From Candidatus Binatia bacterium (GTDB taxonomy: Bacteria; Desulfobacterota; Binatia; Bin18), in assembly GCA_963666315.2 (NCBI GenBank), contig CAXXHG010000027.1:18794-82793 (forward strand): a DNA stretch of 64,000 nucleotides. Reading direction: 5' to 3'. The position numbers and the translations under genes were made by a program. This document shows, piece by piece, positions 1 to 64,000 of the stretch. How positions within the stretch are numbered: position 1 is the first letter of the stretch; every line of letters begins with the position of its first letter. The notes below the pieces were generated by a model. It did not search any database. It was given only the letters and a program-made list of their open reading frames with translations, and was not told the DNA's origin.

Positions 1-996
1 CGTCGCTAATATAAAAGCGTCAGAGCAGCGAGCCTTGGCTAAGGAGACGAGTAGGGCAAGATCTGCATCCTCGTCGTCTGCGGCATTGGCAGCCGCCATT
101 ACGGACGAACGACACAGCTCGATTTCCATAAAAACTTTGGCAGCCCGATGTTTAAGGGCTTGGAACGAACCAATCACTACGCCGAACTGTTCGCGCGTTT
201 TCAGATATTCAAGCGTGTCATCAAATATCTGACCCATCCCGCCCAACATTTCCGCGCACAGGCCGACGGTGGCCAGATCAACACTATGCGACAGTGTCGC
301 TAAGCCTTGGCCTGGGGTGCCGACAATACTTGCGGCACTAACTTTGACCCCGTCGAGGTTGACCAAGGCCGCAGCTCGGCTGTCGACTCGGGTTTGTGGG
401 GTGATGGTCAGGCCGGGGGTATCCGGTGTAATGAGAAAGAGCGTGATGCCGTCTTGCGCGCTCTGCTCTCCGGCCGTGCGGGCCGAGACGATAAGCACAT
501 CAGCATTCTGTCCGTCCAAGACCTGGATTTTTTCGCCGGACAGCCGCCAGTCGTCTCCCTCAGGGCTAGCTTGGGTTGTGACACGATGTAAGTCGTAGCG
601 GCTGCGCGCTTCCTGATAGGCGACTGTCAGGATTTTTTTACCTGATGCTATGCCGGGCAGCCAGGTTTGTTTTTGTTCGCTACTCCCGGCTTGAGCGATC
701 AGCTGACCGCCTAAGAGCACTGTTGAGAGAAAGGGCTCTGGGGCAAGGTTGCGGCCGAGCGCTTCAAGGACTACAGCCAGCTCGGCTAAGCCCAGGCCGG
801 CTCCGCCATATTCTTCGGGAATCAGAATGCCCGTCCAGCCGAGCTTGGCCATCTCTTGCCACAGGTCGGGTGAGTAACCCACACTGTCCTGCGCATCTCG
901 CAGAGCCCGCATACGACTGACGGGAGAATGGGCTCGCACGAAATCCAGTGCGGTTTTTGCTAAGAGTTCTTGGTCTTCAGTCAGAACAAGTGCCAC
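1..996 (-). CDS. acyl-CoA dehydrogenase family protein (runs off window start)
   Basis: Not in ORF track. Read manually from GTG at 996: MALVLTEDQELLAKTALDFV...LWQEMAKLGWTGILIPEEYGGAGLG, a typical ACAD N-terminus; follows the 1007..2197 ACAD. Confidence 0.88.
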   Translation of the reverse strand, partial: MALVLTEDQELLAKTALDFVRAHSPVSRMRALRDAQDSVGYSPDLWQEMAKLGWTGILIPEEYGGAGLGLAELAVVLEALGRNLAPEPFLSTVLLGGQLIAQAGSSEQKQTWLPGIASGKKILTVAYQEARSRYDLHRVTTQASPEGDDWRLSGEKIQVLDGQNADVLIVSARTAGEQSAQDGITLFLITPDTPGLTITPQTRVDSRAAALVNLDGVKVSAASIVGTPGQGLATLSHSVDLATVGLCAEMLGGMGQIFDDTLEYLKTREQFGVVIGSFQALKHRAAKVFMEIELCRSSVMAAANAADDEDADLALLVSLAKARCSDAFILAT

Positions 997-1006
997 GATG
1001 TGTCTC

Positions 1007-2197
1007 CTAATCTGGTAAACCCAACACGCGCTTGGCAATAATATTGAGCTGAATTTCGCTTGTACCGCCTTCGATACTATTGCCGCGCGAACGCAACCAG
1101 TCGCGCGTCAGCGTGAGCTCATGCTCTTCAAACCCCGGACCTTCCCAACCTAGTGCCTGTGGACCCGCAATCGATAACAGTAGCTCAAGGCGGCGTTGAT
1201 TCAATTCAGTACCATAGATTTTAAACATCGAGCTTTCCGGCCCTGGCGGACGTCCGACTTTTGCTGCATCGCGGGCGCGTTCGATTGTGAGCCGAAAAGC
1301 CCGGCCGTCCATTTCATATTGGGCCATCCGGCTTCTGATTACGCCGTCGGCAATACGGTCGCCATCAAGACCGATATGCTCTTTGGCCCAGTCGCGCATG
1401 CTACGGCCTTTACCTGCCGTCGTACCAAAGGCCGAGGCGATCATATTGCGCTCATGATTAAGCAGCACCTTTGCGACCGTCCAGCCTTTATTGACTTCAA
1501 AAATGACGTTCTTGGCTGGCGTCTGGACATCGGTCAAAAACGTTTCACAAAAGGGCGACGCACCGCTGATGAGTTTAATCGGTCGGGTTTCAACTCCGGG
1601 CGATTCCATATTCATCAAGATAAAAGTGATGCCCGCTTGCTTTTTGGCATCCGGATCCGTGCGAACCAGCATAAACATCCAGTCGGCCAGGTTGGCAAAT
1701 GAAGTCCAGACTTTCTGGCCGTTGATGACGTAATGATCGCCATCAAGGATGGCGCGCGTTTTCAGCGAAGCCAGGTCGCTACCCGAACCCGGCTCGGAAT
1801 AGCCCTGGCACCAGCGAATTTCACCGCGAATAATGCCCGGTAAATGCTCGTGCTTTTGCTCTTCTGTGCCGTATTCCAAGAGAGTCGGACCGATCATGGT
1901 CAAGCCAAAACCGATCAACGGAGCAGGCAGTCGGAGGGCGTTCATTTCCTGCTGAAGAACCTTGGCCTCCTCATTGGACAAACCACCCCCGCCGTACTGC
2001 GTCGGCCACTCAGGTGCAGTCCAGCCACGCTCGGCCATCATATCCATCCAAACTTTCATATCCGGATTCGCATAGGTCGCTTTACGTCCGCCCCAATTCC
2101 CGTCAAGTAGCGTATTGCCCACACCCCGGAGAGAGGCCGGGGCGTTGTTGTCGAGCCACTTATGAGTTTCAGCACGAAAGGTCACGAGGTCTGCCAT
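1007..2197 (-). CDS. acyl-CoA dehydrogenase
   Basis: WCQGYSEPGSGSDLASL, INGQKVWTS, SIEGGTSEIQLNIIAKRVLGLP; start MADL after GAGGAGG RBS. Confidence 0.93.
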   Translation of the reverse strand: MADLVTFRAETHKWLDNNAPASLRGVGNTLLDGNWGGRKATYANPDMKVWMDMMAERGWTAPEWPTQYGGGGLSNEEAKVLQQEMNALRLPAPLIGFGLTMIGPTLLEYGTEEQKHEHLPGIIRGEIRWCQGYSEPGSGSDLASLKTRAILDGDHYVINGQKVWTSFANLADWMFMLVRTDPDAKKQAGITFILMNMESPGVETRPIKLISGASPFCETFLTDVQTPAKNVIFEVNKGWTVAKVLLNHERNMIASAFGTTAGKGRSMRDWAKEHIGLDGDRIADGVIRSRMAQYEMDGRAFRLTIERARDAAKVGRPPGPESSMFKIYGTELNQRRLELLLSIAGPQALGWEGPGFEEHELTLTRDWLRSRGNSIEGGTSEIQLNIIAKRVLGLPD

Positions 2198-2286
2198 AAA
2201 CAATTCCTCCTCAATAGATAAGGGCGACCAAATGGTCGCCCTTATTCGAGCAAGATCGTGCGCTCTCGACAAGCGCTATGGGAATC

Positions 2287-3411
2287 TTACGCAGCCGCAG
2301 CGGCCGGCGCTGGCATACTGAGCGGTTCGGGTTCCGCCAATGGAGTAGTGTCCCACTTTTTGAGTTCCGGCAGGACGTGTTTGGCAAAGCACTTCAGGCT
2401 GCCCTCGGCCTCGTCATACGGCATACCCGCGTAGCTGAAGTTGCCCATGATAGCTTTCATATCGATCGTATCGCGCATGAATTCGATCTTCCTCAGCACC
2501 TGGTCGGGAGTACCCCACGGCATGAGTTTGACGAAGTCTTTGGCTGCGCCATCCATGCCGTGTTTTTCAATATATTTCCCTACATTGCTGTAGAATTCAT
2601 AGCCCTTATGCGAGCCAAAATTCTTGCCTGTCATCTCATAGTGCTTCATGGCGGTATGATAGTAGGCGCCGATCCATTTATAGGCGTTCTCTTCGGCCCG
2701 CTTGGCATTTTCACCCACATAGAAGAAACCACCACAGAACGGCTGGGGAGGTTTTGTACCCGGCCGCTCCTCTTCCCAGACCTTGTGGTAGATCTCGAAG
2801 TCGCCTTTGACGACATCCCAAGGTTTCTGCGGGATGACCAGTAGGCCGATGCCGAGCTTAGCCATGATCGGCATGGACTCCGGAGAGACGGCGGCGGCAT
2901 AGGTGCGACCCTTAAAAGAGTAGGCAGGATAGGGGCGAATATCGCGGCGGGGCTGCTGAGTCGTCAGGCCGCCCTCGATATAGCCTTTCTCCAGGCCGTT
3001 AATAAGGAGTTCGGCGTATTCAACAAAGCGTTCGCGACCTTCGTTCTGATCGATCCGGAACCCGTCATACTCAACCCGCGCCAGACCACGACCGAAACCC
3101 AGAATCATACGACCACCCGACACATGGTCGAGCAGCGAAATCTGTTCGGCTACCCGAATAGGATCATGCCAGGGGAGAACGATGACCATGGTTCCCAGCT
3201 TGGCCGTCTTGGTTCTGCCGGCCATATAGGACAGAAACTGCACAGCGTCGGGGCACATGGTGTAATCGGTGAAGTGATGTTCAATAGACCAAATCGAGTC
3301 GAAACCCAGGGGCTCGGCCATCTCGGCCATCCGAAGTTCCTCACGATAGACTTCGGCATCAGAGCGTACATTGCCTGGATTTTGAAACACTGGAGCATAA
3401 CCAACGTGCAT
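2287..3411 (-). CDS. LLM class flavin-dependent oxidoreductase
   Basis: GFDSIWSIEHHF, PIRVAEQISLLDHVSGGRMILGFGRG. Confidence 0.92.
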   Translation of the reverse strand: MHVGYAPVFQNPGNVRSDAEVYREELRMAEMAEPLGFDSIWSIEHHFTDYTMCPDAVQFLSYMAGRTKTAKLGTMVIVLPWHDPIRVAEQISLLDHVSGGRMILGFGRGLARVEYDGFRIDQNEGRERFVEYAELLINGLEKGYIEGGLTTQQPRRDIRPYPAYSFKGRTYAAAVSPESMPIMAKLGIGLLVIPQKPWDVVKGDFEIYHKVWEEERPGTKPPQPFCGGFFYVGENAKRAEENAYKWIGAYYHTAMKHYEMTGKNFGSHKGYEFYSNVGKYIEKHGMDGAAKDFVKLMPWGTPDQVLRKIEFMRDTIDMKAIMGNFSYAGMPYDEAEGSLKCFAKHVLPELKKWDTTPLAEPEPLSMPAPAAAAA

Positions 3412-3521
3412 ATTACCCTCCTTGCACAAGGCTTAATGATGAATTGTCAGGCTCATAGTATAGGCGAGCCTGTTCCGTTCGCCTAGTCCCATGTCGGGCC
3501 ATGTCGGGCTGGAAAGCAGGC

Positions 3522-4283
3522 TTACGCTGCAACAATGCCGCCATCTACGGACATCGGATGGCCGGTCACAAATGACGCCGCGTCCGAACACAACCACACC
3601 ACGGCTGCGGCAATCTCCTCGGGTTTGCCCAACCGGCCGGTTGGCGACACAGCGGATAATGGATCAACCAGCTGGGGTTTGCCCTCAACGCCGCGCTCAA
3701 ACATGGGCGTGTTGATAATGCCGGGACACACTGCGTTTACCCGAATATTGGCTTTGGCGTATTCCAGGGCTGCCGTCTTCGTAAGTCCGACCACGCCATG
3801 TTTGGCGGCAACATAAGCTGGACCACCGCGCATACCGACTAAGCCTGCGGCTGAGGCGGTGTTCACAATGGCACCGCCGCCCTGCTGGAGCATGTGATCA
3901 ATTTCGTATTTGAGGCACAGCCAGACGCCAGTCAGATTAATCGCGATCACCCGGTCCCACTCTTCTTTGGTGTATTTTTCGGTTTTGGCAAAAGCGCCTT
4001 CGATGCCCGCATTATTAAACGCACAGTCCAACCGGCCGTAGGTCCTAACTGTGTGTTTGACCATGGCTTGCACGTCGGCTTCTTGGGCAATATCCGTTTT
4101 GACAAAACTCGCCTCACCGCCAGCGTCTTTAATGAACTGAACCGTCTCGACACCACCTTGTTCAACAATGTCAGACACCATGACCTTCGCGCCCTCTCGC
4201 GCCAGTGCGAGCGAGGTGGCGCGTCCGATGCCTGATCCACCACCTGTGACTAAAGCGATCTTTCCGTCTACTTGTCCTGCCAT
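3522..4283 (-). CDS. SDR family oxidoreductase
   Basis: TGGGSGIG, NNAG, YVAAKHG. Confidence 0.95.
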   Translation of the reverse strand: MAGQVDGKIALVTGGGSGIGRATSLALAREGAKVMVSDIVEQGGVETVQFIKDAGGEASFVKTDIAQEADVQAMVKHTVRTYGRLDCAFNNAGIEGAFAKTEKYTKEEWDRVIAINLTGVWLCLKYEIDHMLQQGGGAIVNTASAAGLVGMRGGPAYVAAKHGVVGLTKTAALEYAKANIRVNAVCPGIINTPMFERGVEGKPQLVDPLSAVSPTGRLGKPEEIAAAVVWLCSDAASFVTGHPMSVDGGIVAA

Positions 4284-4332
4284 GCGGCTGCTCCTTTTTT
4301 ATGTTGTCTCCTGCTATGTGCGCGACTCGTCT

Positions 4333-4761
4333 TCATGTGACTACCGTCAGCCCGAGTCTTTTAAAATCCCGATCAAAACTCAAGCACGGAATATTCTCCA
4401 GCAAAACTGTGACAACGACAAACGACAGTGCGTCGCAAAACGATGATTTTTTATCTGTGCCCAATTGTCTGAAAACCTCCTCTGCCTGGCTCTGAATGGA
4501 ACCGTCATAAAGGACGAGACGCAGGGTGGGCTTGACGTGGTCGAGAAACTGTATGGCTCGTTCGTAGCTGCTGCGGTAACGCAGCAGCGTTGCTGTTTCG
4601 CTAACAATATCCCAAGTACTGTAGAAAACGATATTCTCGGCAACGGATTCTTCTACGAGGCTGCACGCACGTCCATGGTGCGCATCGTTTGAGTCTAAAC
4701 AAGCATAGAAGAAAGAGGTGTCACAGAAGACGTACGGTATCCCACCTCCTCGAAGAGTCAT
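4333..4761 (-). CDS. PIN-domain VapC toxin
   Basis: VFCDTSFFYA...SFCDALSF...SFDRDF; 4-bp overlap with upstream antitoxin. Confidence 0.88.
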   Translation of the reverse strand: MTLRGGGIPYVFCDTSFFYACLDSNDAHHGRACSLVEESVAENIVFYSTWDIVSETATLLRYRSSYERAIQFLDHVKPTLRLVLYDGSIQSQAEEVFRQLGTDKKSSFCDALSFVVVTVLLENIPCLSFDRDFKRLGLTVVT

Positions 4762-5030
4762 CTTTTGGACTCATGCGGATTCGGATAGCGGTGCGCCTTG
4801 ACGTCCGCTGAAATCTTTCTCTTTTGACGAGATTTGGACTTCGGCAATTGAGCGGTAATTGCGAGGAGGCTGCTTGCTGCCTCCCCACCCTGGGGAAGCT
4901 GGGCTGGGGCCTTGAGTTCCGCGACGACTTCTTGGCGGACGGTAATTTCGTATGTCAAGCTCGGATTGTGTTTCAATTGCTTCACCAACTGGGAAAGCTT
5001 AGCCCGAACCTGACTAATTGGAATTTGCAT
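4758..5030 (-). CDS. Phd/YefM-like antitoxin
   Basis: IPISQVRAKLSQLVKQL...YEITVRQEVVAEL; directly upstream of PIN gene. Confidence 0.78.
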   Translation of the reverse strand: MQIPISQVRAKLSQLVKQLKHNPSLTYEITVRQEVVAELKAPAQLPQGGEAASSLLAITAQLPKSKSRQKRKISADVKAHRYPNPHESKR

Positions 5031-5045
5031 GGTGCAGTCCTCAGT

Positions 5046-5077
5046 GAAAAGTACATTTAGTACAAAATATACTTTTC
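5046..5077. promoter_or_regulatory. putative TA operator (AT-rich inverted repeat)
   Basis: GAAAAGTA...TACTTTTC just upstream of antitoxin start. Confidence 0.45.
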
Positions 5078-5150
5078 AGAGCAATCTGTTGCAAGCGTGC
5101 GGAGATTCTGATCCGGCCCGTTTGAAACATTTGAAAAGTAGATTAGGGCT

Positions 5151-5249
5151 AATCCTACCCCGGCGCTACGCGCCACCCCTCCAAGGAGGGGAGATTAGAA
5201 GTATTCGCACCCCCCATAGTAGATCGGGTTAGCGGAGCCTAACCCGATC
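5151..5249. repeat. two adjacent REP-like palindromes
   Basis: CCTACCCCGGCGCTACGCGCCACCCCTCCAAGGAGGGG, then GTAGATCGGGTTAG-CGGAGC-CTAACCCGATC hairpin. Confidence 0.6.
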
Positions 5250-5426
5250 CCGGCGTCTCATCAGCCTTTGGCAACCTCTCTCATCCACTTTGCATCATGG
5301 GTTTATCCTGTCGCGGAGAAAATGCTTGTCTGGAAACTTTTGCCCTGCTGGTATTGTTTGATTGGGTAAGCGTTCTTGATAGTGATCTGGGACACGATTA
5401 CGCCAGCAGGAGAGAGAGGAAGAGTC

Positions 5427-5678
5427 ATGAAAACGTCAGTGTAGATGATAACCCTTGCAACGCTGGTGTTCGTGCAGCCGGGTCATGCCGCAGACCTGAC
5501 AACGTTCATTGTCAAACCCGGCGTCGGCAATAATACCTTTACCGCTGTGTTTGATGCCGTCATTGGTGAACGGATCACGGCGATCAGTTCGGCCGTCGGC
5601 TGTACCTTCGCTGTGGATGAGGAAAAGCTGGAGGGAAAAGGCAGCTGTTCAGTCGCTCTGACTTCGATTCTGGTTGAC
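5427..5678 (+). pseudogene. 5' fragment of secreted YceI-like protein
   Basis: RBS then MKTSV*MITLATLVFVQPGHA (signal peptide with in-frame TAG), beta-rich FTAVFDAVIGERITAISS; ends abruptly at SILVD. Confidence 0.55.
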
Positions 5679-6035
5679 GGTGATCTCGTTGCCGGCGACC
5701 AAGAGCAAGACGGCCATGGCCAGGATCTCGTCTGCCGATAACACCTGGTCCTCGTCCTCAGCCTGGACAATATGCGTAAGCAGGTCATCTTTGGGGTCCT
5801 TGTATCGCTGGGCGATGGCTTCTTGCAGGCAGGCTCGCATCTCGGCGTTGCTGCGCTGAATCTGCATCCGGACTGCTTCGTCCGTGGGGCGCGAGGATGT
5901 AAGGACCATATCTTTTGACCAGCGATTGAAGTCCTCTAGGTATTCCGACTCGACTCCCAACAGCTCAGCAATCACGGTCATGGGCAGTGGGGTTGAGAAA
6001 TCCCGAACAAGGTCAAAGGTGTCCCGCGTACGAAG
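5670..6035 (-). pseudogene. internal fragment of cytochrome P450
   Basis: [22 protein letters not shown]...PKDDLLT...LLLVAGNEIT (E to I helix); no N-terminus or heme-binding Cys. Confidence 0.85.
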
Positions 6036-6206
6036 AGCAGCCAGCAGCTGCGGCAATGGTCTCATGCGCAGACTAGCGGGTGGCTCTGCCGAGGACTCTG
6101 CCCTGCGCACTGCCGAGGGCACGATTTGACTCACTCGGTGGTATTTCTTAAGCTACCCTGGCTATTACTGAAGAAAATTACGTCTGACGAAGGAGGGAGC
6201 AGCAGC

Positions 6207-7418
6207 ATGGATTTTGATTTTTCTCCAAAAGTGAAAGACCTGCAGAAAAAGGTCTCCCAATTCATGGACGAGCATGTCTATCCCAACGAGGTCACCTTTG
6301 AAGAGCAACTCAACGCTGGGTCTGATCGCTGGCAGATCCCACCGATTCTCGAAGAATTAAAAGACAAGGCCAAGAGTGCCAGCTTGTGGAATCTATTCCT
6401 GCCCGAGAGTGATTATGGCTACGGGTTGACCAACCTCGAATATGCGCCGCTGTCTGAAATCATGGGGCATGTGCACTGGGGCTCAGAGGTCTTTAACTGC
6501 TCTGCCCCGGATACGGGCAATATGGAAGTGCTCTCCCGCTACGGCACGCCGGAGCAGCAAAAGGAATGGCTCGAACCCCTGCTCGCAGGCAAAATCCGCT
6601 CCTGTTTCGCCATGACCGAGCCGGCTGTGGCTTCTTCTGATGCGACCAATATTGAATCCAGCATCGTGCGTGACGGTGACGAGTACGTGATTAACGGTCG
6701 CAAATGGTGGTCGTCGGGCATGGGCGATCCGCGCTGCAAAATCCTCATCTTCATGGGCAAGACCGATCCCGATAACCCGAATCGGCATCTACAGCAGTCT
6801 CAAATCTTAATCCCTCGGGATACCCCGGGGGTCAAGGTGCTGCGCATGTTGTCGGTGTTTGGCTACGACGACGCGCCGCACGGTCATGCCGATGTGGAGT
6901 TTAAAGAGGTTCGCGTGCCTGCCTCGAATATCATTCTGGGAGAAGGCCGGGGATTTGAGATTGCACAAGGCCGGCTTGGCCCCGGACGTATTCATCACTG
7001 CATGCGGCTTGTTGGCCAGGCCGAACGCGCGCTGGAAAAAATGTGTAGGCGGGCCAAATCTCGCACCGCGTTTGGAAAACTCTTATCGGAGAGAACCGTA
7101 ACGCTGGAGCGTATTGCCGAAGCGCGGATTATGATTGAGCAAGCGCGCCTCCTCACGCTTAAGGCCGCCTATTTGATGGATACGGTTGGCAATAAGGCTG
7201 CCCGCACGGAGATTGCCATGATTAAAGTCGCAGCGCCGAATATGGCCCTTCAGGTCATAGACTGGGCCATGCAGGTGCACGGCGGCGGTGCGGTAGCCGA
7301 AGAGTTTGGTCTTGCTCGGGCGTATGCTTCCGCCCGCACGCTACGTTTTGCCGACGGACCGGACGAAGTCCATCGCAACCAGATTGGCCGGTTGGAGCTG
7401 CGCAAATACGACGATTAA
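6207..7418 (+). CDS. acyl-CoA dehydrogenase (ACAD10/11-like)
   Basis: [40 protein letters not shown]. Confidence 0.95.
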
Positions 7419-7427
7419 GACGACTAA

Positions 7428-7491
7428 GTAGGGGCGCACCCATGTGTACGCCCTTTTCTTGATTAGGGCAGACACATAGATCTGCCTCTAC
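7428..7491. repeat. GTAG-family REP doublet
   Basis: GTAGGGGCGCACCCATGTGTACGCCC facing inverted GGGCAGACACATAGATCTGCCTCTAC. Confidence 0.7.
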
Positions 7492-7531
7492 AAGTATTCC
7501 CATCCTGATTCACGGCAGACAGGAGACGCCT

Positions 7532-8584
7532 ATGGAATTTGGTTTACATTACCAGTTGCCTTGTCGGGATACCCAATCGCCGGTTCAGCGCTATCGGGAC
7601 ACGCTCGATCAGGCGATTCACGCTGAAACGCTGGGGTTTGAGTCTGTGTGGCCGGTAGAGCAGCACTTTAACCCTGAGCTTTCCATCCTGCCTTCCCCTT
7701 TACTGCTGCTAGCGGCTCTCGCCGAGCGGACCCGGACGCTCCGGCTTGGCATTGCCATTGTCCTGCTGCCTCTCTCCCATCCCATCCGCATCGCAGAAGA
7801 GATTGCGACCTTGGACGTACTCAGTAACGGCCGAGTGGAGTTCGGTATTGGGCGCGGGTCTATCCCGACCCACTTCAGTGGTTTTGGCGTGGACCAGTCC
7901 GAAAGCCGGGAGCGGATGCTCGAAGCTGTGGAGATAATTCGCCAGGCGTGGACCACTGAGCGGTTTTCATTCCAGGGACAGTTTTTTAGTGTTGAGAACA
8001 TCTCCGTCGTACCCAAACCGGTCCAACAGCCCCATCCCCCTATCCGGGCTGCAGCCAATAGCCCCGAGACCTTTAAGCTGATGGGGCGTCTGGGCTATCC
8101 CATTTTTGTGGCCTCACAGGTGAATCCGTTTACCAAAATGAAAGAGTATATCCCGCTCTACCGCGAGGCCCGAACTGCGGCCGGACATCCGGACCGTGGG
8201 AGTGAGGATGTGACCCTGCTCGGCCCGTTGTATGTGGGTGCGAGCCAGGCCCAAATCCGGCAGGAATTAGAGCCCAGTATGCGCCGTTTTCTGGAGTCTG
8301 TTGCCGCTCTTGCCGCGCTCCATGGGCCGGCGTTGGGCGCCCAGTCCAGCCGTATCAAAGAAGTCTTCGAACGGGTGCGACGCCTGAACTACGAGAAGGT
8401 CAGCGAGGTCATGGCTATCTTTGATACGCCAGACGCCTGTGTGGAGCGACTCAAACGCCTGGAAGAGGAATTCCGCATGGGACGCTTTGTGTGTTGGTTT
8501 AACCCTGGTGGCATGGTGCCGCACTCACAGGTCATGCGCAGCATGGAGTTGTTTGCAGCGAAAGTGATGCCGTACTTCCGGTAA
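7532..8584 (+). CDS. LLM class flavin-dependent oxidoreductase
   Basis: GFESVWPVEQHF, HPIRIAEEIATLDVLSNGRVEFGIGRG, PKPVQQPHPP. Confidence 0.93.
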   Translation: MEFGLHYQLPCRDTQSPVQRYRDTLDQAIHAETLGFESVWPVEQHFNPELSILPSPLLLLAALAERTRTLRLGIAIVLLPLSHPIRIAEEIATLDVLSNGRVEFGIGRGSIPTHFSGFGVDQSESRERMLEAVEIIRQAWTTERFSFQGQFFSVENISVVPKPVQQPHPPIRAAANSPETFKLMGRLGYPIFVASQVNPFTKMKEYIPLYREARTAAGHPDRGSEDVTLLGPLYVGASQAQIRQELEPSMRRFLESVAALAALHGPALGAQSSRIKEVFERVRRLNYEKVSEVMAIFDTPDACVERLKRLEEEFRMGRFVCWFNPGGMVPHSQVMRSMELFAAKVMPYFR

Positions 8585-8640
8585 CGATTCAGCGCTGGCT
8601 GAAGAGACACAAAAGACGATTAACGACGAAGCAAAACGCT

Positions 8641-9366
8641 GTGGATTATAAACAAGAATTTCTCGATTTGTTGCTGAAGAAGAACGGGTTGAAAATTGCC
8701 GCCGACGCCGACTCCTTCTTCCAATTAAAAAGCGGTCGCGCTAGTCCGAGTTTTGTGTCGCTGGGTTCCCTGACCGACGGGGACAGTCTGCTGACCTTAA
8801 AGAAATGTTATAGCCAGGCAGCCATGGAAGGCGTCCAGCAGGGCATCCTCAAGGACTTTCAGTACGTTTTTGGTCCGGCCTATAAAGGCATTATTCTCGG
8901 AGCGCTAACGTGTGAAGGACTCCAGGAGTATAGCAATAAATCTACTTTTTTCCTGTACGATCGGAAAGAAGAGAAGACCCACGGAGAGGTGACGCAGGGC
9001 GACGCCGCCGGGAAAGTCATTGTCGGCACGGAGAGTTTCGTGCAGTCGAGTGCCATCCTGCTTGTCGACGATGTGGTCACAACAGGCAAAGCCAAGTATG
9101 AGGCCCTGGAAAAAATCCGGCTGCTCGGAAAACACGACATCGCCGGCATGGTTGTGGCCGTGGATCGACAAGAATTAATGGGTGATGCACACGATGTGAG
9201 TAAGCTGAGTGCCATCCAAGCACTCGAACAAGAGCTGGGAATCAAAACGTTTGCCATTCTGACTATGCAAGAGATATTCAGCCGGGTGAAAGACACACTC
9301 TCTCAGGACGTCCGGCGGGCCTGGGTCGCCTACTATGAGCGTTACGGTGCCGTCCGGATAGAGTGA
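8641..9366 (+). CDS. pyrE: orotate phosphoribosyltransferase
   Basis: FQLKSGRASP, FGPAYKGI, YDRKEEKTHGE, PRPP motif LLVDDVVTTG. Confidence 0.88.
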   Translation: MDYKQEFLDLLLKKNGLKIAADADSFFQLKSGRASPSFVSLGSLTDGDSLLTLKKCYSQAAMEGVQQGILKDFQYVFGPAYKGIILGALTCEGLQEYSNKSTFFLYDRKEEKTHGEVTQGDAAGKVIVGTESFVQSSAILLVDDVVTTGKAKYEALEKIRLLGKHDIAGMVVAVDRQELMGDAHDVSKLSAIQALEQELGIKTFAILTMQEIFSRVKDTLSQDVRRAWVAYYERYGAVRIE

Positions 9367-9399
9367 GAGCATCCTGCACCCTAAGACAGTCTCATGTAG

Positions 9400-9816
9400 T
9401 TGAGCGGACACGACAATTCAAAGCGGTCTAGGGTTCTTGCGGTGCTGATACTCTATTTTCCATTTCTGCTACTAGTACTAGTGTTTTTGCTCACTATCGC
9501 CCTCAGATATCGACGGCCTGCTTGGTCACGTTCTCTCTACCGCGGGTTACTCGTTCTGTCGATACTGCCGTATGGTCTCCACGTGACGAACAACGTTATG
9601 TACACCACTAGGTCGCTGAGCATGTCACCCGGAACATACCAAGGCATGTTTGCGTACGTGGTGGCGAGTTGTCTCACTATACTGTCGCTGCTTGTCGTAA
9701 CGATGGTCCTTGTCCGACGAGTGCCACTTGCTACGTCGTTGCTACCGGCCTGTACTTGGCTCTTATACTGGTATGGCTGTCTGCCTATCATTTATCGAGA
9801 GCTCGAAGGGATATGA
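9400..9816 (+). CDS. hypothetical membrane protein (possibly 3'-truncated)
   Basis: About four hydrophobic segments; overlaps the opposite-strand SH3 ORF. Confidence 0.45.
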   Translation: MSGHDNSKRSRVLAVLILYFPFLLLVLVFLLTIALRYRRPAWSRSLYRGLLVLSILPYGLHVTNNVMYTTRSLSMSPGTYQGMFAYVVASCLTILSLLVVTMVLVRRVPLATSLLPACTWLLYWYGCLPIIYRELEGI

Positions 9817-10170
9817 CATTTGGACAATGTTCCGAACGTCTGGCTCTTTGTATCGAGCGCCTTCTCCGTTGTCCTCTTGGCCGGTACGGCCCCCTTGGGT
9901 GCCGGCTTGTGTCTGGACCTGATACCAGCTGTTGCCTTTTCCTAAGACGTGGACAACGTGGCCCTCTTTAACGACAGCCAGGATGGTGCCTTGCAGAGAA
10001 GGGGAGGCGCGCAAGTTCGCATTCTTCGCTATAACAGCCGAAGAGGGGAATTCCTCTGACTGGGCAAAGCTCGCCGCCAAGCTAACCGCAAAACTTACAG
10101 ATGGATGAACAAGGCCGTCCATCCCCCACATCAACACTGGAAATATAAAAAACCCCGCGCGTAGGGTCAT
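9763..10170 (-). CDS. bacterial SH3-domain protein (possibly truncated)
   Basis: ANLRASPSLQGTILAVVKEGHVVHVLGKGNSWYQVQT. Confidence 0.7.
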   Translation of the reverse strand: MTLRAGFFIFPVLMWGMDGLVHPSVSFAVSLAASFAQSEEFPSSAVIAKNANLRASPSLQGTILAVVKEGHVVHVLGKGNSWYQVQTQAGTQGGRTGQEDNGEGARYKEPDVRNIVQMSYPFELSINDRQTAIPV

Positions 10171-10296
10171 TATTCCTGTACGGATCTCATTAAGTTAATC
10201 GAACCACGACTTCATATGTAGACTTTTATGACAGCACAAGGGCGGCGCTGCATGATTGGTTGCACGGCGTGTAAGGCGGGTTCTTGTTGGGGTGGG

Positions 10297-10320
10297 GGGA
10301 CGAGGCAACCTCGTCCCGAC
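10297..10320. repeat. REP-like hairpin
   Basis: GGGACGAGG-CAA-CCTCGTCCC followed by GAC. Confidence 0.5.
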
Positions 10321-10366
10321 AGTTGTTGTGACTCGGGCCTATAAATCACTGCGCGAACGCGGCGCT

Positions 10367-12154
10367 TCACTGCGCGATTACACGGCGCTGCTGGGTTGCG
10401 TCTTCATCAACCGTCATTGTCTGAGGGTTGATAACCACGCCGTAGTCTTTTTCCGCCATCTTTACCGTAATGAAGTCGTCGAGCACATCGTCTAAAACGA
10501 GCTGGGGATCGCGCTCAAACGGATTGCCGTAGGCTCCACTGTTTGCGGTCTTAATCTGGATCAGCTCGTTTGCCTGCATGGGATAGCCGGTGACTTTACT
10601 ATACAACGACTCTTCACCCTCAACACCTGGATTCTTAATCATCGATGCCCGGCAGCCATCCCCACCGTTGAAGATTCCCTTCGGTGGATCAAAATGTCGC
10701 TCTGCCTCCGATGACAAATAGCCTGGCACGAGAAAACGATTCTCACGTACAATGCCTATCCCGCCGCGCCATTTCCCCGGCGCAATCGGCTCATCACGCA
10801 GCTCGTAGCGCTCGTTGCGCAGAGGAAAACGCATATCCAGCTCTTCGACCGGATTATTTCGCGTATTCTCAATCAAGCAAGCTATGGAGTCGAGGCCGTC
10901 TTTGCCCAAACGGCCGCCCCAATTGCCTTCGTTGACTTCCAGATACACCCAGTACTGTCCTTTCTCTTCAAGAAAGCCGCTATAGCTCAGGAAATGAACA
11001 TGCGCGGCATTGCCGGCACACACCTTGTCCGGAACCGCCTGGGCAAGGGCAAGGTTCACCCCATCAGCTAGATACTGGACCTGATTAAAACGACTAAAAC
11101 AGGCGCGCGGAAAACGCGGATTAAAAATGCTGCCCTCCGGCGCAATGACGGTAATGGGCCGAAAGATGCCTTCGTTTTGCGGCACTGCATCGGGATAGGT
11201 GGCTTCATCAAGCAGTATACTGCGCACAATGACGTAGGACGCGACCAGCGTGCTGCCCTCAAACGGCACGTTATAGCCCGTTGGGACCTCGGGACTTGAG
11301 CCGGTGAGATCGATGGTCAACTCGCTGCCGTCGACTTTGACCTTGACGCACACGGCAAGCGGCTGATCGCGATTGCGCCCATCGTCGTCGAGATATTGAG
11401 TTGGCGCGACATACTCACCGTCCGGAATTCTCTCGATCTCTTTGCGTAGCATGCGCTCTGAGTAATCCATCAGCTCGTGAGCGGTATCCAGCACAGTGGT
11501 CGCACCATATTTTTCAATCAGACGCAGAAAGCGTTCTCGTCCGAGCTGACAGGCGGCGATCATGGATTCAATATCGCCCGCATTCATCTCCGGAGTGCGA
11601 ACATTATCGAGAAAGAAATTCCACAGCTCATCATTGCGCACGCCCTTGTTGTACAGCTTAATGCCATTGAACAGTCGGGACTCCGCCCATACATCGACCA
11701 CATCAACATTGATTCCGGGCGCGGCTCCCCCCATATCGAGCAGATGGGCGGTGACTGCGGCAAAGCCAATGAGTTCGCCTTGCCAGAACACCGGCACAGC
11801 GATGCCTAAATCGGGTGTATGGGATGCGCCCAAATAGGGATGGTTATGAAGAATGACGTCGCCGTCGTTGATCTTGCCTTTGAGCCGTTTCAAGAAGCCG
11901 CGAATATAGGCGGGCAGCGACCCCACGTGCATGGGCGAGGTATCGCTCTCACAGATTTCGTTGCCCTCAGCGTCATACAGACCCGCCCCAAGGTCTTCAG
12001 ACTCGCGGATAATGCTGGAGTAGGACATACGGTAGAGGACGTGCGCCATCTCTTTGGCCGCGGCAGTGAAAGCGCCGCTCAAGACGCGCAGGGTGATCGG
12101 GTCCTTTGAACGGGAGGCGCCGTTGGGTGCTGGGTGTCCGTTTGTTGAGGCCAT
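10367..12154 (-). CDS. hydantoinase B/oxoprolinase family, CapB/NmpB-like subunit
   Basis: DPITLRVL, SSIIRESEDL, NHPYLGASHTPD, GKWRGGIG, GAYGNPFERDP. Confidence 0.92.
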   Translation of the reverse strand: MASTNGHPAPNGASRSKDPITLRVLSGAFTAAAKEMAHVLYRMSYSSIIRESEDLGAGLYDAEGNEICESDTSPMHVGSLPAYIRGFLKRLKGKINDGDVILHNHPYLGASHTPDLGIAVPVFWQGELIGFAAVTAHLLDMGGAAPGINVDVVDVWAESRLFNGIKLYNKGVRNDELWNFFLDNVRTPEMNAGDIESMIAACQLGRERFLRLIEKYGATTVLDTAHELMDYSERMLRKEIERIPDGEYVAPTQYLDDDGRNRDQPLAVCVKVKVDGSELTIDLTGSSPEVPTGYNVPFEGSTLVASYVIVRSILLDEATYPDAVPQNEGIFRPITVIAPEGSIFNPRFPRACFSRFNQVQYLADGVNLALAQAVPDKVCAGNAAHVHFLSYSGFLEEKGQYWVYLEVNEGNWGGRLGKDGLDSIACLIENTRNNPVEELDMRFPLRNERYELRDEPIAPGKWRGGIGIVRENRFLVPGYLSSEAERHFDPPKGIFNGGDGCRASMIKNPGVEGEESLYSKVTGYPMQANELIQIKTANSGAYGNPFERDPQLVLDDVLDDFITVKMAEKDYGVVINPQTMTVDEDATQQRRVIAQ

Positions 12155-12177
12155 CCCGTTATCTCCTGTGTCTCACT

Positions 12178-14265
12178 TTACTCACACGCAATAATCAGCG
12201 TGCCATACTGATCGACTTCTGCGGACAAACCGGGATTGACTACGACCGTGCTGTCAAGCTGCTCAATAATGGCTGGTCCAGTGATGATATTCCCTGCTTT
12301 CAACCGCGTGCGGTCATAGAATGCGGTTGAGAGTTTCTCTGGTTTGCCATCCGCATCGAATGTGACGTCCAACGTTGAAGTCAGGGCCTCTTGCGCATTG
12401 GCATTGCCGACTGGAATATCTTTCAAACGCAGCTCGGGAATGAGGCCGACTCCCTGTACCCGAATATTAACGATCTGGATGTCGCTGTCTGGAAAGCGCC
12501 GCGCGTATTCGCGTTCATGGGCGGTATGGAACGCTTCAGCAGCCTGCTCTTGCCAGGCCGGAGTAATATCGCCGAGCGGCAGTGCGACTCGCAACTCGTA
12601 ACCCTGACCGGTATAGCGGCAGTCGGCAATACGTCGGATCAAAGACTGCTGCGCGGACTGGTCCGCGTCCATGCCGTCTACTTGGAGCCGCTCGATGGCC
12701 TGTTTTTCAAGTACAGCAAAGTCTGTTGCAAGTTTGTCACGATCCAGCGTCGAGAAGAGCTGCATCTCAGTGGCGACAAACTCATACACAATGTCTGTTG
12801 CCAGGAGTCCTAGCGCCGAAGTAATGCCAGGGTAACGCGGCACCAGGATCTTAGGAATATGAAGTTCTTGCGCAATATCACACGCAAACAACGGTCCGGC
12901 TCCGCCTGCGGCAACAAGCGCAAAGTCGCGCGGGTCATAGCCCTTTTGGACACTGCTGATTTCAATGCCCTCGATCATACTGTGGGTCAGAATCCGCACA
13001 GCGCCGAGGGCTGCTTGGTCAAGGTCCACGCCTAACGGCTGACACAGCTCTCGGTGCACAGCCTCCTCGGCCAAACGTGGTTGGACTTGAACCTGACCGC
13101 CCAGAAAGTTCTCCGCTCGGATTTTGCCCAGGACAACCAGGGCGTCGGTTGCCGTTGGTTGTCTGCCGCCTTTGCCATAACACGCCGGGCCGGGATCGGC
13201 GCCCGCGCTCTTCGGGCCCACCCGAAACATGCCGCCTGCGTCAATATAGGCCAGGCTGCCTCCGCCCGCCCCAATGGTATCAATCTCGACCATCGGGATC
13301 ATGGCGTGATAGCCTGCAACCCTGGTATCGAGCAAATGCTTCATCCGTATCTGGCCGTCGGGCGCAACGCCGATGTCCGCAGACGTCCCGCCCACGTCGA
13401 GGGTGATGACGCTGGGAGAGCTCGTACTCTTGCCGGTCCAAATCCCACCGATGAGACCGGCAACCGGCCCAGACATCAGCAGATTGACCGGACGATAGGC
13501 TGCGCCTTCGGTGGTGGCCATGCCGCCGACCGACGTCATCAGATGTAGTCCGCCATGAATACCCTTGTCGGTGATGGTCTGATCCAGGCGCCTGACATAC
13601 CGACTGATCTGTGGGCCGACATAGGCGTTGAGACAGACCGTACTAAAACCCTCGTACTCTCGGTACTGCGGCAATACTTCATGCCGGACGGACAGATAGC
13701 AGTCAGGGTATTCCTCCAGAATGATTTCTTTGGTTCGTTTCTCGTGGGCCGGGTTGAGAAACGAGAAGAGATAGCACACGGCAATAGATTCAACGCCTTC
13801 GTCTTTGAGCAAGCGTACGGCCTGGCGGACTTCGTCTTCGTCAAGTGGGGTGAGCACTTCACCCTGAGGCGCAATGATGCGTTCCGTTATAGGCCGCCGG
13901 TAGCGACGCCGCACAAGCGGATGCTTCTGCCACGGTACGTCTTGATACAGACTAAACGACAACGGACGCTTGTGGCGCGCGATGTGGAGAATATCGCGGT
14001 AGCCCTTGGTGGTGAGCATGCCGACTTTAGCCCCAGTATGTTCCAGCACGATGTTCGTGGCCACCGTCGTACCGTGAAAAAAATGATCAATCTGCGCCGG
14101 TGTGATACCTGCGCGCTCACACAGTTCATCCACACCTTGGAGAGCAGCCTGGGAGGGATCTACCGGCGTACTGGGCAGCTTACGAACGACGACTTCGCCG
14201 TTTTCCTCATCAATATAAATCAAATCGGTGAACGTCCCACCGACATCGACCCCAACACGTTTCAT
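12178..14265 (-). CDS. hydantoinase A/oxoprolinase family, CapA/NmpA-like ATP-binding subunit
   Basis: GVDVGGTFTD, HGTTVATN, DVGGTSAD, IGAGGGS, SAGADPGPACY. Confidence 0.93.
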   Translation of the reverse strand: MKRVGVDVGGTFTDLIYIDEENGEVVVRKLPSTPVDPSQAALQGVDELCERAGITPAQIDHFFHGTTVATNIVLEHTGAKVGMLTTKGYRDILHIARHKRPLSFSLYQDVPWQKHPLVRRRYRRPITERIIAPQGEVLTPLDEDEVRQAVRLLKDEGVESIAVCYLFSFLNPAHEKRTKEIILEEYPDCYLSVRHEVLPQYREYEGFSTVCLNAYVGPQISRYVRRLDQTITDKGIHGGLHLMTSVGGMATTEGAAYRPVNLLMSGPVAGLIGGIWTGKSTSSPSVITLDVGGTSADIGVAPDGQIRMKHLLDTRVAGYHAMIPMVEIDTIGAGGGSLAYIDAGGMFRVGPKSAGADPGPACYGKGGRQPTATDALVVLGKIRAENFLGGQVQVQPRLAEEAVHRELCQPLGVDLDQAALGAVRILTHSMIEGIEISSVQKGYDPRDFALVAAGGAGPLFACDIAQELHIPKILVPRYPGITSALGLLATDIVYEFVATEMQLFSTLDRDKLATDFAVLEKQAIERLQVDGMDADQSAQQSLIRRIADCRYTGQGYELRVALPLGDITPAWQEQAAEAFHTAHEREYARRFPDSDIQIVNIRVQGVGLIPELRLKDIPVGNANAQEALTSTLDVTFDADGKPEKLSTAFYDRTRLKAGNIITGPAIIEQLDSTVVVNPGLSAEVDQYGTLIIACE

Positions 14266-14368
14266 CGCTATCCTTCCTCAAAACAATAATTCATACTCTC
14301 GCCCTTGTATGTCATTCCGGCCTGGATGGTCAAATGTCTTGCGCCACAGCGAAACGAACTGAGGAACA

Positions 14369-15721
14369 ATGCTAACAACAATCGAACAAATAAACACTGC
14401 TATCCATTCCATAGTGTGGGGACCGCCGCTCATGGTCCTCTTAATCGGCACGGGGGTGTATCTCAGTTTTCGCCTGGGCTTTCTACAATTTACCAAACTG
14501 GGATTGATCTGGCGCTCAACGCTGGGTCAATTGTTTACGCGTAAGGACGATGAGGGGGCAGGCGAACTCAGCGCGTTTCAGGCCGTGAGTTCTGCGATGG
14601 CTGCGACGGTCGGGGTAGGCAATATCGTGGGCGTGAGTACCGCCATGTATTGGGGCGGGCCGGGGGCGCTGTTTTGGATGTGGGTGACTGCTGGGGTGGG
14701 CATGGCAACCAAGTTTAGCGAGGTCGTGCTTGGTATGAAGTACCGCCAGGTCAATGCCCACAATGGTGCGATCGCTGGTGGTCCGATGTATTACATTGCC
14801 GACGGGCTGGGGAAGAAATGGCTGGCCGGCGTGTATGCTTTCCTCACCGGCATAGCCGCGCTCGGCATCGGTAATATGGTCCAAGCCAATACGGTCGCCA
14901 CGAGCTTGCATGAGACGGCTGCGTTCTCTCGACCTCTCGCCGGAGGACTGATCGTCGCTTCGGTAGCTGTCGTCATTCTCGGTGGGGTCAAACGTATTGG
15001 ACGCACGACAGAATATTTGGTGCCGTTTATGGCCGTGCTGTATTTAGCTAGCGGGATATTTATCCTGTTGCGCTATATCTCAGTTTTGCCTGACGCACTG
15101 GCGACTATTGTGGGCTCCGCGTTTACCCCTGCGGCGCCGGTTGGTGCCTGGGGTGGAGCGACGGTGATGATGGCTATGCGCTACGGCATTGCGCGCGGCA
15201 TATTTTCCAATGAGGCGGGATTAGGCTCAGCGTCTATCATACACTCCCAAGCCAAGAACACGCCGGTTAGTCAAGGCTTTTGGGGTATATGGGAGGTATG
15301 CGTTGACACTTTGATTGTCGCCAGCATCACCGGGCTGGTCATCATGGTCACCGGCGTTCTGGGTGAGCCTGACTTGTCTCCTGGTGTTCTTGCCGCCACA
15401 GCATTTGCGCGCGGTCTGCCCGGCCTGGGTGAGCATATCGTCTTTGTGTGCCTTATTCTTTTTGCTTATAGCACCATGCTGACATGGAGTTTTTATGGCG
15501 AGCAAGCCTGGGAGTATTTGTTTGGGAAGGTCGCTGTCATTCCGTACCGTATTCTGTTTCTCGTGTTTCTCTATATTGGTGCGATTGGTGCCCTACGGTT
15601 AGTCTGGGGTGTATCCGATACGCTGAACGGCCTGATGGCCGTGCCGAATCTGGTTGCCCTGCTCGTGCTGGCGCGGGTGGTTGTTGGAGAGAAGAAAGCC
15701 GTATTAGATTCAGCGAAGTAG
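14369..15721 (+). CDS. alanine/glycine:cation symporter (AGCS)
   Basis: ATVGVGNIVGV, GGPGALFWMW, GGPMYYI, RGIFSNEAGLGS. Confidence 0.95.
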   Translation: MLTTIEQINTAIHSIVWGPPLMVLLIGTGVYLSFRLGFLQFTKLGLIWRSTLGQLFTRKDDEGAGELSAFQAVSSAMAATVGVGNIVGVSTAMYWGGPGALFWMWVTAGVGMATKFSEVVLGMKYRQVNAHNGAIAGGPMYYIADGLGKKWLAGVYAFLTGIAALGIGNMVQANTVATSLHETAAFSRPLAGGLIVASVAVVILGGVKRIGRTTEYLVPFMAVLYLASGIFILLRYISVLPDALATIVGSAFTPAAPVGAWGGATVMMAMRYGIARGIFSNEAGLGSASIIHSQAKNTPVSQGFWGIWEVCVDTLIVASITGLVIMVTGVLGEPDLSPGVLAATAFARGLPGLGEHIVFVCLILFAYSTMLTWSFYGEQAWEYLFGKVAVIPYRILFLVFLYIGAIGALRLVWGVSDTLNGLMAVPNLVALLVLARVVVGEKKAVLDSAK

Positions 15722-15745
15722 GGATGCAGCGTGTGGCGCTCTTTT

Positions 15746-16399
15746 CTAGATCGGAAATCTTTCCCGCATCCGCTCCCACCATTTCCCGAGGGCTGGTGCG
15801 GAGTCAAAGAGTGGTTCGTCACTCACTCGGGTGGCAAAGGTAAAGGTGCCGAACAGACTGAAGTCGGCATAGGTTAAAATCTCAAAGAGGTATTCATGCC
15901 CCAAGGCGACAGCCTCAAGGTCAGCCAAAACGGCTTTGAGGCGTGGGCGGGATTCGTCGCGTTTGGCCGCAATGTCTTCAAGCGTCGCACCGAACCGAGC
16001 CTCGCGGTTTTCACGGAAATAGTCTCGATCTACCGGCTCGATCTTTTCAAAGATGTCATACAGCATGACGGGAACGAGCGCTGGGTGCAGCGTGTTGTCA
16101 ATATACATATTAAAAAACCGGCAGGCTTCTTTCATGCCCAAGCCAGGAAAGAGCTTGGCTTCCGGGTACTGCTCTTCCAAATACTGTGCGATTTTCCATG
16201 AATCGGACACAACGGTGTCGTTGTCCTTGATGACCGGCACGCGATCCTGGTTCGAGAAAGCCAGTTTGTCCTTGTCGCAAAATCGAATTGGTATAGTCGT
16301 GTAGTCCAGGTTCTTATAACGGAGAGCTGCTTTGGTGCGTGCGCAGAACGGACTAAAGCGTAAGTCGTGGGCGCCGGTCAGGTCGCAGACTTCGATCAT
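15746..16399 (-). CDS. glutathione S-transferase family (beta-etherase/LigE-like)
   Basis: RFSPFCARTKAALRYK, RVPVI, DSWKIAQYLE, YFRENREARFG. Confidence 0.85.
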   Translation of the reverse strand: MIEVCDLTGAHDLRFSPFCARTKAALRYKNLDYTTIPIRFCDKDKLAFSNQDRVPVIKDNDTVVSDSWKIAQYLEEQYPEAKLFPGLGMKEACRFFNMYIDNTLHPALVPVMLYDIFEKIEPVDRDYFRENREARFGATLEDIAAKRDESRPRLKAVLADLEAVALGHEYLFEILTYADFSLFGTFTFATRVSDEPLFDSAPALGKWWERMRERFPI

Positions 16400-16527
16400 T
16401 GGCTTTCCCCTCTCTTCGTATATGAAACGCTTCTCGTCATTGCCAAAAATGAAGAAGAAGTCAAGGAGAATCGGAGGTCAAGCCTGACAGAGAAAACACA
16501 ACAGTACTCCTCATACGGCCGCGCTCG

Positions 16528-16974
16528 TTACTGCGTATCCATGCGTTCGGGATTGGCAATCTCGATCCCCTCGTTCTCAGCTGCTCGCAGTAATTGGTGG
16601 TCAGCACAGACAAATGTCAGATCTGCCTTGGTGCGTTGGCGAAACCACAATGCCGAGCAGAGGTGGATCGCATCAAATCCTCTTAACGCATGGCGTTGGA
16701 CAAGCGCGAGCAGATCAGCAAAAACGGCATCGGAGACCTCGACAACGACACATTCCTGCCATTCGTGCTGAAAGCTGTCTACGGCAGATGTAAAACCACG
16801 CTCCGTTACTTCACGAACTCTACGTTTACGCGCCAAGGCAGCGAGCAGCTCAGCGTAGGCAACCCGCGAAGCAACGAGGATATTATCCGGGACAAAGAGG
16901 CTATGCACCCACGAAGAGCCCGCCTCGGAGTAGTAACGTTTTACAAGGGCGCTGGTGTCGAGATAATAGATCAC
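16528..16974 (-). CDS. PIN-domain VapC toxin
   Basis: YLDTSALVKRY...LRGFDAIHL...FVCADHQL. Confidence 0.92.
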   Translation of the reverse strand: MIYYLDTSALVKRYYSEAGSSWVHSLFVPDNILVASRVAYAELLAALARKRRVREVTERGFTSAVDSFQHEWQECVVVEVSDAVFADLLALVQRHALRGFDAIHLCSALWFRQRTKADLTFVCADHQLLRAAENEGIEIANPERMDTQ

Positions 16975-17252
16975 CGCCTTCCCTCTTGTATGAGCCGGGA
17001 AGCGGGTTTGCCCTTACCCTTCACTGCCGGTGCTTTGGAAAGAAACCCGTGCCCATGAGGGAGTGATACTGACCCCTCAGCGGCGAGACCGGCCAATTGG
17101 CCGGTCAGGTCGCTGACTTCATCCCCAGTGGCTGGTTTGACAACTGCGATCGGTTTGCCCCGGTCTGTAACTATAAGTGTCGTGCCTTGGCGAACGAGCC
17201 GAAGATAATGGGTCAGCCGATCTTTTAACTCGCGTGTTCCAACGGTGAACAT
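16971..17252 (-). CDS. Phd/YefM antitoxin
   Basis: VGTRELKDRLTHYLRLVRQG...VTDRGKPIA. Confidence 0.92.
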   Translation of the reverse strand: MFTVGTRELKDRLTHYLRLVRQGTTLIVTDRGKPIAVVKPATGDEVSDLTGQLAGLAAEGSVSLPHGHGFLSKAPAVKGKGKPASRLIQEGRR

Positions 17253-17273
17253 GTTTGTCCCTCGATAGTCTTT

Positions 17274-17293
17274 TGGTAGCTATAATAGCCACA
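17274..17293. promoter_or_regulatory. putative TA operator palindrome
   Basis: GTAGCTAT-A-ATAGCCAC about 20 bp upstream of antitoxin. Confidence 0.5.
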
Positions 17294-17431
17294 AGGTGAG
17301 GCAGGAGCAAATCCTTTGCTGAAATTATTGAAAGAATACCCCCTTAGATACTGCCCTGTTGGCGGAGCTGTTTGGGTAGGATAGGCTGACCAAAACATAT
17401 AATAAGATCAGTAACGAAGGAGGCTAGATTC

Positions 17432-18607
17432 ATGAGAGAAGCCGTTATTGTGTCGTCTGCTCGGACCGGAATTGGCAAAGCCTTTCGAGGAAGTTTGAAC
17501 AAGACGAGTGGCGCAACTCTGGGTGCACATGTCATTAAGCACGCGGTTGAGCGCGCGGGCGTTGCGCCCGAAGAAATTGAAGATGTGGTCTTTGGCTGTG
17601 GACTGCCGGAAGGCTCAACTGGACATAATATTGCTCGGACATCAGCAGTGAAGGCCGGGCTTCCGGTGACCACCGCAGGCATGACTATCAATCGGTATTG
17701 TTCCTCCGGCTTGCAGGCTATTAGTACGGCAGCCCACCGGATTATTGTGGACGGTGCCGATGTCATGCTGGCCGGCGGGCTCGAGTCGATCAGCATGGTG
17801 CAAAATCACCTCAACACCAAGAATTTTGTTGATAGCTGGCTCATGGAGAACGCGCCGGGGATCTATTTCCCTATGCTCAAAACCGCCGAGATCGTGGCCC
17901 AACGCTATAATGTCTCGCGGGAGTCGCAAGACGAATATGCACTGTCTAGCCAGCAGCGGACTGCAGCCGGCCAAGTGGCCGGCAAGTTCGACGATGAGAT
18001 CGTGCCCCTTACGACCATAATGGACGTGAAGAACAAGGAAACCGGCGAGGTGACGGAGAAAGAGGTGACCCTCTCTCGGGATGAGGGCAATCGGCCCGGC
18101 ACCAACCTCGAAGGACTCGCCGCCCTGCCTTCAGTGACGGAGGGCTCAATCTCTGCGGGTAATGCGAGTCAGCTCTCGGATGGGGCGGCCGCCGTTGTCT
18201 TAATGGAAGCCAAAGAAGCGGAGAAGCGTGGTCTGGAACCGATGGGGTTATACAAAGGTTTGATTGCGGCAGGCTGCGAGCCGGATGAGATGGGCATCGG
18301 CCCGGTGTTTGCGATTCCCAAGCTGCTCGATCGCCACGGCGTAAAAATGGATGACATCGACTTGTGGGAGCTCAACGAAGCCTTTGCCGTGCAGGCAGTC
18401 TATTGCCGGGATCGGCTGGGCATTCCGATGGAGAACTACAATGTGAATGGTGGGGCCATCTCGATCGGCCATCCATACGGCATGACTGGCGCCCGCCAGG
18501 TCGGCCATATCCTGCGTGAGGGAAAACGGCGCGGGGCCAAGAATGTAGTCGTGACTATGTGTGTTGGTGGCGGTATGGGTGTAGCCGGGTTATTTGAGGT
18601 ACTGTAA
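17432..18607 (+). CDS. acetyl-CoA C-acyltransferase (thiolase)
   Basis: NRYCSSG, NEAFA, GHPYG, CVGGG. Confidence 0.96.
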
Positions 18608-18639
18608 GCGCCGCGATGTGAGAAAACAGACAAAAAGAG

Positions 18640-18664
18640 AGGGGCGGATTTTCCGCCCCTTTTT
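18640..18664 (+). terminator. intrinsic terminator
   Basis: AGGGGCGGA-TTT-TCCGCCCCT followed by T run. Confidence 0.8.
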
Positions 18665-18815
18665 CGTTGTGCGGTAGGGACAGTAGGGACGCTAAGGAAT
18701 GGATGGGCGATTTTGCGCAATTGCAAACTGCCTGATGATAGCGCATGATCGAGACAAGTAGGGCTGTTGGCCCGAGCGCAATGCAAGCGCAAGAAAAAGT
18801 CAGGAGGAGGGTCTT

Positions 18816-19478
18816 ATGTGTGGCCGATATAGCCTGACGTCGGATGCGGAACGGATCAATGCGCATTTTATCGCTCGATCTACGCCCTCTCCTCAGGCGG
18901 CCCGCTACAATATTGCCCCAACCCAGCCGGTCTGGGCTCTGGTCCATACGGATGAGCCCAAGATCGTCGCGCTGCGCTGGGGGCTTATCCCCTCGTGGGC
19001 CAAGGACAAAGCCATCGGCAATCGAATGATCAATGCCCGCTCCGAAGGGATTGCGGAAAAGTCGAGTTTTCGTCGAGCGCTACGCAAACGGCGCTGTCTG
19101 GTGCTCGCGGACGGATTTTACGAATGGAAAAAAGAGGGCAAGTCCAAGGTGCCGCATTATATTAGACTCAAGTCGGGCGAACCATTTGGCTTTGCCGGCT
19201 TATGGGAAACGTGGTCCGCGCCGTCCGGAGAAACGATACAGTCGTGTACCATTATTACGACAACACCAAACGCCTTACTAGCAGAAATGCACAACCGTAT
19301 GCCGGTAATCTTGCCGCGCAACGTAGAAGCCCAGTGGCTTGATCCGCATGTCGAAAACCCACAAAAAATCCTGCCGTTGCTCGGCCCGTATCCCGAAGAC
19401 GAGATGGAAACCCATGCGGTTTCAACCGTGGTCAATTCTCCGCGTAATGACGTAGCTGCTTGTATTGAGCCGGCTTAA
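18816..19478 (+). CDS. SRAP (HMCES/YedK-like) abasic-site-processing protein
   Basis: MCGRY, YNIAPTQ, WGLIP, INARSE, GFYEW, HNRMPVIL. Confidence 0.95.
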   Translation: MCGRYSLTSDAERINAHFIARSTPSPQAARYNIAPTQPVWALVHTDEPKIVALRWGLIPSWAKDKAIGNRMINARSEGIAEKSSFRRALRKRRCLVLADGFYEWKKEGKSKVPHYIRLKSGEPFGFAGLWETWSAPSGETIQSCTIITTTPNALLAEMHNRMPVILPRNVEAQWLDPHVENPQKILPLLGPYPEDEMETHAVSTVVNSPRNDVAACIEPA

Positions 19479-19502
19479 TAGACATTCCGAAAAGGTCGTC
19501 CA

Positions 19503-19524
19503 GACGAGGTAATCTCGCCCCTAC
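19503..19524. repeat. GTAG-family REP (reverse orientation)
   Basis: Reverse complement is GTAGGGGCGAGATTACCTCGTC. Confidence 0.5.
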
Positions 19525-20117
19525 GATCATTTGTTAATGGAAGAAAAGATTCGGAGCCGGGTGCAGGGGCCCGGCTCCGCTGGGATAGAGGAGGGATGGG
19601 GAGAGTGTGTTAGTAGGCTCTGAAGTGGAGAGAACAAGTGAGTTGGCATGGGGCCATATGCCCCGGCTTACCAGTTCCCCAAGCGGGTCCACCTTTGAAC
19701 AGCTGCTTGGTCCACCAATTGGAGCAGTGGCCTCTCCCGATAAGCCATCACTCTGATTGTCTGCAGCAATGGACGTGCCAGAAAAGAATAGGCCGAACGG
19801 GCTAGACGCAGTTGAGTGCTGTCAGCCTGCAGCCGCGAGATGAACAGGTTGAGGCCGCCCTTGAAGCCGTCATCCTTGTAGACCCGAAGTGCTATGTTTT
19901 TCTTGGAAAAATAAAATAAAGCAACTTTGGTCCAACTCTGATTCAACTCTGATATTGGAGAAGCGATGGGCCCGAGCCCGGTCCCGGCCTGTACTGTTCT
20001 GACGTTTCTTAGCGAAAAAACCGAACGAGACCGTCCGCTTTCTGTTTGCAGAAACCTACAATCATGTAGGGAAATACCCACACTTTGAAAAGGCGGGAAG
20101 CAAACGTAGAGTGCCGT

Positions 20118-20651
20118 CTATTCTGACTCCGGCTCAAGATCAACTTGGGTTGCATGCAGAAAGCGGACAACCATATTGTAAAAGGCAGTGTTAAGACTCA
20201 GCTCGACAATCTGCTCTTCATCGAAAAAATCACGCAGTGCGTCAAAGGTCGCATCCGTGACACGCACCTGCTGGGTCATCCCGGTTGCATACCGAATCAC
20301 GGCCCGTTCCTGTGCATTAAAAGCTGGGTCGGTCTCCCAGTCGGCCAGTCGTTCGACTTGTTCGAGACGGACGCCGACCCGTTTGGCGAAGGCCTGGTGG
20401 TGGGTGTATTCGTACTCGCAATCAGTCAACCTGCCGACTGTCATGATGGCCAGTTCGCGCAGCCGTGGATCAAGTTTCGTGCGGTTGCGTAGCCCATCGC
20501 TGAAATACAGCATGCGCCGTAGCAGTAGGGGACTGTGGGCCACAATCCGAAAAATATTGCCAATTGAGCCGCGCTGTTGCAGCAGATCATCAAAAATATC
20601 GCGTTCGAGTTCAGGCAAGTCTTCTCGGTCCAGATAAGGCAGACGGGCCAT
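20118..20651 (-). CDS. carboxymuconolactone decarboxylase/AhpD-like protein
   Basis: LDPRLRELAI...CEYEYTHH...FYNMVVRF. Confidence 0.88.
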   Translation of the reverse strand: MARLPYLDREDLPELERDIFDDLLQQRGSIGNIFRIVAHSPLLLRRMLYFSDGLRNRTKLDPRLRELAIMTVGRLTDCEYEYTHHQAFAKRVGVRLEQVERLADWETDPAFNAQERAVIRYATGMTQQVRVTDATFDALRDFFDEEQIVELSLNTAFYNMVVRFLHATQVDLEPESE

Positions 20652-20685
20652 GGTATATTCCTTTTCTTCGTTATTGATCCGGCCC

Positions 20686-21471
20686 CTACCCAAATTCGGG
20701 TGGGCGCTTGGCTAAGAATGCACGCATGCCCTCACGCGCGTCGTTGGATAGGAATATTGATTTTTGGGTGCGGTACTCATAAGCGAGGGCTTGTTCGAGA
20801 GACGCTGTCGCGCCAAGATAGACGCCTTCTTTGATTCGAGCCAGAGTTTCGGCTGGGCCGGCGGCTAACTTGCGAGCAAAATTGAGGGTCTCTTCACGAA
20901 AACTATCCGCCGGATAGACGTGGTTGAGCAGCCCTAGCCGGAGCGCTTCCTCGGCTTTGATGCGATCGCCGGTCATCATGAGTTCCATGGCTTTGGCTGT
21001 GCCAACCAGGCGAGGCAGAAAGAAGAATCCGCCCCAGTCCGGGACAAGACCGATGCGGACAAAGCTTTCGGCAAAAAACGCTCGGTCCGAACCGAGTCGA
21101 AAATCGCAGCTCAAGGCGAGATTCGCACCCGCACCGGCCGCCGCTCCGTTGACTGCAGCGATGACCGGCTGCGGCATACGCCGCAGCAGTTGAACAACCT
21201 GGCTGCCCAGCGTCATCCGTTGTTCAACCACCTCCGTCGCGTTGTCGTCCTGGAGCTGAGCCATACTGGCGATATCACCACCAGCGCAAAAGGCTTTGCC
21301 TGCACCCGTAATGACTACGCACCGAACATCAGGATTTGTCAAGAACTGTTCGAGCTGACTCCGCAGCCGCTCGCGCATTCTATCAGTAAACGCGTTCATC
21401 ACCTCGGGCCGGTTCAGCGTCAGTAGTCCGATATGGTCAACGACTTCAGATAAGAGTTGCGTTTCGCTCAT
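20686..21471 (-). CDS. enoyl-CoA hydratase/isomerase (PaaG-like)
   Basis: AFCAGGD, AVNGAAAGAG, IGLVPDWGG. Confidence 0.93.
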   Translation of the reverse strand: MSETQLLSEVVDHIGLLTLNRPEVMNAFTDRMRERLRSQLEQFLTNPDVRCVVITGAGKAFCAGGDIASMAQLQDDNATEVVEQRMTLGSQVVQLLRRMPQPVIAAVNGAAAGAGANLALSCDFRLGSDRAFFAESFVRIGLVPDWGGFFFLPRLVGTAKAMELMMTGDRIKAEEALRLGLLNHVYPADSFREETLNFARKLAAGPAETLARIKEGVYLGATASLEQALAYEYRTQKSIFLSNDAREGMRAFLAKRPPEFG

Positions 21472-21541
21472 ATCCTTCTCCGCAGGAATTTGTCCATGCT
21501 CTGTCATTAGCACTCTTTGTAATAGGGGAGACGGAAGACTG

Positions 21542-22906
21542 TCACCCAATCAAAGCAATAAGTTGTGCGATTTCGTCTGACTGCAGGGTCTCCAGCATCT
21601 CAATAAGCTGAATGCACTGTTCAGTTTGTTTTGCATCAAGACGGACTCTCAAGCAATCCCGAATCTTGACCAAATGTTCCTCGTGTTGGAGTGGCGGAAG
21701 GCCCCAAAAGCCTTGTGGCCCGTCGCACCGAGCGGTGAGGCGTTGTCCATCTTGCAGTTTTACGGCGACCGTCACCCACATTTTCTCTAACACACCGGGA
21801 ATGGTCTCATCTTGGGTGAGAGTCGTGCGGGACAGGAGCGCCACGATATCTGACTGCGTACAGCGGTCATCAGAAAAGGTACGAATTGTCACTGAGCCGT
21901 CCAGGAGGGCTGCGGCGACCGTGTATTGAAAACTGAACTTGCCGTCCAGACCGTTCTTGGGTGCAGGTCGGTCTACATATGGCATAACCGGTGAAGTGAT
22001 GTGGACGGACGCAATTCGGTCTGGATTTGAAATCTGTTTGTGGAGATCCAGCCCGGCCAAGATGCCAAAATGGGTGCCATACTGACATGGAAACATCTTG
22101 ATGACAAAGCCTGGATCGACCATGCGATACGAGTGGCCCACACTCAGCAATTCGTCATAATTAAACCGCTCGCCAAAAAAATGCTCCACATAGCCATTGG
22201 GTGCTTCAAAAATCGTTGCGTTGCTGGTAAATCCACGCGCCGCCAACAAGGCGGCGTCCAAACCAGACATTGCGGCCCAGCCACAGTGGGTTGCCTTGGC
22301 CATGGTCCCGACATTCGCCATGAGCCCACCAGCTCGTGAAGCGGTAATGCCGAGCGCATGCTGAAGCTGTTCTTGGCTGAGGCCAAGAATATGGGCTGAA
22401 GCTACGACTGCGCCCATGAGGCCTACGCTGCTTGGCGGATGAACGGTGAATTCGCCAGGCACGTATTGGTGTGAGGCGAGCCGAATATGGCCTTGGAGTT
22501 CGCAGCCTTTGACAAAGGCGGAGATAATCTCTTGTCCAGAGACCTGTCTTTCCTGGGCTAAAGCGAGAATGGCTGGAAGAGTCGGCGACGTGGCATGCGT
22601 CGGCGGACTCCACATGGGTTCATAGTCCAAGACGTGCATGGAGATGCCGTTGGCATACGCAGCCAAAACCGGCGAGGTCCGAAATCCGTGGCCGATGACG
22701 GTCGCGATCTCCTTTCCGCTTTGGCTCTTCACATGCTCAGCGGCAATAGTCGGACCCTGTTCTCTCGCCCCGGCAACCGCAACGGCAATGCCGTCGAGGA
22801 TGATACGTTTGGCGACCTCGATAACCTCAGTCGGCAGTGTATCAAAGGCCATCCGGGTAAGGGTATCGCACAGCGCTGCTGTTACTTGAGGACTCTTCCT
22901 ATCCAT
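21542..22906 (-). CDS. MmgE/PrpD family protein, ACOD1/IRG1-like
   Basis: NGISMHVLDYEPMWSPPTH, HPPSSVG, KMFPC, YVDRP, SFQY...LLDG. Confidence 0.88.
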   Translation of the reverse strand: MDRKSPQVTAALCDTLTRMAFDTLPTEVIEVAKRIILDGIAVAVAGAREQGPTIAAEHVKSQSGKEIATVIGHGFRTSPVLAAYANGISMHVLDYEPMWSPPTHATSPTLPAILALAQERQVSGQEIISAFVKGCELQGHIRLASHQYVPGEFTVHPPSSVGLMGAVVASAHILGLSQEQLQHALGITASRAGGLMANVGTMAKATHCGWAAMSGLDAALLAARGFTSNATIFEAPNGYVEHFFGERFNYDELLSVGHSYRMVDPGFVIKMFPCQYGTHFGILAGLDLHKQISNPDRIASVHITSPVMPYVDRPAPKNGLDGKFSFQYTVAAALLDGSVTIRTFSDDRCTQSDIVALLSRTTLTQDETIPGVLEKMWVTVAVKLQDGQRLTARCDGPQGFWGLPPLQHEEHLVKIRDCLRVRLDAKQTEQCIQLIEMLETLQSDEIAQLIALIG

Positions 22907-22943
22907 GTTTTTGCTATTCAGATGGAAACTCTTTGATCTCTGA

Positions 22944-23120
22944 TTAGAGAATTGTCCCGGCGGTCTCTTTCAGAGTCTTATGCAAATGTACTCTCTCTTC
23001 TTCTTCGGCTGATAATATATTGATCGGCTCAGATTGTGTCTTCGCTTTACGGGCTTTCATCAGTTTGCGTAAACGAGTCTCAGGGACCCGGACTGTAAAG
23101 GCTTTTCGAGTTGTAGCCAT
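22944..23120 (-). CDS. small antitoxin/ribbon-helix-helix-like protein (58 aa)
   Basis: Read manually: MATTRKAFTVRVPETRLRKLMKARKAKTQSEPINILSAEEEER; AAGGAG upstream. Confidence 0.45.
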   Translation of the reverse strand: MATTRKAFTVRVPETRLRKLMKARKAKTQSEPINILSAEEEERVHLHKTLKETAGTIL

Positions 23121-23152
23121 GGTGTTTCTTCTTTACTCCTTGATAGGCAAGG

Positions 23153-24031
23153 CTAAGATTCTTTAAGAAATCTTTGCTGCAATTCTTGAATTTCAGGCAG
23201 CCCAATAATCTCTTCTCTCTCACGAAAAGACACCATGTCTTCAGCAATGGCTTCCGTATGGCCGTGCATACGGATTTCTGTTGCTGCTCGTTGCATAGCC
23301 CGAATAGCCGCACGCTGCAGATCAGACGGGACAATCATGATCCGGTAGCCGAGTGCGGCCAGCTGCTCGGCTGGCACAAGCGGGGTTTTACCGCCCCAGA
23401 ACATATTAATCAAAAGTGGCGCTGTGACTGCGCAGGCAATGCGCTCGATTTCCTCAATCGACTGCGGGGCTTCGACAAAAATCACATCCGCACCCGCTTC
23501 GGCGTAAACAGTCCCGCGCTCAACAGCCGCGTCTACGCCCAGTACAGCGCGTGCATCCGTCCGAGCGATCAGCACCAATTCGCTTGCGCCACGTGCCTCA
23601 ACAGCGGCTTGAATCTTCTGGACCATCTCTGCAAGGCCGACGACCTGTTTGCCTTCGTAGTGGCCGCAACGTTTGGGCTCTACTTGATCTTCGATATGTA
23701 AGGCTGCTGCGCCAGCGCGTTCGTAGGCACGAATGGTCCGAATCACGTTAATGGCGTTTCCATAACCAGTATCGGCATCGACAATAAGCGGCAACGTCGT
23801 GACGGCCCGAATCTCTTCCAACCGTTTGTGCATTTCCGTCAGCGTGACTAGACCAACATCGGGATAACCCATGCTGCGGGCGATAGCTCCGCCACTGATA
23901 TACAGCGCAGCAAAGCCTGCCGCCTCAGCAATCCGAGCGGACAAGCCGTCGTACACACCGGGCGCAATGAGGAGTTCCTCTTTCGAGAGTAGGGCTCGAA
24001 GTTCAGCCGGGCCTTGCGTCGATTGCAGCAC
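23153..24031 (-). CDS. isocitrate lyase/PEP mutase family lyase (PrpB/Dml-like)
   Basis: DADTGYG, HIEDQ, KRCGH, IARTDA. Confidence 0.92.
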   Translation of the reverse strand: MLQSTQGPAELRALLSKEELLIAPGVYDGLSARIAEAAGFAALYISGGAIARSMGYPDVGLVTLTEMHKRLEEIRAVTTLPLIVDADTGYGNAINVIRTIRAYERAGAAALHIEDQVEPKRCGHYEGKQVVGLAEMVQKIQAAVEARGASELVLIARTDARAVLGVDAAVERGTVYAEAGADVIFVEAPQSIEEIERIACAVTAPLLINMFWGGKTPLVPAEQLAALGYRIMIVPSDLQRAAIRAMQRAATEIRMHGHTEAIAEDMVSFREREEIIGLPEIQELQQRFLKES

Positions 24032-24035
24032 GGCT

Positions 24036-25589
24036 CTACTCCCCCCGTGCAAACCGCGCAGCATGACTGCCTGCCAGCCGGCCGAATACGGCGCCGCGCA
24101 TCAGGCCTGCGCCGCCGGGATAATTCAAATAGAAAAACCCACCGGTCATTTCACCGGTTGCAAACAGGCCGGGAATGGGCCGATCCAAGTAATCTACGAC
24201 CGCTGCATCAGTATTGATCCGAATCCCACCAAACGTGAAAGTAATACCCAACGAAACGGCATAGGCATGAAACGGTGGGGTATCGAGTCGGGTGGCCCAA
24301 TTGGTTTTCTCGGGTCGTAAGCTGGTTGTATGTTTACAGTCCTTTATATCCGGATCGAATTCGCCCTTTTGGACGGCTGCGTTATACGTTTCGAGCGTAG
24401 CCAGGAAAGCGTCTCTCCGAAAATCTAAGGCTGCGTAACGCTCTTCAATCCGGTCCGCCAGATCAGCCAGGGTGGCTGCGATAATGGGCGTGCCCGTATT
24501 ATAGCGGGTTTCTAAGAGGGACACGGTCTGCTGGTCAAAGACCTGAAAGATGGTGGCGCTGCGTTGCTGCAAAATTTCGCGGCCCATCTTGGCGTAGGTG
24601 TATAGATTGGAATCTTCGCCTTCGTCGACAAACCGTTCGCCGTCCAGATTGACCATGACCGAGAATGGGTAGGACAACCGGTTTGTTTTGTCTGTTAGGC
24701 GTAGGTCGCCGTAGATTGGTGCATCCGCGTCAATCGGCGTAGCATGACAGCCCGCCCATTCGCCATAACTTTGGGCTCCGATGCTTAATGCCGCCCGCGT
24801 CATCTCCCCGGTATTGAAACGCGTCCCACGGACTTTGACTAAACTCCAGCTAGGACCCAGATAGGCAGTGCGCATCTCCGGATTGGCCTGGAATCCGCCG
24901 CTTGCCAGAATGAGGGCTTGGCAATCTAGACTACGGGTACCGCTTGGATCGCGGACCTCAAGGCCGGTCACCCGACCGCCGGGGCCGGTCACAATACGCT
25001 GGGCTTGGGTTTCATACCAGACCGGAATGTCGGCTTCACTAGCCAACCGAAACAAAGTGCTGGAGAGAAGAACGCCTTCCCCTTTGGCTCGGAGCGCGCC
25101 ACCTCGGGCTAATTTTGTTTTTTGTTTGCCTGCAATAGTCACCGCGCCGACAGCGCGACTAAACTCCCATGCCACACCAAGATCGGCCATCCAGCGTACC
25201 GTGTCATACGAACGCGTAATCAAAGTGTGAATCAAGTCGGGATCGGCCCGTCCAGCGGTCACACGTTCAATATCCTGGAGGTAGGCCTCTTTCGTATATG
25301 AATCGACCACCACATCGCCGGGATCGTCATTGTCCCGGACCAGGGCAACCAGATCGTCAAGCCCATTATACGTGCAGCGGAACACGCCGCCGGTAAACCG
25401 GGTATTCCCACCGCGAAGTTTTTGAGTGGCTTTTTCGAGGACCAGAACCTGGGCGCCCTCGACCTTGGCTGCGAGGGCGGCCGTAAATGCGGCGTTCCCT
25501 GCGCCGACGACGATTACATCAAAGGAATCTTGGGAATCTAGTGTATCCTGAGACGAGTCAGACAATTCTGCATCCTCCTTCTTGGGCAA
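24036..25589 (-). CDS. tcuA: FAD-dependent tricarballylate dehydrogenase TcuA/CobZ-like
   Basis: GAGNAA, RGGNTRFT, GGFQANPEMR, RFVDEG, GITFTFGG, NYPGGAGLMRGAVFGR. Confidence 0.82.
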   Translation of the reverse strand: MPKKEDAELSDSSQDTLDSQDSFDVIVVGAGNAAFTAALAAKVEGAQVLVLEKATQKLRGGNTRFTGGVFRCTYNGLDDLVALVRDNDDPGDVVVDSYTKEAYLQDIERVTAGRADPDLIHTLITRSYDTVRWMADLGVAWEFSRAVGAVTIAGKQKTKLARGGALRAKGEGVLLSSTLFRLASEADIPVWYETQAQRIVTGPGGRVTGLEVRDPSGTRSLDCQALILASGGFQANPEMRTAYLGPSWSLVKVRGTRFNTGEMTRAALSIGAQSYGEWAGCHATPIDADAPIYGDLRLTDKTNRLSYPFSVMVNLDGERFVDEGEDSNLYTYAKMGREILQQRSATIFQVFDQQTVSLLETRYNTGTPIIAATLADLADRIEERYAALDFRRDAFLATLETYNAAVQKGEFDPDIKDCKHTTSLRPEKTNWATRLDTPPFHAYAVSLGITFTFGGIRINTDAAVVDYLDRPIPGLFATGEMTGGFFYLNYPGGAGLMRGAVFGRLAGSHAARFARGE

Positions 25590-25714
25590 CTATAGCGTGT
25601 CTCCCCTCGCCGTGTATCCCCGTGCGGTCTCTTGACCTGAGGATTCTACTTAGCGTAGACAGAAGAGAAAACCGTGCTGAACCAATCAGAGGCGCGGCAA
25701 AAAGGAGGGACGGT

Positions 25715-26206
25715 ATGAATCCACGTGGAATGTCGCACATTGCCCTGTGTACGAAAGATTTTGATCGATCCATGCATTTCTATTGCGATCTGCTGGGCTT
25801 TCAGGTCGCTCAGAAAGGGACGACGGTAGAGCAGGGCGAATATCAGCGGGGGATCTATAAGAAGAAAGACCGAGAGGTGAAGTTTGCCATTCTGCGCCAC
25901 GGTGAGAAGAAAAACACGCCGTATGGGATGAACGAAGATGCTCCGGTCATTGCTCTTATTGCCCCCATTGGCGACCCGCCGACCGGCAAGAGCATTCTCG
26001 TTGACCAGATCGGCATTTCCCACTTTGGGGTGTGGGTGAAAGGCCTTAACAAGGTCCATAAAGATCTTGTCAGTAAAGGCGTAGAATTTGTCGCCCCGCC
26101 TCACGTCCTAGCCAAGACCAAAGACGGTACGATCCGGAGCGCGTTTCTGAAAGATCCGGACGGAATTATTATCCAGCTGGACGAAATGGTTCCGGCTCGG
26201 AAGTAG
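25715..26206 (+). CDS. VOC/glyoxalase family protein
   Basis: SHIALCTKDFDRSMHFY...LKDPDGIIIQL. Confidence 0.88.
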   Translation: MNPRGMSHIALCTKDFDRSMHFYCDLLGFQVAQKGTTVEQGEYQRGIYKKKDREVKFAILRHGEKKNTPYGMNEDAPVIALIAPIGDPPTGKSILVDQIGISHFGVWVKGLNKVHKDLVSKGVEFVAPPHVLAKTKDGTIRSAFLKDPDGIIIQLDEMVPARK

Positions 26207-26221
26207 GGATAGAAATTGTTT

Positions 26222-26248
26222 GTAGGGGCGATCCTATGTGGTCGCCCT
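26222..26248. repeat. GTAG-family REP
   Basis: GTAGGGGCGATCCTATGTGGTCGCCCT between convergent genes. Confidence 0.65.
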
Positions 26249-26254
26249 GTTCGC

Positions 26255-27031
26255 TTAGTGTTCCGTTTGTTCCGGCTGCGGCTGGGCCTGTTTGCTTCGG
26301 ATGTCCTTGGCCCTGGCTGCCATCTCGCCGGCCTCAGCCCCGCGGTTGAGCTTCTGCAGCAGCGCAGCATACTTTTCAAGTAGGATGGCAACGGCAGGGT
26401 GATCAGCTCCCAACTTCTCTTCCCGGATTTGTAAGGCGCGCTGGAAAAGGGGATCCGCGTCTGTATTCTTACCTTGGGCAACCGCAAGCTCAGCCAGTCC
26501 ACTCAGGCTGGTTGCGACCGCCGGGTGCGTCGACCCCAGCGCCCGCTGTCGGATGTCGAGAGAACGTTGGAAGAGAGATTCTGCTTCCTCATAACGTTCC
26601 TGGCCCATATAGACGGCGGCTAAGTTATTCAGACAATTTGTGATTCGGTAATGATGGGGGCCGACCAGGGCTTCCGCAATTTTCAGCGCGCGTTGCAGAA
26701 AGGTTTCGGCCTCATCGTATTTCCCCAATTCCCGATACAGCGAGGCGAGATTATTGAGACTCTGCGCGACCCAGGGGTGGTGAGGACCATAGTGTTCCTC
26801 TCGGATAGACAGCGCACGCTGGTAGCACGCTGCCGCCTCATCTCGCTTGCCCTGATTGTGAGACAGGCTGCCTAAGTTGTTCAAGACAACGGCGACCCGA
26901 GAGTCTTTTGGGCCATATTTTTCCACCTCGAGGAGGGCAGCCCGGAGCCGTTGCTCGGCTTCGATATAGTGGCCGCTTTGGTACAGCCGTGCGCCTTCTG
27001 CGTTTGCCGCTGCCCACTGATTGTCACTCAT
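26255..27031 (-). CDS. tetratricopeptide repeat protein (TPR_12 type)
   Basis: Repeated GPxHPxVAxSLNNLAxLY. Confidence 0.92.
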   Translation of the reverse strand: MSDNQWAAANAEGARLYQSGHYIEAEQRLRAALLEVEKYGPKDSRVAVVLNNLGSLSHNQGKRDEAAACYQRALSIREEHYGPHHPWVAQSLNNLASLYRELGKYDEAETFLQRALKIAEALVGPHHYRITNCLNNLAAVYMGQERYEEAESLFQRSLDIRQRALGSTHPAVATSLSGLAELAVAQGKNTDADPLFQRALQIREEKLGADHPAVAILLEKYAALLQKLNRGAEAGEMAARAKDIRSKQAQPQPEQTEH

Positions 27032-27168
27032 AGCGCTCCCCTTTTTTCTCACCCAGGATGCTGCGAATGCCGCTCCTGTCGGTCACTCTATACAGACTGC
27101 GACGTTTGCGCATGTCGCTGGGCGCTTGCGACTATGGCCTGAGAAAGGAGAAGGCATGGAAGGGGAGA

Positions 27169-27291
27169 CTACGCTGTTAAAAGCATCTTCACGACGGGTA
27201 AGAGTCCAGCCCGCGGGTTGTAGTGCTCCCAGCGCGTACTGTCGCTGAGCCAGGTCTTGTACATCTTCTGCGGTGTGTTTGCTGCTCCCAT
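27169..27291 (-). CDS. putative 40-aa small protein
   Basis: GAGAGGAG RBS then MGAANTPQKMYKTWLSDSTRWEHYNPRAGLLPVVKMLLTA*. Confidence 0.35.
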   Translation of the reverse strand: MGAANTPQKMYKTWLSDSTRWEHYNPRAGLLPVVKMLLTA

Positions 27292-27503
27292 TCTGGCTCC
27301 TCTCCAGCTCAGTAGTGTTCGCTATAGCTATTCTCGGCACGTTCTACAAAGGAACGTAAACGGTTGCAATACGGCATACCTTGCGCTACCCCCAGAGCGA
27401 TTCCACGTCCGTCCCTTGTCTTGTACAATGAGTGCCGCGATGCTACTTCGGGGACCGTGGTCCGCCCCGCGCACCGTTGGATGGCTACTGACTAACCGCC
27501 ACT

Positions 27504-27773
27504 TCAAATCTCAAACCAGAACAGGAGGAAGAAGCTTATGAGACCCATCACCTGTACTCTGATCGTCGGCATGGCCTGTGCCAGTATTCCCAGCTCCATA
27601 ATGACCGGACGTAAGCGCGCTTTCGTTTCGGTTTCCAATTGCAACACGACGGCCATCCTGCAGCGCTGCCCCGGATCGGCATAGAAGGCCAGCATACGAT
27701 TGGCCAAGACTTCGCCACTGATCTCGCCCTGATACCATTCCATGACCCCTTGTTTGAATTCGTCCAGCGACAT
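27504..27773 (-). pseudogene. truncated helical (ferritin-like?) hypothetical protein
   Basis: AAGGAGG RBS, YQGEISGE...LQLETETKARL; runs head-on into an opposite-strand signal-peptide fragment starting at 27538. Confidence 0.35.
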
Positions 27774-28207
27774 CGCGAGTCCCTCCTTATGGGATAAGAG
27801 CGTTCTCCGGCCCCGTACGTTTCGTTCCCCTTCTATCCGATGGTCTCAACAGGCGCTGTGATGGTCGAGCGTCTGCGGGCTCGGTCCGACTAGGTTGGGG
27901 TTGTTCTCGACCATCCACTCAAGAATCCCTTCCAGGATGCCAATCCGAAACTCATTCTCAATAATCTGTGTGGGGTCGATTGCACCGAATGTCTGATTCA
28001 CAGTAGTGCTCCGCCGCTCGGGGTGATTTCAATGCTTGGCCGGGGGCGGCGAAGACGGCCCTTGCTTGACCGGCTGGTTACTTTTCCGCAAGCCGTAAGC
28101 GATCCTCAGGAAGTCGGCGATTTCCTGTGTCGCTCTGCTATCGTCCTGGCCTCCCTCCAGTTCCCGCCATTGGCGCGCTAAATCTTGGCGGATCTCTTCA
28201 TCGCGTG

Positions 28208-28543
28208 TCAGGGTCTCGGCCCTCCCCACGCACGCCCATTGTCGGCCCCGTACTCGTACGGGCTACTTTTATCTACCGAGGTAATCAGCGGGTGGCGGAG
28301 GAGCCAGACTAAGATGCGTTCTTGATTGGCCTCGTAGTCGTCCCGCCGTCCCAGTTCGACAACCCCGGACAAGGCGTGGTTCACAATGTGCCCTCGAAAC
28401 ATCAGTCCGTGGGGCTCCAGTACCTGTGCCCGAAACGCCGCCAGCAGTGTCGTTGTAGCGCGGTCCGTCAACGAGACCTCGAGGTACATGCCGAATGTCC
28501 GAAATTCTCTACAGCGTGTCTTCTTGCGGAGGCGGCGGCGCAT
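28208..28543 (-). CDS. YggL (DUF469)-like protein
   Basis: MRRRLRKKTRCREFRTFG...AFRAQVLEPHGLMFRG...ERILVWL. Confidence 0.6.
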   Translation of the reverse strand: MRRRLRKKTRCREFRTFGMYLEVSLTDRATTTLLAAFRAQVLEPHGLMFRGHIVNHALSGVVELGRRDDYEANQERILVWLLRHPLITSVDKSSPYEYGADNGRAWGGPRP

Positions 28544-28793
28544 CCGGGCAATGATAGGGGGGGGGTTTGTCGAGATTTCAACGCTTAGGCCGCGCCGTAC
28601 TGGTGCAGGGCGAGCGACAACCCTACGGCCTCTTGAAGAGCAGTGGATCATGACAAACACCACTACGAAGAGGTATCGGCGTATCGGCAACGCGCTTAAC
28701 CATGATCAGCTATAACATAGCGTGAAGCTAGCTACGAGCCCGTAGCATTGCAGGGGAATCGCCCATCGAGGAAGGGGAGATGGAGGAGAGAGC

Positions 28794-29310
28794 ATGGCGG
28801 CAAAACACAGCTATGAGGCGCAGGTGTGGAAATATCTCAATACGGAGTTGTACTGGGTTGTGGTTGTCCAGGATGGAACGCGCCCGATTAAGCATTATCC
28901 TGGCTTGCACCCGAAGCCAAAGCAGCAGGAAGTGCAGCGTCTTTCGTATATACCCGGTGCTCCCACCTGGTGGGTCGATCGGGTCGGGGGCTCTCAGAAA
29001 TATCAATTGGATGCTGCGCACAAGTGGAGTGTATAGCGAGACCTGCACCACGTGGCTCACGGGCAAAGATCACACCTCTCCTGACCGCAAATGCGCGTCT
29101 ATCGCGTACTGGGAGCATCGCAATTCAGCGCCAGCAGGCCGCAATCTGGCCCACGAATTCCGTCAGATCCTGCAAACGCCGCACGTACTCACTCACTGGC
29201 CCGCGTTGCCGTTGACTGAGACGCAGGTCAAGCGCGTCCGGTGGTACTTGGTGGCGTACGCCGTCCGACATGCCCATGATCCCAAGGAGGCTTTTGAGTT
29301 TGCCGGCTGA
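28794..29310 (+). pseudogene. hypothetical protein, possibly frameshifted
   Basis: Strong RBS before 28794; two overlapping frames 28794..29036 and ..29310; no family recognised. Confidence 0.3.
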
Positions 29311-29339
29311 ACGCCGTATCGACGATGGCTGAGTTTTCA

Positions 29340-29960
29340 ATGACAGCAAAACGACAGCACTATAACCCACAATTCTACCTCCGCTATTTTCTACCTGCAG
29401 GCGAAAAGACGTTCTGGGTTTACGATAAAGAGGGCGGTGAACCTAGACGGCAAGCACCGCTCAATACTGGCATCATCGGGAATTTCTATACCGCCGAAAC
29501 GCCTACGGGTGAACGAGTAGACCTGGAGAACGAGTCGCCAAGTCAATCTTGGACCGCTGGCAGGAACCCAGAGCTATTCCCGAGCCACATGAGACAGCGG
29601 AAGTTGCCTATTTTCTTGCACTTCTCCATACACGTGTCCCCAGAGCGCTTAGTACGGTGCAAGAACACGGCGTAGCATTGACACTGGCAAAGCTAGACCA
29701 GCTGAGGAGTGACCCTGAGCAAGTGAAGCGGGAGTTACAAAAGTTTGAGGATGAGACAGGGAAGGCACTAACAGAAGAAGAGTACCTTGAAGCGCTAGCG
29801 AATCCCTTTGAACATATTCAGATGCAATTCAACGAGAAAGTTGCTCTTGGTATTTCGTTGGGAACTACCGACGGACTTGCTGCTGAGCTGCTGAGCTTGA
29901 ACTGGTGTTTATGTACGGCACCACATGACACCGTTTTTACCACCTGTGATGCGCGGTTCG
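29340..29960 (+). pseudogene. DUF4238 family protein, frameshifted and truncated
   Basis: KRQHYNPQFYLRYF...WVYDK; second frame FLALLHTRVP...FTTCDA. Confidence 0.72.
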
Positions 29961-30158
29961 ACCTCGGCCAGAGAAGGGGAAGCTTGGGCGAGGCAAGCGA
30001 CCAAGGAGACAATACCCCAAACAGTCCCTAATCGGCGTTGCCACATAATTGGTCCTTTACCCATACGCGTCAGTCCCAGCGGCTTTCCTTTTACTTGTCA
30101 CCAAGGGATCGGTTTGTCCCCGCAATGTCTAGCCGTCATAACCAGAGGACTGCCGAGC

Positions 30159-30229
30159 TGTGTCTATTCACTAGGTTAAGAGCTCTCTGTGTGTCCTTAA
30201 CAGTGTCCCGTCACTGTTCTACTTCAACA
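30159..30229 (+). repeat. left attachment-site direct repeat (71 bp)
   Basis: Matches 43491..43561 with 5 mismatches. Confidence 0.9.
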
Positions 30230-30343
30230 CAAACCGTGAGTTTCGTAACCCCCCGAAAAGAGGCAACAAGCCTTGATTCCATAGGGGTTACGGGACATCG
30301 AGTTGTCCTCCCCATTCCTCTCCATTCCCCCCGAATCCCCGTG

Positions 30344-30367
30344 AAAGTCCCGCGAATTTTCACAACA
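30344..30367 (+). repeat. putative integrase arm-type site (left)
   Basis: AAAGTCCCGCGAATTTTCACAACA identical to 43430..43453. Confidence 0.75.
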
Positions 30368-30538
30368 GGCAGGGGGCGGAAAATCGTGTGAGCCTGCCGC
30401 AACTACTCCCGCCGACCAACCACGAGGGTTGTAGCAAGGGGAAGGGTGTGAGAACCTGGCCCCAGCCTGCTCCACGACCGTCAGCGGAGCCTCATGCTCA
30501 TCCGAATACCGACCCGGAGCGAACCCTAGCCTCGTTGC

Positions 30539-32467
30539 TTATAAACACGGAAGATTTGACGTTTCCATTCTCAGTGTTGCCCCAAGTTGCGCGGAAAACC
30601 CTGCCGCTAGCCGAGAGGTGTTGGATCGGAACGTAATTGCAGCCCCATTCGGAATCGTGGTGTTTGTCCCCGCCGTAATCGTGTGTTGCGCCTTGAGTAT
30701 CTGAGTGCCGGTCAAGGATTGGTTAGAGAAGGAGAGATCGGCACGCGCGTTTATCTCTTCGAGCGTGGGCGCGGCAACGCCTGAACAATCGGTCGTTGCG
30801 TTCAGGGCGGCCAAGGCGTCCACCCTGCCGAATCCCGAAAGTGAATCGAACCCGCCTCCTTCAATATCTACTGCAGTCTTGGTTAGAACTTCGTACACTT
30901 GCGCCGGCGTGAAATGAGGATGAGCTTCAAGGAGCATGGCGGCTATAGCCGCAACATGCGGCGCTGCTGCTGATGTGCCACAGAATTTAGTAGGGAATGT
31001 ACCGGGGCCAGTGTTCGTGACACAGTCAACTGCCGTCAGATCCGGCTTGGCGCGAGACACGAAAGAGGGATGGTGAATGTCGGAAGGGCCTCTGTTGCTA
31101 GAAGACTGGATAGTACCTGGCGTGGCTTGGTGTGCCGCTGCAACAGCGAAAACACCAGGGACTGCCGGGTGACCGAAGACGCTGCCTGCTGTTATGGTGT
31201 CCGCATTGTCCAACGCAGCGTTGGTGCCAAGAACAAATAGCTCGATAGTCTGATTGGTGAGTCCCGAAACCTTGCGGACTTGTAGAGAGCAGCCAGCAGA
31301 GCAGTTCTCCGAAAAACTCTCAATTAGATCGTCATTCCCATCTTGCCGCGTATTGAAACCTGCACAGGTTGCAGGGGATTCTTCAAATAAGCACAAGTCA
31401 TAGTCGTCCGCTGACCCGCCGAACATATTGCTCCACTGTAAAACAACAGTGGCTGGGTTACCGGTAACGTTGAACATCGTATTGCCGACTCCAATCTGAT
31501 GACTATGGACGCCGTCGAAACTGTCTAGGAACGTGGCTTCGTAATGCACCGAAGCCTGGTTGCCAGCGGATGATACGTAACTCGCGTCTCCGGCAATGGC
31601 AGCAGCAGCAGCTTGGGCAATCATCCCATCTTGGAAAAATGGTTCTCCAAAACATCCCAAGTCATCAACTATGATATCGGCTAGAAAGCCAGGGGAAGGC
31701 GCGGCTAGGACCTGTATGCAGTCGTCCATTGCTAGGCAAGTCGCAGGCCCGCAGAATGCCAGTTGTGCCCCGGGCGCGAGATCGTGGATGATTTCCAGCA
31801 TCGCGGTCCCTTCATCACCGGATCCTGGATGAGCGTTAGCAATTGCGAATACCGGAAGGTCTCCCGTGGCCTGAGAGGCGGCTCGGGAATCCACACCATC
31901 TGATATGACACCGACGCGAATACCGGAGCCATCTACTCCAAATTTATTGAACGCGGCGACCGCATTTAGAAGGATATCGCCTTCAGTCCTAACGCTACCT
32001 GTCATTGGTATTGGGTAATCGGGAGGCTGGACCTTGAGGATAAACTCAAAGTCCGCAATGATCTCGATGTAGTCGTATGGCACCCAGGCTTGAATGAGAT
32101 TCCACTCCTCATTCACAATCTCAATCTCGACACCAACGGATTTAAGGATTTCCTGGATATCATCGTCAACGAAGTCAACTTTGAGATACACCTGCACCCG
32201 CGCTGCGTCGTCGACTTTCACCAATGAAGATGAGAAGCGCTCGGCTATACGCAACGTCGCTGCATTGGTAGACGTAGCGTTGGCCTCCTCCAGCGCCGAG
32301 CAGGTGCGGCGGAGAAGTGGACTAATTTTATGCTGGGCAGGCGTCAAATGTGCTTGTGATTTGTTGGGAATCCGCAGGACCGGCGAACTGGAATTCGGGT
32401 CTGACCTGACGGAGACTGAGGATACCGCTAACAGTATCAGGCCAAGGATGAGTGTGCGGCTACGCAT
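30539..32467 (-). CDS. secreted S8/S53-like serine peptidase with C-terminal beta-rich domain
   Basis: Signal peptide, VGVISDG, GDEGTAMLEIIHDLAPGA, SSAGN, KPDL, GTSAAAPH, GFGRVDA. Confidence 0.9.
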   Translation of the reverse strand: MRSRTLILGLILLAVSSVSVRSDPNSSSPVLRIPNKSQAHLTPAQHKISPLLRRTCSALEEANATSTNAATLRIAERFSSSLVKVDDAARVQVYLKVDFVDDDIQEILKSVGVEIEIVNEEWNLIQAWVPYDYIEIIADFEFILKVQPPDYPIPMTGSVRTEGDILLNAVAAFNKFGVDGSGIRVGVISDGVDSRAASQATGDLPVFAIANAHPGSGDEGTAMLEIIHDLAPGAQLAFCGPATCLAMDDCIQVLAAPSPGFLADIIVDDLGCFGEPFFQDGMIAQAAAAAIAGDASYVSSAGNQASVHYEATFLDSFDGVHSHQIGVGNTMFNVTGNPATVVLQWSNMFGGSADDYDLCLFEESPATCAGFNTRQDGNDDLIESFSENCSAGCSLQVRKVSGLTNQTIELFVLGTNAALDNADTITAGSVFGHPAVPGVFAVAAAHQATPGTIQSSSNRGPSDIHHPSFVSRAKPDLTAVDCVTNTGPGTFPTKFCGTSAAAPHVAAIAAMLLEAHPHFTPAQVYEVLTKTAVDIEGGGFDSLSGFGRVDALAALNATTDCSGVAAPTLEEINARADLSFSNQSLTGTQILKAQHTITAGTNTTIPNGAAITFRSNTSRLAAGFSAQLGATLRMETSNLPCL

Positions 32468-32479
32468 ACGTGTAGCGCC

Positions 32480-32890
32480 TTATTTTTCCTCACTCTTGTT
32501 GGTCGAACATTCTTCTAAAGAATTTCCATTGTCCGCCAGGTTGTTCAGGCTCGTCGCCACAGCGGGATGGTCCGGCCCCAGCGCCTGCTCGTCTATTGCC
32601 AGCGCCCGCTTATAGAGCGGCTCGGCCAGCGCGTAGCGGCCTTGGTCAATGTAGAGCGAGGCTAGATTACTCAGGCTCACTTCCACATCGGCATGGTCTG
32701 GCCCGACGTTTTTCTCGGCTATTTCAAGGGCTTTTTTGTCAACCGTGACGGCACGGCCATATTGGCCTGCACGATGCAGCTCCTGACCCTCCTGAATCAG
32801 GATGTCCCATTCAATGCCCGCCTCACCGGGCGAAACCGGCAGCGGCCACAACAGCAACAACACCGTGATGATAGTCGGGATATATTTCAT
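32480..32890 (-). pseudogene. truncated secreted TPR protein
   Basis: Signal peptide and two GPDHxxVxxSLxNLA repeats, cut mid-repeat. Confidence 0.7.
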
Positions 32891-33396
32891 TAATCCTTGA
32901 GCCTTCTGTGACGGCGCACACGAAGGATTATACCACCTGTGTGAACTGCACAAAACGCTAGAAAACCAACCCCACCGTAGACTATGCACCACCCTACGCC
33001 AATTGCTCAGAACAGCCGTGAGTGAGCAAATCACACGAGAGGAAGGTTTTGCTTCAAGTAAACTACATTGATATAAAGCGGTTGAGCATCCACATGCACG
33101 AGCAAGTTGTGTCAGGACGGAAAACTGACGGGTTTCAATCGTCTAACATTCTGTATGCTGATTAGGCATCTTGGGGATCATGTATGGCATCGAGAGGGGT
33201 ATTGCAGCTTGTGAAGGTTGGCGCGAGACGTCTCATCACTTCCTTGGTAACCCGTTCCGGCCTGTCCCCGAGAAGACGTCGCAATCTGTACGACGCAAAT
33301 TTCACCAGTGGAACAGCGGACTGAGCAATGCTTGGAAATTTTTCTACCTAAGCTCTTCAGCTTGCGGATGCAACAACAGTTGCGCTAGAAATCACT

Positions 33397-33834
33397 ATGC
33401 GCTGGTTTTTGATTGGACTGATCGCACTCCTACTCTCCGCCGGGGTACCAGCACTAGCAGACGATATTGCTGACCTGCGGGCCAGGGCCAACCAAGGCGA
33501 TGCCACTGCCCAGTTCAATCTCGGTCTCATGTACGAGAGCGGCGAAGGCGTGGCGCAGGATTACACACAAGCATTCTTCTGGTACCGCAAGGCTGCCGAC
33601 CAAGGCGATGCCTCTGCCCAGTTGAATCTCGGTGTCATGTACGGCAGGGGCGCAGGCGTGGCGCAAAACTTCGTACAAGCGCATAAGTGGTGCAATATAG
33701 CCGCTGCTCATTTGACTGGAGCGAATCGCGGATTAGCGGTCAAAAGTAGAGATATTCTGGAAAGAAAGATGACGCAGGCTCAGGTCGCGGAGGCGCAAAA
33801 AATCGCGCAGGAATGGAAGCCCAAAACCGATTAA
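33397..33834 (+). CDS. secreted Sel1-repeat protein
   Basis: AQFNLGLMYESGEGVAQDY, WYRKAADQG, MTQAQVAEAQ. Confidence 0.92.
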   Translation: MRWFLIGLIALLLSAGVPALADDIADLRARANQGDATAQFNLGLMYESGEGVAQDYTQAFFWYRKAADQGDASAQLNLGVMYGRGAGVAQNFVQAHKWCNIAAAHLTGANRGLAVKSRDILERKMTQAQVAEAQKIAQEWKPKTD

Positions 33835-33851
33835 TGACGAAGCATACAGGG

Positions 33852-34259
33852 TTAAGTTTTTCCTGCTATTAATTCGGTATCTGATGTCATATTGCCGCCG
33901 AAATATGGGCGATTGTCAAAGTTAACAAGGGTGTCCATGGAATCTGATGCGCCGTTGGTTAGAAGCGTTACAAGCCGATCAAAATCCACACCGGTACTTA
34001 CGTCCACGCTGCCGAGCTGGCCCAACGGTAGCGAGCGCTGAACCCAGAAGAAGTCTCCGGGGTGGAAAGAGGGGCCGCTAACTAGTGTGTCGATGACATT
34101 ATGCCCCAAGTAATACGTAATTTCGGAGGGCACTGGGAAATCGTAATTGAAACAGCCGTCCCCTACAACATCGATGGGTATCGTCACTAGTAACTCCTGC
34201 CCCCAAACCGGGGAAGACAGGGCGAAATTAAAAGCTAGTCCTATGAATAATGCACGCAT
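33852..34259 (-). CDS. hypothetical secreted protein (possibly truncated)
   Basis: Signal-peptide-like N-terminus after RBS; no family recognised. Confidence 0.45.
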   Translation of the reverse strand: MRALFIGLAFNFALSSPVWGQELLVTIPIDVVGDGCFNYDFPVPSEITYYLGHNVIDTLVSGPSFHPGDFFWVQRSLPLGQLGSVDVSTGVDFDRLVTLLTNGASDSMDTLVNFDNRPYFGGNMTSDTELIAGKT

Positions 34260-34601
34260 GTTTTCCCTATACAGAAGGCGTTCTCTTGTTGTCAACGCTG
34301 TGCCTTTGTTGCATTATTTATTCTCCGCGGCGCGTTCATTCGCAACCCGTGCGCGGCGTGCTTGCGGTCGAATTACCAGGGGCCACATGGGAGTTCCTCC
34401 TCATCATCTGTTTTCCCTTGCAGACGGCGAAAACGTTGCTATGACTAAAGTACCGGGAGAGTAAGGCTGTGTTATCCCTTGGCCTTCACCTCGCCCTATT
34501 CATTTGAACCTTCCGGCATTTTCGGTCAACAAGCATGGACCAACAAGGACGTAGCATTCCGCCTTCCTTTTGCACTCTTTTTATTCTGTTCAACCAGTCG
34601 T

Positions 34602-35219
34602 TCACGTAAAGGAAATAGGTTTTTCTTGCGCTCTGCGTTTCTGCATATAATCCCGCATATATTTGCGGCGACTGTCCTTCCTGCCTATTTCGTTGGCAGC
34701 GACCGTGCAATCATGCGAACAATACTTCTGCCTGCGGATGGGGTGGAAGATCGTTCCACATCCCATCCGCGGGCACTCCTTGAAAGGGAACGGCTCGTCG
34801 TGTCGCTCCAGTAGATCGAGCAGGTCATGCACTAGATCGTGATTCACAAAGGTCCCTCCAGCACCGCGCTGAAGTACGCCGTTCTTCAACCTCATGACCC
34901 GGTCATCATGTCGTCTCAGTTTTTTCATCGATAAAGCTTTTCCCGCCATGAGGTCTCTTACGATGCCTCGGATCCGCGCCTGACTAGCGTCAATCAGCTT
35001 CCATTGTACGGGAAGCGGTTCCGACCCCCACGAGGGGATAACCCATTCGCGGCTGTCCCACATGACAGCGATCCCGACACCAAAGGTATCGTTATAATCC
35101 TCCACGAGAGCGTGTTTCTCGGAGCGCTTCAAGCGGGCAAGTGACGAGATGTTGACGAGACGCGCATAGAAGCGCAGCCGCTGTGTAGGGTCCTTATCCA
35201 CCGGGAATGGCATATGCAC
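34602..35219 (-). CDS. CGNR zinc-finger protein (putative element regulator)
   Basis: FKECPRMGCGTIF...QKYCSHDC and basic tail; divergent from Xis-like gene. Confidence 0.75.
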   Translation of the reverse strand: MHMPFPVDKDPTQRLRFYARLVNISSLARLKRSEKHALVEDYNDTFGVGIAVMWDSREWVIPSWGSEPLPVQWKLIDASQARIRGIVRDLMAGKALSMKKLRRHDDRVMRLKNGVLQRGAGGTFVNHDLVHDLLDLLERHDEPFPFKECPRMGCGTIFHPIRRQKYCSHDCTVAANEIGRKDSRRKYMRDYMQKRRAQEKPISFT

Positions 35220-35339
35220 ACGTTAAACAAACTATCTGGCAGAAGCAAGCGTTATTATTTGTTAACAATTATTAACTTGATTTAGTTTATCCCACCATGT
35301 ACTCAATGACGCAAGGGACACAGAGAGTGAGGACTACCC

Positions 35340-35558
35340 ATGAAGAGCACCCCCGAGCGATTGGCCTACAGCGTTGACGAAGCAGCGATTGTAACCGGCA
35401 AAACCTCGAAAGCCATCCGCGTACTCATCTCGCGCAACCAATTTCCCCACCGGCGTCGCGGACGGTCCATCGTCATTTTGAGGTCAGATCTAGAAGAATT
35501 CCTGGCGGGATTGCCTGGCATTTCCGTTGCGGAAGCGCTCGACAGGATTGCGACGTGA
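35340..35558 (+). CDS. excisionase-like HTH protein
   Basis: LAYSVDEAA...GRSIVILRSDLEEFL. Confidence 0.85.
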   Translation: MKSTPERLAYSVDEAAIVTGKTSKAIRVLISRNQFPHRRRGRSIVILRSDLEEFLAGLPGISVAEALDRIAT

Positions 35559-37936
35559 GCGTAACGATGCAAGACGTGGCCCTGGCTTATGCCGCGCGGG
35601 GCTTCCCGGTATTCCCACTTCTGCCTGGGGAGAAAAAGCCCCATGGCAACCTCGCTCCCCACGGCTTCAGAAATGCAACGACGGACCCTGCCGTTATTGA
35701 AGGTTGGTGGGCCAAAGAACCAAAAGCCAACATTGGCATCCCCACGGGGAATGTCAGCGGTTGGGTTGTGATCGATACCGACAAGGACGACTTGAAAAGT
35801 CTTGACGGTGAGGAGGCCCTGCGCGCTCTTGAAAAGGAGCACGGCGCCTTGCCTAAAACGGTCATGCAACTTACGCCACGCGGTGGGAATCACCGCGTAT
35901 ACCGGGATCCTGGGGGCATTCGGTGCAGCGCGGGTAAACTCGGCCCCGGCGTCGACGTCCGGGGCACGGCTGGCTATGTCGCTGTCGATCCGAGCACTAG
36001 GCCTGATGGTTCTTATGAATGGGAACTGGATCATCATCCCGATGAACTCGAGCCTGCTGAACTACCCGATAAATGGATTGAGCTCCTGCGTGATCAGGAT
36101 TCAAGCAAGGCGAAGAGCGGGGATAAATCCAAGCCGGAATCCGCCGCCGGCGGGCCGATCCCAGAAGGAAGGCGCAATGACACTCTCGCCAGCATTGGCG
36201 GTTCCCTGCGACGTATGGGGCACGATGAGGAGGAAATTCTTACCACCCTCCAAGAAGTAAATAGCAGCCGCTGCGAACCTCTCTTGCCTGATCCCGAAGT
36301 AGCAAAAATAGCGCATAGTATGGCGCAATACGAACCCGGAGCGGGCGCGATTACCGAAGCCACCGCTTCGGACCTACGCGAGAACATCGACGTATTTCTG
36401 GCTCAGGCAAAGGAAACGCAGGACCCAGGTCACGCCTTTCAGGCGATAGAACATCTAGTGCAATTATCTGCTGCGGACTATGCCAGCTACACGGCCAAAT
36501 TCAAAGAGATTTTAGGCAGTAAGTTGAATCTCAACGATTTTGCCCGCGCATTCAAGGATGCCAAGAAAGAGGCCGCGCCTGACCGGAAGAATCTCGTTAT
36601 CCGTCTCGCTGAGCACATTCTCGAAAAGCAGCATTTCGCCAAGAACGAAGGCCAACAGCTGTATCATTTTGAGGCCGGGCATTATGTTCGGGATGGCGAT
36701 ATTGCCATCCAGCGCTTGGTAAAAGAAAGCCTCACTGACTGGGGGGAAATCGATAGTTGGTCGTCATTTCGTGGCCGGGAAGTATTCAACTATATCCTCA
36801 CTGGAGCGCAGCAGTTATGGACGCACCGCCCGCCTGACGAAATCCCCGTGTTGGACGGGATCCTGAACCTGCGTACCATAACGCTCCGTCCCCATGACCC
36901 GGCCTTTCTGTCCCCCATTCAATTTCCAGTGATATTTGATCCTGATGCAAGGTGTGAAAAGATCGATAAATTCTTTGAAGAAGTATTTCCAAAGGGCGCA
37001 GCAGATCTCGGCTACGAGATGATTACGGCCATCATTGACCCAGCGTTCGATGACCAGAAGGCTGACCTATTGAGCGGTCCAGGCGGGAGCGGTAAATCCA
37101 CCTTTTTGACTCTTGTCATAAATTTCATCGGCATAGAAAACGTGTCCACCTTGTCACTCCATACACTCGAAAACAACCGTTTTGCGATATCCGAGCTGTA
37201 TGGAAAGGTCGCCAATATCTGCGCAGATCTACCCGGCACACGGTTGTCCCATACCTCAAACGTCAAAAGCATAACCGGCGGCGACACTGTCCAAGCCGAG
37301 ATAAAAAATGGACGGTTCTTTTCCTTTCGCCCGTATGCACGACTTTTGTTCGCAACGAATCATTTACCCCGAGCAGATGACGCGGACGAGGCGTTCTACC
37401 AGTGACTGCACGTTATTCCTTTTGATAATGTTTTTCGCGGTGTGAAGGGTAAGGAAATCAAGCGAAATAAGCTGGACGCCATGCTTTCAGACCCTACACA
37501 ATTATCCGGGCTACTAAACAGAGTCTTGGAAGTTCTGCCAGGATTACGTTCGGACGGATTCGTGGCGTGTCAATTGACGAAAGACGCCTCAGCGGATTTC
37601 CGGGTTGAGACCGACCCGATTAGCATCTGGATGGACAAAAAAACCGTTCAAACGCCGAACGGCTGGGTTCCGAAAGAGGTTCTTCTGCAAGCTTACAACC
37701 GGGATGCCGTAGCCGCTCATCGCCCGCGGGAGACCGCGAATAACTTTGGTCGAGCTGTCACGAGATTTCGGCCTGCTGTCACGGGAAAGCAACGCCGCGT
37801 GAATGAACAACGAGTGTGGGTGTGGCAGGGAATTGGTCTCGGTACGCCGGAATCTGACCAATCGGCCCCTCATAAGGAGGAGTGTCACGGGAATCTGGAT
37901 CACTGTCACGAGAAAGCTTCTAGCAAAGCAACGTAA
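35555..37936 (+). pseudogene. bifunctional Prim-Pol + PriCT + D5/SF3 helicase with in-frame TGA at 37403-37405
   Basis: GFPVFPL, HGFRNATTD, ANIGIPTG, IPEGRRNDTL, GPGGSGKST, ITGGD, FATNHLP, AFYQ*LHVIPF; frame continues to 37936. Confidence 0.85.
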
Positions 37937-38100
37937 ATAGATCTGACTTTGTAGGTACTTAGAGCGGGTGTCACGGGAATCACTAAAAAAATCGTATACC
38001 CGCGAATAAAAAAGGGACCTTAGGTTGGGAAAAACGAGAGGTAGGGGGGGGGTGTTAGTTTGAGAGTGACTGAAAATAATCCAGTGATTCCCGTGACACC
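37755..38100. repeat. iteron cluster, putative replication origin
   Basis: TGTCACG(G/A)GA at about 37756, 37777, 37883, 37904 and 37969; perfect 18-bp inverted pair 37967..37984 / 38083..38100. Confidence 0.75.
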
Positions 38101-38142
38101 GCTTACTATTTCGGCCTGCCTCAAGAAAAAACCGAGGTTGGT

Positions 38143-38544
38143 ATGGACGCAGATGCGTTGATTGCCCGCTGTGATGACCTTGGCGTAACGCTGAGCCCGT
38201 TGCCTTCTGGCATGCTCAGGGTTCGATGCAACGGTGAAATCTCAGAATCTCTTCGCTCAGCGCTGAGAGACAACAAAGCTGAAGTGCTGGCCATCCTTGC
38301 AGCTATGGAATGGTTGAAGCCTCGACTCGCAGAGCCTCAACGGATTGCTGACTTAATTTCCGAATGGTGCGGCGGCACGTGTGTCCTTGGCCGCGACGGC
38401 GTCGAACGCTGGGAGGGGGGAAGAGACGGGACAAATAGCCACGATATTGACGCGTTGTTGGCCGCTCGTTGGCAGCTTAATGTCTACGCGTACTGGGCGG
38501 ATGACTGCTCCTGGTGGGCGATGCCCGAAGAATGGGAACAGTAA
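38143..38544 (+). CDS. hypothetical protein with TubC-N-like N-terminus
   Basis: LGVTLSPLPSGMLRVR...LRSALRDNKAEVLAIL; typical position after satellite primase. Confidence 0.6.
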   Translation: MDADALIARCDDLGVTLSPLPSGMLRVRCNGEISESLRSALRDNKAEVLAILAAMEWLKPRLAEPQRIADLISEWCGGTCVLGRDGVERWEGGRDGTNSHDIDALLAARWQLNVYAYWADDCSWWAMPEEWEQ

Positions 38545-38555
38545 GGAGGTAACCA

Positions 38556-39044
38556 ATGGATCGCACATTGAAAAAGATCACACTGAAAGCTCGCACGCCA
38601 AAGGAGAGAAAGAACGTCTATCGGTATCCCTTTGGCGTCAGGAAGAGACGTCTGCGGATACCCACAGACGAGGAATATCGGGCCTATGATGGCGCGCACT
38701 GCCATCGTTTATGGGAATCCCTTTCGGAGAGCTGGCGTTGTCCTGGCTGCCTCAGATCAAAGCGTGAAATCATGCGCTGGACCAAGAGAAAGGCGCGCCC
38801 TGACCTGGGCATTACTGAGGATTACTTTGGCTGGATGGCCGGATTACACCGATATCAGTTTACCGGACCTGTGCTCTGCGATCACTGCAATATCGCCGGC
38901 GGATCGGCAAAGCGAAAACTTGATCTGCCGGAAAACTTTTTCTTTTCACCCGCCGACATCAGACGTTTTGTGAAACCAAAACCGCACCGAGGTCATACAA
39001 TCGAAATAGAACTAGCACTCCATATATATCAGTCTTCGCGGTAA
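38556..39044 (+). CDS. zinc-binding HNH-like hypothetical protein
   Basis: WRCPGC...LCDHCN motifs; AAGGAGG RBS. Confidence 0.55.
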   Translation: MDRTLKKITLKARTPKERKNVYRYPFGVRKRRLRIPTDEEYRAYDGAHCHRLWESLSESWRCPGCLRSKREIMRWTKRKARPDLGITEDYFGWMAGLHRYQFTGPVLCDHCNIAGGSAKRKLDLPENFFFSPADIRRFVKPKPHRGHTIEIELALHIYQSSR

Positions 39045-39183
39045 ACGATTCTCATGGCTTCGCGGGGCCAAAGGGGACCGGGCGATCCGCCTTCTGTTGT
39101 ACACCTCCACCAGCGCCGAGGATGCAACGCTGTGAAGCGGAATAGGAGATTACGATGCGATTGTGAGCCGGACAGCCACCAAG

Positions 39184-39232
39184 CGGGGGAGGGGTCAATC
39201 TCTACCGCCTCATGACTGTGTACCGCGCCCCT
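39184..39232 (+). other. putative cos-like packaging site
   Basis: GGGGGAGGGGTCAATCTCTAC...ACCGCGCCCC between an HNH remnant (RGCNAVKRNR) and terS. Confidence 0.5.
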
Positions 39233-39286
39233 TAGGTCAACGTTTGTGCAGGCTTCCCCCGATCAAATGGAAAAAGAGGACGAACA

Positions 39287-39540
39287 ATGAGTGAGAAACC
39301 ACGACTACCACCGGCGCACCTCAGAGCGGACACCCGCGAATGGTGGACTTCTGTTCTTGACGAATTCGAACTCGAAGAACATCACATCAAACTCCTCACC
39401 TTGGCCTGTGAGGCCTGGGACCGCTGCCAACAGGCGCGGCAAGTCCTGCGAGAGCACGGTCTGACTTACGATGATCGATTCTCGCAACCCAGAAATAGGC
39501 CAGAAGTAACGGTCGAACGGGATTCACGACTGGCTTCGGC
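39287..39540 (+). pseudogene. P27-family terminase small subunit, 3'-truncated
   Basis: PPAHLRADTREWW...LLTLACEAWDRCQQARQVLREHGLTYDDRF...RPEVTVERDSRLA, then homology appears lost. Confidence 0.8.
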
Positions 39541-39549
39541 CCAGAGACT

Positions 39550-39849
39550 GATGAGGAGCTTCAGGCAGGCTGGTTTTTGGTGCGGGATACACTCCTCCCG
39601 GCCTACATCGCAAGCCGGCCTGGTGAACGGCCCTGGGCGTGGTGGGAATTCCAAGCTCCTGAGCCGCGCCGCAGCGTGCCGCCTCCGCCTGAACAGCCGG
39701 GTCGGAAGCCCATGCCTTTGATGCTGGCCAGCTACCGTGAATCTTCCCTGGAGTATTTGACCCGGCTCGACCTGCTGTCTGCCGCAGAAAAACGCGCCCT
39801 TGCGGAAAGGGAATGCGCGTCATACGGCTCAAACGAGTTGCGGGCTTGA
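39550..39849 (+). pseudogene. fragment of phage/satellite hypothetical protein
   Basis: RPGERPWAWWEFQAPEPRR...ESSLEYLTRLDLL; 5' end fused to terS remnant. Confidence 0.5.
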
Positions 39850-40252
39850 TCTTCCATGGGGCACCGTCCTTTCACGGAGTACGCACCCACCATGATTGCA
39901 CACTTTTTGTGTGTAGGGGGGAGAAGACGCACAACCGACCGGTGCTGGCTCTCACTGACTGTTTTCTCTTGTGTATGGATCCAGGACCCTGGTAAGGAGA
40001 GCGTATGCCTCCCGTCATAGCGGCCCGTGCGATCGCCGTGGCACTGGCGGTTGGCCCTCGAAGAGGAGTGGCAGAAGGTCGATCATTGCCGGATCTTAAT
40101 GGGCGACGAGGTTTCACTATGTACGAAGAAGGCTTTTCAGCGCGGGTTGTCGAAAGTGGAGGACGTTGGGACGATCCCTTCGCGTCAGACACGGCGGCTG
40201 CCTGTCAGGGAAAGAAGCGCCCACCCGACCGCAAGAGAATGGTATCCCCCAC

Positions 40253-42104
40253 GTGACCCTACTCCCGAAGAACATTCTTATCCTCGCCGCCGCCCTGTTG
40301 CTCGGCGCGCGTCCCGCAAGCGCGCAACAGGTCCAGGTGCTGGAGCACGACACGGCCGAAGGGGAATACAACTCGTTGGTGCAGGTCGATGCCGACACCT
40401 ACGCCCTTGCCTACTCTGGCGCCGACAGCGACGGGTTCCTCAAGACCTTCACCATCAGCGCGGACGGCATGACCATCACCCAGGTCCAGGTGCTGGAGCA
40501 CGACACGGCCGAAGGGAAACACAACTCGTTGGTGCAGGTCGATGCCGACACCTACGCCCTTGCCTACTCCGGCGCCGACAACAACGGGTTCCTCAAGACC
40601 TTCACTATCAGTGCGGACGGCATGACCATCACCCAGGTCCAGGTGCTCGAGCACGACACGGCCATCGGGAAACGCAACTCGTTGGTGCGGGTCGATGCCG
40701 ACACCTACGCCCTTGCCTACTCCGGCGCCGACAACAACGGGTTCCTCAAGACCTTCACTATCAGTGCGGACGGGATGACCATCACCCAGGTCCAGGTGCT
40801 CGAGCACGACACGAGCCTTGGGCAGGCCAACTCGCTGGTGCAGGTCGATGCCGACACCTACGCCCTCGCCTACAGGGGCGCCAACGACGCCGGGTTCCTC
40901 AAGACCTTCACCATCAGCGCGGACGGCATGACCATCACCCAGGTCCAGGTGCTCGAGCACGACGCGGCCCTAGGGGCCGACAACTCGCTGGTGCAGGTCG
41001 ATGCCGACACCTACGCCCTCGCCTACTCTGGCGCCGGCTCCGACGGGTTCCTCAAGACCTTCACCATCACCGCTGACTGTCCGCCCGATCTCGTGCTCTC
41101 CAACCAAACGATGAGCGGGACGCAGGTCTTTAGATCCGCGAGCACGATGACGTTCGGGCCGAATATGACCGTCCCGAGCGGGACCGCGCTCACACTGCGA
41201 TCGAGGACAATTCGTTTGGAGGCGGGGGTTTCCATACAGTTGGGGGCAACGTTCACGGCTAACACGGACCCGGACCCCTGTGGGACTGAAGTGGACGAAG
41301 TGCTCGCGAAGGACCGGGTGCGTGTCTTTGCGGCAGGCGCCGCGGGGGAGGACGAGGGCGAAGGAGGATCGAATCTGAGGATGGGAGCGGGTGTCTATGC
41401 TACCGCTGCGACGGGGGGCAGAAGCCGGCAGCGCAACAAAGGCGGCGACGAGCAGCTGCTCGTCGCCGCCCACACCTTCTTACTCATCGACGAGGACTCC
41501 ATCGACCACGCCACGCCGCCAAACTTCTTCTCGGAGTTGGACGTGAATGCGGACATGGCCGAGATCGGGTTACGCGAACGGCTCCTGTTCTTCGCCGACC
41601 ACCCGGGGGCAGTCCTCACCCTCCCTACGGGCGAAGTGGGGGATGAAGGCTGGTTCGCGCTGAAGACGGTCCCCGCCTCGTGGGCCGCCGTGGGGCGGAC
41701 GGGCGAGGGGCTGCGCAATTACCTCAACGCCGATCCCGGCCTCGGCACCCCCGACCGCCACGGGAACCCGGAGGCGCTGCTGGCGCAGATCCCCGATGTC
41801 ACGCCGCTGCGCGCGTCCGGCCTGCGGCTATTGACGGGGAAACAGGTCTGCGCCGTGGTCTATGACCAGGATGTCCAGGTGACCTATGCGCCCTTAACGG
41901 GCAGCCTCCAGGGCGCGACGCTCGGGATTGTGGCCTTTGAGATCCTGGCCGTGACCGAATCGACAGCCTCTGCCCCAGCCGCCCTCCCGCAGGTCGAAAT
42001 CCAACTGTTGGATGCCGATCGATTGTGCGCCGAAGGAGCTGGCGCTGTTCCTCGATGCCCCGGAACCGTTCTCGTCCTCCGCACCCTTCGATGTCGTGCC
42101 ATAA
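40253..42104 (+). CDS. secreted multidomain protein: 5 x 51-aa repeats + beta-rich domain + IDEDSID domain (frameshift near 42033)
   Basis: Signal peptide ending ASA; tandem repeats; alternative frame gives LFLDAPEPFSSSAPFDVVP* ending at 42104. Confidence 0.8.
40328..41077 (+). repeat. five intragenic 153-bp tandem repeats
   Basis: Units start at 40328, 40481, 40634, 40787 and 40940. Confidence 0.97.
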
Positions 42105-42411
42105 CGGCGGTCGCGCCTATGTGGCAAATTTGGCTGCCGACACAGTGTCGGTGATCGACACGGCCATGGTGTCAGGTGGATCCTGACCGTAATTATTGAG
42201 GGGTATCGCCGGGCCCACTGAGACAGCCTCTAAAAGACGACGCCCGAAAATCAAAGCGAAAACATGTCCTGGACTCACTGTAGTCACGACAGAGCACGAT
42301 GCGGCACAATCAGGGATAACAAACAGATCATCCCCGCCCAAATGATTTCTGCCAGGAAAATCTCTTAAGGCCAAACAGCGGGGCTACGGACAGGTGGGGG
42401 GGATAACTCTT

Positions 42412-43506
42412 ATGTCGATCTATAAACGCAAGGATTCTTGGTATTACGATTTTCAGCATCAAGGCGAACGGTACACCGGCTCCATCGGGCATGTTTCAAA
42501 GACTGTGGCGAAGGAGGAATTTGCCCGTAAGAAGGCCGAAGTGATCGAAGGCCGGCTGAACCCCAACCGTGCAAGAAAGAGTCCCACCTTCCGCCAATTT
42601 GCGGCGGACTACTTAGACTGGGCACGGACGAACAAGAAGCCGACGACGGTGCTGAGGAACCAGATGGCTATTAACGCCTTGCTGCCAGTACTGGGGGCAA
42701 AGAAGCTCAACGCGATAACCGCCTGGGCTATTGAACAGTTCAAAAAGGCACGGCGGGAAGCAGGAACGCAGCCGGGAACTATCAACACAGACCTGGCAAC
42801 TTTGAAAGCCATGTTCCGCAAAGCTCGCGAATGGGGCAAGATGACCGCCACGCCTGAGGCCGGAGTCAAGAAACTACCAAGCCCGGAACCTCGGACCCGC
42901 TTTCTGTCTGAGGAAGAAGAAGCGCTGCTGTTGCCTGCATGTACGCCTGCGCTACGGCGCATCGTCAAGGCAGGCATCTTGTCCGGGTTGCGCAGGATCG
43001 AGTTGGTGAGCTTGCGGCCAGAGGACGTTGATCTAGAACGCAAGACTTTGCGCGTAGATTCCGCATTCAGTAAGAGTGGCAAAGGCCGGACACTCCCTCT
43101 CGGCCCACGATTGCAAGCGGTACTTGAAGAAGCGTTATCCGTCCGTGGAGAAGCCCTCGTGGTCTTTGTGACTCAGATGGGAGTGGCGTGGACCGCAAGT
43201 GGCTTCACGGCCTGGTTGCAGCGCGCCGGTAAGGGTGTGGTTAAGAATGTAGGCCCGCATGTCCTTCGACATACTTTCGCCAGCCGCCTGGTTATGAGCG
43301 GCGTTGATATCCGCACCGTGCAGGAACTACTGGGACATGCTGATATAAACATGACCATGAGGTATGCTCACCTGTCCCCAGACCACAAAAGAGGGGCAAT
43401 GGAAGCAATGGAACGCCAGTTTTCAGGAAAAAGTCCCGCGAATTTTCACAACACCCCTTCTGAGAGCAGTTCGGGTAAGATCGAGAAAGTTGTGTCTATT
43501 CACTAG
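42412..43506 (+). CDS. tyrosine recombinase/phage integrase
   Basis: N-terminal arm-binding domain SIYKRKDSWYYDF; GLRRIEL, HVLRHTFAS, LLGHADINMTMRYAHL. Confidence 0.96.
   Translation: MSIYKRKDSWYYDFQHQGERYTGSIGHVSKTVAKEEFARKKAEVIEGRLNPNRARKSPTFRQFAADYLDWARTNKKPTTVLRNQMAINALLPVLGAKKLNAITAWAIEQFKKARREAGTQPGTINTDLATLKAMFRKAREWGKMTATPEAGVKKLPSPEPRTRFLSEEEEALLLPACTPALRRIVKAGILSGLRRIELVSLRPEDVDLERKTLRVDSAFSKSGKGRTLPLGPRLQAVLEEALSVRGEALVVFVTQMGVAWTASGFTAWLQRAGKGVVKNVGPHVLRHTFASRLVMSGVDIRTVQELLGHADINMTMRYAHLSPDHKRGAMEAMERQFSGKSPANFHNTPSESSSGKIEKVVSIH
43430..43453 (+). repeat. putative integrase arm-type site (right, inside integrase 3' end)
   Basis: Identical to 30344..30367. Confidence 0.75.
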
Positions 43507-43561
43507 GTTAAGAGCTTTCTATGCGTCCTTAACAGTGTCCCGTCATTGTTCAACTTCAACA
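43491..43561 (+). repeat. right attachment-site direct repeat (71 bp)
   Basis: Matches 30159..30229; contains stop codons of both the integrase (+) and the GNAT (-). Confidence 0.9.
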
Positions 43562-43962
43562 AACCCTGCCTTTTTATAAAAGTCCTGGGCGTTGAGGGTC
43601 GCATCCAGACAAACATCTCGATGTGAGCCTACTCGGGCTTTCTTGATTCCGTATGCGAGCAACCGGGAACCGACTCCTTGCTGAGCGTTTTCAGGAGCGA
43701 CAAATACGGCACGGATTTCTCCAGGTACAGCATGTCCAAAGCCGACGATTTGCGGGCCGGCCTCAGCGACAAATATTTCGCCTCGATCAATACCTTCAAT
43801 ACCTGGGAGATGGCCTTGAGGACAGCGGTTCTTGAGCCAGCCGGAAATTTGTTCGGGCGAGTAGTGGTCTTTGCACAGCGCTCTGACCGATTGCGTGTGG
43901 AGCGCATGTATCCGACTGGCATCGCCGGTCGTTGCCGGCCGGATTGTGCATGGTTTTGTCAT
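43543..43962 (-). CDS. GNAT family acetyltransferase (C-terminus within att repeat)
   Basis: IRPAT, VFVAPENAQQGVGSRLL, ATLNAQDFYKKAGF. Confidence 0.88.
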   Translation of the reverse strand: MTKPCTIRPATTGDASRIHALHTQSVRALCKDHYSPEQISGWLKNRCPQGHLPGIEGIDRGEIFVAEAGPQIVGFGHAVPGEIRAVFVAPENAQQGVGSRLLAYGIKKARVGSHRDVCLDATLNAQDFYKKAGFVEVEQ

Positions 43963-44010
43963 AGTCCTTTTCTCGCAGTGTTACCGAGAGGGACCAGAAT
44001 GTTTGGATGT

Positions 44011-45346
44011 TTATGCTGCCTCTCGAATCACCGGCATCCCGCCAGACGGAGCAAAGGTAATGCTGCGCCGAACGACGCGGACGGTATGACCTGGAGCTGA
44101 GCGTAACGACACCCGAGACAACGCCTGAGCCAGCACAATTTTCATTTCATACATGGCAAAGGCGGCACCCAGGCAGTGGCGTACCCCGCCACCAAACGGG
44201 AAGAACTCGTTGGGACCGGGCCGCTTGGCAAGAAACCGGTCCGGGTCGAACCGTTCGGGGTCGGGCCACACATCCGGGCGACGGTGGGCCAGATAGATGC
44301 AGGGGGAAACAGCAACGCCCGCGGGCAGATCACATTTTCCGATACGCGTCGGTTCTTCGAGCCGCCGTGCTACGAGTGGCAAGATCGGGTTGAGCCGCAT
44401 GGTCTCCTTAATGGTTGCGTCGAGGTATTCAAGTTCAATGAGATGCTGAGGCATAACCGGGCCAGAGCCAATAATCCGTTTCAGCTCAGCAGTCAGCTTC
44501 TCCTTGACTTCGGGATGCTGCAAAATCCGATGGAAGGTCCAGGCCAGAGAGGTTGCCGTTGTTTCGTGACCGGCCAGCAACATGGTCATCATCTCGTCCC
44601 GCAGCTCGACATCACTCATGGGCTGACCATCCTCATGGCGTGCCTCGATCAGCATGGCGAGGATATCGTCACGCCCATTCCGTTCGGCTGCGCGGCGGCG
44701 CGCAATCTGAGCGTATAACAACTCGTCTACTTTCTGAGACAGCTGCTTTAGCCGCCGCCACGGGGTGAGGGGTCCGAGATCGATCTGTAGCAAAGGGATC
44801 ATCAGGTAAGGGTTTGCAGTAGTGAGTGTCACGAAATCGATGAGACATTGACGCAGCTCACCCAAGTGGGGGCCCTCCTCCATACCAAAGACCGTACGCA
44901 GAATGACATCCAGCGTAATGCTTTGCATTTGCTCATGGATCGGGAAGGAACGGCCGGTCGGCCAGGTGTCAATCGCTCGGTCAGCGATCTCGCGCATGAC
45001 CTCGCCGTACACCCGCATGCGGTCACCCTGGAAGGAAGGCATGAGGAGTTTACGCTCGCGCTTGTGGCGTGCTCCGTCGAGCAGGAGCACTGAGTTCTCT
45101 CCGAGGGTGGGTTTCAAAATAAAGTTGGCCTTGCCCGCCTGGAGGCTGCTCAGGGTTACTGGCAAAGATTTGCTTGATGGCTTCGGGATCGCTGAAGAAG
45201 ACAATGGGCGGTCCTCCGAGCCAGTGGACAGTGAAGCAGTCGCCGTAGCGCTGCATGCACTCCTGCATGAAAGGAATGGGTTTGCGAACCCACTGTATCG
45301 TTTGTAGGATTCGTGGAGCTTTTGGGCCAGGAGGTAAGCTGGGCAT
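44011..45346 (-). pseudogene. cytochrome P450 with single frameshift near 45144 (possibly an assembly error)
   Basis: LPPGP N-terminus, AGHETTA, ETMR, PERF, FGGGVRHCLG. Confidence 0.9.
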
Positions 45347-45372
45347 AGTTTCCTTCTCCTTTATATCTTCAT

Positions 45373-46056
45373 CTATATCTTCATCTTGCTAGGCTTATTC
45401 GGCTTGGACGTGTTCCGTTTTGATGCATTCGGAGCTCTGACTGCGGCATACAGGTCGGGCCACGCCTCGGGCTTGAACGCGCCGAACAGCAACAGCCGTT
45501 TCAGCTCTTTGGTAAAGCGGCGGCTGGCTTTCTTTGCCCCGGCAGCCCCCTCCGGGCCGTTCCGGGCCTGCAGTGACCAGACCAGTATTGCGGCAACGAG
45601 GATGTGACCCAACATCTCCGGATCAATGCCTGCCTGCGCCTGCTCGCTGGCAGCCATGTTGCGCATGGCCTTCATATAACGGTTCCAGCCCTCGCGACTC
45701 GGCAGTTGAATATCGAGCAGCATTTGGAACATCCACAGCCGGGCGATCTCGGGATGGTCCAGGAAGTAGTCGGTCATGTGGTCGATGAGTTGACTGCGCG
45801 GCAGCTTGGCCTTGAGCATCAAGCTGGTCTCGTTGGAGAGTTCCGCCAGCACTGCACCGATGAGGTCTTCGCGGGTACGGAAGTGCTGGTACGCGGTCGT
45901 CCGATTGACCCCTGCACGATGGGCGACCTCAGATACGGTGAAGGCTTCAGGACCGTTTTCGGCCATCAACGTCCGCGCGGCCTTGAGCAGCGCCGCATGA
46001 TTGGCTTCCGCGTCGCGGCGTCTGGGGACAATCGGTGGGGGCGGGCTTTTCGCCAT
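45373..46056 (-). CDS. TetR/AcrR family regulator
   Basis: TVSEVAHRAGVNRTTAYQHF. Confidence 0.93.
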   Translation of the reverse strand: MAKSPPPPIVPRRRDAEANHAALLKAARTLMAENGPEAFTVSEVAHRAGVNRTTAYQHFRTREDLIGAVLAELSNETSLMLKAKLPRSQLIDHMTDYFLDHPEIARLWMFQMLLDIQLPSREGWNRYMKAMRNMAASEQAQAGIDPEMLGHILVAAILVWSLQARNGPEGAAGAKKASRRFTKELKRLLLFGAFKPEAWPDLYAAVRAPNASKRNTSKPNKPSKMKI

Positions 46057-46091
46057 ACGGACATATTGTATTGGGGAAAAAATACAAAATC

Positions 46092-46106
46092 AACAACGGT
46101 GTTGTT
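46092..46106. promoter_or_regulatory. putative TetR operator
   Basis: AACAAC-GGT-GTTGTT palindrome upstream of tetR. Confidence 0.5.
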
Positions 46107-46115
46107 TTTTGGTTT

Positions 46116-47312
46116 TTAAATCACCCCATCCTCTTCGAGCTGGCCGATCTCAGCCTCAGATAACCCCAGCAGCTTGCTATAGATCAATTCATTATGCTCA
46201 CCGAGGTTGGGACTCGGCGTGTCATTGGGCAGCTGTTCGCCGTCGAAGCGCCACGGGGCGCCGAGGACGGTCACGGTTCCGGCGGTGGGGTGGTCGATGT
46301 CTTTGAGTATGCCGCGTTCGCGCAGATGGGGGTCGTTGAGGACTTCTTCTACGTCTTGGACTGCGCCACACGTGATGTCCATCTCACCACACAGCTGCAT
46401 GACTTCTTTTTTGGGGTGCTGGACCGTCCAGGCGCTGACAATCTCATCAACCTCGTCTGCGTGCTTGGCGCGAGCCGCGTTGGTTGCGAACTGTTCATCC
46501 TCGGCCACGTCTTCACGATCCATGAGCTTACACAACGCCTGCCAGCGTTGATTGTCAGACGTAAGCAATAAGACATAGCCATCACTGGTTGGATAACAGT
46601 TGTAGGGAGAAAACGCTCTATTGGGCGCACGGTTGCCGGCCCGCTCGTATTTGCCGCCTTGTGCCCGATAGGCGGAGATTTGCGCGGCCATGGGTCCAAT
46701 AGCCGACTCGAAGAGAGAGGTCTCCACAAACAGGCCCTCTCCGGTACGGTGGCGTTGATGGACGGCGGCCAAAATCCCGGCAGCGAAATGAATCCCAGCC
46801 ATGATGTCCATAATCGGTGGACCGGCTTTCATAGGCGGGCCGTCAGGATCACCCGTTGTGCTCATCACACCGGACATAGCCTGGACAACGGAATCAAACG
46901 CAGGGTAGGCACTATACGGACCGGTCAGACCGTAGCCTGAACTCGATGCGTAAATCAGCCGCGGATTGATCTGTTTTAAGACCGCATAGCCAAGGTCAAG
47001 TTTTTCCATAGTGCCTGCCGCAAAATTCTCTACTACGACGTCAACGTGTTCGACCAGCTGTTTGAAGATATCTTTCCCGCGTGCGGATTTGAGGTTGAGG
47101 GTAATACCCTTCTTATTCGAGTTCAGCATGACAAAGGGGTAACTCTGCTTCCCAGAGTCCGGGATAGGAAAGATCGCCCGGGCTCGCTCACCATGCGGCA
47201 GCGGTTCTATTTTAATCACTTCGGCTCCAAAAAAGCCGAGGACTTGGGTCGCGTACGGGCCGTTGAAAATATGAGTCAGGTCAAGAACGCGGACGTCGTC
47301 TAATGCTCGCAT
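46116..47312 (-). CDS. CaiB/BaiF class III CoA-transferase
   Basis: VRVLDLT, GAEVIKIE, NSNKKGITLNLK, DVVVENF, PNLGEHN. Confidence 0.95.
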   Translation of the reverse strand: MRALDDVRVLDLTHIFNGPYATQVLGFFGAEVIKIEPLPHGERARAIFPIPDSGKQSYPFVMLNSNKKGITLNLKSARGKDIFKQLVEHVDVVVENFAAGTMEKLDLGYAVLKQINPRLIYASSSGYGLTGPYSAYPAFDSVVQAMSGVMSTTGDPDGPPMKAGPPIMDIMAGIHFAAGILAAVHQRHRTGEGLFVETSLFESAIGPMAAQISAYRAQGGKYERAGNRAPNRAFSPYNCYPTSDGYVLLLTSDNQRWQALCKLMDREDVAEDEQFATNAARAKHADEVDEIVSAWTVQHPKKEVMQLCGEMDITCGAVQDVEEVLNDPHLRERGILKDIDHPTAGTVTVLGAPWRFDGEQLPNDTPSPNLGEHNELIYSKLLGLSEAEIGQLEEDGVI

Positions 47313-47489
47313 ATGAGATTTCCCTTCCAATTAGGTCATCAGCGGTCAGCTATCAGTCGGTAAGAGGAAAGACAAGGAATGGTTCTCCCTCGACGTTACC
47401 CGCCACCCAATAAGCTCTTAGGAGGGGATTTCATGAAGCACGAACAACGGGGTAAAAAGATTGAGGGATAAGAAAGGAGGCCGTGTAAT

Positions 47490-48290
47490 ATGGCGACGTG
47501 GGATCCACACCAATACCAGCGGTTTCAGAAGGAGCGGGCGCAGCCGTTCTTTGATCTGCTCGGCCGCGTCTCTGATTATGACACGCCTTCAGGAGCTGAA
47601 GTCGCTGAAGTAGCCGATCTCGGCTGTGGGCCAGGCACGCTGACAATAACGCTGGCCGTACGCTGGCCGCGGGCGACCGTGTGGGGTATAGATAATTCAC
47701 CTCAAATGCTGTCTGAAGCCGAGAAACTCCTCTCCAAGCGGTCCCATCAGAATGTACACTTTGTAGAATCCGATTTGGTCGCTTGGCAGCCGGAAAAACC
47801 GCTCGACCGCATTATTTCGAATGCTGCGCTGCAGTGGCTGCCGGAGCACGTCACATTGCTTCCTCGGTTGGTGAGCCTGCTTGCGCCTCGGGGTATCCTT
47901 GGCGTGCAAATACCGAACAATTTCGCGCAAGCGGCACATCAAATATTGGGTGAGACTGTCCGCCAAGAGAGGTGGAGGACAACACTCGAAGACTGGCGAG
48001 AACACTATTTTGGACAAAGCCCGCAGTGGTATGCCGGAGTGCTGCAAGACTTAGGCTGTGCAGTCCAGGTCTGGGAAACGATTTACTATCATATTCTGTC
48101 CGGTGAAAATGCCGTTCTGGAATGGATGAAAGGCACGGCGCTGCGACCAGTATTGAGTCGGCTCGCTGCAGACCAACAAGCCGCGTTTCTGAAAGAGTAT
48201 AGCCGGAAGCTCAGCCAGGCGTATCCTGCAGGTCCAAGCGGAACGATTTTCCCGTTTCGGCGCTTGTTCTTCATCGCGCAGCGCGCATAG
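47490..48290 (+). CDS. tam: trans-aconitate 2-methyltransferase
   Basis: WDPHQYQRF, DLGCGPG, SNAALQW, WETIYYH, VLEWMKGTALRP, FPFRRLF. Confidence 0.88.
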   Translation: MATWDPHQYQRFQKERAQPFFDLLGRVSDYDTPSGAEVAEVADLGCGPGTLTITLAVRWPRATVWGIDNSPQMLSEAEKLLSKRSHQNVHFVESDLVAWQPEKPLDRIISNAALQWLPEHVTLLPRLVSLLAPRGILGVQIPNNFAQAAHQILGETVRQERWRTTLEDWREHYFGQSPQWYAGVLQDLGCAVQVWETIYYHILSGENAVLEWMKGTALRPVLSRLAADQQAAFLKEYSRKLSQAYPAGPSGTIFPFRRLFFIAQRA

Positions 48291-48387
48291 CCGTCTGCTC
48301 AGCGCGCTGCGTATGTCCGGCCTGGTCGGTCTCTCTCGACTTCTGGTCGACTGTGACGGCTTCGGAGACTTCGGCGACCTTAGCGCC

Positions 48388-49534
48388 TTACGGTAGACGC
48401 AGCGGCGATTGCAGTACAGAAACAGTGGCGGCGGCAGGGATATGCAGCGTGAAGAGAGACCCTTTTCCGAGTGTACTCTCGACGGATATCGTGCCGCCCA
48501 TCATCAGGGTCAGGCGGTGGACCAAAGCCAACCCCTTCAAACCGTCGCGTGGAAGAGCCGTCTACTTGGCGGAAAAGCTCAAAGATTTCTGCCTGATGCG
48601 CCGTGTCTATCCCGATCCCAGTATCGTGTACGGAAAGAATAACGTCGCCCGCGTCCGTTGTATTTCCGACAATCCGGATCGCGCCCTTGTCAGTAAATTT
48701 TGCGGCATTCGACACCAGGTTGCGTAGAATGAGAAGAACCTTGTGTGGATCGGCCCACACCGCAGGAAGATCTGGGGAGACCTCCCAGACAAAGGACACA
48801 GGCTTGTTTTGCAGCAGAAATTTCATCAGTTCCTGGAGTTCAGCCTGGAACTGGGTGAGATGGACTAGCTCAGGTAGGATTTCCATTGCGCCGGCTTCGA
48901 GCCCGGCGAGGCTCAGAAAATTATCGACGAGATTACATAAGGTGCGCGCGTAGCGCTGAATGCCTTCGACCGATTGATTCACATGTTGAGGCAGGGCTTC
49001 TTGTTCTGCATCCTCCATCAAGAGTTCGCTATACCCCAGAATGACATGCAGCGGAGTGCGCAGTTCATGCGAAATATTTGCCAGTAATTGAGTTCTGAGC
49101 TGCTCCATCTCGCGTACCTGTTTAAGCTGGGCCGCAGACTTGATGGCAACATCGACCCACAGCAAGAGATGATCCGAGCCCTCGGATTTATGGTGATAGC
49201 CTTGGATAGCAAGCTGCTGGAGCATGGCGCGGGGTGGTTTTTCGTCCGAGTAGTCGGTCTGTAGCAGAATCTGGACATCTTCAGCGTGCCGGCGAATCGC
49301 GCGGACAAAGTCTTCTGCGCTTATGCCAGGCATGCAGTAGTCCACAATGATGAGCTGCACCTGCCCAGGGCGGAAGAGGGCCAAGGCGGCTTCACCACTA
49401 GCTGCGGTCAGGACACGGAGGCCTTCTCGTTCGAGCAGGAGTGTGACTGAGACCAGGATTTCCGCTTGATCATCAACAACGAGGATCGTGTTGCCGGAGG
49501 ACGCGGCTGTTGTCCGATTGTGCACTATGTCCAA
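48388..49534 (-). pseudogene. REC-HisKA-HATPase hybrid kinase with frameshift in G2 box near 48530
   Basis: ILVVDD, SHELRTPL, NLVSNAAKFT, DTGIGI; shifted frame resumes LVHRLTLMMGGTISVESTLGKGSLF. Confidence 0.85.
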
Positions 49535-49559
49535 TCCCTCTTTTGAGAAGTCCCATTCC

Positions 49560-49574
49560 GCAAGGGCTGTACCA
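49560..49574 (-). promoter_or_regulatory. sigma-54 -24/-12 promoter
   Basis: TGGTACAGCCCTTGC (GG-N10-GC). Confidence 0.7.
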
Positions 49575-49806
49575 ATGGCTGAAACAGCGCGGGAGACGAC
49601 AAAGTGGATGCAGCTGATTGGCTAAGCACAGCAAAATGAGAGTATTTTTCAGTGCTTACGTAGGTCGGAGATGGCATGAGGGCTGCCATGCCTCTAGCGT
49701 GCAGTATCCTGCTGTGACCGGCTCGCTGTTGGGACGCGCCTGTCTGTCAGCTTTCTGACGGGTGAGGCGGGTGAGAGCGGATGGATATCGAATCAATGTG
49801 TAAAGA

Positions 49807-49828
49807 GCGGGGGTCCCCCCGCCCGTAC
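49807..49828. repeat. REP-like hairpin
   Basis: Reverse complement is GTACGGGCGGGGGGACCCCCGC. Confidence 0.45.
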
Positions 49829-49832
49829 GACT

Positions 49833-50930
49833 TTAGAAGAATTTTATCACGCTGCGGGCCACTCGACTGCCCTGTTTGAGCAGGTCGTACGCCTCATTAA
49901 CCTGTTCGAGGGCAAAGGTCTTGGAGACCAGCTCGTCAATCTTAATCTTCTTATCCATATACATGTCGAGCAAACGCGGCATGTCGATACGGGGACGGGT
50001 GGAGCCATAATAAGAGCCCTGAATTCTTTTCTCCATGAGGGTGAAGACATTGGGATTGATCGAGATGCGAGAGCCCTCCGGAGAAACACCGACCACGGTG
50101 CACAGCCCACCCCGGCCGGTCATTTTAAACGCGAGTTCAATGGTCTTGGGAGTACTGATGACCTCAAAAGTGTAATCAGCGCCGCGTCCGTCGGTCAGCT
50201 CCATGACGGCCTTGAATGGGTCGTCCTGTCCTGGGTTAATGCCGTGCGTCGCGCCGAAGGTCTTAGCGAACTCAAGCTTTGAGTCGAGCAAGTCAACGGC
50301 AATAATCTGGCGTGCGCCGGCGAGCGCGCAGCCCTGGACCACATTCAGGCCAACGCCACCGCAGCCGATAACGACCGTCGAGCTTCCAGCCTGTACGTTG
50401 GCGGTATTAATGGCTGCCCCAATGCCGGTCATCGTGCCGCAGCCGACAAAACAGGCGCGATCAAGTGGCGCGTCTTCACGGATTTTGATCGCGCAACTCT
50501 CGTGCACAACCGCCTCTTCCGCAAACGAGGCCGTATAGGCGAAGTGAAAGATTTCTTCGTTGTTCTTACGCAGGCGCGTCGTACCATCGAGCAGCGTCCC
50601 CAGCGCTTTGGGGCGCGTTTCGCACAAATGCGGTTTGCCCTGGGTGCAGTAATAGCACGTGCCACACACCGGGTTAAAGGAGAGGATGACATGATCACCT
50701 TCTTTGACTGAGGTGACGCCTGCGCCGACTTCTTCAACAATGCCTGCACCTTCATGCCCTAAAACAATAGGCAGCGGCATACGCATATCCCCGGTCATCA
50801 CGTGGAGATCACTATGGCAGGCGCCATTGGCCGCTATTTTTATTTTGACCTCACCGGCTTTAGGCGGATCGATATGGAGATCTTCGATGACGAGTGGCGT
50901 GTTTGGTTCATACAGTACTGCAGCTTTCAT
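49833..50930 (-). CDS. Zn-dependent alcohol dehydrogenase (class III-like)
   Basis: CHSD, GHEGAG, CGTCYYC, GCGGVG. Confidence 0.95.
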   Translation of the reverse strand: MKAAVLYEPNTPLVIEDLHIDPPKAGEVKIKIAANGACHSDLHVMTGDMRMPLPIVLGHEGAGIVEEVGAGVTSVKEGDHVILSFNPVCGTCYYCTQGKPHLCETRPKALGTLLDGTTRLRKNNEEIFHFAYTASFAEEAVVHESCAIKIREDAPLDRACFVGCGTMTGIGAAINTANVQAGSSTVVIGCGGVGLNVVQGCALAGARQIIAVDLLDSKLEFAKTFGATHGINPGQDDPFKAVMELTDGRGADYTFEVISTPKTIELAFKMTGRGGLCTVVGVSPEGSRISINPNVFTLMEKRIQGSYYGSTRPRIDMPRLLDMYMDKKIKIDELVSKTFALEQVNEAYDLLKQGSRVARSVIKFF

Positions 50931-51182
50931 GCGTGTTCCCTCCTGTTGATACAACATGCCCCTGGCAGGGCACCGAGATGATAAACGGCTTGAGGGTGGG
51001 TGTCTAGGAAGTGGGGTTTGAACTCTGCTCCCTCAGCCTGGGTAGGAATTTGAAATCTATGTCCTCTCTCTGCTCTTGCACACGCCCCCTGAGATTCCTT
51101 GCATGTCAATCTTCAAAAGGTGTTGCCAAGGCCTCGGCACTCAGGCAAAACGAAAGCATCTTGAAGAAAAGGAGACAGACTT

Positions 51183-51464
51183 ATGATGTCACTCGTGGCG
51201 AAGCTAACGATCAAGGAAGGTAAAGAACAAGATTTCATCGACGCGATGAAGGACGTTGTGCCTGCCGTGCGTGAAGAGCCAGGCAACCACGCCTATATTA
51301 TGAACCGTTCGAAAGAGAACCCGCGTATATTTGTGTTCTACGAAGAGTATACGGACCAAGCGGCGTTTGATGCCCATCGGAAGCATCTGGGCGAACTTGG
51401 TGTGGACCTTGCGGCCATTCTCGACGGCGCTCCTGTCCTTGAGATCTATGACAAGATCTATTAA
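51183..51464 (+). CDS. antibiotic biosynthesis monooxygenase (ABM) family protein
   Basis: VREEPGN...FVFYEEYTDQAAFDAH. Confidence 0.88.
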   Translation: MMSLVAKLTIKEGKEQDFIDAMKDVVPAVREEPGNHAYIMNRSKENPRIFVFYEEYTDQAAFDAHRKHLGELGVDLAAILDGAPVLEIYDKIY

Positions 51465-51626
51465 GAGTGTGTCTAATAAGTGTCTCTGTGGCCAAAGCCC
51501 GAGCGAAAGCAGCATGACCAAGGCGCCCGAAGCAGCTATATCCGCTGTGATATGGCGATGCAGGGCGACGCTGGACATGCTGCTTGCAGCCGGGCGACGC
51601 CCAGAATGTACTTTTTGGACACGCTC
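51465..51626. mobile_element. MITE with terminal inverted repeats and TAA duplication
   Basis: taa|GAGTGTGTCTAATAAGT...ACTTTTTGGACACGCTC|taa, with internal palindromic arms. Confidence 0.7.
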
Positions 51627-51773
51627 TAAACGCCGTGTGAGCGCCTGACGCAAAAACGTCAGGCGAATTTCTTTGGAGTGTCATGAGAAGGGGTACGGCC
51701 TACCGTACCCCTTCTCCCATTTTCAAAGCAAAAACGGGGCAAAAGCGGGGCAAAAACGGAAGCAGAGAATTCG

Positions 51774-52226
51774 ATGATCGAAATTGATCCACAGCTCAAG
51801 CAAGACGTACAACTAGCGCCGGTGACGGTCACTGCCGAGGACATCAAAGCTTTTGCCGAGGCGCTCGGAGACCTGAACCCTTTGTATCTCGATGCGCAGG
51901 CTGCCCGCCAGGCCGGCTATCCGGATGTGATTGCCCCGCCCATGTTCTGCATGCAAATGCGCGGTGGCCGAATGTTACCTGAGGTGCCACTGCCGTCTGG
52001 CCTCACCAGTTTACATGCGGGTCAAGAGCTCGACTTTTATAACGAAATTGTGGCTGGTCAGACGTATACGATCACCGCGCGAGTGGCTGAGGTATATGAA
52101 AAAACAGGCCGCAGCGGTCCGATGGATATCATCGTCCGGGAGGCGACCATTACAGATGCGACCGGGCGGACGGTGGTCACTATTCGAGAACGGCAAATCG
52201 TGCGCTCTCCAGACAAAAAGATCTAA
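51774..52226 (+). CDS. MaoC-like (FAS1 dehydratase) hotdog protein
   Basis: FAEALGDLNPLY, IAPPMF, LHAGQE, EKTGRSG. Confidence 0.88.
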   Translation: MIEIDPQLKQDVQLAPVTVTAEDIKAFAEALGDLNPLYLDAQAARQAGYPDVIAPPMFCMQMRGGRMLPEVPLPSGLTSLHAGQELDFYNEIVAGQTYTITARVAEVYEKTGRSGPMDIIVREATITDATGRTVVTIRERQIVRSPDKKI

Positions 52227-52228
52227 GT

Positions 52229-53296
52229 TTAAGCTGTGGGTAATATCACAGAGAAGCGTGTACCCCGCCCCAGAGTGCTCTTAACCTCCACCCGGCCGTC
52301 GTGCGCTTCGACGAGAGCCTTCACAATAAAGAGTCCGATCCCGCTCCCTGCGTAAGGGGTGGCGTTTTCGGCTCGCCGATACTCTTCAAAGATGGTGGGG
52401 ATTTCCTGTGGGGCAATACCTACCCCGGTATCGGCCACTGCGCCGATGATGCTGTCCCTTTTTTTGTCAAGTCTGCTGCTGATCGTAATTGTTCCTCGCC
52501 CAGGGGTAAATTTCAGCGCGTTAGTAACCAGATTCGTAAAGACCCGCTCCAGAGCACGCGTATCACCCCGTACGAGCGGGAGATCAGTATGCAGGCGAAA
52601 CTTGAGGGCACTCCGTCGTCGGCCTGCTTCTACCTCGTACTGTTGTCCAATACGACGTAGCAAGTCATTGAGATGCAATGCGCACCTGGCCAGAGTCAGG
52701 CGACCTGCCTCAATTTGGGTCACATCGAGGTAGTTTGTAAGCAAGGAGTCCACCGTCAAGACGTTACTTTTGAGACGCTCGATCAACCGTTCTTTCTCGC
52801 CCGCTTTGCGCTCTCGTGCTTCTGCCAATAGCATTTCCGAGTAACCGAGAATGACACCCAGCGGATTCTTAATGTCGTGGGTCAGCATGGTAAGGAAATC
52901 CGTACGTTGACGTTCCAGTTGGCGTCGAGCCGTAATGTCTCGGGCCAGCCCCCACACCCCGATGATCGTTCCCCCATTTTCCACCTGTGGGGTCGCTAGA
53001 CATTCGACAACCACGTAGGTGCCGGACTGGGTGTGGAGGCGTAATTCGAGACTAGAGACGGATTCGCCACAGGCAGCGCGCCGAAAGAACTCACCGGCAC
53101 AGGTGGCATCATCCGGATGGAGGAGCGGTGTCAATGATTTTCTGAGCCACTCCGTACGCGGAAAACCGGTAAGTGTTTCAAAGGCAGGATTGAGCGCTGT
53201 GATCCGCAGCTCAGGGGAAAGGACAAAAATGATTTCGTGTGATCGCTCAACAAGGCCTCGATACTGCTGCTCAGATCGACGCAGGGCGTGCTCCAT
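52229..53296 (-). CDS. PAS-domain sensor histidine kinase (upstream extension cut by in-frame TGA at 53315-53317)
   Basis: HPDD PAS motif, THDIKNPL, NLVTNALKFT, GSGIGL. Confidence 0.9.
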   Translation of the reverse strand: MEHALRRSEQQYRGLVERSHEIIFVLSPELRITALNPAFETLTGFPRTEWLRKSLTPLLHPDDATCAGEFFRRAACGESVSSLELRLHTQSGTYVVVECLATPQVENGGTIIGVWGLARDITARRQLERQRTDFLTMLTHDIKNPLGVILGYSEMLLAEARERKAGEKERLIERLKSNVLTVDSLLTNYLDVTQIEAGRLTLARCALHLNDLLRRIGQQYEVEAGRRRSALKFRLHTDLPLVRGDTRALERVFTNLVTNALKFTPGRGTITISSRLDKKRDSIIGAVADTGVGIAPQEIPTIFEEYRRAENATPYAGSGIGLFIVKALVEAHDGRVEVKSTLGRGTRFSVILPTA

Positions 53297-53610
53297 TTTT
53301 TGATGTTCAACGTCTCAAGCTCGCAACTCCACATTTTGCTGATGTAAAATTGTCAGTTCGGCGAGCAGCTGAGCTTTGGTCTTTATTGCGCCTGGAGCGA
53401 CTGATGTCCGCAAAAGCCCGTGTCCTTTTTGTCGGTTCTGGATACGGCCGAGTTCGATCCGAGACAGGCCGTACCCAGAACGATCTGCCAGCGGTGTTGG
53501 GCCCGTACCTAAATCAAAAAAGCTGTCTCCTTGTATCGGCATGTGCTTCGCTTTCTTTAAGACTCTGGCAGGATGCAGCCGAGTCGTGTAAACAAATGCC
53601 TGAGTAGTGG

Positions 53611-53625
53611 GCTGAGGCTGTGCCA
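53611..53625 (-). promoter_or_regulatory. putative sigma-54 promoter
   Basis: TGGCACAGCCTCAGC (GG-N10-GC). Confidence 0.5.
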
Positions 53626-53794
53626 GGCTGAGCAGTTGAAAGAGGGCAAATATTCAAAGCCTGTCAAAACCTTTTATGACGTCTTGAGGTTTCGTGGATG
53701 CTCATTTCCCTCCACTAGCAGAGGGATTTTTCTATAGATCAAGCACTCTGAGGTAACGTTTGCGACGGCTGATTGTTCCCGGAGAAAGAGTACT

Positions 53795-54769
53795 ATGCGT
53801 ATCACCCTAGATCCGTGGGGAGGCGATTATGCCAGCCAGCTTGCAATTCCTGACGGAGCCGAGAACGACGACTCCGCTTCACGAGTCGCAGATGAACAGA
53901 TTGAAGACCGCCCCTGGGCGCCTCTTGATTCCCAACCGCCAACTTCGCCTAGTGTGACAGCCGTTGTCGATGGGGTGATGCGGAGTGATGCACTCGGCAT
54001 GGTGAGCGAAGGGCGGCGGAGCGCCCTCGCCCTGTTTGGGTCCTATGCCGCCGGGGCTGTCGTCATTGGATCCCCGGTGCAGGTGGTTGAACGGAAGGTC
54101 GACCGCCTCCTCATTATAGGTGGGAACTGGCTCGATCCTGATTCTGTTGAACTGCCTTCAAATACGGGCGCGTCCTTAGTATACGATGGGATGAGTTCCT
54201 CTGCGGAAACATATGAGGAAATTCGCTCTGCCTTGATAGACGAGATGCGCAGAGCCGAGGCTCAAGTAGCAGAAACCCTGGCTGCTCGCGAATACCTCGT
54301 TCTGGCGGATGGGAATCTGTCATTTTATGGCGGAGGATCCTCTGTGGTTGGCGTCATAAAGAGAGTCCAGAGGATTTATCTTTCCCCTGAGAAGGCACGA
54401 CTTCTGGAGAAACTCCAAACGGGCCAACGGACTCCTCTTTTCCGTATTGAAAGTGGTCGGAAAAGTGGGGGCTACGACGTGTTTAGCTGCTATCTGCGTC
54501 TCGCCCAACCACAATCTTTTGAAGTCCCATTGGCTGGATTAGTTCGTCTGGAAGTGAACGCCTCTCTTTCCGAAGATACGGTCGTGCCACTGATGGAGCA
54601 GGCGGCGAAGACAGTCAGCGAGCTTGCTTCCCACGCCCCCAAAGATCCCCGAGCGCCTCAGAATCTTATTCCAGTCGCTGGTTTAGAGCGAGACTTACGC
54701 CATAGATTGGGTGACCCGCAGTTGGTGCTGCGCCGTATTCGGCAAAAACTGCAAGCCATACAGGAGTGA
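53795..54769 (+). CDS. nurA: NurA-like nuclease
   Basis: LDPW, VVDGVMR, LADGNL, GVIK, QRTPLF, KDPRAPQNLIP. Confidence 0.82.
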   Translation: MRITLDPWGGDYASQLAIPDGAENDDSASRVADEQIEDRPWAPLDSQPPTSPSVTAVVDGVMRSDALGMVSEGRRSALALFGSYAAGAVVIGSPVQVVERKVDRLLIIGGNWLDPDSVELPSNTGASLVYDGMSSSAETYEEIRSALIDEMRRAEAQVAETLAAREYLVLADGNLSFYGGGSSVVGVIKRVQRIYLSPEKARLLEKLQTGQRTPLFRIESGRKSGGYDVFSCYLRLAQPQSFEVPLAGLVRLEVNASLSEDTVVPLMEQAAKTVSELASHAPKDPRAPQNLIPVAGLERDLRHRLGDPQLVLRRIRQKLQAIQE

Positions 54770-54828
54770 TCATCGGGTCAGAGGTCTTGTTTGTCCGTTG
54801 TGTCCATTCTATCCATGAGGGAGGAAGC

Positions 54829-56526
54829 ATGGGAAAAGTTATCGGCACGCAAGATGCCACGCCCTTAGAGTTTTGGATGCTGCTTGAAGAGGGCGAACAA
54901 GTCCAGATGGACGAAGCTGTAGTCGTGGATACGACGACTCCGGATGGAGAGAAGCTTCAACTCTTCGGCATCATCGACATCATTCGTGCCAAGCATCAAG
55001 GATCAACCTATGATTCTGATGTGATAGAAGCCGAACGTGGCCTACTCCCGGTTGAGTTGTCGATTGCTGCGCATGTCAAAATAACTCGCATCCTGCCCGA
55101 ATTTTACTATCCTCCTCTTCCTGGACGTTCCGTTCGTGTTGTGAGCGGGGACGAATATTCCCAGGCGCTCTTTATGGACAAGATGGAGCGTAAGTTTCCG
55201 ATCGGACTGTCTCTGTCAGGTAAAGAGGTCGTGTATGGCAATCTCGATTTTCTCAACGGACGCAAGGGCGCGCATATGAATATCAGCGGCGTGTCAGGCA
55301 TCGCGACCAAGACGACCTATGCAATTTTTTTACTCCATAGCCTGCTGCACTGCGGCCATCTGACCGACGCAAAGAATACACACGCCATTATCTTCAATGT
55401 CAAAGGCGAAGACCTCTTGTTCTTGGACAAAGCGAGTAACGCCATCAAGCTCGAAGACGAAGCCCTGTACGCCCAGATGGGTCTGCCTGCCGAGCCATTT
55501 GATTCCGTCCAGTTCTATGTGCCGCCCACTGAGAATGCGCGCGGGCCGATCATGCCCAAGGTCGGAGCGCGTAAGGCGGATGAAGTCATAGCATATTTTT
55601 GGACCATACGCGATTTTTGTCGCGAGCGCCTGCTGCGCTATCTGTTTACCGAAGGCGGGGAGGAGGCCTCGCTGCTCTCAACCCTGATTTACCAGGTAGA
55701 GCGCAAGCTCTTGGAAGCCGCACAGGACGCGGACAAAGACGGCTCAGGCCCAGGCGTGTTCGTATCGCTTGTGAAGGACGACGGCGACGAAGAAGCCGTC
55801 CCCCCGACTGAGATTAGAAACTTTCCAGCCCTGCTCCGGGCTCTGGAAGTGCTCGCCAGTTCAACCAATCACTCAGCAGGTACGGTTGGGGCCTTCATGC
55901 GGCGCTTATATGGTGCAGAGGAGAAGATTGCGCATATTATCCGCGACCCGGAGGATTCCGATGCAACCCAGCACGCGATCAACTGGCGCAACAAGCAGGT
56001 AACGGTGGTCAGTCTGTCCGGACTGTATGAAGTCGCGAAGAGCTTTGTTGTGGGCTCCGTACTGCAGCAAATTCAGCAAGAGAAAGAAGCGACCGGATCA
56101 GCGGAGCCGCTGTGTTTTGTCGTGGTGGATGAATTGAACCGCTACGCCCCGCGCGAGGGCTGGTCGCCTATTGGGGAACGATTGCTCGAAATTGCCGAGC
56201 GGGGACGATCAAGTGGGACAATTTTGATCGGCGCGCAGCAAACGGCATCTGAGGTGGAACGCCGCATTGTTGCGAATCCAGCCTTTCGGATTGTGGGTCG
56301 GTTGGATGCTGCAGAAGCCGAGCGTGCGGAATACGGATTTTTGCCCCCGACTCTACGCCAACGCGCCGCTATTTTGACTTCCGGTCGGATGATCGTGTCC
56401 CAGCCTGATATCCCAACCCCGATACCGATTCTGTTCCCTATGCCGGCTTGGGCCACACGAGCGGAGGAACAGAAACTGCCGCCTGCCAACCTGAAGCTGC
56501 GCCGTGTCAGAGAAAGTGAGTATTAG
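54829..56526 (+). CDS. herA: HerA-like ATPase/helicase
   Basis: HAS-barrel-like N-terminus, variant Walker A ISGVSGIATKT, FNVKGEDL, Walker B VVVDELNRYAP, ERGRS. Confidence 0.85.
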   Translation: MGKVIGTQDATPLEFWMLLEEGEQVQMDEAVVVDTTTPDGEKLQLFGIIDIIRAKHQGSTYDSDVIEAERGLLPVELSIAAHVKITRILPEFYYPPLPGRSVRVVSGDEYSQALFMDKMERKFPIGLSLSGKEVVYGNLDFLNGRKGAHMNISGVSGIATKTTYAIFLLHSLLHCGHLTDAKNTHAIIFNVKGEDLLFLDKASNAIKLEDEALYAQMGLPAEPFDSVQFYVPPTENARGPIMPKVGARKADEVIAYFWTIRDFCRERLLRYLFTEGGEEASLLSTLIYQVERKLLEAAQDADKDGSGPGVFVSLVKDDGDEEAVPPTEIRNFPALLRALEVLASSTNHSAGTVGAFMRRLYGAEEKIAHIIRDPEDSDATQHAINWRNKQVTVVSLSGLYEVAKSFVVGSVLQQIQQEKEATGSAEPLCFVVVDELNRYAPREGWSPIGERLLEIAERGRSSGTILIGAQQTASEVERRIVANPAFRIVGRLDAAEAERAEYGFLPPTLRQRAAILTSGRMIVSQPDIPTPIPILFPMPAWATRAEEQKLPPANLKLRRVRESEY

Positions 56527-56541
56527 GGCAGCGGTGTTCGT

Positions 56542-57726
56542 ATGCGATTTCTCCACACCTCAGATTGGCACGTCGGCCGCACCATCCGCAGTCGCTCGCG
56601 CATGGACGAGCACCGGGCCGTATTTGCCGAGATCGTTGACATTGCGAAACAGGAGCAGGTGGATGCCGTCCTGGTGACTGGCGATATTTTTCACGAGCGC
56701 CGCCCGCCTCTTGCCGCAGAGGAGCTTGTCGCCCACACCTTGGCGGAGCTGGCACGGGCAAATATCGTGTCTGTACTGATTCCCGGCAATCATGACGATC
56801 CTGCGCGCCTGCGCACGCTGAAACCCTTGGGCGATTTACTGCAAGTCCATATTATGGCGGACTTGAGTGAAGATCCGACGGACTTAATCGTGCCGATTCA
56901 AGGCCGTAGACAACACGAGCAGGCCCTCGTCAGTTGTCTGCCCTACCTCCATCCGCACCAGGTGTTGACGGCAGCAGAAGGGACGGACAAGAGCGAGAAC
57001 CAACGGCTCAGCACCTATAAAAGCAAGGTCCAAGACTATCTGCGCATGTTGGAAGAAACGGTGCTGCAGATGGACAAAGAGGCCGTCTCCATATGTATGG
57101 TGCATGCCCATATTTCGGGCACGGAATTCGGCGGGGGAGAATGGCGGTCGAGCGTGTTTCCCATTGACGCCGGTATTCTCCCGAAGCACGTTCACTATGT
57201 CGCTCTTGGTCATATGCATCAGCCGCAGAAAGTCGCTGGGACGAAAGCCCAAACCCGCTATGCCGGATCCATCTTGCAAATGGATTTTGGCGAACGCGGA
57301 CAACAGAAGAGCGTGTGCCTGATCGAGGCCCATCCCGGCAAACCGGCGGAAGTCTCTCAGATTGCGCTGACGAAAGGCAAGTCACTCCTGCGCCGGACAG
57401 GAACGGCAGAAGAAATCTTGTCGCAAGCGGAGGAGTTCGCCAATGCTTGGGTCGAGGTGGTTCTGAAATCAGAAGGGCAAACGCCTGAGCTGATCGAACG
57501 CATTCGTGCCCTGCCTGGCGTGATCTCGCTCCGGTTTGAGGAGAGACAAACTAGTGCCTCGGACAGTAGCATTGCTGCCGTGCAGCATCCACGTGACCGG
57601 CCGGCAGCCGAGCTTTTTACGGAATATTACAAGATACGCCGCAACGCCGAGCCTGAGCCCCAGCTCATCGCATTGTTTGAGCGGCTGTATAGGGAAGTGA
57701 GCACAGGCAGCGATGATCCAGTATGA
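56542..57726 (+). CDS. sbcD: SbcD/Mre11 nuclease
   Basis: HTSDWHVG, GDIF, PGNHD, ALGHMH, YAGS. Confidence 0.93.
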   Translation: MRFLHTSDWHVGRTIRSRSRMDEHRAVFAEIVDIAKQEQVDAVLVTGDIFHERRPPLAAEELVAHTLAELARANIVSVLIPGNHDDPARLRTLKPLGDLLQVHIMADLSEDPTDLIVPIQGRRQHEQALVSCLPYLHPHQVLTAAEGTDKSENQRLSTYKSKVQDYLRMLEETVLQMDKEAVSICMVHAHISGTEFGGGEWRSSVFPIDAGILPKHVHYVALGHMHQPQKVAGTKAQTRYAGSILQMDFGERGQQKSVCLIEAHPGKPAEVSQIALTKGKSLLRRTGTAEEILSQAEEFANAWVEVVLKSEGQTPELIERIRALPGVISLRFEERQTSASDSSIAAVQHPRDRPAAELFTEYYKIRRNAEPEPQLIALFERLYREVSTGSDDPV

Positions 57727-57789
57727 GTGCGCGCTGCTCATCTGGGGGATGGTCAACCTCTACCCTCTAACCCTTAATCCCGCGTCACT

Positions 57790-60700
57790 ATGAGACCGCA
57801 GAAACTCATTCTGAAAAACTTCATGCCCTTTCGGGTGACCGGAGATCAGGCCCACGAAGTGGACTTTTCGCCGCTCGACCTCTTTTCCATTACCGGACCT
57901 ATGGCAAGTGGAAAGTCTGCTCTTATCGACGCCATTGTGTGGTGTCTGTATGGCCGAACTGCCCGTTATGGTACGGATTCAAAAGGCGTCATATCAGCGG
58001 GCGAGCACACGTGCGAAGTCGCTTTGGATTTTACAGTCGGCAAGCGTTGGTTTCGGGCTGTACGCAGGACGGGCAAAATCACAGATTCCGGTTTGAGCGA
58101 ACGCGAAGGCCAAGGCGAAAGCGAAGAATGGATACAGGATAGATCCGGGTCTGCGTTGTTGACCAAGAGGATTGAAGAATTGCTGGGACTGGACTTCGAC
58201 AGTTTCACCAAAACAGTCATCCTGCCGCAGGGGCAATACGCCGAGTTTCTGACCAGCGAACCTAAAAAACGGCGCGACCTCTTAGCCAAAATTCTTGAAC
58301 TCGGCGTCTACTCACGTGTTGCAGACCAAGCCAAGTTCGCCGCAGCACAGGCCAAAACACGCGCGGAAACTCTGCGCGAAACGTTATTCCAATATGCTGG
58401 GCTGAGCCGGGACCACATCATCCTCCAGAAGCAAGAGCTGTCCGTACTCATCCACCGGATTGAAGAAATTTCTCAGCAAGAGCAGCTGTTACAACACGTA
58501 GGACAACAAGTCGACCGAGTCGCCGGACTACGCAGTCGTATAGCTGAGCTGCAGGCCGAGATACAGTCGCGTCAGCAGGAGCAAGAACTTGCCCATAAAA
58601 AGTCTGATGAAGCCGTCGCGCACGTGCGTGTACTGACGCAAGAGTTAGCGCAAATCAGCCAAGAACGGGAAGCGCTCGGATATAATGCCGCCCGCCATGA
58701 CATTGTCAAACGTGCCATGGCCCACCTCGATGAATGGGCCGTGGCGCGCCAAGAGGCGGATCAGAAAAACATTGAACTTATCCAGGTGCAGGAAGAAGTC
58801 GGCGCGCTGAGACAACAGATCACAGCCCACAGACAGCAAGTCGAACAAGGACAGCTGCAGCAAACGGCTCACACTGCCGCGTTTGAGCAAGTCATTGCCC
58901 AAACGGGCGACGTGACCGCCCTCACAGAAAAGCTTGGCGCAGCAAAACGCTGGAAAGAGCTGCAACAACAGCAACAAAAATTGACTGCGCACATTGAGTC
59001 CGTGCGTCAGCAACAATCGACTATCCAACAATCCCTGAATGACTTGCAGCAGCAAGCGGCTACGCACGAGCAGACTGCCCGGGAGCTGAAAGACAAACGC
59101 GAACGAGCGAAAGAAGACGCGCAGCAAAAGCGCCAATTGACGGCTGAAGCCGAGCTCCTAGGCCGAGAACTGCAAGAGGCAGCGAAGGCGGAGAAGCGGG
59201 CACAGGCGGAAGTTGAGACAGCGCGAGCCGCACTCGCCACAGCAGATCAGGCCGTACAGCACGCGCAGCAAAGCCTGGCCCAAGCTGAAGAACAGGAGCA
59301 GGCTGCCCGCACGGCGCTTGAAGACAATCAGCGTCTGTCTGAGGCTGCACACCTGCGCGAGACACTGCACATCGGCGACGCCTGTCCCGTCTGTCAGAGG
59401 GCGGTCAGCGAAATCCCAGTCGTGCCAGAGGCAGGAACTGACTCGAAGCGGTTGCGGTCTCAAATGGAACGCGCCACAAAGACTGCTGAGCAGACACGAA
59501 GGACTGCCCAAGAGTCACGTAGTGCGGTTGCGGCGGGCAAGGCTCGACTTGATATCGCGCGGCCGGAGTTCAAAGAACGCGCACGCACCCGTCAAGAAGT
59601 CCAAACCCGATTCGTGTCACGTTTCCCTGGATATGCGTCTCTTGCTGAAGCACTGAGCGCTTTACAAGTGCAACAGCAAGAGCTGATGGCTACGCTCAAA
59701 GACATTGAAGTCCAGACTGTGTCTGTTGAGCAAGAAAAAGCGAGACTGCTGCGCCAGCGTGAAACCGCGCAACAAGAAAATGCAAAGTTGGCCGAGGCGC
59801 TACGAAGCACGACGGAGAGTCTGGACAACGGTACACGCCAGTTGGCAGTGCTGGGGCGTACGCTTGTGGAATTTCTTGCTCCTGGAGAGGATCCTGAGCA
59901 CAGCGTGGCCCAACACCGGAGCACGGTTATTCGCGCTGAACAGCAGCTGAAAGAATCTGAGCAAGCCCTGCGTCAGGCGGAATCGGGCCTGAACACACTC
60001 AATACAACACACGTCCAAAAAGAGGGCAGTCTAGCATTGCTCGCATCTCAACACGATGGTGCGCTGTTACGAGCAAATCGAGAAGCGCAGGTCGTGCGAG
60101 CATGCTTTGATCTCGCTCAGGACGCATCTTTGCCCAAGCCCCAGGAAGTACACAACGAGCTCAACGCCCTTACGCAAAAACAGACCCTGCACACAAGTTT
60201 GTTGCCGCAAGAAGAGAAAATTCAGGCACGTCGAGAGAATGACGAACGTCAGGCGGCTGAGTTTCAGGCCGAGCTCCAGGCACGAGGGCGGGTGCTGGAA
60301 GAAACACAGCAGAAATTACGGCACACGCAACACACGCGCGAAGAGGAAAGGGACCGACTGCACGAGACGATCCGGCAACACAACCTCGCCGAGACAGGTG
60401 AAGACGGAGAAAATATTAAAACACAGTGTGAGACCGTACGCGCAAGAATGATAGCGCTGCAAGAACAACGCGGCCGGTTAGAAGCCGAACACGCAGAAGC
60501 AGAGCGCCGCTGTCATGAGAAGGAACACGAAGAAGAAAAGCTCCACGCAGCGGAAACCGAAGAACGCTTGGCATCCGAGCTGCGGAAGCTTTTAGGCGCG
60601 GAGTTTACCGACTTTCTTTCGCGTGGGGCGATCGAAGCCTTGATGCACGATGCCTCGGCCCATCTCCAACGCTTGACGCACGGCCGGTACGCATTCGACA

Positions 60701-61083
60701 TTGCCTCCCGGGGTCGGGCGACTAATATCCAGATTGTTGACTACGAAAATCAGCGCCGAACCCGACCAACGCATTCGCTGTCCGGCGGAGAAACATTCCT
60801 GGCTTCACTCGCTATTGCTTTGGCCCTGTCGCAAGGTTTTCGGACGGTGGCCACTGGACGAGCGGCCCAGACCTCTACCGAGTGCCTCATTCTTGATGAA
60901 GGGTTCGGCACGCTAGACCGGGAGGGATTACAGATGGTGACTGAGACGCTGCAAGAGCTGCGTGGTGAAGAAGGCCGCATGGTCGGGATTATCACCCATG
61001 TCGAAGAAGTCGCAGCCGCCATGCCCAAACGCATTGAGGTCCGCAAAGGTAGCCGTACGAGCGAGATTACGGTATCGGGGTAA
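57790..61083 (+). CDS. sbcC: SbcC/Rad50 SMC-family ATPase
   Basis: GPMASGKS, LPQGQY, coiled coils with CPVC hook, LSGGE, ILDEGFGTLD, IITH. Confidence 0.95.
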   Translation: MRPQKLILKNFMPFRVTGDQAHEVDFSPLDLFSITGPMASGKSALIDAIVWCLYGRTARYGTDSKGVISAGEHTCEVALDFTVGKRWFRAVRRTGKITDSGLSEREGQGESEEWIQDRSGSALLTKRIEELLGLDFDSFTKTVILPQGQYAEFLTSEPKKRRDLLAKILELGVYSRVADQAKFAAAQAKTRAETLRETLFQYAGLSRDHIILQKQELSVLIHRIEEISQQEQLLQHVGQQVDRVAGLRSRIAELQAEIQSRQQEQELAHKKSDEAVAHVRVLTQELAQISQEREALGYNAARHDIVKRAMAHLDEWAVARQEADQKNIELIQVQEEVGALRQQITAHRQQVEQGQLQQTAHTAAFEQVIAQTGDVTALTEKLGAAKRWKELQQQQQKLTAHIESVRQQQSTIQQSLNDLQQQAATHEQTARELKDKRERAKEDAQQKRQLTAEAELLGRELQEAAKAEKRAQAEVETARAALATADQAVQHAQQSLAQAEEQEQAARTALEDNQRLSEAAHLRETLHIGDACPVCQRAVSEIPVVPEAGTDSKRLRSQMERATKTAEQTRRTAQESRSAVAAGKARLDIARPEFKERARTRQEVQTRFVSRFPGYASLAEALSALQVQQQELMATLKDIEVQTVSVEQEKARLLRQRETAQQENAKLAEALRSTTESLDNGTRQLAVLGRTLVEFLAPGEDPEHSVAQHRSTVIRAEQQLKESEQALRQAESGLNTLNTTHVQKEGSLALLASQHDGALLRANREAQVVRACFDLAQDASLPKPQEVHNELNALTQKQTLHTSLLPQEEKIQARRENDERQAAEFQAELQARGRVLEETQQKLRHTQHTREEERDRLHETIRQHNLAETGEDGENIKTQCETVRARMIALQEQRGRLEAEHAEAERRCHEKEHEEEKLHAAETEERLASELRKLLGAEFTDFLSRGAIEALMHDASAHLQRLTHGRYAFDIASRGRATNIQIVDYENQRRTRPTHSLSGGETFLASLAIALALSQGFRTVATGRAAQTSTECLILDEGFGTLDREGLQMVTETLQELRGEEGRMVGIITHVEEVAAAMPKRIEVRKGSRTSEITVSG

Positions 61084-61125
61084 TCAACAAGACGGACCTC
61101 AAAGATGCTGTTAGAATGACTTACG

Positions 61126-61503
61126 ATGGCGAGGCGCAATCTCAACGACGCCCGCTACCTCCGGGATGATGGACGGTTCGAGAGCGCTGTTGCCCGTGCC
61201 TACTATGCTGCCTATCAAGCCATGTGGGCTGCACTAGGAGAGCCTCCAAAGGCAAGACAATGGAGGCATATTGGAATCATTAGCTATTTTGTGAGGGGGC
61301 ACTGGTGTGAACCGAATCATCCTGAAACCGGACCTGGTCTCTTAGAGCCGCTTCGCTTCTCCCTCCATCGCCTGTATCAGTTTCGTATTGATGTGAATTA
61401 TGATCTAACCCCTATGAGTGCTAGGGGCGCTGAGGAGTGTATCAAGACGGCGGAACGGACTATCGTGGAGATTGAGCACCTGTGTGAGGGAGCTGAATCA
61501 TGA
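61126..61503 (+). CDS. HEPN domain protein (DUF86/UPF0332-like)
   Basis: AVARAYYAAYQA, WRH, RIDVNY. Confidence 0.8.
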   Translation: MARRNLNDARYLRDDGRFESAVARAYYAAYQAMWAALGEPPKARQWRHIGIISYFVRGHWCEPNHPETGPGLLEPLRFSLHRLYQFRIDVNYDLTPMSARGAEECIKTAERTIVEIEHLCEGAES

Positions 61504-61749
61504 GCATTCTCGAACAGAAGGAAAAAAACTAGCGGAAGCTGTCGCTCTTCTTATCGCGGAGATTCATAAATCTTTCCCCGCTGCCGCCACTCATCCCGTT
61601 GCGCCATATGAAGATGAAGATTTTACCTTAGCAGTGGAAATCCCGGCGGGTCTGAACCGAGAACAGGTTATGGATGAGTGCATTCGGTATGCCCTTCGAA
61701 TAGAAGATCAATTCGGCTTTCCATTTTGACTCGGGTGAGAGAGGCTTAA
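61500..61749 (+). pseudogene. small acidic partner of the HEPN protein (minimal nucleotidyltransferase-like), two homopolymer frameshifts
   Basis: ATGA overlap with HEPN; restored read MSILEQKEKKLAEAV...YEDEDFTLAVEIP...IEDQFGF.ILTRVREA*. Confidence 0.55.
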
Positions 61750-61770
61750 AAAGAGGGAAAGGAGGTCTCC

Positions 61771-62640
61771 ATGTCACTCAGTTCGGCAACTGTTGGCTCT
61801 ATTGGAGAACCCTTTATCAGCAAGGTTGATGCACGCTGGGCCATGTCCTACGCAGCCGGGCTTGGCGATTACTTGCCCTGCTATATGGATACGCGCCGGT
61901 CTGAAGGCGTGGTTGCGCATCCACTCTTTCCGGTTTGTTTTGAGTGGCCGGTGATGCTCGCCACACGCGATAGTGCACTGAACCTAGAAGAAGCCTTGCG
62001 CGGGGTACATGCAACGCATGATCTGGTCATCCATCGTCTGGTTCGACCAGAGGACACGTTAACGACTCAGGCGACAGTCGTCGGTGTTGAACAGCGCAAG
62101 CCGGGCGCGTATCAGATCGTTCGTTTTGACACCACTGGTGCAGACGGGGAGCCGGTGTGTTCCACCTGGTATGGGACGCTCTTTCGTGAGGTGACGGTCG
62201 AAGGAGGGGACAAAACGGCAACAGATCTCCCGACACAGATGGAGTCCGTTAATCGAGAGGGGCCCGCCCGGGCTGAGATTCCAGTCCCCATTTCAGCCGG
62301 TGCGGCACACGTCTACACGGAATGTGCGCGTATCTGGAATCCTGTTCATACCGACCCAGCGGTTGCTGCCACCTCCGGACTGCCGGGGCTGATCTTGCAT
62401 GGCACTGCAACTCTGGCCCACGGTGTATCCCGTGTGGTGGCCCAGGAAACTGACGGTCAGCCCGAACGCGTCAAGCGCATTGCTGGACGCTTCAGCGCTA
62501 TGGTGTTTATGCCCTCACAAGTGACCGTGCGTATCCTGTCCCGCGAAGGCCGCACAGACGGCGAGGTCGTACGATTTGAAGTGCTAACCGAGGACGGAAA
62601 GCCGGCGGTCCGGGATGGGTTGATTGTGCTGAAGTCGTAA
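61771..62640 (+). CDS. MaoC double-hotdog enoyl-CoA hydratase 2-like protein
   Basis: GVHATH, IWNPVHTDP, ILHGTAT. Confidence 0.88.
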   Translation: MSLSSATVGSIGEPFISKVDARWAMSYAAGLGDYLPCYMDTRRSEGVVAHPLFPVCFEWPVMLATRDSALNLEEALRGVHATHDLVIHRLVRPEDTLTTQATVVGVEQRKPGAYQIVRFDTTGADGEPVCSTWYGTLFREVTVEGGDKTATDLPTQMESVNREGPARAEIPVPISAGAAHVYTECARIWNPVHTDPAVAATSGLPGLILHGTATLAHGVSRVVAQETDGQPERVKRIAGRFSAMVFMPSQVTVRILSREGRTDGEVVRFEVLTEDGKPAVRDGLIVLKS

Positions 62641-62728
62641 GCGGGCCATGTCAACGGCGCACGCGACCAGATAATTTCCTTGCAGGGGGCATGCCAAGAT
62701 ACCCTCTTTTCTTCATAAGGAAAGATAC

Positions 62729-63736
62729 ATGAAACGCGGACTCATTTTCCCCGGTGGTGGTATGGCTCAGCGCGACATGATGCTCGTAGCCAAAGAGGCT
62801 GAAGCCGCAGGGTTTGATTCTCTGTATGTGACGGAAGCGTGGCGGAGTGCCTTTGTTCCATTGACTGCTCTGGCCTTGGCAACCGAACGGGTCCGCGTTG
62901 GTTCTTACGTGCTGAACGCCTATGGGCGCAGCCCGTTTATCACCGGCATGAGCGCCGTTGACGTGGATGAGCTGTCGGGCGGGCGACTCCTACTCGGCGT
63001 AGGCAGCGGCAACCGGCACATCAATGCCGGCTGGCAGGGCGTTCCACATGAGCAGCCGTATCAGAAGATGACAGAGTATATTGAGAACCTCAAACAAATC
63101 GTGCGGACTCCGGCCGGCTCGCGCGTCTCATATGAAGGCGAAATTCATCGTATGGACTGGGTCCCGGCGGTTACGCCTGTGCGGGAAAGTATACCGATTT
63201 ATCTGTCTGCGATTTTTCCGCACATGGTCCGCGTGGCCGGCCGTGTAGCGGATGGTATCGCAATGGGCGCGGTCTTATCCGCCACCTATGCCCGCGACGT
63301 TATCCAACCAGCCGCACGAAAGGCTGCAACGGAAGCTGACCGTGACCCGCAAGCGCTTGGTTTTCTCATGGCTGCGTTTGTATCCGTGCATGCAGACCGT
63401 GAAAAGGCTCGCCAAGCCGCCCGCGAGTCGATCTGTCACCTGTTTTCGCCGTTGCCGCACCCGTACTACGAATATCTCTTGCGCGAACAAGGTTTCTCGG
63501 CTGCTGCCGACGCCGCACTAAAGTATGTGCCTGCAGGACATATCCAAAAAGCGGCAGAGGCCATGACGGACGAAGTCGTTGATACGCTTGTCATTGCCGG
63601 AACACCGGAAGAATGCAGGCGGCGGTTAGCTGACTATGCAGGCGTTGTTGACGAAGTGATCTTTGTCAATGTGTCTTACTCGGCTGGGGAAGACGTTGAT
63701 ATGCTCGGGGCGTATCGGAGTGTGTTGCAATTGTAG
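62729..63736 (+). CDS. LLM class flavin-dependent oxidoreductase
   Basis: AEAAGFDSLYVTE, DELSGGRLLLGVGSG. Confidence 0.92.
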   Translation: MKRGLIFPGGGMAQRDMMLVAKEAEAAGFDSLYVTEAWRSAFVPLTALALATERVRVGSYVLNAYGRSPFITGMSAVDVDELSGGRLLLGVGSGNRHINAGWQGVPHEQPYQKMTEYIENLKQIVRTPAGSRVSYEGEIHRMDWVPAVTPVRESIPIYLSAIFPHMVRVAGRVADGIAMGAVLSATYARDVIQPAARKAATEADRDPQALGFLMAAFVSVHADREKARQAARESICHLFSPLPHPYYEYLLREQGFSAAADAALKYVPAGHIQKAAEAMTDEVVDTLVIAGTPEECRRRLADYAGVVDEVIFVNVSYSAGEDVDMLGAYRSVLQL

Positions 63737-63753
63737 AAAAAAGGAGACAGCCC

Positions 63754-64000
63754 ATGATCAAAAGCATCTTCCACGTCAACGTCAACGTGACTGATTTTGA
63801 GCGGTCACTCGAATTTTATAAACGGCTCGGTTTCAAGGTCGTACGCGATCTCGGCGAGGGCGGGGATAAGCATCTCGAGCGCGGGCTGGGCTTTCAAAAA
63901 CCGATCGGCCGGGCCGCGTTGCTGATGATAGGCGACGACAAATACGCGACACGCCTTGACCTCATCGAATGGAAGAATCCGCCAACCGAGGGCAAGCCGT
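63754..64000 (+). CDS. VOC family protein (runs off window end)
   Basis: MIKSIFHVNVNVTDFERSLEFYKRLGF after AAGGAG RBS. Confidence 0.85.
   Translation, partial: MIKSIFHVNVNVTDFERSLEFYKRLGFKVVRDLGEGGDKHLERGLGFQKPIGRAALLMIGDDKYATRLDLIEWKNPPTEGKP

Follow-up and report, generated by a model that had tools for sequence, protein, structure and literature searches.

The bacterial clade of MmgE/PrpD proteins nearest to animal IRG1 gains a conserved gene context from this analysis, namely a TcuA-like dehydrogenase, a lyase that is Cys-dependent and has an unusual pocket, and a partner of CMD fold. The context was found in a five-gene operon on a 64,000-nucleotide stretch of Candidatus Binatia bacterium DNA (the window, contig CAXXHG010000027.1), whose MmgE/PrpD protein, called PrpDl here, represents an uncharacterised subfamily of undescribed gene context. 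Tentatively, the five genes are read as an accessory catabolic operon of two separable modules for a substituted succinate or tricarboxylate used as the free acid, and the operon hints at an undescribed CoA-independent route for such compounds. The window also reveals natural PrpDl deletions and leads to two cultured strains that have homologous clusters; given the conserved context, the deletions and the cultured homologs, the role of IRG1's ancestor before immunity is therefore directly testable. The portion of PMC12290011 that surveys the family gives five characterised MmgE/PrpD activities (PrpD, fungal CAD, animal CAD, iminodisuccinate (IDS) epimerase and methylsuccinate isomerase). A literature search for TcuA or tricarballylate dehydrogenase linked with MmgE/PrpD proteins found none.

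Five co-oriented genes were located on the minus strand at 25589..20118, the ORF list giving the same coordinates as the preliminary description of this DNA, and Pfam and NCBIfam supplied their families. These genes and two flanking features are as follows.

24036..25589, minus strand: TcuA-like FAD flavoprotein, 517 aa (Pfam FAD_binding_2, NCBIfam NF006130)
23153..24064, minus strand: PrpB-like C-C lyase of the ICL/PEP-mutase superfamily, 303 aa (PEP_mutase/ICL, E 1.1e-55)
21542..22906, minus strand: PrpDl, MmgE/PrpD family, 454 aa (Pfam MmgE_PrpD_N and MmgE_PrpD_C)
20686..21549, minus strand: crotonase-superfamily protein, enoyl-CoA hydratase/isomerase, 287 aa (ECH_1, E 6.9e-64)
20118..20693, minus strand: CMD/AhpD-fold protein, YciW-like, 191 aa as listed (Pfam CMD, E 1.8e-14)
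25715..26206 (listed ORF starts at 25487), plus strand: divergent VOC/glyoxalase-fold gene (Glyoxalase, E 1.3e-14)
19552..19579, minus strand: terminator-like hairpin, 10-pair stem with 9 G-C pairs and a T-rich tail (consensus scan only)

About 540 nt separate the hairpin from the CMD gene upstream of it. Likely starts are the TTG at 25565 for the TcuA-like gene, which is preceded by an AAGGAGG Shine-Dalgarno-like sequence, and the ATG at 20651 for the CMD gene (177 aa); the crotonase gene probably starts further downstream than the listed TTG. The reported lack of tcuB and tcuC was borne out, as TcuB (TIGR02484) had no match in the whole 4.99-Mb genome (92.36% complete) and Pfam and NCBIfam profile searches showed no transporter gene, TcuC-type or other, within the operon. 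The same two profile sets gave no itaconate CoA-transferase, citramalyl-CoA lyase or exporter linked to it.

PrpDl belongs to the MmgE/PrpD superfamily, having both Pfam domains (PF03972 and PF19305, 197 and 97.5 bits, cut-offs 32.1) and the two-domain fold (Foldseek probability 1.00 with every solved member). In a phmmer search of the PDB, the best match was ACOD1 (196 bits; E 1e-56, far above chance), followed by IDS epimerase (134), BsIRG1 (126) and PrpD (38), and the AF2 model (pLDDT 94.9) gave Foldseek TM values of 0.90-0.92 to ACOD1 and 0.86-0.88 to IDS epimerase. This resemblance is specific to PrpDl, because for the second MmgE/PrpD paralog of the genome the top score, 129 bits, is with IDS epimerase and the scores with ACOD1 are only 97-105 bits. 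Alignment by HMMER with human and mouse ACOD1 reproduced every motif match quoted earlier (NGISMHVLDYEPMWSPPTH in PrpDl for NGVAIHSMDFDDTWHPATH in ACOD1, HPPSSVG for HPPSVVG, PYVDRP for QYVNRP, the common SFQY..LLDG, and GFW for GHW) as well as the Q that replaces His, FPCQ standing against FPAH. The metazoan enzymes (PDB 6R6U, 6R6T, 7BR9) have the same fold and are 28-29% identical to PrpDl, which differs from them in being bacterial and encoded in an operon alongside flavoprotein, lyase, crotonase and CMD-fold genes. Amphioxus IRG1 (P0194; 458 bits to mouse ACOD1) grouped with PrpDl's bacterial clade over other MmgE/PrpD subfamilies both in a quick IQ-TREE of 83 rows (48-row union, SH-aLRT 99) and in a FastTree of 147 rows (56-row union, support 100), where the sampling is biased towards the 150 representatives closest to the query and the amphioxus branch is long (1.62). 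The ACOD1-proximal placement, for which phylogeny and a structure model had been proposed as checks, thus holds by sequence, fold and both trees. IDS epimerase (PDB 2HP0/2HP3) has the fold and the conserved His/Lys set in common with PrpDl, but the match is weaker (24% identity) and its helical-domain Tyr145 is not conserved, the column of Y148 being variable; like ACOD1, PrpDl has the lid-domain Tyr (Y310). Assignment to 2-methylcitrate dehydratase PrpD was rejected at 54 bits against a cut-off of 950 (NF042438), 52 against 575 (NF006943) and 38 against 458 (TIGR02330).

The active-site reference set consisted of the eight hCAD residues D93, T97, H103, H159, K207, K272, H277 and Y318, taken from the active-site portion of Chen 2019. 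PrpDl keeps the equivalents of D93, H103, H159, K207, K272 and Y318 (6/8) and departs from the full set at T97 (M98) and H277 (Q275); M98 is invariant in the PrpDl alignment (133/133 sequences) and Q275 near-invariant, and three further invariant Cys are extra relative to ACOD1 (C208, C394, C418). The citraconate contacts of hACOD1 (His103, His159, Lys207, Lys272 and Tyr318; PMC12259180) are retained without exception. The A. terreus CAD likewise differs at 4/8 of the hCAD active-site residues.

The TcuA-like protein has a fold of the succinate-dehydrogenase/fumarate-reductase flavoprotein type (FAD_binding_2, E 1.6e-39), its best solved relatives being flavocytochrome c fumarate reductases (113 bits). 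It passes NF006130 'TcuA' (the NCBI PRK08274 model; 490.8 bits, cut-off 369) and fails the strict TcuA equivalog TIGR02485 (240 bits, cut-off 372); with no TIGR02484 match in the genome, full TcuA identity, in the sense of both equivalog models and a TcuB partner, was not assigned. Salmonella TcuABC is matched in the flavoprotein passing PRK08274, but here that protein is below the TIGR02485 cut-off, its genome has no TcuB, its operon has no TcuC-type transporter, and its gene is linked to a lyase and an MmgE/PrpD gene. To our knowledge, tricarballylate is the sole proven TcuA substrate; it is achiral, and no epimerase is required for it. TcuA-like genes without TcuB adjoin tricarboxylate transporters in Deinococcus peraridilitoris, and ETF, CoA transferase and CoA-ester lyase genes in Bradyrhizobium.

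The PrpB-like lyase has the catalytic KRCGH loop and scored 310 bits against TIGR02317 prpB, under the cut-off of 354. In alignment with solved methylisocitrate lyases it reads NMFWGGKTP for NMTEFGKTP, a hydrophobic change with F-W at the sites of T-E, in a motif that we take to line the substrate pocket, and NMFWGGKTP was present in 21/25 PrpB-like genes of the scanned loci. Identity with the 2-methylisocitrate lyase PrpB was rejected on the score and the pocket motif, although KRCGH is kept. The pairing of an MmgE/PrpD protein with a KRCGH-bearing ICL-superfamily lyase recalls PrpD and PrpB of the methylcitrate cycle, but both proteins are under the equivalog cut-offs here, the pocket is NMFWGG, not NMTEFG, and no methylcitrate synthase is linked to the operon. 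The best NCBIfam match of the crotonase was PaaG-like (228.6 bits, under the cut-off of 345). The CMD-fold protein reached 59 bits against TIGR01926 (cut-off 81.8) and carries the motif C-E-Y-E-Y-T-H-H without CxxC; over 17 aligned sequences mean column identity was 84%, and the single Cys varied (Ala in L019). It has the CMD domain and the C-E-Y-E..H-H pattern with a single non-invariant Cys, and was not classed as an AhpD-type alkylhydroperoxidase/CMD with a CxxC redox motif.

Gene linkage was scored by identity class. Loci at ≥75% identity (n = 16) had tcuA in 16, prpB in 16, ech in 15 and cmd in 12, and the VOC/glyoxalase-fold gene adjoins tcuA in all 16, being syntenic with the operon in close relatives. 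At 60-70% identity (n = 16) the counts were 9 for tcuA, 5 for prpB, 10 for cmd and 2 for ech, and below 56% (n = 48) tcuA was ≤6 kb away in 4. The tcuA-PrpDl linkage recurs in scattered Nitrospinota (the MAG L035) and Alpha- and Betaproteobacteria, two cultured strains included. The gene order in Paraburkholderia sp. PREW-6R is tcuA-like, PrpD-like, MFS, PrpD-like, then GntR and a 46%-identical PrpDl, and on pPAN3 of Paracoccus pantotrophus DSM 11072 a PrpDl that is 44% identical has a PrpB-like gene immediately upstream, and two tcuA-like genes adjoin another PrpD paralog. Conservation of the tcuA linkage, a check set by the preliminary description, thus extends beyond close kin; since the linkage and the ACOD1-proximal clade both hold, neither of these two grounds named for refuting that description was encountered.

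The cluster is also lost in parts. The congeners G297 and G110 retain tcuA-prpB-ech intact (single tblastn matches, 71-85% identity) with PrpDl and cmd gone, PrpDl being reduced in G297 to a 34-residue remnant, and in G256 the cluster is in decay. The PrpDl ortholog is patchily distributed, being present in 9/15 other genomes of the genus and 16/24 of the family. PrpDl and the CMD gene behave as a dispensable add-on, deleted by congeners that kept tcuA-prpB-ech. PrpDl and cmd were found without tcuA as well (L021, L025, L026, L027, L031), and several tcuA-PrpDl-cmd loci are without any lyase (e.g., L020, L022).

For the accessory operon we infer the substrate class, the step order, the enzyme reactions and the flavoprotein's electron acceptor. 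In module 1, which would also include the crotonase, the TcuA-like flavoprotein would convert a -CH(COO-)-CH2-COO- unit to an enoate, like TcuA on tricarballylate, and a hydroxy-acid derived from the enoate would be cut by the Cys-dependent PrpB-like lyase to give a 2-oxo acid plus a carboxylic acid. Module 2, the add-on, would be PrpDl with its tightly conserved CMD-fold neighbour, acting on module 1's 1,4-dicarboxylate skeleton through the enolate type of chemistry common to the MmgE/PrpD family. It would broaden the range of module 1, possibly by isomerisation or epimerisation of the substrate, which is put first, if tentatively, among the candidate PrpDl reactions. Crotonase-family substrates are normally CoA esters and the operon has no CoA ligase or CoA transferase, so module 1 lacks an identified free-acid enoate hydratase, a point against this best reading. 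Against an add-on isomerase, the nearest characterised relative of PrpDl is a decarboxylase, all citraconate contacts of hACOD1 are kept, and achiral tricarballylate has no need of an epimerase. The role of the CMD-fold protein is unaccounted for by all readings. A precedent comes from the itaconate cluster of Pseudomonas/Cupriavidus, whose MmgE/PrpD protein the relevant portions of PMC12290011 and PMC9875883 describe as a dispensable (S)-(R)-methylsuccinate isomerase that takes the free acid and extends the core pathway. As described there, this bacterial enzyme (PA0881 and its Cupriavidus/Paraburkholderia homologs) extends the substrate range of a catabolic cluster by acting on a free 2-substituted succinate, and its gene adjoins a dehydrogenase and a VOC-fold gene, as here. 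Compared by description only, PA0881 has IDS epimerase as its closest structure (in the portion of de Witt 2023 that concerns it), whereas PrpDl has ACOD1, and its cluster works through CoA chemistry, with Ict, Ich, Ccl and acyl-CoA dehydrogenase, families for which Pfam and NCBIfam gave no match in the operon or flanks.

The preliminary description had put forward an aconitate-to-itaconate-type pathway as a candidate. Spelled out, PrpDl would be a true cis-aconitate (or alkyl-aconitate) decarboxylase on the TcuA-like product, taking tricarballylate to itaconate or an analogue in a route ancestral to the animal immune enzyme. Its case draws on ACOD1 as best solved relative by bits and TM, the amphioxus grouping, the 6/8 active-site residues with every citraconate contact, and a tcuA-like gene directly upstream in many lineages, and an optional secondary-metabolite branch would also fit dispensable PrpDl and cmd. 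This function is not favoured here and looks doubtful, and decarboxylation of an aconitate-type enoate is ranked second among the PrpDl reactions; the epimerase role that had been left possible is at least as likely. Chen 2019 reports hCAD activity to be abolished or markedly lowered in variants that include Thr97Met and His277Tyr, and PrpDl has Met and Gln at these sites, though the A. terreus enzyme departs from the set too. The TcuA-like protein stays below the TIGR02485 cut-off and is without a TcuB, the lyase pocket is changed, no gene for itaconate use or export is linked, PrpDl and cmd occur without tcuA, and they are lost while tcuA-prpB-ech stays intact. Moreover, cis-aconitate can enter the TCA cycle directly, so a detour via itaconate would bring no obvious catabolic gain. 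It is rather unlikely that the bacterial clade sister or ancestral to animal IRG1 already decarboxylates aconitate-type enoates; if it does, bacteria would have in the TcuA-like/PrpDl pair a route that leads from tricarballylate-type acids to itaconate or alkyl-itaconates, and cultured Paracoccus and Paraburkholderia would allow study of the immune enzyme's ancestral chemistry.

A hydratase, the third-ranked PrpDl reaction and an improbable one, would run the PrpD reaction in reverse, turning the dehydrogenase's enoate into a tertiary hydroxy-acid for PrpB-like cleavage. The series would be chemically complete and fit the gene set, (de)hydration of 2-methylcitrate/2-methyl-cis-aconitate is the family's founding activity in the portion of PMC12290011 cited above, and the Paracoccus PrpB-like gene is directly upstream of its PrpDl homolog. 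An intact tcuA-prpB-ech after PrpDl loss in G297 and G110 is nevertheless unexpected if PrpDl is the essential middle step, PrpD models and structures give PrpDl no more than 38-54 bits, and the lyase is missing from several tcuA-PrpDl-cmd loci. That the neighbours have separate functions and were merely packed together in the genome of one lineage is highly improbable, although the tcuA link is infrequent outside Binatia-like genomes (4/48) and 246 nt separate prpB from PrpDl (ORF list). With only two PRK08274-type and two MmgE/PrpD genes in the whole 4.99-Mb genome, repeated chance adjacency in Binatia-like genomes, Nitrospinota, Alpha- and Betaproteobacteria is very unlikely, and the tcuA-PrpDl spacers are 18-27 nt in L020, L022, L023, L028 and L035.

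The five co-oriented minus-strand ORFs of the preliminary description were found in the ORF list at precisely the same coordinates. The features of the locus are as follows:

25589..24036, minus strand, TcuA-like flavoprotein (tcuA); FAD_binding_2 (Pfam), NF006130/PRK08274 "TcuA" at 490.8 bits (cut-off 369)
24064..23153, minus strand, PrpB-like lyase (prpB) of the PEP-mutase/ICL superfamily, nearest to methylisocitrate lyases; TIGR02317 at 310 bits, below the cut-off of 354
22906..21542, minus strand, MmgE/PrpD protein (PrpDl); Pfam/NCBIfam
21549..20686, minus strand, crotonase (ech); Pfam/NCBIfam
20693..20118, minus strand, CMD-fold protein (cmd); Pfam/NCBIfam
divergent from tcuA, plus strand, VOC/glyoxalase gene; Pfam
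19579..19552, minus strand, terminator-like hairpin; scan downstream of cmd

The name tcuA was upheld by PRK08274 and failed at the stricter TIGR02485 (240 bits, cut-off 372). The genome (4.99 Mb, 47 contigs, 92.36% complete) holds two MmgE/PrpD genes and two PRK08274-type genes, and TcuB gave no match anywhere in it, which bears out the absence of tcuB noted earlier for the operon. No Rfam family reached its gathering score in window 1-64000.

PrpDl was searched against all PDB sequences, and the best matches were mouse and human ACOD1 (196 and 189 bits, E ~1e-56), followed by iminodisuccinate (IDS) epimerase (134 bits), Bacillus subtilis "IRG1" (BsIRG1, 126 bits), and PrpD (38 bits). All of the motif pairs quoted in the preliminary description were present in the PrpDl-ACOD1 alignment. 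PrpDl was modeled using AlphaFold2 from 133 relatives (pLDDT 94.9), and this model took the place of a first one from 14 sequences, whose active site was poorly modeled (pLDDT 72.6). The model matched ACOD1 at TM 0.90-0.92 with 28-29% identity, above IDS epimerase (0.86-0.88), BsIRG1 (0.84-0.85), and PrpD (0.70-0.80). As controls, a Rhodospirillaceae relative 50% identical to PrpDl gave 206 bits to ACOD1, and the genome's other MmgE/PrpD paralog gave its best score to IDS epimerase (129 bits) and 97-105 bits to ACOD1. The ACOD1 resemblance of PrpDl is real and specific. The ESM Atlas, queried with a homolog (P0020), returned only generic bacterial clusters, "MmgE/PrpD" and "aconitate decarboxylase."

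When 1.84 billion cluster representatives were scanned, 16,469 proteins matched at E <= 0.001 and 2,167 at <= 1e-30. The low-identity screen of representatives for eukaryotes found none; the signature table afterwards pointed to P0194, one of the best 150 representatives (229 bits, 35% identity to PrpDl), which is named Branchiostoma floridae cis-aconitate decarboxylase-like by its sources and gives 458 bits to mouse ACOD1. Trees were built from the representatives closest to PrpDl, and the amphioxus branch in them is long. In a quick IQ-TREE (83 rows), the amphioxus pair was sister to a 46-row bacterial clade (union SH-aLRT 99), within which PrpDl fell in a 27-row subclade (97) together with homologs from the cultured Paraburkholderia sp. 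PREW-6R and Paracoccus pantotrophus DSM 11072. In FastTree (147 rows), the amphioxus pair was inside a 56-row clade with PrpDl (support 100). Both trees, from which Aspergillus terreus CadA, IDS epimerase, BsIRG1, and the (S)-(R)-methylsuccinate isomerase PA0881 were left out, thus group PrpDl with amphioxus IRG1, and they agree with a preprint (10.1101/2022.06.17.496652) that sets alphaproteobacterial sequences beside metazoan IRG1.

Eight active-site residues of human cis-aconitate decarboxylase (hCAD) are named by Chen et al. 2019 (PMC6789909); these were mapped via the PDB-search alignment, and conservation was taken from the 133-sequence alignment. Five are retained and invariant (D93 -> D94, H103 -> H104, H159 -> H156, K207 -> K204, and K272 -> K270), and a sixth, Y318 -> Y310, is conserved in at least 90% of the sequences. 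T97 is replaced by an invariant Met (M98), and H277 is replaced by Q275, also conserved in at least 90%. That paper lists Thr97Met and His277Tyr as natural variants abolishing or markedly reducing hCAD activity, and it also reports that A. terreus CAD differs at four of the eight residues, so that the two replacements weaken the decarboxylase call for PrpDl without overturning it. The residues of human ACOD1 that hydrogen-bond citraconate (His103, His159, Lys207, Lys272, and Tyr318; PMC12259180) are all retained in PrpDl. In the signature table, amphioxus IRG1 reads D-D-T...H-Y, like hCAD, and PrpDl and its nearest representatives read D-E-M...Q-Y. The PrpDl clade has three additional invariant cysteines in the 133-sequence alignment (C208, C394, and C418), of which C208 would lie one helical turn past the catalytic Lys, as suggested by helix 203-223 of the model.

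The PrpB-like lyase has its catalytic Cys within a KRCGH loop, and it has every other motif common to solved methylisocitrate lyases, except that the NMTEFGKTP of those enzymes is replaced by NMFWGGKTP, a variant found in 21 of 25 PrpB-like genes of the scanned loci. This stretch presumably forms part of the pocket that takes the succinyl carboxylate, as in the Escherichia coli and Salmonella PrpB structures. If so, the substrate side chain would be less polar than carboxymethyl, which speaks against (methyl)isocitrate as the substrate and so against a pathway confined to tricarboxylates. The CMD-fold protein lacks a CxxC motif in the alignment and is better conserved than PrpDl (72-84% where PrpDl is 61-66% identical). 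In the PDB, the VOC protein had only weak matches, the best to an uncharacterised protein (E 7e-6), with Salmonella STM3117 at E 0.003; these give no basis for naming it a 2-hydroxyparaconate lactonase.

For gene neighborhoods, 492 contig matches to PrpDl were obtained, and the proteins of the window were run by tblastn against the best 80. Among these 80, the linkage to tcuA proposed earlier was seen at all 16 loci with at least 75% identity to PrpDl (prpB 16, ech 15, cmd 12, VOC 16) and at 9 of the 16 loci at 60-70% (prpB 5, cmd 10, ech 2); below 56%, tcuA was within 6 kb at 4 of 48 loci (L035 from Nitrospinota, L051, L064, and L073). At many proteobacterial loci, PrpD paralogs stand in tandem, accompanied by TctC, MFS, or ABC transporters; PrpF is present at one of them. 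On a plasmid of Paraburkholderia sp. PREW-6R, the order is HTH, tcuA-like, PrpD paralog, MFS, PrpD paralog, GntR, and a 46% PrpDl. On pPAN3 of P. pantotrophus DSM 11072, a PrpB-like gene is immediately 5' of a 44% PrpDl adjoining an ABC transporter, with two tcuA-like genes and then another PrpD paralog 8-10 kb away. TcuA-like genes without TcuB also adjoin TctCBA in Deinococcus peraridilitoris and ETF, an ABC transporter, a CoA-ester lyase, and a CoA transferase in Bradyrhizobium.

PrpDl was matched at E <= 1e-60 in 40 of 201 genomes of the class sample and was matched in 8 of 201 of the phylum sample; orthologs were present in 16 of 24 genomes of the family and, at 79-80%, in 9 of 15 other genomes of the genus. 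Six congeners had no match; five of these were looked at further, three of them in detail. In G297, tcuA (85%), prpB (82%), and ech (80%) are each one unbroken match, PrpDl is reduced to its final 34 residues, and cmd is absent. G110 keeps tcuA-prpB-ech with unrelated genes next and no remnant of PrpDl or cmd, and G256 is decaying: its tcuA is a fragment, its prpB is split, and remnants of PrpDl persist. PrpDl and cmd, in turn, occur without tcuA at five loci (L021, L025, L026, L027, and L031). The operon therefore consists of two modules, tcuA-prpB-ech and PrpDl-cmd, of which PrpDl-cmd is expendable.

[quoted passage not shown] By analogy, PrpDl may have an auxiliary role coupled to a stereospecific flavoprotein dehydrogenase. 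An isomerase or epimerase, kept as the alternative in the preliminary description, is tentatively ranked first because the dispensability, the coupling to such a dehydrogenase, and the accessory distribution fit. The decarboxylase of the aconitate-to-itaconate route proposed there is a doubtful reading, favored by the phylogeny with metazoan IRG1 and the conserved ligand-contacting residues and opposed by T97 -> M98 and H277 -> Q275. That PrpDl is a hydratase is unlikely, as tcuA-prpB-ech is intact in genomes without PrpDl. Every reading leaves the CMD-fold partner, the crotonase (with no linked CoA-activating enzyme), and the electron acceptor of the flavoprotein unexplained.

Bacterial IRG1-like proteins auto-named "aconitate decarboxylase" are already known (among 120 homologs listed, JGI names are "aconitate decarboxylase" in 26 and "PrpD" in 7), as is their place beside metazoan IRG1 from the preprint. 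Literature searches yielded nothing on the TcuA-like dehydrogenase link, the lyase with its unusual motif, the CMD-fold protein as a partner, or the deletions found in nature.

The second MmgE/PrpD gene of the genome (contig C36, 86952-88325; L096 6953-8326) was considered as a possible canonical PrpD belonging to a prp operon; this was rejected, the gene being IDS-epimerase-like with luciferase-like monooxygenases (four) flanking it; a CoA-transferase III, an acyl-CoA dehydrogenase, and SDRs are also nearby. The second TcuA-like paralog (contig C24, 93348-94814; L095 7349-8815; 447.7 bits to NF006130) is immediately 3' of a 4Fe-4S ferredoxin and an aldehyde:ferredoxin oxidoreductase, and 3' of it on the opposite strand are a VOC/glyoxalase gene, a family III CoA-transferase, and a crotonase. 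The pairing of TcuA-like and VOC genes is thereby seen again. At L073, an alphaproteobacterial MAG also carrying a 50% PrpDl, a PrpF-family gene (aconitate-isomerase type; 4719-5933) is directly 3' of the TcuA-like gene. One 20-kb stretch of pPAN3 (L109, record 257000-283000), for which PLSDB gives no annotation, holds three TcuA-like genes (44.6%, 44.1%, and 31% identity), two PrpD-family genes, a PrpB-like lyase, AtuA, Ldh_2, a 2-hydroxyacid dehydrogenase, and an ABC transporter. L003, L007, L020, L021, L024, and L025 are MAG records labeled "uncultured Enterobacteriaceae" or "Klebsiella pneumoniae," yet they are syntenic with Binatia-like genomes, and the labels look wrong.

The gap from cmd to the SRAP gene (18816..19478) is ~640 nt in the window, ~530 nt in L003, and ~36 nt in most other close relatives. 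Window 19580-20117, which ends at the strong terminator-like hairpin, could represent inserted DNA or a 3' UTR; it contains orf137 (20081..19668, 137 aa), which is treated as probably non-coding, having no family and being just 37% matched in L003. Elsewhere in the window, a PIN-domain ORF (possibly a toxin-antitoxin toxin) adjoins a GST (16528..16974 and 15746..16399, both minus strand), the GST being weakly beta-etherase-like in its match (106 bits, cut-off 440). AT skew reaches 0.283 in 58001-60000, and G+C is 0.644 in 40001-42000 (~0.55 elsewhere), which is spanned by a 662-aa ORF (40166..42154, plus strand).
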